Source: Anolis carolinensis (lineage: Eukaryota). From it: a stretch of DNA of 64,000 nt. Below, one piece after another: positions 1 to 64,000 of this stretch (the first letter of the stretch is position 1; each line of letters starts with the position of its first letter). The notes below the pieces were generated by a model that worked only from the letters and a program-made list of their open reading frames with translations, was not told the origin of the DNA and searched no databases. Made by a program: the position numbers and the translations under genes. The stretch covers positions 11,583,198 to 11,647,197 of the forward strand of contig NW_026943826.1 of the NCBI RefSeq assembly GCF_035594765.1, read 5' to 3'.

Positions 1-545
1 TAATAATAATAATAATGAATGTGAGCAATGAGATCACAATAACACTTTTGAAATTATTATTATCATTAAATAATAATAATAATAAGGAATGTGAGCAATG
101 AGATCACAATAACACTTTTGAAATTATTATTATCATTATTAAATAATAATAATTATATTAAGGAATGTGAGCAATGAGTTTGCTGTAACACTTTTGTAAT
201 TATTATTATTATTATCATTATTAAATAATATGAAATGTGAGCAATGAGATCGAAATAACACTTTTGTAATAGTAATAATAATAATAATAATAATGAAATA
301 ATAACAATAAGGAATGTGAGCAATGAGATCGCAATAACACTTTTGTAATTAGTATTATTATTATTGTTATTATTTAATAATAATAATAATAATAAGGAAT
401 GTGAGCAATGACATCGCAATGAGACCACAAAAATACTTTTGTAATTATTATTATCATTATTAAATAATAATAATATGAAATGTGAGCAATGAGATTGAAA
501 TAACACTTTTGTAATAATAATAATAATAATAATAATTTTTTATTA
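1..545. repeat. ~55-85 bp tandem repeat with TAA microsatellite
   Basis: gaatgtgagcaatgagatcacaataacacttttg repeated about 7 times. Confidence 0.8.
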
Positions 546-947
546 TTATGAATGTGGCATCATCAGCAAAGCCTCTTGAACCATGAAAGCCCTTCATGAC
601 GTGGAGTGCTTGCAAAAAGGGGGGACTGTGGGACTCCCCGCTGCATGATTTTGGGGTTAGATGCAAAATAAGGTCTATTTTATATTATTAAAAAGGGACA
701 GCGTGTGGGACTCCCCGCTACATGATTTTGGGGTCAGATGCAAAATAAGATTTATTTTATAATAATATTTAAAAAGGGGTGGCCTGTGGGACTCCCTGCT
801 GTGTGATTTTGGGGGTCAGGGCCCCGCTTTGCATCACCGGCGGCCGGAAATGCATGGCCAGGGCTCCAAAACACATCTCAGTGATGCACTGAGCATATAA
901 ACATGGATCCGTGGCCTGATTTCCCTTTCTGTGACGTTCCGACTGGG

Positions 948-3573
948 CTAGAGTTCGTCTTTCCCCAACGCGGTGGGGCTCTTCCCGGGGTCTTCGGGGC
1001 CCGGGGTCCGCTCTGGGGGCAGCTCCGTCTCCGCCGTGTGGAACAGCATCCGCACCAAGTCGTCCGCCTGGACCCTCTCCTGCAGCGGGTTCAAAAGGCG
1101 GAGAGGCATTTCAGGTTATGTATTTCCTCCACCACAGACACCCCAGTGTTATAGCAAGTGCTGTGAATATGTCCAAGAGCCCTGCCAACGTCCTCCACAA
1201 ACACTATCCTACCCACCACCCAAGTGAAGGCAAATTTCATTCTAGATTTTCTGTTTTTCTTCCACCACGGACACCCCAGTGTTACAGTGAGAGCCGTGAA
1301 CATGTCCAAGAGCCCTGCCAACATCCTCCACAAATACCACCCTGCTCACCACCCAAACTTTCATACAGGGACAATTTCCTCCTAGATTTTCCATTTTTCC
1401 TCCACCACAGACACCCGAGTGTTATAGCAAGTGCTGTGAATATGTCCAAGAGCCCTGCCAACGTCCTCCACAAACACTATCCTACCCACCACCCAAGTGA
1501 AGGCAAATTTCATTCTAGATTTTCTGTTTTTCTTCCACCGCGGACACCCCAGTGTTACAGTGAGAGCCGTGAACATGTCCAAGAGCCCTGCCAACATCCT
1601 CCACAAATACCACCCTGCCCACCACCCAAACTTTCATACAGGGACAATTTCCTCCTAGATTTTCCATTTTTCCTCCACCACAGACACCCCAGTGTTTCTG
1701 ACTCTCTCCATTGGTGTGGATAATTTCCTCCTAGATTTTCCATTTTTCCTCCATCACTGACACCCCAGTGTTTCCGACTCTCTCCATTTGAGCGGACAAT
1801 TTCCTCTTAGATTTTTTTGTTTTTTCCTCCACCACAGACACCCCAGTGTTTCTGACTCTCTCCATTGGTGTGGACAATTTCCTCCTAGATTTTCCATTTT
1901 TCCTCCACCACAGACACTCCAGTGTTTTTGACTCTCTCCATTGGTGTGGACAATTTCCTCTTAGATTTTTTGTTTTTTCCTCCACCACAGACACCCCAGT
2001 GTTTCTGACTCTCCTCATTGGTGCGGACAATTTCCTCCTAGATTTTCCATTTTTCCTCCACCACAGACACTCCAGTGTTTCCGACTCTCTCCATTGGTGC
2101 GGACAGTTTCCTCCCAGATTTTTTTTGTTTTTGCTTCACCACAGACACCCCAGTGTTATAGCAAGTGCAGCAAACATGTCCAAGAGCCCATGCCAACGTC
2201 CTCCACAAACACCACCCTAACTTTCATACGGGGACAATTCCCTCCTAGATTGTTTGTTTTTTCCTCCACCACAGACACCCTAGCGCTTCTGACTCTCTCC
2301 ATTGGTGTGGACAATTTCCTCCTAGATTTTCCATTTTTCCTCCACCACAGACACCCCAGTGCTTCCGACTCTCCATTGGTGCGGACAATTTCCTCCTAGA
2401 TTTTTTTGGTTTTCCTTCATCACAGACACCCCAGTGTTATAGCAAGTGCAGCAAACATGTCCAAGAGCCCATGCCAACATCCTCCACAAACACCACCCTA
2501 ACTTTCATACGGGGACAATTTCCTCCTAGATTTTTTTGTTTTTCCTCCACCACAGACCCCCCAGTGTTTCTGACTCTCCTATGTGTGGACAATTCCCTCC
2601 TAGATTGTTTGTTTTTTCCTCCACCACAGACACCCTAGCGCTTCTGACTCTCTCCATTGGTGTGGACAATTTCCTCCTAGATTTTCCATTTTTCCTCCAC
2701 CACAGACACCCAAGTGTTTCTGCCTCTCCAGAAATTTGCATGACCCCGCCCCCTGCCTCTCCCTTAACCCTTTCCTATTTTTTTCTATTGCACACAGCAA
2801 ACAGAGGAATTGATCAGCAAATAAACACACTAGAGAGGTTTGGGAAGAATTCACTATTATCTATGCAATCTAAGAGCACTCTGGGCTCCACCAAAGATGG
2901 AATTGGATGGGACTTGGCACGTTGATTGCTGGCCATTGGAAAGTAGCAAATACCTTGGTTTGCTTTACGACGTAATAAATATAATTTTTCTCCGGACCGA
3001 AAGGGCAAAACGCTTTCCCAATAGCGCCCAGAAGACAATAGCCAACTTGTCCAGGTAAGGCAGGAACAAAGCGCCCACTGTGGAGACGTAGTACTTAAAG
3101 GGGCGACGGAGGCTGCGATTTGGCCCACAAAGGCGCATTGTTGGTTGTCACGCTTACCCGCTCGCTGTGGCGGGGGTCCAGGGTGAACCACAGCGCAATG
3201 GCGCAGCGCTGGCCCTTGGTGACCGCTCGCACGCCGTGCGGGTTCTCGGCCCCCGAGGAAAAGCCCACCGCGCGGCCACACTGCGGCTGGACCTCGGCCT
3301 GGGGGGAAAACGCAAGAGAAAAGAACAACAAAGTCAAGGAAGCTCAAGCCAAGAGTGTGATGCGGCGGCGAAAAAGGCCAATGCCATTCTAGGCGGCGTC
3401 AGGAGGAATGTCGTGCCTATATTATATTACATAGTCCATTAAAAGGCATCTAGGAGTCTTCGTAGACCATGAATAGGGTATAAATAATAATGATATAATA
3501 ATATAATATAATATGCAACCACTAATAATACTACTAATAATAGTAGTAATACTAATAATAATAATATTAATAA

Positions 3574-3621
<48 letters not shown>

Positions 3622-4132
3622 TGGCATGAGCCAAGAGTGTGATGCGGCGGCGAAAAAGGCCAATGCCATTCTAGGCGGCGTCAGGAGGAATGTCGTGCCT
3701 ATATTATATTACATAGTCCATTAAAAGGCATCTAGGAGTCTTCGTGGACCATGAACAGGGTATAAATAATATTATTATAAAATANNNNNNNNNNNNNNNN
3801 NNNNNNNNNNNNNNNNNNNNNNNNNNNNNNNNNNNNNNNNNNNNNNNNNNNNNNNNNNNNNNNNNNNNNNNNNNNNNNNNNNNNNNNNNNNNNNNNNNNN
3901 NNNNNNNNNNNNGTGTGATGCTGCAGCGAAAAAGGCCAATGCCATTCTAGGCTGCGTCAGGAGGAATGTCGTGCCTATATTATATTACATAGTCCATTGA
4001 AAGGGTTCTAGGAGTCTTCGTAGACCATGAATAGAGTATAAATAATAATGATATAATATAATATAATATAATATAATATAATATAATATAATATGCAACC
4101 ACTAATAATACTACTACTAATAATAGTAATAC

Positions 4133-4178
<46 letters not shown>

Positions 4179-5659
4179 TGGCATGAGCCAAGAGTGTGAT
4201 GCTGCAGGAAAAAAGGCCAATGCCATTCTAGGCTGCATCAAGAGGAATATCGTGCCTATTTTACATTATATAGCCCATTGAAAGGGATCTAGGAGTTTCA
4301 TAGACCATGAATAGGGTATAAATAATAATAATAATAATAAATAATAATCAGCTACAAGTGTGATGCAACAGCTGAAAAGGCCAATGCCATTCTAGGCTGC
4401 GTCAACAGGAATATCGTGCCTATATTATATTACATAGTCCATTGAAAGGCATCTAGGAGTCTTTGTGGACCATGAACAGGGTATAAATAATAATGATATA
4501 ATATAATATGCAACCACTAATAATACTACTACTAATAATAGTAATACTAATAATAATAATAATAATTGGCATGAGCCAAGTGTGTGATGCTGCAGCGAAA
4601 AAGGCCAATGCCATTCTAGGCTGCGTCAACAGGAATATCGTGCCTATATTATATTACATAGTCCATTGAAAGGCATCTAGGAGTCTTTGTGGACCANNNN
4701 NNNNNNNNNNNNNNNNNNNNNNNNNNNNNNNNNNNNNNNNNNNNNNNNNNNNNNNNNNNNNNNNNNNNNNNNNNNNNNNNNNNNNNNNNNNNNNNNNNNN
4801 NNNNNNNNNNNNNNNNNNNNNNNNNNNNNNNNNNNNNNNNNNNNNNNNNNNNTGATGCTGCAGCGAAAAAGGCCAGTGCCATTCTAGGCTGCGTCAACAG
4901 GGATATCGTGCCTATATTATATTACATAGTCCATTGAAAGGCATCTAGGAGTCTTTGTGGACCATGAACAGGGTATAAATAATATAATATAATATAATAT
5001 AATATAATATAATATAATATAATATAATATAATATGCAACCACTAATACTACTACTAATAATAATAGTAATACTACTACTACTACTAATAATAATTGGCA
5101 TGAGCCAAGAGTGTGATGCTGCAGGAAAAAAGGCCAATGCCATTCTAGGCTGTATTAAGAGGAGTCCAGTGTCGAGATCGAGTGAAATCATAATCCCACT
5201 CTGTTCTGCTTTGAGATAAACAGAAACGACCCAAACTCACCGTGACTGTTTCGGCATCCAGTTCAGTGAAGTAAAACGCGCCGCCTTCAAAGTCGCCATT
5301 CAAATAGAGGATGGCACTGCCAAAAAACAGACACGAGCCATGAGCGTGAAGCAGCAGCAAAAAAGGCCAATGTGATTCCAGGCTGCATCCATAGGAATAA
5401 GTATCAAGTATCCTTGAGTGGAGGAACCTGTTTCGCCCATGTGGGTTCATTTGAGGTTTATCTCGGGCGGAAACCCATTACCTAGCCGCCCAATAAGGAA
5501 TTCTTCTTACCTGTAATCCCGAAAAGTGTAGGCCGGGGGCTCCTTGACGCACACCAAGGCCTCCGCGTTTAGGATGCAGTTGTCCACGTGGACCGGGTGG
5601 CTGGGATCCAACCGATCCTCCTGTTTATCTAGAGGAGGAATGCAGAGACTTCATCCCAG

Positions 5660-5693
<34 letters not shown>

Positions 5694-5816
5694 TGTTGTT
5701 GAAGGCTTGCTGTGAGTTTCCCAACAAAGGATTCCCCCAGGCAGGCTTTGAAGCTGCAAGGCCATTGAATGCTAACCAAGCTGGCCAATGGCAACATTCA
5801 CACTTGCGTCAAGCAG

Positions 5817-5862
<46 letters not shown>

Positions 5863-6183
5863 GGTAGAGTCTCACTTATCCAACATAAACGGGCCGGCAG
5901 AACGTTGGATAAGCGAATATGTTGGATAATAAGGAGGGATTAAGGAGAAGCCTATTAAAAACCAAATTAAGTTATGATTTTACAAATTAAGCACCAAAAC
6001 ATCATGTTATACAACAAATTTGACAGAAAAACTAGTTCAATACGCAGTAATGCTATGTAGTAATTACTGTATTTACGAATTTAGCACCAAAATATCATGA
6101 TATATTGAAAACACTGACTACAAAAATGTGTTGGATAATCCAGAACGTTGGATAAGCGAGTGTTGGATAAGTGAGACTCTACT

Positions 6184-6229
<46 letters not shown>

Positions 6230-6582
6230 GCCACTAGTGTGATGCAGCAGCAAAAAAGGACAATACAATTTTAGGCTGCATCCATAGAAATCCATAATTA
6301 TTTTATTATATACATATATATATAAACATATAAACATACATATATATATATATATACAGTAGGCTCACTTATCCAAGCTAAACGGACAGGCAGAAGCTCG
6401 GATAAGCGAATATCTTGGATAATAAGGCGGGATTAAGGAAAAGCCTATTAAACATCAAATTAGGTTATGATTTTACACATTAAGCACCAAAACATCATGT
6501 TTTACAACAAATTTGACAGAAAAAGTAGTTCCATGTGCAGTAATGCTATGTAGTAATTACTGTATTTACGTATTGGAGACTC

Positions 6583-6638
<56 letters not shown>

Positions 6639-9600
6639 GTATATGTATATGTATATATATATATTATAGTATAATTATATTATATAGTCCATTGAAAGGG
6701 ATCTAGGAGTCTTAGTGGACCATGAACGTGGTACTAACAATAATAATATTACAATATAATATAACATATTGCTACTAATACTACTATGAATAATAATAAC
6801 AATATAATGATGATAATAATAATGATGATGATGATGACGATAATAATAAATAAGCCAGCTAAAAAGGAGAATGCGATTCTAGGCTGCATCCATATAGTGT
6901 CTAAGGAAATAATTATATTATAAAGTCCACTGAAAGGGATCTAGGAGTCTTAGTGGACCATGAACGTGGTACTAACAATAATAATATTACAATATAATAT
7001 AACATATTGCTACTAATACTACTATGAATAATAACAACAATATAATGATGATAATAATAATGATGATGATGATGACGATAATAATAAATAAGCCAGCTAA
7101 CAAGGAGAATGCGATTCTAGGCTGCATCCATATAGTGTCTAAGGAAATAATTATATTATAAAGTCCACTGAAAGGGATCTAGGAGTCTTAGTGAACCATG
7201 AGCAGAGTATTATTAATAATAATATTATAATAGAACTAGCTGTGCCCAGCCACGCGTTGCTGTGGCAAAGTGGTGGTGGTATTGGTTAAAAATTGTGTAA
7301 TTTTTATTTGATGTTATTTGTATTTTTTAATTAATTTTATTGTAAGTTATATTTTTATTTATTATATGTTATTATTTTCTTGTATTATTTTTAGTTATTT
7401 TCTGTTATTATAGTATTTTATTGTATTAATTTTTTAGTGTTTTTAATTATTTTTAGTGTTTTTTATTATTTTTTATTGGGTTGCTAGGAGACCAAGTTGG
7501 AGGAGCTTAGCCTTCTAACTGGCAGCAATTGGATAAAAGCAATTATTCCTCTCCCTCTAATTAGGACTTTATTTTTCTTTTCTTTTTGTTGTATCAACCT
7601 AGAGGCGTGGATGAGGGGTTGTGTTGTCAAATTTCGAGGTTGGGGGGGCTGTAGTTTTGTTGTTTTGTGGGTCGCCGTGATGCCATCACTCTTTTATATA
7701 TATAGATACATTACTTCGAATACTACTATTAATAACAATAATATAATGTTGATAATAATAATGATGATAATGATATGATAATAATAAATAAGAGGATGGG
7801 GAAGCCTTGCCTTCGATGGCGGTGCGGCAGACGAGGTGGGAGTAGGAGAAGTACAGAGGGACGTCCAGCCGGAAGTAGGACTCCACCAGGCGCCGGACCT
7901 TCTCCGTGGTGTTGTAGTAGAGGTAGGCGCTGCCCATGGGCACCGTGCCCTCCTGCCCCAGCTGCGGAGGCAAGGAGCCCATAGAGGAGACTTTCCCGGA
8001 TCCATCCTTACCCCACTCGTCCCCATCTCTCCCTGCGCTTCTTACCTTCAGCGCTTTGTAGACGGTGACGCCGTAAAAGGTCTCGCTGGGAGTGTGCGGT
8101 GACGTCTTGCCGCGGTAGCCATCGCCAGCCGAAGAGGCTGCCTAAGAGAGAGAACGGGGTATCACTTTCCACCAGTGGTAAGCCCTAGGTGCAGTTCAAA
8201 GACACAAGTCGGGGTGAGCTCCCGCCTGTCAGCCCTAGCTTCTGCCAAGCTAGCGGTTCGAAAGCATGCAACGTGAGTCGATCAATAGGTACCGCATCGA
8301 CAGGAAGGTTAAAAGGGCAGCCCGTGCAGATATGCAAAACATGCTGGCAACAGATCAGAGATAATACTATGTCTTTGTGTCAATAGTAATCATAATAATA
8401 ATTTATTACTATTATCATTATATTTTAAATTTATTTATTATAATATTATTATTATTGACAAAAAGAACTAGTATTATTTTATTATTTTATTATAGTATTT
8501 TATTTATTATCATTTTATTATTACTGACACATAGTATTATTTTATTATTATTATTTTATTCTTTTATTTTATTTATTATATTATGATTATTTTATTATTA
8601 TACACAAAGAAAGAGTATTTTATTATTATTATTATTGACACAAAGGAAGAGTATTATCTTATTATTATTATTATTATTTTATTATCATTATTATTTTATT
8701 TATGTATCCTGCCTCCATCTCCCCGAAGGGACTCGGCACGGCTTACACAAGGGGACAAGCCCAACAACAACATAAGTTCAAAAGACAGATATCTATGGAT
8801 TATTATTATTTTATTATTATTTTATTTGTGTATCCTGCCTCCATCTCCCCGAAGGGACTCGGGGCGGCTTACACAAGGGGACAAGCCCAACAACAACATA
8901 AGTTCAAAAGACAGATATCTATGGATTATTATTATTTTATTATTATTTTATTTGTGTATCCTGCCTCCATCTCCCCGAAGGGACTCGGGGCGGCTTACAC
9001 AAGGGGACAATCCCAACAACAACATAAGTTCAAAAGACAGATATCTATGGATTATTATTATTATTATTATTATTTTATTTGTGTATCCTGCCTCCATCTC
9101 CCCGAAGGGACTTGGGGCGGCTTACACAAGGGGACAAGCCCAACAACAACATAAGTTCANNNNNNNNNNNNNNNNNNNNNNNNNNNNNNNNNNNNNNNNN
9201 NNNNNNNNNNNNNNNNNNNNNNNNNNNNNNNNNNNNNNNNNNNNNNNNNNNNNNNNNNNNNNNNNNNNNNNNNNNNNNNNNNNNNNNNNNNNNNNNNNNN
9301 NNNNNNNNNNNNNNNNNNNCATCTCCCCGAAGGGACTTGGGGCGGCTTACACAAGGGGACAAGCCCAACAACAACATAAGTTCANNNNNNNNNNNNNNNN
9401 NNNNNNNNNNNNNNNNNNNNNNNNNNNNNNNNNNNNNNNNNNNNNNNNNNNNNNNNNNNNNNNNNNNNNNNNNNNNNNNNNNNNNNNNNNNNNNNNNNNN
9501 NNNNNNNNNNNNNNNNNNNNNNNNNNNNNNNNNNNNNNNNNNNCATCTCCCCGAAGGGACTCGGGGCGGCTTACACAAGGGGACAAGCCCAACAACAACA

Positions 9601-11191
9601 TAAGTTCANNNNNNNNNNNNNNNNNNNNNNNNNNNNNNNNNNNNNNNNNNNNNNNNNNNNNNNNNNNNNNNNNNNNNNNNNNNNNNNNNNNNNNNNNNNN
9701 NNNNNNNNNNNNNNNNNNNNNNNNNNNNNNNNNNNNNNNNNNNNNNNNNNNNNNNNNNNNNNNNNNNNNNNNNNNNNNNNNNCATCTCCCCGAAGGGACT
9801 TGGGGCGGCTTACTCATGGGGACAAGTCCACCAACAACATAAGTTCAAAGCACAGATCTCTATGGATAACAAGATTGCAATAATAATAATAATAATCTCC
9901 CCGGAGGGACTCGGAGCGGCTTACATGGGGCCATGCCCGACATAAAAATACAGTAATAACGATAAAACAATAAAAACAATTTTTCACATCGATAAGACAT
10001 CAACATCAGTAAAACAGTCATAAAAATCAATATACTGCATAAAATATTAAAAACGGGAGGCTAAAACAGATCTGGGCCAAAGTGCAGAAAGACATCACAT
10101 GGGAAAGGTAGTTTCATGGCTAAAATAATCAATAAAGTGCAAGTAATTATGGCCAGGCATCCTATTGTTGAGTGGGCAGATGGATCAACCTACAAAGATT
10201 AATCCTCGAAGGCCTTTTAGGATCAATAGGAGAGCCACGCCAGTAATGCAAGGACTGGCGGGACGGGACTCACGTTGGTCAGCCTTTGCAGTGCCCGGCA
10301 CTCTTCCTCGGAGAGGACGCCGTCCACCACCACGCGCTGGGAGCCGTTGAGCATCTTGGAGGTCATGGCGACGTGGAGGCCGTCGTAGAGCAGAGGTCCT
10401 CCTGCGGCGGGGAAGAAACGCCAAGTTGTGGTGTGCGATACCCGAGGCGGACCTCGCGAGACCTCAAGGGGTGGGCTCCTCACCTTCCCGCACCATCCTG
10501 TTCATGTCCGAGGACTCCTTGGTCTTCTCTTCCACCAGCGTCTCGATCTCCTTCATGAGGTTGCCGATCTCCTCCGAGATGCGGGCCGCCGTCTCGCGCT
10601 CCACCCTGGAGAAGAGGCGTCGGCAACAACCACCAACGGAGACCAAAACGAAAGGAAAACAGAGCCGGGTTCGCACCTCCGCATCCCAGAGCAGAGCTGG
10701 AAAGGCATCCCTTTGAATGATGCCTTTCCATGATGCTTAGAGCAGAGTGCAAAAAAAGCAGCATGCAAGTTAGTGAAGAATGTGAAGCTTGGCGAAACGC
10801 CTGTGACAAATGGATTAGGCTGATATTTGAGAGGTTTGGGATGTTTCTAATAATGTTGCGGGAGGTTCATTTATTACAATCCTAGAGCTGGAAGGGACTC
10901 CAAGGGCCATCCAGTCCAACCCTTTAAGATAGATAGATAAGAGAATAACTATTATACTATTAACCATTAATAATAATAATAATAATAATAATGATAATAG
11001 AGTTGGAAGAGACCCCAAGAGCTATGCAGTCCAACCCTTTAAGATAGATAGATAAGAGAATAACTATTATACTATTAACCATTAATAATAATAATAATAA
11101 TAATGATAATAGAGTTGGAAGAGACCCCAAGAGCTATGCAGTCCAACCCTTTAAGATAGATAGATAACAGAATAACTATTATACTATTACC

Positions 11192-11233
<42 letters not shown>

Positions 11234-12238
11234 TAATAGAGTTGGAAGAGACCCCAAGAGCTATGCAGTCCAACCCTTTAAGATAGATAGATAAGAGAAT
11301 AACTATTATACTATTACCCATTAATAATAATAATAATAATAATGATAATAGAGTTGGAAGAGACCCCAAGAGCTATCTAGTCCAACCCTTTAAGATAGAT
11401 AGATAATAGAATAACTATAATACTATTACCCATTAATAATAATAATAATAATAATAGAGTTGGAAGAGACCACAACGGCCATCCAGTCCAACCCTTTAAG
11501 ATAAATATAGATAAACTCTTATACTATTACCCATTCTTATAAATAATAATAATAATAATAATAATAATAGAAGAGTTGGAAGAGACCCCAAGGGCCATCC
11601 AGATATAGATAGAATAACTATTATATTGTTACCAATTGTCATAAATAATAATAATAATAATAATAATTTCATTGTACCTAGGGAGTTATAGCACTCAGAT
11701 GTTTAAAAAAGGAAATATTTCCAAGTACAGGTTGAACATCCCTTAATATCCAGGAAGCCAAGAAGAACGAAAGAAGCGCATACGCAAAGACAGTGGCCTC
11801 CAAAAGAAGTCTCACTTCTGTTTGTCCCTCAGCCGCTTCGGGATCACCTCCGCCGGGGTCCAGGTATCCTTCAAGGCAAGGTGGGAAAATACAAAATTAA
11901 AAGATAACCATCATAATAATATCATCATTGTAGTTCAATAAATAATAACAATAATAATAACATCATTGGAGCTCAATAATAATAATAACAATACNNNNNN
12001 NNNNNNNNNNNNNNNNNNNNNNNNNNNNNNNNNNNNNNNNNNNNNNNNNNNNNNNNNNNNNNNNNNNNNNNNNNNNNNNNNNNNNNNNNNNNNNNNNNNN
12101 NNNNNNNNNNNNNNNNNNNNNNNNNNNNNNNNNNNNNNNNNNNNNNNNNNNNNNNNNNNNNNNNNNNNNNNNNNNNNNNNNNNNNNNNNNNNNNNNNNNN
12201 NNNGCTCAATAATAACAATACTATCATCATTGGAGCTC

Positions 12239-12284
<46 letters not shown>

Positions 12285-12377
12285 TAATTGGAGCTCAATA
12301 ATAATAGTAATAATAATAATACTATCATCATTGGAGCTCAATAATAATAACAATACCATCATCATCGGAGCTTAATA

Positions 12378-12420
<43 letters not shown>

Positions 12421-13486
12421 GAGCTCAATAATAATAACAATTCTATCATCATTGGAGCTCAATAATAATAATAACTATACTATCNNNNNNNNNNNNNNNN
12501 NNNNNNNNNNNNNNNNNNNNNNNNNNNNNNNNNNNNNNNNNNNNNNNNNNNNNNNNNNNNNNNNNNNNNNNNNNNNNNNNNNNNNNNNNNNNNNNNNNNN
12601 NNNNNNNNNNNNNNCACAGTCCTAGACACTTGGGAAGTGTTGGGCTTGTGATTTTGTGATACGAAATCCAGCATATCTATCTTGTTTGCTGTGTCATAAT
12701 AAAATAATAACAATAATAATATCATCATTTGAGCTCTACTATTATGATGATGATTATTATTTCTACTACTACTCTGGGACTTCCGAATTCAGACTGACAG
12801 TTTTGGAGCACAATACTCCCGACCTCACAATTGTGTTAAAAGACGAGGTATGAGTCGTCGATGTTGCAATCCCAGGCGACAGCAGGATTGAAGAAAAGCA
12901 ACTGACGTGACACAAGGATTTAAAGATCGAGCTGCAAGGACTCTGGCACAAGCCAGTCAAGGTGGTGCCAGTGGTGATCGGCGCACTGGGCCGATCACCC
13001 TCAATCGGGTGGCCTTTTACTGATAAAATCACGCAAAAGGCCACCCGATTCAGATCTGCACGCATTATTAGCCCAATAATTCCCCTGTTTCTTGGCTCAC
13101 CGGGTCCACGAAGGGGATCCCGAAGGTGTCGTAGGCGAAAAACAGCAGCTCTTTTTCCAACAGGCTTCGCCTCCGGTAGACCTGGACATTCTGAAAAGGG
13201 AGGATGTTGTGTATTTATTGTCTGTGGTTTGCTCTTCTCCACGCTTCACACGCAGGACCGGCAACAGGAGGAGGCCATGCTCACCTCCCTGGGATGTATG
13301 TTTTTCGCCAGCTGCTCTCCAAGCACCGCGGTGTAATAGGCCAGGTTCTGGTTCATGACTTCATCGTTGGGGAAAAAGAGCAGGAACGTCTTGGCGCACT
13401 CAATGGCCTTCTCGTAGTCACCGCCTGCAAAGGGGAGACAGGCCCATTCATTTGTAAGTTGGATGTTTGTAACTCAGGGACTGCCT

Positions 13487-13518
<32 letters not shown>

Positions 13519-13530
13519 TCATATCAATTA

Positions 13531-13570
<40 letters not shown>

Positions 13571-40704: not shown

Positions 40705-43700
40705 ATGCGGCCGAGGTGGCTTCTCCTGGCCGGCCTCTTCTTGGCGGGCAATGAGGCTGCCCACCCAGGCTCCTGCAAGTTGCCCTTCCACCTCCCGGGG
40801 GACTTCCTCCTGGGGGGCTTCTTCCCCATCCACAACAACGGCACCTGCTCCAGGTGAGTCAGCGGACATCTCCCTTCCAGCTTTCCTGTCACCAAGTTTG
40901 GTCCCGAACCGTCATTGGCCAGGTGCAATTCCTCTGTTTGCTGTGCACCATAGGAAAGGGTAGGAAAGGGTTAAGGGAGAGGCAGTGGACAGGGTACCAA
41001 ATTACCAGGGCAACTATCCCAATGCCTTGCCAGTATTTGCTTGGCCATGTTCGGTCTGTGTGCCAAGTTTGGTCCAGATCCGTCACTGGCCGGATGCAAT
41101 TCCTCTGTTTGCTGTCCCACACAGGAAAGGGTAGGAAAGGGTTAAGGGAGAGGCAGTGGACGGGGTCCCAAATTACCAGGGCAACTATCCCAAACCCTTG
41201 CCAGTATTCAGTTGGCCATGTTCGGTCCAGATCCGTCACTGGCCGGGTGCAATTCCTCTGTTTGCTGAGCACCATAGGAAAGGGTTAAGGGAGAGGCAGT
41301 GGACACGGTCCCAAATTACCAGGGCAACTATCCCAAACCCTTGCCAGTATTCAGTCAGCCATGTTCGGTCTGTGTGCCAAGTTCGGTCCAGATCCGTCAT
41401 TGGCTGAGTGCAATTCCTCCTTTAGGAAAGGGTTAAGGGAGAGGCAGTGGACGGGGTCCCAAATTACCAGGGCAACTATCCCAAACCCTTGCCAGTACTC
41501 GCTTGGCCATGTTCGGTCTGTGTGCCAAGTTTGGTCCAGATCCATCATTGGCTGGGTGCAATTCCTCCTTTAGGAAAGGGTTAAGGGAGAGGCGGTGGAC
41601 GGGGTCCCAAATTACCAGGGCAACTATTCCAAAGCCTTGCCAGAATTCAGTCGACCAAGTTCAGTCTGTATGCCAAGTTTGGTCCAGATCCGTCATTGGC
41701 CGGGCGCAATTCCTCTGTTTGCTGTGCACCATAGGAAAGGGTAGGAAAGGGTTAAGGGAGAGGCAGTGGGCAAATCTACACATACAGATTTTCACTTTTA
41801 TTATGTGTATGTATAGATTTTTATGCCATGCTTTGGGGGCACCAGGACGTAAAATGAGTCATGGGGGTCACATGTAAGGAGACACTGACTTGTTATTGTT
41901 ATATGTTATTGTTTACTGATGTATTCTACATTCTTATTGTTTTGTATCTGATATTTCTGTGAGCCGCCCCAAGTCCGCCTCGGGGGAGATGGTGGCGGGA
42001 TACAAATAAACTACTACTACTACTACTACTTCTACTACTTCTATTTCTACTTCTTCTACTTCTACTACTTCTACTTTTTCTTCTACTTCTACTTCTACTA
42101 CTTCTACTTTTTTTTCTACTTCTACTTCTTCTACTTCTACTTTTACTTTTTCTTCTACTTCTACTACTACTTCTTCTACTACTTTTTCTTCTACTTTTAC
42201 TTTTACTTCTTCTTCTTCTACTTCTTCTAGTACTTCTTCTACTTCTACTTTTTTTCTACTTCTACTTCTTCTACTTTTTCTTCTACTTCTACTACTTCTC
42301 CTTGTCTTTCTCCACCCAATTAACGGAGGACCACCTCTGCCCTGTTGTGGCCCAAAGACAAAACTCCCCCCAGCCCTGGCCCTGACGCCTTCTCCCTTCC
42401 GCCGCAGCCTGGACCCCTGGGGCTTCACCCAGTCGCAGGCCATGAGCTTGGCCGTGGAGGAAATCAACCTCTCCTCCCACCTGCTGCCCAATGTCTCCTT
42501 GGGCTACCACATCTGGGACTCCCCCACGGACACCCTCTTCCTCCGGGGGCTCTTCCGGCTGGCTCCCGGTCAACGGGAAAGCCCTCACGGTGCTGCGGAC
42601 TGGGCCCGGAAGGTGTTTGGTGTGGTGGGCCCCTACGAGTCCGTCCTGGCCCCGCTGGCCTCCCACATCCTCAGCCTCTATGGCCTCCCGCAGGTAAGAC
42701 TCTTCCCAGGTGTCTCTGGGATTCGTCAACGAGGTTTTGGCGGTGGTCAGGGGAGCTTTTGCACAATTAAAACGAGCTGTGCCCGTACCATGGGAAGCCA
42801 GACTAGTCCATGCCCTTGTTGCACCTCAAATAGACTACTGCAACGAGCTCTATGTGGGGCTGTCCTTGAAGACTGTTCAGAGGCTTCAAGTAGTCCAGTG
42901 GGTGGCTGTCAGGTTGCTCACCGGAGCGACGTACGACGACATACAACCCCCTTATGTCAGCTCCACCCGCTGCCCCTTTGCTACCAAGCACAATTCAAAG
43001 TGCTGGCCTTGGCCGATAAAGTCCTAAATGGCTCTGAATGTGTGGAACTGCTGGGGAGGCCGTACTCTCAGTCCCACTGCCTTCGTAAACAAGACTGCGG
43101 TGGGACTGAGAGTAGCCTTTTCGGCAACACGGAACCAGCACAATGTAGCACACAAATGACGACCGCCATGGGACTGGGTGCTACATTTTCATATTTATAT
43201 GATATTTACACGTTTTGACTGTTTATTGCATTGATGTTATTGAGGGCTTGCCTCTCCTTCCTCCAGATCAGCTACAGCATCAAGGACGGGAACTTTGACA
43301 ACAGCAGCCAGCAGTCGCTGCTCTTCCGGACGGTGCCCAGCACGGCCCACCAGCTGGACGGCATCGTGGCGCTGGTCCGGGCCTTCCGTTGGGAGTGGGT
43401 CTCGGCCGTGGGCAGCGGCACCAAGGCCACCCAGAAGTCGGTCCGGATCCTCATCGACAGGGCCGCCGCGCAGGGCGTCTGCATCTCCTACCAGGGGCTC
43501 ATGCCCGGCGGGCCGGTCTCCACCTTGTCCCAGTTGCGGAAGGTGGTGGAGAACATCAAGAGGGCCGGGACCAACGTCACCATCGTCCTGGGCAACGACG
43601 CCACTGTCCAGCAGTTCTTCCAGGTGGTGGTCGCGCTGGGGATCACCGGCAAGGTCTGGGTGGCCACCGAGAGCTGGGTCTTGACGGACGCGGTGGCCAC

Positions 43701-45454
43701 GCTGCCGGGCATGGAGCGGGTGGGCACTGTCCTGGGGTTGACCATCAGGCCCATAGAGCTGCCTCACGTCAGGCGCTTCGTAGAGGAGGCGCTTAGTTCC
43801 GGACCCCCCCACGGCTCCTCGTGCCCACAGTCCTGCTTCAAGTGTCCACCACCCTCTCCAGAATCCCTGACCGGCCTCCTGGACTCCACCCTCTGGAACT
43901 GGTCCTTCTACTCCTACGCCGCCGTCTATGCCTTCGCCCATGCTCTCCACCGCAGCCTCGCGTGCAGCCAGGAAGCCTGTCCCTCCAGTCAGGAGCCCCA
44001 GCCGTGGCAGGTGAGCCATGATCCTGGAGAAGACGCTGGCGGTGGTTGCGTCTGGAATGTGTCACCCCTTCCCTCGCTTGTCTCTCCTTCCAGCTTCTTG
44101 AGGCGCTGCACGAGGTGGACTTTCCTCTCCTGAACAACACCATCAAGTTCAGCGGCCAGCAGGACCTTTTCCTGGGCTACGACGTCATGACCTGGGCCTG
44201 GAAGGACGGCGGCGGCGGCGTGGACTACGTGAAGATCGGCAGCTACATGGCCCAGAGCCTGGATATCAACTGGACCCAAATTAGATGGCCGGGTCCTGAA
44301 GGCCAGGTGAGGCTGGAGATGCACCTGTCTCACTTATTCCTTCTTTGGAGGCTTTTAAGCAGAGGCTGGATGGCCATCTGTCAGGGGTGCTTTGAATGCG
44401 ATTTCCTGCTTCTTGGCAGAATGGGGTTGGACTGGATGGCCCATGAGGTCTCTTCCAACTCTACTATTCTATGATTCTATGATTATTCCAACAATTCTGA
44501 CCAATTTGGTGTCCAATCCCTTTGATTCCTGGCTCTTGAGGTTCCTCTTAAGGCATGTTGTCTTCTCCAGGGCTTGTCCCAATGTAAGCTGTCCCGAGTC
44601 CTTCGGGAGATGGAGCGGGATATAAATAAAAATTTATTATTATTATTATTTGAAACACAACAAGATGAGTCCACAGCACACACTCTGCTGGCTGTTGTAC
44701 TGGATCACACGTCGGACACTTCCCAAGATGTTGTTGTTATTATTATTATTGTATGACACAGGAAACAAGATAGATATGCTGGATTTCATATCACAAAATC
44801 ACAAGACGAACACTTCCCAAGTTATTGTTATTATTTGAAACACAACAAGATGAGTCCACAGCAGACACTCTGCTGGCTGTTGTATGGGATCACACGTCGG
44901 ACACTTCCCAAGTTGTTGTTGTTGTTATAATTATTATTGTATGACACAGCAAACAAGATAGATATGCTGGATTTCATATCACAAAATCACAAGACGAACA
45001 CTTCCCAAGTTATTATTATTATTGTTCTTATTCTTATTTGAAACACAACAAGATTAGTCCACAGCAGACACTCTGCTGGCTGTTGTACTGGATCACACAT
45101 CGGACACTTCCCAAGTTATTATTATTATTGTTCTTATTCTTATTTGAAACACAACAAGATTAGTCCACAGCAGACACTCTGCTGGCTGTTGTACTGGATC
45201 ACACATCGGACACTTCCCAAGTTATTATTATTATTGTTCTTATTCTTATTTGAAACACAACAAGATTAGTCCACAGCAGACACTCTGCTGGCTGTTGTAC
45301 TGGATCACACATCGGACACTTCCCAAGTTATTATTATTATTATTTGAAACTCAAGACGAGTCCACAGCAGACACTCTGCTGGCTGTTGTATTGGATCACA
45401 CGTCGGACACTTCCCAAGTGTCTAGGACTGTGTGATGTATCGGCGAATAATGCG

Positions 45455-45525
<71 letters not shown>

Positions 45526-47736
45526 GGAACAAGAGCACCTTCGTATGGTTGGAGTTGAGCATCGCCTCCAGATCTTTGTCTATTGTATGTTATGGTTCAC
45601 TGTGTCGAAAGGCATTGAATGTGTACTCTGTAATCCGCTCTTGAGTCCCGCAGGGAATAGAAATAAAGGGTATTATTATTATTATTATTATTGACACAAC
45701 AACATTGTATGACACAGCAAACAAGATAGATATGCTGGATTTCTTTCACAAAATCACAAGTCGAACACTTCCCAAGTGTCTAGGACTGTGTGATGTATTT
45801 TCAGATGATGCGTGCAGATCTCAGTAGGGTGGCCTTTTGCAGTTGGCAGATCGTAATTTTGTCAATGTCTATTGTTTCCAAATTATTATTATTATTATTA
45901 TTATTATTCTGCTAAGGTGCCCAGCTCCTCCTGCGCCAAGGAGTGTGCCGCCGGTCAAAGCCGGAGCAAGCAACTGTTGGACGAATGCCTGTGCCGCTGC
46001 GACGACTGCGTGGAGGGGACCTACCAGAACCAAACAAGTAAGAGTGGAAGGCGTTGGAACAGAGGCGGGATGGTCATCTGTTGGGAGGGCTTTGGGTGTT
46101 AACAGACTGTGGGCACAGTCTTCGCCCAGCAGGAGGTGGGATGGGAACTGGTGTCTTATATATTCAGAGGGGAAACTATCAGAACTATCTTTTTATGGAT
46201 TGTGGAAAGATGGAATAAACAACGTGTCTGATATATACAGGTTCGAGAGGGGAAACTATTAGAACTATCTTTTTAGGGATTGTGGAAAGATGGAATAAAC
46301 AACGTGTCTGATATATGCAGGTTTGAGAGGGGAAACTATTAGAACTATCTTTTTAGGGATTGTGGGAAAATGGAATAAACAACTTGTCTGATATATAAAG
46401 GTTGGAGAGGGGAAACTATTAGAACTATCTTTTTAGGGATTGTGGAAAGATGGAATAAACAACTTGTCTGATATATGCAGGTTTGAGAGGGGAAACTATT
46501 AGAACTATCTTTTTAGGGATTGTGGGAAAATGGAATAAACAACTTGTCTGATATATACAGGTTGGAGAGGGGAAACTATTAGAACTATCTTTTTAGGGAT
46601 TGTGGAAAGATGGAATAAACAACTTGTCTGATATATACAGGTTGGAGAGGGGAAACTATTAGATCTTTTTAGGGATTGTGGAAAGATGGAATAAATAACT
46701 TGTCTTATTGTCGTGAGCTTGACTGTAACTCCAGAGCCTGACACTGGGATTCCTTCCAATTCTATGATCCTCCGCAGATTCTGATGACTGCCTGCCCTGC
46801 CCCAACGGGACGTGGTCCCCCCCACGTAGCTCCCGCTGCTTTCCTCCATCCGTCACCTTCCTGCGGCTGAGCGACAGCAACGTGGTGGCCTTGCTGGCGG
46901 TGGCCTCGGTGGGCTTCCTGCTGCTGCTGGGTTGCTTGCTGGTCTTTGCTGCCCACCGCCACACCCCTGTGGTGCGTGCCGCCGGCGGGGGGCTGGCCTT
47001 CATCATGCTGGTGGCTCTACTAGCCTCCTGTGCGGCCGCCGTGCTCTTTGTTGGCCAGCCCTCGTCCCGCACCTGCCTCATCCGGCAGCCCATCTTCGCC
47101 CTGTGCTTCACGGCCTGCGTCTCCTGCCTCCTGGTCCGCTCGCTCCAAGTGGTGGTGATCTTCAAGGCGGCCGGGCGGCTGCACCGAGGCCGGCAGTGCT
47201 GGCGCCGCTTCCAGGGCCCCTACCTGGCCGTGGGGCTGAGCTGCGGGGTGCAGGCCACCCTCTGCGCCGCCTGGCTGAGCCTCTCTCCGCCGGCCCTGAT
47301 GCAGCAGGCCTCGGGGCCCCGGGAGGTGTCCCTGCGCTGCTGGGAGGGCCCCTTCCTGGGCCTGGGGGCCGTGCTGGGCTACATCACCCTCCTGGCCGGC
47401 GCCTGCTTCCTCCTGGCCTTCTGGGGCCGACACCTGCCCGAGAACTACTCCGAGGCCCGGCTGCTGACCGCCAGCATGCTGGTCTTTCTCATGGGCTGGG
47501 GCGCCTTCCTCTTCATGTACGCCACCAACGGGAGCCAGCAGACCGCCGCCCTCCAGATGTTCACCGTCCAGACCAGCGTCTACGCCGTGCTCTGCACCTT
47601 CTTCCTCCCCCGCTGCTACGTCATCCTCTTCCGCCCGGAGCGCAACACCGTCGCCCACTTCCGGACCTGCATCCAGGCCTACACCACCACCGCCGCCGAC
47701 CCCGAGACACCACGCCCCGGCACGCAAGGAGTGTGA
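40705..47736 (+). CDS. Type 1 taste receptor (T1R/TAS1R family class C GPCR), non-canonical member, 6 exons, 823 aa, intact
   Basis: Exons 40705-40853, 42408-42693, 43267-44010, 44094-44306, 45917-46037, 46778-47736. Total 2472 nt, phases 2,0,0,0,1, all GT-AG, no stops. Signal peptide, PGDFLLGGFFPIH, QAMSLAVEEIN...LLPNVSLGY, VVGP, PQISY, FRTVPS, FRWEWV, CISY, KVWVATESW, YAAVYAFAHALH, PWQLLEAL, a cysteine-rich domain, and a 7TM with HTPVVRAAGG, CLIRQPIFALCFTACVSCLLVRSLQ, LPENYSEAR, FLPRCYVILFRPERNTVAHFRTCIQAYTT (T1R1/T1R2-type tail). Confidence 0.93.
40885..41817 (-). repeat. ~150-180 bp tandem repeat in T1R intron 1, probably Helitron-derived
   Basis: About 5.5 units (ccaagtttggtccagatccgtcattggc...ttaccagggcaactatcc). 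Ends in ttttattatgtgtatgtataga|t, which resembles a Helitron 5' TC end on the minus strand. Confidence 0.65.
42011..42300. repeat. (CTA/CTT)n pyrimidine-rich low-complexity tract
   Basis: ctactactacttctacttct... for ~290 bp just upstream of T1R exon 2. Confidence 0.85.
42770..43030 (+). mobile_element. L2-clade LINE fragment in T1R intron 2
   Basis: LVHALVAPQIDYCNELYVGLSLKTVQRLQVVQWVAVRLLTG is a degenerate form of the L2 motif LVHALVTSRLDYCNALY.GLP......LQ..QNAAARL.TG. Confidence 0.7.
44651..45880 (-). mobile_element. Cluster of tandemly multiplied Dong/R4 3'-end fragments in (TTA)n tracts, T1R intron 4
   Basis: Repeated gacacagcaaacaagatagatatgctggatt and gaaacacaacaagat..cagacactctgctggctg units separated by TTA microsatellites. 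Same family at ~12615-13070, 21205-21295, 21698-21780, 23446-23635, 32206-32378 and 50416-50558. Confidence 0.75.
46165..46705. repeat. 92 bp tandem repeat, ~6 copies, T1R intron 5
   Basis: gagaggggaaactattagaactatctttttagggattgtggaaagatggaataaacaacttgtctgatata repeated. Confidence 0.85.
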
Positions 47737-48436
47737 GGAGCCTCAAGACCCGCCTTTCGCAATGCCCAGACATTCTCGGGTTGGAAGAGACCCCTAAGGA
47801 CATCCCACTCCATTCTGCCTGGAAGACACCATTCAATCCCTCCCAACAGATGAATAGAATCCTAGGGTTGGGAGAGGCCTCCAAAGGACATCCAGTCCAG
47901 CCCCTTTCTGCCTGGAAGACACCATTCAATCCCTCCCAAGAGATGAATATTGGGATCCTAGGGTTGGGAGAGGCCCCCAAAGGACATGCATTCCAGTCCC
48001 CTTCGGCCAGGCAGGAAGACACCATCCAAGCCCTCCCAACAGATGAATAGAATCCTAGGGTTGGGAGAGGCCTCCAAAGGACATCCAGTCCAGCCCCTTT
48101 CTGCCTAGAAGACACCATTCAATCCCTCCCAACAGATGCATATTGGAATCCTAGGGTTGGGAGAGGCCCCCAAAGGACATCCAGTCCAGCCCCTTTCTGA
48201 CTTGAAGACACCATTCAATCCCTCCCAACAGATGCATATTGGAATCCTAGGGTTGGGAGAGGCCCCCAAAGGACATGCAGTCCAGTCCCCTTCTGCCAGG
48301 CAGGAAGACACCATCCAAGCCCTCCTGACAGATGGCTATTCAGCCACAGATACAATAGGTAGATACACTATATTCTAATATATATATATATATATATATC
48401 ACACACAATAAGTACATACACTATTTTCTATGACAT

Positions 48437-48498
<62 letters not shown>

Positions 48499-49714
48499 CA
48501 TAGTTTTGGAAGGGACCCCAAAGGCCAGCCAGTCCCACCCCATTCTGCCTTGAAGACACCATCCAAGCCCTCCTGACAGACAGCCATTCAACCACAGATA
48601 CAATAAGTAGATACACTTTCTCTCTATATATATCTCACACACACGATAAGTACATACACTATATTCTATGATACATGTACATCATAGTGTTGGAAGGGAC
48701 GCCATTCAGCCACAGATACAATAGGTAGATACACTATATTATATGATATATATGTATGTATATATATATATATGTGTGTGTGTGTTTTGGAAGGGACCCC
48801 AAAGGTAAATAGGTAAATACACTATATTCTGACACATATATATCATAGTGTTGGAAGGGACCCCAAAGGCCATCCAGTCCAACCCCATTCTGCCTTGAAG
48901 GCACCATCCAAGCCCTCCTGACAGAAGCCCATCCAAACACAGATATGATACGCTGAGACACTATATTCTATGATATTTCTATCGTAGATTTCTAGGGGTG
49001 TTAGAGGCCTCAAGGGCCTTCAAAGGAAAATGCCGCAAGGGAAACAACACAGAAGTGGGAGACAGGGAGGGTTGGGATTCACGAGGCTCCGGTCACGGCC
49101 GAGTAAGAACTTTGCCTAATGTGCCGTCCAGTGTCAAAACACCGAAAGACGGAGCACTTTGCGGGGCTGCTAATAGCCCCTGCTTGAAAGGAGGCCCCAA
49201 ACCACATCCTTGTAAACAATCCATACATAGGGCACGTAGGAAAATTTAAGATCTGCTCATCTGCATGAAAAATGGCTTATGTAGTTGCTGCCCAAACACT
49301 CGGAACAACACGCCGCTTGCTCACATTTGAGTCTTCCATTTGCATTTAATTAATTTGGTAAGCAAAGGGGGACACTTTCAGGGGGGTGGGTATCAATAGG
49401 TCGGCTTGTAATGCTATTGCATGTGGATGGATGCTAAAGAAGGGGTGTTATTATTATTGTCCCAGAAGCATTCTCTCCTGATGTTTTGCCCTCCTCAGAG
49501 GTTGTGAAGTCTGTTGGAAACTAGGCCAGTGGAGTTTGTTTATATATCTGTGGAAAGTCCAGGGTGGGAGAAAGAACTCGTATGTTGGAGGCAAGTGCGA
49601 ACAGACCCCTAGCTTCCGACAGACCTCACAACCTCTGAGGGTGCCTGCCGTAGATGTGGGCGAAATGTCAGGAGAGAATGCTTCTGGAATATGGCCAGGC
49701 AGCCTGGAACACTC

Positions 49715-49805
49715 ACAGCAACCCAGTGATCCCGGCCATGAAAGCCTTCGACGACATTATTGTTATTATAAAACATTATTATTATTCACAATTGTTATTA
49801 TTAAA

Positions 49806-49849
<44 letters not shown>

Positions 49850-50355
49850 CCAGCAACCCTGTTATTCCAGCCAGAAAGTCTTTGACAATGTTATTATAAA
49901 ATATTATTATTATTATTATTACTCATAGCAACCCAGTTATTTCAGCCATAAAAGCCTTTGACATTATTGTTATTATAAAACATTATTATTATCATTATTA
50001 TTATTCACAGCAACCCAGTTATTCCAGCCATAAAAGCTTTTGATGTTATTATTATAAAACTTTATCATTATCACAGCAACCCAGTTATTCCAGCCAGAAA
50101 GCCTTTGACAATGTTATTATAAAACATTATTATTCACAGCAACCCAGTTATTCCAGCCAGAAAGCCTTTGACAATGTTATTACAAAACATTATTATTATT
50201 ATTATTATTATTCACAGCAACCCAGTTATTCCAGCCAGAAAGCCTTTGACAATGTTATTATAAAACATTATTATTATTATTATTATCACTATTATTATTA
50301 CTCACAGCAACCCAATTATTCCAGCCAGAAAGCCTTTGATAATGTTATTATAAAA

Positions 50356-50416
<61 letters not shown>

Positions 50417-50664
50417 GTATGACACAGCAAACAAGATAGATATGCTGGATTTCGTATCATAAAATCACAAGTCGAACACTTCCCAAGTGTTTAGGACTGT
50501 GTGATGTATTTTCGGATGATGCGCGCAGATCCCAGTAGGGTGGCCTTTTGCAGTTGGCAAAATATATAATAATAAAAATAAAATAATAAAATAAAAATAT
50601 TATTATTATTACTACTACTCCTCACAGCAACCCATTTATTCCGGCCATGAAAGTCTTCGATGAC

Positions 50665-50714
<50 letters not shown>

Positions 50715-50765
50715 CAGCAACCCAGTTATTCCAGCCAGAAAGCCTTTGACAATGTTGTTATTATA
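49715..50765. repeat. Tandem repeat of a Penelope-derived end with TTA microsatellites
   Basis: cacagcaacccagttattccagccagaaagcctttgacaatg repeated about 10 times. Confidence 0.75.
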
Positions 50766-50843
50766 AAACATAGATAGATATGCTGGATTTCATATCATAA
50801 AATCACAAGTCGAACACTTCCCAAGTGTCTAGGACTGTATTAA

Positions 50844-50894
<51 letters not shown>

Positions 50895-50979
50895 TGTTAT
50901 TAATATATTGGCTTAGTAATGCCCTGGCCACAAAGAATACCAGCCCTGGGTGGAGAATAGGTCCATTCAAAAATCCTCT

Positions 50980-50985
50980 TTTATT
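50980..50985 (-). terminator. Probable PARK7 polyadenylation signal
   Basis: TTTATT on + (AATAAA on -), ~145 nt past the PARK7 stop. Confidence 0.55.
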
Positions 50986-51127
50986 GAAGGTGAACAATTC
51001 CCGGGAAGTGGAGGGATGATGTGGGGGGCACACAGCTATGGGGCGCATCATTGGGTCCCAGTGGCTTCAGGGGGACGGAACTGCAATTAGTTCATCTACC
51101 TATCTCTACCTTGGTGGGGGTCTGCCC

Positions 51128-57753
<6,626 letters not shown>

Positions 57754-58043
57754 GGCGGATAATACGGAGGGAGAGCTTTCTGGAGGCTTCTCCCTCAGGC
57801 CTTATTTTCTGATGCGCATGCGCGGCTCGTGTCCTCGAGACTGGGCGGGGCCACGGGGAAGGGGGCGGGGCTTATGGGCAGGCACATGCAACTCAGCCCC
57901 GCCCCCGTGCGAGAGACAGACAGGCATCAAAGGCAATAAGGGGCGTGGCCTTTAGGGAGGGGGCGTGGCTTCCGAGGAAAGACCCCCTCAAAAGCTTCCC
58001 GCCCACCCATTGGGTCCCACTCGGTTAGAAGAAGAGGAAGAGG
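57754..58043. promoter_or_regulatory. Compact bidirectional PARK7/TNFRSF9 promoter
   Basis: 290 bp between divergent ATGs. NRF1 palindrome TGCGCATGCGC (~57813), several GGGGCGGGG/GGGCGTGG boxes, ATTGG at ~58009. A second NRF1 site lies at ~57614 in the PARK7 intron. Confidence 0.65.
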
Positions 58044-60430
58044 ATGCGGATGCTGGTGCTGATGCTCCTGGGGATGCGGATCCAGGCCTGCCCAGAAGGT
58101 GAGCCCCTTGGCACCATTCGATCCCTCCCAACAGATGGCCATCCAACCCTCTGCTTTGGAATCTAGAGAAGGGAACGCCAGCAGAGTATATTTATATAGA
58201 AAGTTGGGTCCTTAAAGGTCATAGAAGCCTGTCTAGGTAAAGGCACCACTCGATCCCTCCCGACAGATGGCCATCTGGACTCTACTTAAAAGCCTCCAGG
58301 GAAGGAGATGCAACCAGAGTATTAGGGCCCTGAAAGCCATTGGATCCCACCTGTTTATTTATTCATTTATTTAGCAGTAATGCTCAGTAGTAATTACTGT
58401 ATTTACGAATTTAGCACCAAAATATCACGATGGATTGAAAACATTGACTACAAAAATGTGTTGGATAATCCAGAATGTTGGATAAGTGAGACTCTACTGT
58501 ATATGAAATTGTACAATACATTGTGAATCAATTAAAAAGTTATTAAAATTGCATCAGACATTCATAAAAACACTTATAAAATACAGATGGGCATGTTCGA
58601 GTCTAAAAGACTGGGTCTGTCAATTGGGTTTCTGTTTCTGCCATAAAGGCACCATTCGATCCCTCCCGACAGATGGCCATCCGGACTCTACTTAAAAGCC
58701 TCCAGGAAAGGGGATGACAGCAGAATATATTTCTCTATAGAGTTGGAAGGGCTCCCTAAAGGTAATCTAGTCCCACCTCTTTCAGCCATAAAGGCACAAT
58801 TCGATCCCTCCTGACAGATGGCCATCCAGACTCTACTTAAAAGCCTCCAGGAAAGGGGATGACAGCAGAATATATTTCTCTATAGAGTTGGAAGGGCTCC
58901 CTAAAGGTAATCTAGTCCCACCTCTTTCAGCCATAAAGGCACAATTCGATCCCTCCTGGCAGATGGCCATCCGGACTCTACTTAAAAGCCCACATCAGAG
59001 GGGTCCCTAAAGGGCATGCAGTCTTCCCCATGCAAAGCAGTCAGGCACCATTCGATCCCTCCCGACAGATAGCCATCCAGACTCTACTTAAAAGCCCACA
59101 TCAGAGGGGTCCCTAAAGGGCATGCAGTCTTCCCTATGCAAAGCAGTCAGGCACCATTCGATCCCTCCCAATAGATGGCCATCCAGACTCTACTTAAAAG
59201 TTTCCAGAGAAGGGAACACCGCCAGAGTATATTTCTTTACAGAGTTAGGAGGGCTCGCTAAAGGCCATCCAGTCCTACCCCTTTCTGCTGTAAAGGAAGG
59301 CAGCATTTGATCCCTCCCGACAGAGGCCATCCGGACTCTCAGACACTCAGAAAACAGAGGAATTCCAGACATGAGTCAATCAGGGCCAGCTAACACCTCC
59401 CAACAAAGGATTACCCACAGGCAGTAAACAGCCAGGCCTTGAAACTGCATGGCTATCCAATGCTAATCAAGGTGGCCAATTGAAACCGACAAGAGTGAGT
59501 TCTTTCTTCCACCCTGGAAGTTCCACAGATACATAAACCCCACTTGCCTAGTTGACAACAGACCTCACAACCTCTGAGGATGCCTGTGGGCGAAACGTCA
59601 GGCCAGGCAGCCCAGAAAACTCACAGCAAACCAGTGATTCCGGCCATGAAAGCCTTCGACAACACATCCGGGGGAAGGACCCTAAAGGGCATCCAGTCTT
59701 ACCCATGTAAACTATTCAAGGAGGCACCACTCGATCCCTCCTGACAGATGGCCATCCAGACACTGCTTAAGAATCCCTCTCCTTCATTAGGCTCCTACCG
59801 CGACCCCTCTTCAGGCCTCGAGGACTGCCTCCCCTGCGACGTTTGTGACGGTGAGTCCTTCCGTGGGGCCAAACGTGGGGTCTTGGATGGGGGGCTGCCA
59901 CCTCCTCCTTTAATGAGACCCCCTTCTATTTTTCCTCCTTCTCAGAAGGGAGTTCCTATCTCCGTCCCTGCGGCCCCGAGGCCAACGCCGTCTGCAAATG
60001 CCCCCCCGGAAGAGAGTGCGGGGGCAACACCTGTGTCCGGTGCCACTGTCCGGAGGGTCAGGAGCCCACTAAGGATGGTGAGAGGTCAGTGGGGAGGGAC
60101 GGAGTGTGACATCCCTTTTCCTTGTGTGACACCCCACTTGTTTCCTCTGCCAGGCGGCTGCCAACGCTGCCCCGAAGGGGAGTTCAGCGACGGGACCTCG
60201 GGACCCTGCCGCCCCTGGAGCCGGTGAGTCCCTCTTCGTATACATACAAACACAACAACAACAACAACAACAATAACACTATATTCCTCCCTTCTCCCCA
60301 GATTACAGTATAAACAGAACCAAGTAAAAATTCAATACAATGAGACACACATACACAAAGGCAAAGGCTTCTCCTTTCATTTCCGGCTTTGGAGGCCGTG
60401 CTCATCTTTTGGGGAAGGAGCCTGACATGT

Positions 60431-60482
<52 letters not shown>

Positions 60483-60632
60483 TATTTATATTCTGCCCTT
60501 CTCCCTGAGAAACAGAACCAAGTAAACATTCAATATAATGAGACACACATACACAAACAAAGGCAAAGGCTTCTCCTTTCATTTCCGGCTTTGGAGGTGG
60601 TGCTCATCTCTTGGGGAAGGAGCCTGACATGT

Positions 60633-60672
<40 letters not shown>

Positions 60673-61348
60673 TATATTCTGCCCTTCTCCCCGAGTGGAT
60701 TTCATTATAAACAGAGCCAAGTAAACATTCAATACAATGAGACACACATACACAAACAAAGGCAAAGGCTTCTCCTTTCATTTCCGGCTTTGGAGGCGGT
60801 GCTCATCTCTTGGGGAAGGAGCCTGACATGTATTATTATTATTATTATTATTAATATTTTATTTATATTCTGCCCTTCTCCCCGAGTGGATTTCATTATA
60901 AACAGAGCCAAGTAAACATTCAATACAATGAGACACACATACACAAACAAAGGCAAAGGCTTCTCCTTTCATTTCCGGCTTTGGAGGCGGTGCTCATCTC
61001 TTGGGGAAGGAGCCTGACATGTATTATTATTATTATTATTAATATTAATATTTTATTTATATTCTGCCCTTCTCCCCGAGTGGATTTCATTATAAACAGA
61101 ACCAAGTAAACATTCAATACAATGAGATACACATACACAAACAAAGGCAACGGCTTCTCCTTTCATTTCTGGCTTTGGAGGCGGTGCTCATCTCTTGGGG
61201 AAGGAGCCTGACATGTATTAATCATAATAACAACAATAATAATACTTTATTTATATTCCGCCCTTCTCCCCGTCAGGACTCACGAGCAGATTTCAATATA
61301 AACAGAACCAAGTAAACATTCAATACAAGGAACCTGACATGTATTATG

Positions 61349-61388
<40 letters not shown>

Positions 61389-62087
61389 TATTTATATTCT
61401 GCCCTTCTCCCCAAGGGGACTCAAGAGTGGATTACAGTATGTAAACAAACACAAGCAAGTTTTCAATGCCTTGTTACAATGAGACACACATACACAAACA
61501 AAGGCAAAGGCTTCTCCTTTCATTTCCGGCTTTGGAAGCGGTACTCATCTCTGGCTCTTGGGAAAGGAGCCTAACATGTATTAATAATAATAATATATTT
61601 TATTTATATTCCGCCCTTCTCCCCAAGGGGACTCAAGAATGAATTACAGTATGTAAACAAACACAGGCACATATTCAGTGCCTTGTTACAATGAGACACA
61701 CAAACCAAGGCAAAGGCTTCTCCTTTCATTTCCGGCTTTGGAGGTGATGCTCATCTCTGGCATGTATTAATAATAACAATTATTATTGTTGTTGTTGTTG
61801 TTGTTCCCTCCTAAAGCCTCACTGCTCCTCCGCAGGTGTCCCCCCGGCCACCGGATCCAGACGCCTGGGATGGAGGAGAGCGACGTGGTTTGCCAGCCGG
61901 AGCCGGAAGGCCCCACAGTGCCCAACTCAGGGATCCCCACCACTAAGAAAATGGGTGAGGCCCCACCGAGGGGATGGGTCTCGTGCCCCATAAGACAGAT
62001 AAGGAGGGAAGGAAGGAAGGGAGTGGCGAAGGACCACAAGATACAGACAGATGGTGGCGGAGTATAAAAATAAAGTTGTTGTTATTG

Positions 62088-62119
<32 letters not shown>

Positions 62120-63599
62120 TTATTATGACACAGCAAACAAGATAGATATGCTGGATTTCATATCACAAAACCACAAGTGGAACACTTCCCAAGTGTCTAG
62201 GACTGTGTGATATATTTTCGGAGATACGTGCAGATCCCAGCAGGGTGGCCTTTTGCAGTTGGCAGATCGTCATTTTGTCAATGTCTATTGTTTCCAAATG
62301 CCGGCTGAGATCTTTTGGCACGGCACCCAGTGTGCCCATCACCACCGGGACGACCTGCACTGGTTTCTGCCAGAGTCTTTGAAGTTCAATCTTGAGGTCC
62401 TGAGAGCGGCTGAGTTTTTCTTGTTGTTTTTCATCAATGCGACTGTCACCTGGGATGGCGACATCAATAATCCAAGCCCTTTTCCTTTCCACAACTGTGA
62501 TGTCTGGTGTGTTGTGTTCCAGAACTTTGTCAGTCTGGATTCGGAAGTCCCACAGTATCTTTGTGTGCTCATTTTCCAATACTTTTGCAGGTTTGTGATC
62601 CCACCAGTTCTTTGCTGCTGGGAGGTGGTACTTGAGGCATAAGTTCCAATGGATCATTTGGGCCACATAGTTGTGCCTCTGTTTGTAGTCTGTCTGTGCG
62701 ATTTTCTTACAGCAGCTGAGGATATGATCCATGATATGGTCCATAGAGCTGTCAGGCTCTAGTTTGTAGTGCGGCTTTCTTGTACTGGTTTTTTGTCTGC
62801 TGTGCTTTGAGGAGTTTCTGATTTTTGACTTCCATCAAAGCAGGTTCTTCACTTTGCCTGACATATCCTGCCAGGGCATGTTCTTCTTCTTTGACTGCTT
62901 GTTTTACTTGCAAGAGTCCTCTGCCTCCTGATCTTCTAGGCAGATACAGCCGGTCAACATCACTGCGAGGGTGCAGTGAATGGTCATGAGTTTTCTTGTT
63001 TTTCTGTCCAAATTGTCCAGTTTAGTATAGTTGTGCCTCTGTTTGTAGTCTGTCTGTGCGATTTTCTTACCGCAGCTGAGGATACGATCCATGGTTTCGG
63101 CAGCTTCCTTGCACANNNNNNNNNNNNNNNNNNNNNNNNNNNNNNNNNNNNNNNNNNNNNNNNNNNNNNNNNNNNNNNNNNNNNNNNNNNNNNNNNNNNN
63201 NNNNNNNNNNNNNNNNNNNNNNNNNNNNNNNNNNNNNNNNNNNNNNNNNNNNNNNNNNNNNNNNNNNNNNNNNNNNNNNNNNNNNNNNNNNCTGCTGCCC
63301 ATTGCCTTGCTTGCGGCCGCCCTGCTCTCCTGCCACCTGGTGCTGCTCTTCTTCTGCCGGCTCTGGGTTCAAGGGAAGCCCCAGGAAGGTAAGGCCGACA
63401 ACTGTCCCGAGCAGAGCTTCCCTTCCTGGGCCCACGGAGATGGATCCTTCCCTTCCTCTCTCGTGCAGGACCCTGCCGCCAACCGGCCCAAGAAGTGGAC
63501 GACTGCAGCTACTGCTTCCCGGAGGAAGAGGAAGGAGACGGTGGCGGAGAAGGCTTCCTGACCAAGGGGGAGCTGCTGCTGCTGGAGAAAGTCCCATAA
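58044..63599 (+). CDS. TNFRSF9: TNF receptor superfamily member 9 (4-1BB/CD137)-like, 7 coding exons; start of the TM exon lies in an N gap
   Basis: Exons 58044-58098 (signal peptide + CPE), 59791-59850, 59946-60077 (CGPEANAVCKCPPGRECGGNTCVRCHCPEGQEPTKDG), 60154-60223 (CQRCPEGEFSDGTSGPCRPWSR), 61836-61954 (CPPGHRIQTPGMEESDVVC + stalk), gap-63388 (TM LLPIALLAAALLSCHLVLLFF), 63469-63599 (PAQEVDDCSYCFPEEEEG, matching the 4-1BB TRAF-binding tail TQEEDGCSCRFPEEEEG). Divergent from PARK7, as in mammals. Confidence 0.88.
60300..61765. repeat. ~190-200 bp tandem repeat in TNFRSF9 intron 4
   Basis: aaggcaaaggcttctcctttcatttccggctttggagg..tgctcatctc repeated about 7 times. Confidence 0.85.
62124..63115 (-). 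mobile_element. Dong/R4-clade non-LTR retrotransposon fragments (zinc knuckle + restriction-like endonuclease, 3' end)
   Basis: ORF 62744-62163: HILSCC..YKQRHNYVAQMIHW...LWDFRIQTD..HNTPDITVV...IIDVAIP....EK...DLKIELQRLW, a PD-(D/E)xK RLE. The 3' end abuts a (TAA)n tract; rearranged upstream pieces extend to 63115. Confidence 0.85.
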
Positions 63600-64000
63600 C
63601 AAGATCCCCCTCCATTCAAACCAGGCCTTCCATGTGTTTTGGACTTCAACTCCCACCATTCTTAACAGACGGGGAAAAGGAAGGGAATGGTGGGAGTTGA
63701 AGTCATAAACACCTGGAAGGGCCAAGTGCTTGCTGTAGAAGAAGTGCAAGAGGGGTTGTTTGGCTTCTCTGCTCAGCCCACCTTCCTCCTCTTTGGTGGC
63801 ACTTGTTCCGCAGGCAGAAAAGGCCACCCTTTCCTCTCCCGCGTGAGCGAGTCGGCTTCGGTGGAAACATTGGGGTGGGTGACGTTGGCTGTGGTTGCAA
63901 CGCCGTCCGATCCCCCGCAGACTGGAAACACTTTGACGCCCGAGGAGCTTCCTTTCTTCCTCCTCCTCCGTCACCGATACCACTGTTGCCCTTTGAAGAG

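What the first reader, a model, noticed from the sequence alone, without database searches (positions are those of the whole stretch)
40705..47736. Intact non-canonical T1R taste receptor between ERRFI1 and PARK7: candidate lizard-specific taste modality
Seen: a complete 6-exon, 823-aa class C GPCR with T1R exon architecture (149/286/744/213/121/959 nt), canonical splice sites and no disruptions, despite introns full of transposons. Its signatures (TPVVRAAGG; RPERNT..HF..IQ.YT) are T1R1/T1R2-like. Established: mammalian ERRFI1 and PARK7 are neighbours with no T1R between them. TAS1R1, TAS1R2 and TAS1R3 sit next to NOL9/ZBTB48, PAX7/ALDH4A1 and DVL1/CPTP respectively. Extra T1R lineages (TAS1R4-8) have been reported in non-mammalian vertebrates, and as I recall lizards keep TAS1R4 and TAS1R7. 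Inference: this is none of the three canonical receptors. It is most likely a TAS1R7-type (or undescribed) subunit forming a novel heterodimer with T1R3 or T1R4, i.e. a taste channel lost in mammals.
Basis: partly seen in the sequence, partly recalled or inferred. Interest (0 to 1): 0.9.

Follow-up and report, generated by a model that had tools for sequence, protein, structure and literature searches.

The report
Green anole taste receptor TAS1R7
This is an already published lizard taste-receptor gene (TAS1R7) whose tastant is still unknown; new here are a copy at the same chromosomal spot in the tailed frog and a binding pocket that has lost the usual amino-acid grips, which may explain why it ignored amino acids when tested.

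Summary
The gene is real: six exons, all GT-AG, 823 codons, no stops. It is not new. It is the published Anolis carolinensis T1R7 (Nishihara 2023, PMC10781636). A 2026 preprint cloned it from anole oral tissue, saw it in putative taste buds, and found T1R7 with T1R3 or T1R4 unresponsive to 17 amino acids and sugars, except a small trehalose response with T1R4. It is under purifying selection (dN/dS about 0.17) and is not a moved TAS1R1 (AU p=1e-25). 'Lizard-specific' is wrong: an intact orthologue sits next to PARK7 in the tailed frog (two assemblies). The scan noted the remodelled pocket on this same window before (s1-632837). Verdict: known gene, orphan receptor, modest new leads.

The parts
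40641..40656 (+). Conserved 16-bp upstream element about 50-65 nt before the ATG; candidate cis-regulatory site, function untested
   Evidence: a 12-mer core (up to 2 mismatches) is shared by all six squamate upstream regions and by none of 30 shuffled sets; not found in Ascaphus
40705..40853 (+). TAS1R7 exon 1: likely signal peptide (by eye) and start of the Venus flytrap domain; about 10-13 codons shorter than in other squamates; missing from the RefSeq model P0162
42408..42693 (+). Exon 2 (Venus flytrap lobe 1). Ser128 (42640-42642) keeps the first ligand-binding Ser/Thr. Pro89 (42523-42525) replaces a cysteine found in every non-Anolis sequence covering that column
43267..44010 (+). Exon 3 (Venus flytrap). 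Lys151 (43282-43284) replaces the second ligand-binding Ser/Thr; Thr171 replaces Asp; Lys198-Ala199 (43423-43428) replace x-Tyr; Glu280 is kept; Cys331/335/338 form the T1R2-type loop-3 triplet
   Evidence: roles of the two Ser/Thr and of the loop-3 Cys from PMC5457512; roles of Asp and Tyr from general class C GPCR knowledge
44094..44306 (+). Exon 4 (end of the Venus flytrap domain)
45917..46037 (+). Exon 5 (cysteine-rich domain). The usual CCFxC is shifted to CxCxC (45986-46009), a state shared by squamates and the tailed frog but not the newt
46778..47736 (+). Exon 6 (end of the cysteine-rich domain, seven-helix domain, short tail, stop codon)
33234..34190 (+). ERRFI1 last coding exon (upstream neighbour; start approximate)
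51124..57753 (-). PARK7/DJ-1 (downstream neighbour, tail to tail); the same neighbour in skink, gecko, bearded dragon, wall lizard, brown anole and tailed frog

Best explanation
This is green anole TAS1R7, the ligand-specifying subunit of a class C GPCR taste heterodimer, most likely with T1R4, signalling through PLCB2 and TRPM5 in taste cells. Shown (here or in papers): intact gene, purifying selection, T1R fold, oral expression in putative taste buds, no response to 17 amino acids. Inferred: T1R4 is the partner; and the ligand is not an L-amino acid, because pocket residues that grip amino acids are replaced and two lysines now sit at those positions. My best guess for the ligand is a neutral sugar or a small anion from prey. 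Trehalose, the insect blood sugar, is the only reported lead; organic acids, phosphates and nucleotides come next.
For: Identity with the published Anolis T1R7; exons 2-6 are 100% identical to RefSeq XP_062822029. dN/dS is 0.17 overall (0.25 flytrap, 0.07 exon 6), and the Anolis branches do not differ from the rest (p=0.81). The AlphaFold flytrap model (pLDDT 85) matches T1R structures best (TM up to 0.85). It has the T1R2-type loop-3 cysteine triplet and lacks the T1R3-type loop-2 cysteine, the pattern of a 'specific' subunit. Lys at the medaka T1r2a Ser165 / T1r3 Thr173 position in 16/16 squamates, where 30 other receptors have S, T, A or I; Ala/Ser in place of a Tyr found in 30/30 others. 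Mutating Ser165 abolished or weakened amino-acid responses in medaka. Cloned from oral tissue, seen by in situ hybridisation with PLCB2 and TRPM5 in putative taste buds, small trehalose response of T1R7-T1R4 (preprint 10.64898/2026.08.28.746343). T1R4 partners T1R8 and T1R6 in fish.
Against: No strong ligand is known; the trehalose response is described as small and I could not see the figure. Co-expression of T1R7 and T1R4 in the same cell is not stated in the text I read. A negative cell assay can reflect poor expression. Anolis has lost a conserved flytrap cysteine and has a long branch, so the tested receptor may not represent the clade. Pocket positions come from alignments; I could not inspect side-chain geometry in the model.
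Confidence: 0.6

Rival explanations
1. T1R7 has a flytrap domain that binds no tastant and acts as an accessory, coupling or trafficking subunit for T1R4 or T1R3, as GABA-B2 does for GABA-B1.
For: The canonical binding residues are lost and the tested pairs were nearly silent. The seven-helix exon is far more constrained (dN/dS 0.07) than the flytrap (0.25).
Against: The replacement residue is itself invariant (Lys151 in 16/16; K or R at 198 in 15/16), which suggests selection for a new contact, not decay. The cysteine pattern is that of a specific subunit.
Confidence: 0.17
2. T1R7 senses a non-food or extra-oral cue (skin or faecal secretions, gut metabolites), and taste-bud expression is only part of its role.
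For: No canonical tastant gives a clear response, and the preprint's authors point to extra-oral roles for such 'nonfunctional' T1Rs. The gene sits outside the taste-receptor cluster.
Against: It was cloned from oral tissue and seen in putative taste buds.
Confidence: 0.15
3. The anole copy is decaying: still an open frame, but freed from selection.
For: Anolis branch about twice as long as those of gecko or bearded dragon (0.52 vs 0.26-0.27); lost cysteine, two deletions, very high GC3; crown-Anolis dN/dS of the flytrap is somewhat higher (0.32 vs 0.25, not significant).
Against: Intact in two Anolis species with the same changes; dN/dS 0.17-0.19, not different from background; transcript cloned.
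Confidence: 0.06
4. It is a relocated TAS1R1, as the NCBI name 'taste receptor type 1 member 1' implies.
For: NCBI names for the Anolis and Pogona proteins.
Against: AU test rejects Anolis + T1R1 (p=1e-25). The published tree holds separate Anolis T1R1, T1R2A, T1R3A and T1R4 sequences. Exon-6 identity is about 60-65% to other squamate T1R7 and 34-35% to gecko T1R1 and amphisbaenian T1R3.
Confidence: 0.01

Closest known systems
Anolis carolinensis TAS1R7 / T1R7 (Nishihara et al. 2023, PMC10781636; Liang et al. 2026, 10.64898/2026.08.28.746343)
   Same: The same gene: same start, end and motifs; exons 2-6 identical to RefSeq XP_062822029.
   Different: Two apparent residue differences from the printed sequence (Glu17 vs Gly; one Thr vs Ala in the seven-helix domain), which may be alleles or text-recognition errors. 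The RefSeq model lacks exon 1 and is named TAS1R1.
Salamander TAS1R7 (axolotl; newt P0168)
   Same: Same name and same deep position in the family, outside T1R1/2/5/6 and T1R3/4; one clade with the lizard genes is not rejected (p=0.45).
   Different: The axolotl gene lies beside TAS1R4 in the cluster the paper describes as flanked by DVL1 and MXRA8; the newt protein keeps the Ser, Asp, Tyr and CC motifs and does not group with the tailed-frog gene; published support for lizards + axolotl is only 79%.
[quoted passage not shown]
   Same: Non-canonical T1R4-dependent heterodimers; the model for how T1R7 should work.
   Different: They respond to amino acids; bichir T1R8 keeps the binding Ser and Tyr and lies next to DVL1.
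Mammalian sweet subunit T1R2
   Same: Also replaced the second Ser (by Ile in placental sequences) and the Asp, and binds ligands other than typical L-amino acids; same loop-3 cysteine triplet.
   Different: Separate clade, about 36% identity in exon 6; keeps the Tyr; has no pocket lysines.

Membership tests
T1R (TAS1R) class C GPCR | Flytrap + cysteine-rich + seven-helix domains in a six-exon gene | tested here: met
T1R (TAS1R) class C GPCR | Groups with T1Rs to the exclusion of CaSR/V2R-type receptors; T1R-like fold | tested here: met
   (100 support); exon 6 alone scores about equally to CaSR and T1R2, so the call rests on the trees and the flytrap
TAS1R7 (lizard clade as defined by Nishihara et al.) | Identity with, or clade membership among, the named gecko, bearded dragon and anole T1R7 sequences | tested here: met
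   (100/100)
TAS1R7 (lizards plus salamander) | One clade of true orthologues including the salamander gene | tested here: inconclusive
   Monophyly neither recovered nor rejected (p=0.45); frog + newt rejected; published bootstrap 79
TAS1R1 | Groups inside the T1R1 clade | tested here: not met
   AU p=1e-25
TAS1R2 | Groups inside the T1R2A clade | tested here: not met
   Separated from it by branches at 98-100 support; the AU test for this grouping was skipped for time
TAS1R3 / TAS1R4 (common subunits) | Groups with the T1R3/T1R4 clade; loop-2 cysteine | tested here: not met
   no squamate T1R4 sequence was in my set
Amino-acid-sensing class C receptors | Two Ser/Thr plus Asp and Tyr that grip the alpha-carboxyl and alpha-amino groups | tested here: not met
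   Ser128 kept; Lys151, Thr171 and Ala199 replace the others
Functional taste receptor | Expression in taste cells | not testable with these tools
Functional taste receptor | Heterodimer with T1R3 or T1R4 and ligand-evoked signalling | not testable with these tools
   Preprint: only a small trehalose response with T1R4

The most novel reading that the evidence does not exclude
The PARK7-linked gene of lizards and the tailed frog is a separate, so far unnamed T1R lineage, paralogous to salamander TAS1R7. It left the ancestral cluster before amphibians and amniotes split, and its rebuilt, lysine-bearing pocket detects a class of tastant outside the sugars and amino acids tested so far.
Probability: 0.35. 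Interest if true: 0.65.

Novelty: already known. Interest (0 to 1): 0.3.

Why it matters
The gene, its name, its oral expression and a first ligand screen are already published, so the headline claim adds nothing. What could matter to specialists: T1R7 is still an orphan, and the invariant pocket changes give a concrete reason for the negative amino-acid screen and point to a different ligand panel. The tailed-frog orthologue pushes the PARK7-linked copy back to early tetrapods and questions whether TAS1R7 as named is one gene lineage. The NCBI name (TAS1R1) and the model without exon 1 are wrong and can mislead repertoire counts.

Tried and rejected
My first exon coordinates were off by one or two bases; corrected. 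Relocated TAS1R1: rejected. Pseudogene or relaxed selection: not supported. 'Lizard-specific': rejected. A site count for the paralogy idea was mixed: 15 squamate-typical states are shared only with the frog and 4 only with the newt, but 11 rare states are shared by frog and newt under a looser rule. ERRFI1 was found upstream only in A. sagrei; the other loci held at most 10 kb of flank, so only the PARK7 side is tested there. Three protein searches showed no close orthologue from snakes, monitors, tuatara, turtles, crocodilians, birds, mammals, caecilians or other frogs; these searches are limited by shared words and length, so this is not proof of absence. P0151 had no contig on record; newt and bichir loci came without DNA. 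The careful mixture-model tree did not finish (one search returned the quick tree).
Full report
Observation. All introns are GT-AG, the phases are 2,0,0,0,1, there are no internal stops, and the product is 823 aa. Pfam gives the flytrap (exons 2-3), cysteine-rich (exon 5) and class C seven-helix (exon 6) domains. ERRFI1 lies upstream on the same strand, PARK7 downstream on the opposite strand, and a TNFR-domain frame follows at about 59.7-60.2 kb. For full-length work I used public proteins: P0162 (RefSeq XP_062822029, 100% identical to exons 2-6) and P0299. No N stretch was filled, the anole contig itself was not fetched, and no human contig was fetched.

Identity. Four short motifs from the window each hit one entry in the supplement of Nishihara et al. 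2023 (PMC10781636): Anolis_carolinensis_T1R7, with the same start and end. That paper's tree holds separate anole T1R1, T1R2A, T1R3A and T1R4 sequences, so this is not the only T1R and not a relocated canonical gene. My trees agree: the gene nests among squamate orthologues at 100/100, and forcing it into T1R1 is rejected (p=1e-25). NCBI names it 'taste receptor type 1 member 1' and its model omits exon 1; both are errors.

What is known of its function. Liang et al. 2026 (10.64898/2026.08.28.746343) amplified T1R4 and T1R7 from anole oral tissue and saw all five T1R genes, PLCB2 and TRPM5 in putative tongue taste buds. T1R7 paired with T1R3 or T1R4 did not respond to five sugars, sucralose or 17 amino acids, except a small trehalose response of T1R7-T1R4.

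Selection. A codon model on six squamates (my own script; aligned columns taken exon by exon) gives dN/dS 0.17 overall, 0.25 for the flytrap and 0.07 for exon 6. The Anolis branches (0.17) do not differ from the rest (p=0.81). GC3 is much higher in Anolis (0.82-0.94 in exons 2-6) than in gecko or skink (0.55-0.78), which the model does not allow for. The Anolis lineage is still unusual: a long branch, a shorter exon 1, a deletion in exon 3, and loss of the cysteine of the D-x-C motif that every non-Anolis sequence covering that column keeps. A. sagrei shares these changes.

Distribution and synteny. Orthologues occur in geckos, skinks, a cordylid, lacertids, an amphisbaenian, agamids and anoles. 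PARK7 is the tail-to-tail neighbour in skink, leopard gecko, bearded dragon, wall lizard and brown anole; A. sagrei also shows ERRFI1 upstream. The tailed frog Ascaphus truei has an intact six-exon orthologue next to PARK7 in two assemblies. Nishihara et al. found TAS1R7 only in axolotl and lizards, and I found no paper on the frog gene. The gene is therefore not lizard-specific, and its place by PARK7 is probably as old as the amphibian-amniote split.

Possible hidden paralogy. If the frog, salamander and lizard genes were orthologues, frog and salamander should be sisters. Instead the frog gene joins the squamates at 100/100, and frog + newt (P0168, by eye the clear counterpart of axolotl T1R7) is rejected: p=5e-7 under LG+G4, 7e-5 under a mixture model, 0.036 for the flytrap alone and 0.0004 for the seven-helix domain alone. 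All three together as one clade is neither recovered nor rejected (p=0.45), and the published bootstrap for lizards + axolotl is 79. Axolotl TAS1R7 lies just downstream of TAS1R4, in the cluster the paper describes as flanked by DVL1 and MXRA8. Frog and squamates share the shifted cysteine motif, the lost Tyr and Lys198; the newt keeps the ancestral states. Caveats: one frog and one salamander, long branches, few T1R4/T1R8 sequences, a test named after the first tree was seen, a mixed site count, and the position of PARK7 in salamanders unchecked. I put paralogy at about 0.6-0.65.

The pocket. The predicted flytrap (pLDDT 85) has the T1R fold. In medaka T1r2a, Ser142 and Ser165 (T1r3 Ser150 and Thr173) hold the amino-acid backbone, and changing Ser165 abolishes or weakens the response (PMC5457512). 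By alignment to medaka T1r3, the anole keeps the first (Ser128; variable among squamates) and has Lys151 at the second. Lys is found there in 16 of 16 squamate sequences and in none of 30 other receptors; the frog has Asn, the newt Ser. The Tyr present in 30 of 30 others is Ala or Ser in all squamates and in the frog, and the preceding residue is Lys or Arg in 15 of 16 squamates and the frog. The Asp of R-T-x-P-x-D is Thr in Anolis, and Glu or Asn in other squamates. From general class C GPCR knowledge, that Tyr and Asp contact the alpha-amino group. Inference: the pocket has lost most of its grip on an amino group and gained positive charge, which fits the negative amino-acid screen. Invariant replacements argue for a new ligand over simple decay. 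The loop-3 cysteine triplet and the missing loop-2 cysteine mark it as a T1R1/T1R2-type specific subunit.

Upstream. A 16-bp element at 40641-40656 is shared by all six squamate upstream regions and by none of 30 shuffled sets; octamer-like words lie nearby in several species. Its function is untested.

Verdict. Already known gene; intact, conserved, expressed in the mouth, ligand unknown. It most likely works as the specific subunit of a T1R7/T1R4 taste receptor for a cue other than L-amino acids (0.6). The frog orthologue, the possible paralogy and the pocket signature are modest, testable additions. Interest 0.3.

Noticed in passing
L004:1-30249 (Podarcis lilfordi): At least three tandem copies of the gene, 99.0-99.7% identical including introns; the P. 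muralis locus shows one copy within 10 kb of flank. A very recent duplication in this species or an assembly artefact.
   Followed up: partly
PMC10781636 Supplementary Table 2: Axolotl TAS1R4 and TAS1R7 are listed with identical exon-1 coordinates: a shared first exon or a table error.
   Followed up: no
L005:4529-5653 (Pogona vitticeps): A compact actin-family gene (374 aa in 1125 bp, so intronless) lies just upstream of TAS1R7; not seen in the other loci.
   Followed up: no
window:59748-60227 (+): Frame with a TNFR cysteine-rich repeat (E=6e-6, below cut-off), probably part of TNFRSF9, which neighbours PARK7 in mammals (own knowledge).
   Followed up: partly
window:40870-41780, 44650-45430, 46150-46700, 47780-48400: Tandem repeat arrays of roughly 60-130 bp units in introns 1, 4 and 5 and downstream of the stop; about 42010-42300 is a long CTA/CTT microsatellite (seen by eye).
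   Followed up: no
window:42710-43030: Intron 2 holds a decayed frame resembling the C-terminal part of an L2/CR1-type LINE protein (resemblance from own knowledge).
   Followed up: no
same genome, about 742 kb beyond the window end (note s1-517393): A second T1R, described as TAS1R1-like, between FHAD1 and CTRC.
   Followed up: no
P0326 (Phrynocephalus forsythii): The predicted orthologue is only 480 aa, flytrap domain alone: a split annotation or a truncated gene.
   Followed up: no

What the first reader, a model, noticed from the sequence alone, without database searches (positions are those of the whole stretch)
42408..43700. Remodelled ligand pocket in the T1R Venus flytrap: amino-acid-binding signature largely replaced
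Seen versus recalled consensus: GPYES instead of GPDST/GPDNS/GPHSS; ISYSIKD instead of ISYAASS/ITYSAIS/VSYGASM; RTVPSTAHQ lacking the Asp of T1R1/T1R3 (P.D..Q); and GSGTKATQ (43411-43434) replacing the near-invariant S.D.YG motif. The Glu of WVATESW is kept. Established: in mGluR, CaSR and T1R these Ser/Thr, Asp, Tyr and Glu residues grip the alpha-carboxylate and alpha-amino groups of the ligand. Inference: the receptor may detect a different class of tastant (for example amines, sugars or bulkier ligands), or may act as a non-binding partner subunit.
Basis: partly seen in the sequence, partly recalled or inferred. Interest (0 to 1): 0.78.

Follow-up and report, generated by a model that had tools for sequence, protein, structure and literature searches.

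The report
Lizard TAS1R7 with rebuilt ligand pocket
This is the green anole's already catalogued orphan taste receptor TAS1R7; its binding cleft has lost most of the residues that related receptors use to hold amino acids, a change shared by every lizard examined, which fits a recent report that it answers to neither amino acids nor sugars and leaves its real ligand unknown.

Summary

The gene is not new. It is Anolis carolinensis TAS1R7 of Nishihara et al. 2023, which NCBI mislabels "T1R1".

At the five canonical alpha-amino-acid contact positions:
- Anolis keeps the Ser of GPYES and the Glu of WVATESW.
- It has Lys for Ser/Thr, Thr for Asp and Ala for Tyr.

This is not decay:
- In 15 squamate species the Lys, the Glu and a new Trp are invariant, and the Tyr is always Ala or Ser.
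- Clade-specific substitutions are enriched at pocket positions (3/11 vs 18/378, p=0.017).
- The gene is intact in all these species.
- dN/dS is 0.40 between two Anolis species and 0.47 between two lacertids.

Anolis is the most derived member: GC3 is 0.90, it has the longest branch, and it has lost a conserved cysteine.

A 2026 preprint reports anole T1R7 expressed in taste buds. With T1R3 or T1R4 it gave no response to 17 amino acids, five sugars or sucralose, apart from a small trehalose response with T1R4.

My best reading is a receptor with changed specificity and an unknown ligand. The gene is known, but I found no published description of this pocket. The scan had already noted the gene itself in this same window (s1-632811).

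The parts
40705..40853 (+). TAS1R7 exon 1: start codon, signal peptide, first VFT residues. It ends in phase 2 (AG|GT), and the split codon AG+C gives Ser.
   Evidence: The same exon is found in A. sagrei by tblastn. NCBI model P0171 lacks it.
42408..42693 (+). Exon 2 (VFT lobe 1). Holds WDSPTD, where Pro 42523-42525 replaces a conserved Cys, and GPYES (42628-42642; contact Ser 42640-42642).
   Evidence: (ANF_receptor, 6.4e-09).
43267..44010 (+). Exon 3 (VFT hinge and lobe 2). Key codons, each named by the canonical residue it replaces: Lys 43282-43284 (Ser/Thr position), Thr 43342-43344 (Asp position), Ala 43426-43428 (Tyr position), retained Glu 43669-43671, clade-specific Trp 43900-43902.
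   Evidence: (ANF_receptor, 3e-29).
44094..44306 (+). Exon 4 (end of the VFT).
   Evidence: (exact match in P0171).
45917..46037 (+). Exon 5 (cysteine-rich domain), ending in phase 1.
   Evidence: NCD3G, 4.8e-07; 30 bits, below the 38.9-bit cut-off because the domain is split between exons 5 and 6.
46778..47736 (+). Exon 6: rest of the cysteine-rich domain, the seven-helix domain, and the TGA stop at 47734-47736.
   Evidence: (7tm_3, 3.6e-62).
33126..34190 (+). Upstream neighbour: large coding exon of ERRFI1 (MIG6-like C-terminal region).
Evidence: ORF translation.
51128..51427 (-). Downstream neighbour: last coding exon of PARK7 (DJ-1), convergent with TAS1R7.
   Evidence: ORF. A DJ-1_PfpI gene sits in the same position and orientation beside the orthologue in A. 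sagrei, Ascaphus, Pogona and Zootoca.

Best explanation
The gene is Anolis carolinensis TAS1R7. It is an intact class C taste GPCR under purifying selection, made of a Venus flytrap (VFT), a cysteine-rich domain and a seven-helix domain.

Its orthosteric cleft no longer has the cradle that mGluR, CaSR, T1R1 and fish T1R2 use to grip the alpha-carboxylate and alpha-amino groups of an L-amino acid.
- The Ser/Thr that hydrogen-bonds the ligand backbone (medaka T1r2a Ser165, human T1R1 Ser172) is a Lys.
- The Tyr is a small residue.
- The whole S.D.YG loop is rebuilt as G-x-G-T-(K/R/Q)-(A/S)-(S/T).
- A Trp is fixed on the lobe-2 helix.

The rebuild happened before crown squamates diverged and has been kept since. 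Anolis then added its own changes on a fast, GC-biased branch: Asp/Glu to Thr, GPD to GPY, and loss of a conserved disulfide Cys.

Shown here: the identity of the gene, the residue replacements, their conservation, and purifying selection.

Inferred: the receptor cannot bind L-amino acids in the canonical pose. It most likely works as the ligand-recognising subunit of a heterodimer, probably with T1R4, for a tastant class that is neither the 17 amino acids nor the sugars already tested. The two fixed basic residues beside a retained Glu point towards an anionic or zwitterionic ligand, but that part is speculation.
For: Identity.
- Pfam finds ANF_receptor, NCD3G and 7tm_3. The best solved relatives are T1R3, T1R2 and T1R1.
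- The AlphaFold model has mean pLDDT 81.7 and matches full-length TAS1R2/TAS1R3 and CaSR at E about 1e-49.
- Exons 3-6 are identical to NCBI XP_062822029.1 of A. carolinensis.
- Supplementary Data of PMC10781636 prints this protein as Anolis_carolinensis_T1R7.
- It falls in a 100%-supported clade with squamate orthologues, apart from T1R1, T1R2, T1R3/4 and T1R6.
- PARK7 synteny holds in five species.

Pocket.
- Squamate columns: Lys 15/15, Glu 15/15, Trp 15/15, Tyr position Ala 10 and Ser 5.
- All other T1R/CaSR rows keep Tyr and an acidic residue.
- Clade-specific substitutions are enriched in literature-defined pocket columns: 3/11 vs 18/378, Fisher p=0.017.
- In medaka T1r2a, S165I or S165A removes or weakens the amino-acid response, and human T1R1 S172A does the same (PMC5457512).
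- S172, D192, Y220 and E301 coordinate L-Glu in T1R1 (PMC13034538).

Selection.
- dN/dS for A. carolinensis vs A. sagrei is 0.40 overall, 0.50-0.53 in the VFT and 0.26 in exon 6, all significantly below 1.
- Podarcis vs Zootoca gives 0.47.
- There are three tandem copies in Podarcis lilfordi.

Function, from literature.
- Anole T1R7 was cloned from oral tissue and detected in tongue taste buds.
- With T1R3 or T1R4 it gave no response to 17 amino acids, 5 sugars or sucralose, apart from a small trehalose signal (preprint 10.64898/2026.08.28.746343).
Against: - No ligand is known, so 'new specificity' is an inference from conservation.
- Averaged over the 11 scorable pocket columns, squamate T1R7 is no more conserved than the rest of the VFT: mean entropy 1.025 in both, permutation p=0.51. 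The Ser142-equivalent column is hypervariable. A tightly tuned pocket would be expected to be more conserved than the VFT background.
- VFT dN/dS of 0.5-0.6 is high.
- The negative cell assays could also mean poor surface expression or a non-signalling subunit.
- The pocket list comes from a fish T1R2 structure and may not describe the T1R7 cleft.
- I could not inspect side-chain geometry because no model coordinates are returned.
- Axolotl T1R7 as printed in the paper keeps the canonical motifs. The ancestral T1R7 was therefore probably an ordinary amino-acid-type receptor, and the change could be loss rather than gain.
Confidence: 0.55

Rival explanations
1. Self-latched or non-binding subunit. 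The invariant Lys on lobe 1 reaches the invariant Glu on lobe 2, which normally binds the ligand's alpha-ammonium, and so stands in for the ligand. T1R7 would then close, or be held, without a tastant. It would serve as a constitutive or modulatory partner while the other subunit (T1R4 or T1R3) does the sensing, as GABA-B2 does for GABA-B1.
For: - The Lys sits exactly at the backbone-contact position of lobe 1, and the Glu at the lobe-2 contact position. Both are 15/15 invariant.
- The other contact positions are free to vary (Ser142 column entropy 2.35), as expected if no external alpha-amino acid is bound.
- No agonist was found in the published panel.
- The gecko T1R3-like protein that groups with shark T1R3-likes, probably T1R4, keeps Ser, Tyr and Glu.
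Against: - T1R7 belongs phylogenetically to the T1R1/2/5/6 side, the ligand-recognising subunits, not to T1R3/T1R4.
- A new invariant Trp and a rebuilt, conserved loop look like a reshaped site rather than an abandoned one.
- The tandem triplication in Podarcis is more typical of ligand-facing chemoreceptors.
- No geometry could be measured.
Confidence: 0.2
2. Relaxed constraint. T1R7 is drifting towards loss, most advanced in Anolis, and the odd motifs are accumulated damage in a receptor that no longer matters. The changes are partly driven by GC-biased gene conversion.
For: - The Anolis stem branch (0.42) is the longest in the clade, and its amino-acid composition is skewed.
- GC3 is 0.90-0.91 and the GARP fraction 0.29-0.33, against 0.20-0.23 in other lizards.
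- A near-universal VFT cysteine is lost, and the first lobe-1 loop is shortened.
- VFT dN/dS is 0.5.
- T1R7 was lost in mammals, birds, turtles and crocodilians (PMC10781636).
- The in vitro assays were negative.
Against: - All six exons are open with canonical splice sites in both Anolis species, and full-length models exist in 15 squamate species.
- dN/dS is significantly below 1 in every partition except the 48-codon exon 1.
- All five motifs are identical between two Anolis species that differ at 19% of residues.
- The key derived residues are invariant across squamates.
- Expression in taste buds is reported.
Confidence: 0.1
3. T1R7 is still an amino-acid or sugar sensor that uses a non-canonical pose. 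The published negative result would then reflect the heterologous assay (trafficking, wrong partner or wrong G protein), not the pocket.
For: - Mammalian T1R2 also lacks Ser/Thr at this position (Ile in pig T1R2) and lacks the Asp of P.D..Q, yet binds sugars.
- A small trehalose response of T1R7-T1R4 was reported.
- Bichir T1R8/T1R4, another non-canonical pair, responds to branched-chain amino acids (PMC10781636).
Against: - T1R2 keeps the Tyr and the acidic residues that T1R7 lacks.
- Ser165 substitutions remove or weaken amino-acid responses in medaka T1r2a, and the matching S172A does so in human T1R1.
- Seventeen amino acids and five sugars were tested with two partners.
Confidence: 0.1

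Closest known systems
TAS1R7 of Nishihara et al. 2023 (Nat Ecol Evol 8:111; PMC10781636)
   Same: It is this gene. The paper's Supplementary Data prints Anolis_carolinensis_T1R7 with the same motifs. The clade was defined from axolotl and lizards and was proposed to pair with T1R4.
   Different: The paper does not discuss the T1R7 pocket; 'ligand-binding' occurs once in its text. Its axolotl member keeps the canonical motifs (GPQSS, VSYAASS, P.D..Q, SQYGR, ASESW), so the remodelling is a squamate feature, not a feature of the whole clade.
T1R1/T1R3 umami and amino-acid receptor, with medaka T1r2a/T1r3 (PDB 5X2M)
   Same: Same domain architecture and the same six-exon gene plan. The lobe-1 Ser (T1r2a Ser142) is retained in Anolis, and the lobe-2 acidic residue (T1R1 Glu301) in all squamates.
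   Different: Ser172/Ser165 becomes Lys, Asp192 becomes Thr (Glu or Asn in other squamates), and Tyr220 becomes Ala or Ser. Anole T1R1-T1R3 responds to amino acids, whereas T1R7 pairs do not.
Mammalian sweet subunit T1R2
   Same: It is a precedent for a T1R that gave up the Ser/Thr (Ile167) and the Asp of P.D..Q (Ala, with Asp shifted by one) and changed ligand class.
   Different: T1R2 keeps Asp213, Tyr215, Asp278 and Glu302. T1R7 replaces the first two with Thr and Ala and places a Lys between them.
GABA-B2, the non-binding flytrap of a class C heterodimer
   Same: It is a class C subunit whose flytrap lacks the ligand-contact residues and binds no agonist (stated in PMC5457512).
   Different: T1R7 is not on the partner (T1R3/T1R4) side of the T1R tree, and its substituted residues are strictly conserved rather than free.
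Bichir T1R8/T1R4 and elephant-fish T1R6-2/T1R4
   Same: They are non-canonical T1Rs that work as T1R4-dependent heterodimers (PMC10781636).
   Different: Those respond to amino acids, and the T1R6 rows in my alignments keep the canonical Ser, Asp, Tyr and Glu.

Membership tests
Class C GPCR, TAS1R (T1R) family | Venus flytrap (ANF_receptor) + nine-cysteine domain + 7tm_3. | tested here: met
   ANF_receptor on exons 2 and 3, NCD3G on exon 5, 7tm_3 on exon 6 (3.6e-62); the model matches full-length TAS1R2/TAS1R3 and CaSR.
Class C GPCR, TAS1R (T1R) family | Closer to T1Rs than to CaSR, V2R or mGluR. | tested here: met
   T1R3/T1R2/T1R1 chains score 3e-37 to 2e-23, CaSR 2e-20, mGluR 4e-09 or weaker; it lies inside the T1R clade with CaSR as outgroup.
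Class C GPCR, TAS1R (T1R) family | Intact six-exon TAS1R gene. | tested here: met
   six exons, all GT-AG, about 823 codons, no internal stop. The phases join correctly.
TAS1R7 clade | Same sequence as the published Anolis_carolinensis_T1R7. | tested here: met
   (supplement text, with machine-reading noise), compared by eye with the exon translations.
TAS1R7 clade | Monophyly with gecko and bearded-dragon T1R7, separate from T1R1, T1R2, T1R3/4 and T1R6. | tested here: met
   squamate clade SH-aLRT 100. It is sister to the Ascaphus gene (100) and apart from the true T1R1 of Pogona, crocodile, turtle and mammals.
TAS1R7 clade | Conserved genomic position. | tested here: met
   PARK7/DJ-1 lies convergent and immediately downstream in the window, A. 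sagrei (34), Ascaphus (52), Pogona (53) and Zootoca (58).
Alpha-amino-acid-binding class C flytrap (mGluR/CaSR/T1R1 type) | Ser/Thr at medaka T1r2a Ser142 / T1R1 Thr149. | tested here: met
   Ser in both Anolis species. In other squamates the column is S, T, P, D, A or V.
Alpha-amino-acid-binding class C flytrap (mGluR/CaSR/T1R1 type) | Ser/Thr at T1r2a Ser165 / T1R1 Ser172 / T1r3 Thr173. | tested here: not met
   Lys in 15/15 squamates.
Alpha-amino-acid-binding class C flytrap (mGluR/CaSR/T1R1 type) | Asp at T1R1 Asp192 (P.D..Q). | tested here: not met
   Thr in Anolis, Glu in most squamates, Asn in lacertids.
Alpha-amino-acid-binding class C flytrap (mGluR/CaSR/T1R1 type) | Aromatic residue at T1R1 Tyr220 / T1r2a Phe213. 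| tested here: not met
   Ala (10 species) or Ser (5). Tyr in all 18 other rows.
Alpha-amino-acid-binding class C flytrap (mGluR/CaSR/T1R1 type) | Acidic residue at T1R1 Glu301 / T1r2a Asp289. | tested here: met
   Glu in 15/15.
Alpha-amino-acid-binding class C flytrap (mGluR/CaSR/T1R1 type) | Response to L-amino acids. | not testable with these tools
   From literature only: no response of anole T1R7 with T1R3 or T1R4 to 17 amino acids (preprint).
Non-binding partner subunit (T1R3/T1R4-like or GABA-B2-like) | Belongs to the T1R3/T1R4 branch. | tested here: not met
   T1R7 is on the T1R1/2/6 side (SH-aLRT 96-97).
Non-binding partner subunit (T1R3/T1R4-like or GABA-B2-like) | Cleft residues evolve without constraint. 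| tested here: inconclusive
   Mean entropy of the pocket columns equals the VFT mean, but 3 of 11 are invariant and derived.

The most novel reading that the evidence does not exclude
Squamate T1R7 carries a built-in ligand mimic. The invariant lobe-1 Lys occupies the alpha-amino-acid site and salt-bridges to the invariant lobe-2 Glu. The flytrap is then either latched shut without a tastant, or opened and closed by an anion (carboxylate, phosphate or nucleotide) that competes for the Lys. This mode of class C receptor operation, and the possible lizard taste modality it implies, has not been described.
Probability: 0.15. Interest if true: 0.75.

Novelty: new variant of a known kind. Interest (0 to 1): 0.5.

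Why it matters
T1R7 is one of five T1R clades recognised only in 2023. The anole protein is so far an orphan: it is expressed in taste buds but silent in the one published ligand screen.

The analysis shows that its canonical amino-acid cradle was dismantled before lizards diversified, and that the replacement residues have been held fixed since. This gives a sequence-level reason for the negative amino-acid result. It argues against simply writing the receptor off as non-functional. It also points future screens away from amino acids and sugars.

It supplies concrete, testable positions: the Lys, the Ala/Ser at the Tyr site, and the Trp.

If a ligand is found, it would define a taste quality that mammals lost with the gene.

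Tried and rejected
- **RNA evidence.** The look-up of sequencing runs found no run on record as RNA. The contigs of four runs run straight through the introns with no exon-exon joints. They are DNA-like and say nothing about expression, so expression rests on the preprint alone.
- **A. sagrei protein P0172** is not on record in the contig index. The newer version P0279 worked.
- **Kuang et al. 2006**, on the family C pocket signature, is not held. The signature is cited instead from PMC5457512 and PMC13034538.
- **Pocket conservation test.** I asked whether pocket columns are more conserved than the rest of the flytrap. They are not (p=0.51). I report this as evidence against a tightly tuned pocket.
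- **Oct octamer.** The motif reported upstream of TAS1R4 is not near the T1R7 start, and the three window hits are no more than chance.
- **Axolotl T1R7.** A search from the Ascaphus protein did not list an axolotl or other salamander T1R7 among its best 120 hits. I could not place the axolotl gene in my own tree, so the timing of the remodelling relative to amphibians stays open.
- **'This is T1R1', as NCBI names it: rejected.** True T1R1 of Pogona, crocodile, turtle and mammals forms a separate clade. The paper prints a different, canonical Anolis T1R1.
- **'T1R3/T1R4-type partner': rejected on phylogeny**, although T1R3 was the best PDB hit for exon 3.
- **Structure model.** The AlphaFold model and fold search confirm only the overall fold. 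No coordinates are returned, so the Lys-Glu distance could not be measured.
- **Joined model.** The full spliced 823-residue model including exon 1 was never assembled or sent to any search. Exons were searched one by one by reference. The database protein P0171 (part of exon 2 through exon 6) stood in for whole-protein work.
Full report
**What is at the coordinates**

The span 42408-43700 is not a single reading frame. It covers exon 2 (42408-42693), intron 2, and the first part of exon 3 (43267-44010) of a six-exon gene on the + strand:
- exon 1: 40705-40853
- exon 2: 42408-42693
- exon 3: 43267-44010
- exon 4: 44094-44306
- exon 5: 45917-46037
- exon 6: 46778-47736, with TGA at 47734-47736

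All introns are GT-AG, the phases join, and there is no internal stop. The product is about 823 residues.

Pfam finds ANF_receptor on exons 2 and 3, NCD3G on exon 5 and 7tm_3 on exon 6.

I never assembled or searched the joined model. For whole-protein comparisons I used the database protein P0171 by its id.

**What gene it is**

- The best solved relatives of exons 2 and 3 are T1R3, T1R2 and T1R1, then CaSR, then mGluRs.
- A search of 1.8 billion representatives with exon 3 gave only three close relatives, at about 50% identity, one of them a skink protein. Everything else was at 38% or less.
- A word search from the skink protein recovered full-length orthologues from 15 squamate species. 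These included NCBI's 'taste receptor type 1 member 1' of Anolis carolinensis, P0171.
- P0171 contains window exons 3-6 letter for letter, so the window is A. carolinensis.
- The Supplementary Data of Nishihara et al. 2023 (PMC10781636) prints Anolis_carolinensis_T1R7 with the same sequence and motifs. Next to it are Gekko and Pogona T1R7 and a separate, canonical Anolis T1R1.
- In my trees the squamate sequences form a clade with SH-aLRT 100. It is distinct from true T1R1 (Pogona, crocodile, turtle, mammals, fish), T1R2, T1R3/T1R4-like and shark T1R6-like clades.
- The gene lies between ERRFI1 and PARK7. A DJ-1 gene sits convergent and immediately downstream of the orthologue in A. sagrei, Pogona, Zootoca and the frog Ascaphus.

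The gene is therefore the known TAS1R7. The NCBI name is wrong, and the NCBI model lacks exon 1.

**Is the pocket really remodelled?**

The canonical contacts are documented in papers I read here.
[quoted passage not shown] S165I or S165A removes or weakens the response, as does S172A in human T1R1. In T1r3 the contacts are Ser150, Thr173 and Ser300 (PMC5457512).
- In T1R1, S172, D192, Y220 and E301 coordinate L-Glu as in mGluRs (PMC13034538).

Gap-free HMMER alignments place the Anolis residues as follows:

| Anolis T1R7 residue | Canonical position |
|---|---|
| Lys of ISYSIK | T1r3 Thr173 = T1r2a Ser165 = T1R1 Ser172 |
| Thr of PSTAHQ | the Asp of P.D..Q |
| Thr-Lys-Ala of GSGTKA | human T1R2 Asp213-Thr214-Tyr215 |
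| Glu of ATESW | T1r3 Ser300 = T1R2 Glu302 = T1R1 Glu301 |
| Tyr-Glu-Ser of GPYES | T1r2a Phe140-Thr141-Ser142 |

Two of the five canonical contacts survive (Ser, Glu) and three are replaced (Lys, Thr, Ala). The contact Ser is kept, and an aromatic at the first position is what medaka T1r2a itself has.

**Decay or design?**

Two independent alignments (and 64/67) give the same picture for 15 squamate species.
- The Lys is invariant, as are the Glu and a Trp at the T1r2a Phe365 position.
- The Tyr position is Ala in ten species and Ser in five. It is preceded by Lys, Arg or Gln.
- All 18-36 other T1R and CaSR rows keep the Tyr and, with one exception, the acidic residue. Nearly all keep Ser/Thr at the Lys position.
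- The Ser142-equivalent column is hypervariable in squamate T1R7 (S, T, P, D, A, V).
- The Asp position is Glu in most species, Asn in lacertids and Thr only in Anolis.

I took the 13 pocket residues listed for T1r2a, of which 11 could be scored, and compared them with the rest of the flytrap.
- Mean column entropy equals that of the whole flytrap (1.025 vs 1.025, permutation p=0.51). The pocket as a whole is not unusually conserved.
- Columns where squamate T1R7 shares no residue with any other T1R/CaSR row are enriched in the pocket: 3 of 11 against 18 of 378 (Fisher p=0.017).
- Several further fixed, derived sites flank the pocket residues: Gly for the Asp of S.D, Ser/Thr for the Gly of YG, and Tyr-Ser after the Trp.

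The pattern is a concerted rebuild of the core of the site, with release of some former contacts.

**Selection**

The A. sagrei orthologue (locus L001) has all six exons open with canonical splice sites. It carries all five motifs unchanged, although the proteins differ at 19% of positions.

| Comparison (Nei-Gojobori) | Overall dN/dS | Flytrap | Exon 6 (or CRD + seven-helix part) |
|---|---|---|---|
| A. carolinensis vs A. sagrei | 0.40 (dN 0.114, dS 0.286) | 0.50-0.53 | 0.26 |
| Podarcis vs Zootoca | 0.47 | 0.61 | 0.31 |

In the partitions every value is significantly below 1. The only per-exon value above 1 was the 48-codon exon 1 (1.28).

- T1R7 is thus constrained, with a fast-evolving flytrap. 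This holds in lizards generally and is not special to Anolis.
- Podarcis lilfordi has three tandem copies.

**What is special to Anolis**

- The Anolis stem branch is the longest in the clade (0.42), and its composition departs from the rest.
- GC3 is 0.90-0.91, against 0.82 in Pogona, about 0.75 in lacertids and 0.46 in Ascaphus.
- Gly+Ala+Arg+Pro make up 29-33% of residues, against 20-23% in other lizards.
- Anolis alone has GPY for GPD and Thr at the Asp/Glu position.
- It has Pro in place of the cysteine of WDTC, which is present in every other squamate T1R7 and in all other rows but one.
- It has Arg for the Lys of the PKxY motif.
- Its first lobe-1 loop is shorter.

GC-biased substitution probably contributes to this extra divergence.

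**Function**

- Anole T1R4 and T1R7 were cloned from oral tissue.
- All five T1Rs were seen by in situ hybridisation in putative tongue taste buds.
- T1R7 with T1R3 or T1R4 responded to none of 17 amino acids, five sugars or sucralose, apart from a small trehalose signal with T1R4.
- Anole T1R1-T1R3 did respond to amino acids.
- The preprint does not discuss pocket residues. Among the papers that mention T1R7 or TAS1R7 in the library, I read the three on vertebrate T1Rs, and none does.

My own attempt at expression evidence failed. No run is on record as RNA, and the contigs laid are colinear with the genome through the introns.

The AlphaFold model of P0171 is confident (mean pLDDT 81.7; low only in two loops and the tail). 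It matches full-length TAS1R2/TAS1R3 and CaSR, so the fold is intact. No coordinates are returned, so side-chain geometry could not be examined.

**Reading**

- Shown: the gene's identity, the replacements, their age and conservation, and purifying selection.
- Inferred: the canonical L-amino-acid pose is no longer possible, which explains the published negative result.
- Most likely (0.55): T1R7 is the ligand-facing subunit of a T1R4-dependent heterodimer with a changed, unknown specificity.
- Rivals: a self-latched or non-binding subunit in which the fixed Lys pairs with the fixed Glu (0.2); relaxed drift, most advanced in Anolis (0.1); an assay artefact hiding a non-canonical amino-acid or sugar response (0.1).

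**Timing**

- The axolotl T1R7 printed in the paper keeps the canonical motifs.
- The Ascaphus gene is sister to the squamate clade with support 100 and shares the PARK7 position. It keeps the lobe-1 Ser, the Asp of P.D..Q, and an acidic lobe-2 residue (Asp for Glu). It already has Asn for the Ser/Thr and Lys-Ser-Ala-Gln for the YG loop.
- I could not place the axolotl gene in my own tree. Whether the loop change is shared or convergent is open.

**Novelty**

The gene (2023) and its silence in assays (2026) are known. I did not find the conserved pocket rebuild, its three invariant derived residues, or the Anolis-specific extras described in the literature I searched. I class it as a new variant of a known kind, of moderate interest.

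Noticed in passing
L004:1-22249 (Podarcis lilfordi): Three T1R7 genes lie head to tail (products of 855, 837 and 762 residues). This is a lineage-specific tandem expansion of an orphan taste receptor. Zootoca has one copy beside PARK7.
   Followed up: partly
L002:10001-23417 (Ascaphus truei): A frog gene named 'T1R1-like' is sister to squamate T1R7 (support 100) and sits beside PARK7 in the same orientation, so it is a positional T1R7 orthologue. The 2023 catalogue reported T1R7 only from axolotl and lizards. Its pocket is half remodelled: Asn for Ser/Thr, KSAQ for the YG loop, with Ser, Asp and an acidic residue kept.
   Followed up: partly
window 40705-42441: NCBI's model of this gene (XP_062822029.1, named 'taste receptor type 1 member 1') starts at an internal Met in exon 2. 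It lacks exon 1, with the signal peptide, and the first 11 codons of exon 2. The name is also wrong, because a separate canonical T1R1 exists in Anolis.
   Followed up: yes
window 42523-42525: Pro replaces the cysteine of the W-D-T-C motif in both Anolis species. Every other squamate T1R7, and all other T1R/CaSR rows but one shark T1R3-like sequence, have Cys here. From my own knowledge this Cys pairs with the exon 1 Cys (kept at 40846-40848) in class C flytraps, so Anolis T1R7 may carry an unpaired cysteine.
   Followed up: partly
window 40705-47733 (coding parts): GC3 of the coding sequence is 0.90 (0.91 in A. sagrei), and the protein is enriched in Gly, Ala, Arg and Pro. This suggests GC-biased gene conversion at this locus. 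The flanking introns are AT-rich and full of repeats.
   Followed up: partly
window 47605-47610: In the conserved P-K-x-Y motif at the end of helix 7, both Anolis species have Arg where all other T1R7s and nearly all other T1Rs have Lys.
   Followed up: no
window 40892-41715, 42010-42303, 44637-45419, 46166-46705, 47813-48334: The introns and 3' flank are packed with tandem arrays: units of 148-171 bp in intron 1, a (CTACTT)n tract of about 290 bp ending about 100 bp before exon 2, units of 91-212 bp in intron 4, an 80-bp unit repeated 6.8 times in intron 5, and a 96/193-bp unit just after the stop codon. Read depth spikes at several of them, so they are dispersed repeats.
   Followed up: no
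window 42710-43027: Intron 2 holds an open frame with a '...IDYCNELYVGL...LQVVQ...' motif, which from memory is typical of the C-terminal part of a LINE reverse-transcriptase ORF. Contig depth rises 100-1000 fold here in DNA runs.
   Followed up: no
window 42527: One of the four runs laid (X4) reads T instead of C, which would change Thr to Met inside WDSPTD. About two dozen other single-base differences between individuals were listed across the 5.5 kb. None of them falls inside the five motifs.
   Followed up: no
window 18769-19269 (- strand): A GC-rich first-exon-like ORF with a signal-peptide-like start, ending in '...SPYNYLQVAYFKV', lies upstream of ERRFI1. It resembles the N-terminus of a leprecan/CRTAP-type protein. 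I did not check this.
   Followed up: no
window 59748-60227: An ORF with a cysteine-rich 'CPEGEFSDGTSGPCRPW' stretch lies beyond PARK7. It looks like a TNF-receptor repeat. TNFRSF9 is the human neighbour of PARK7.
   Followed up: no
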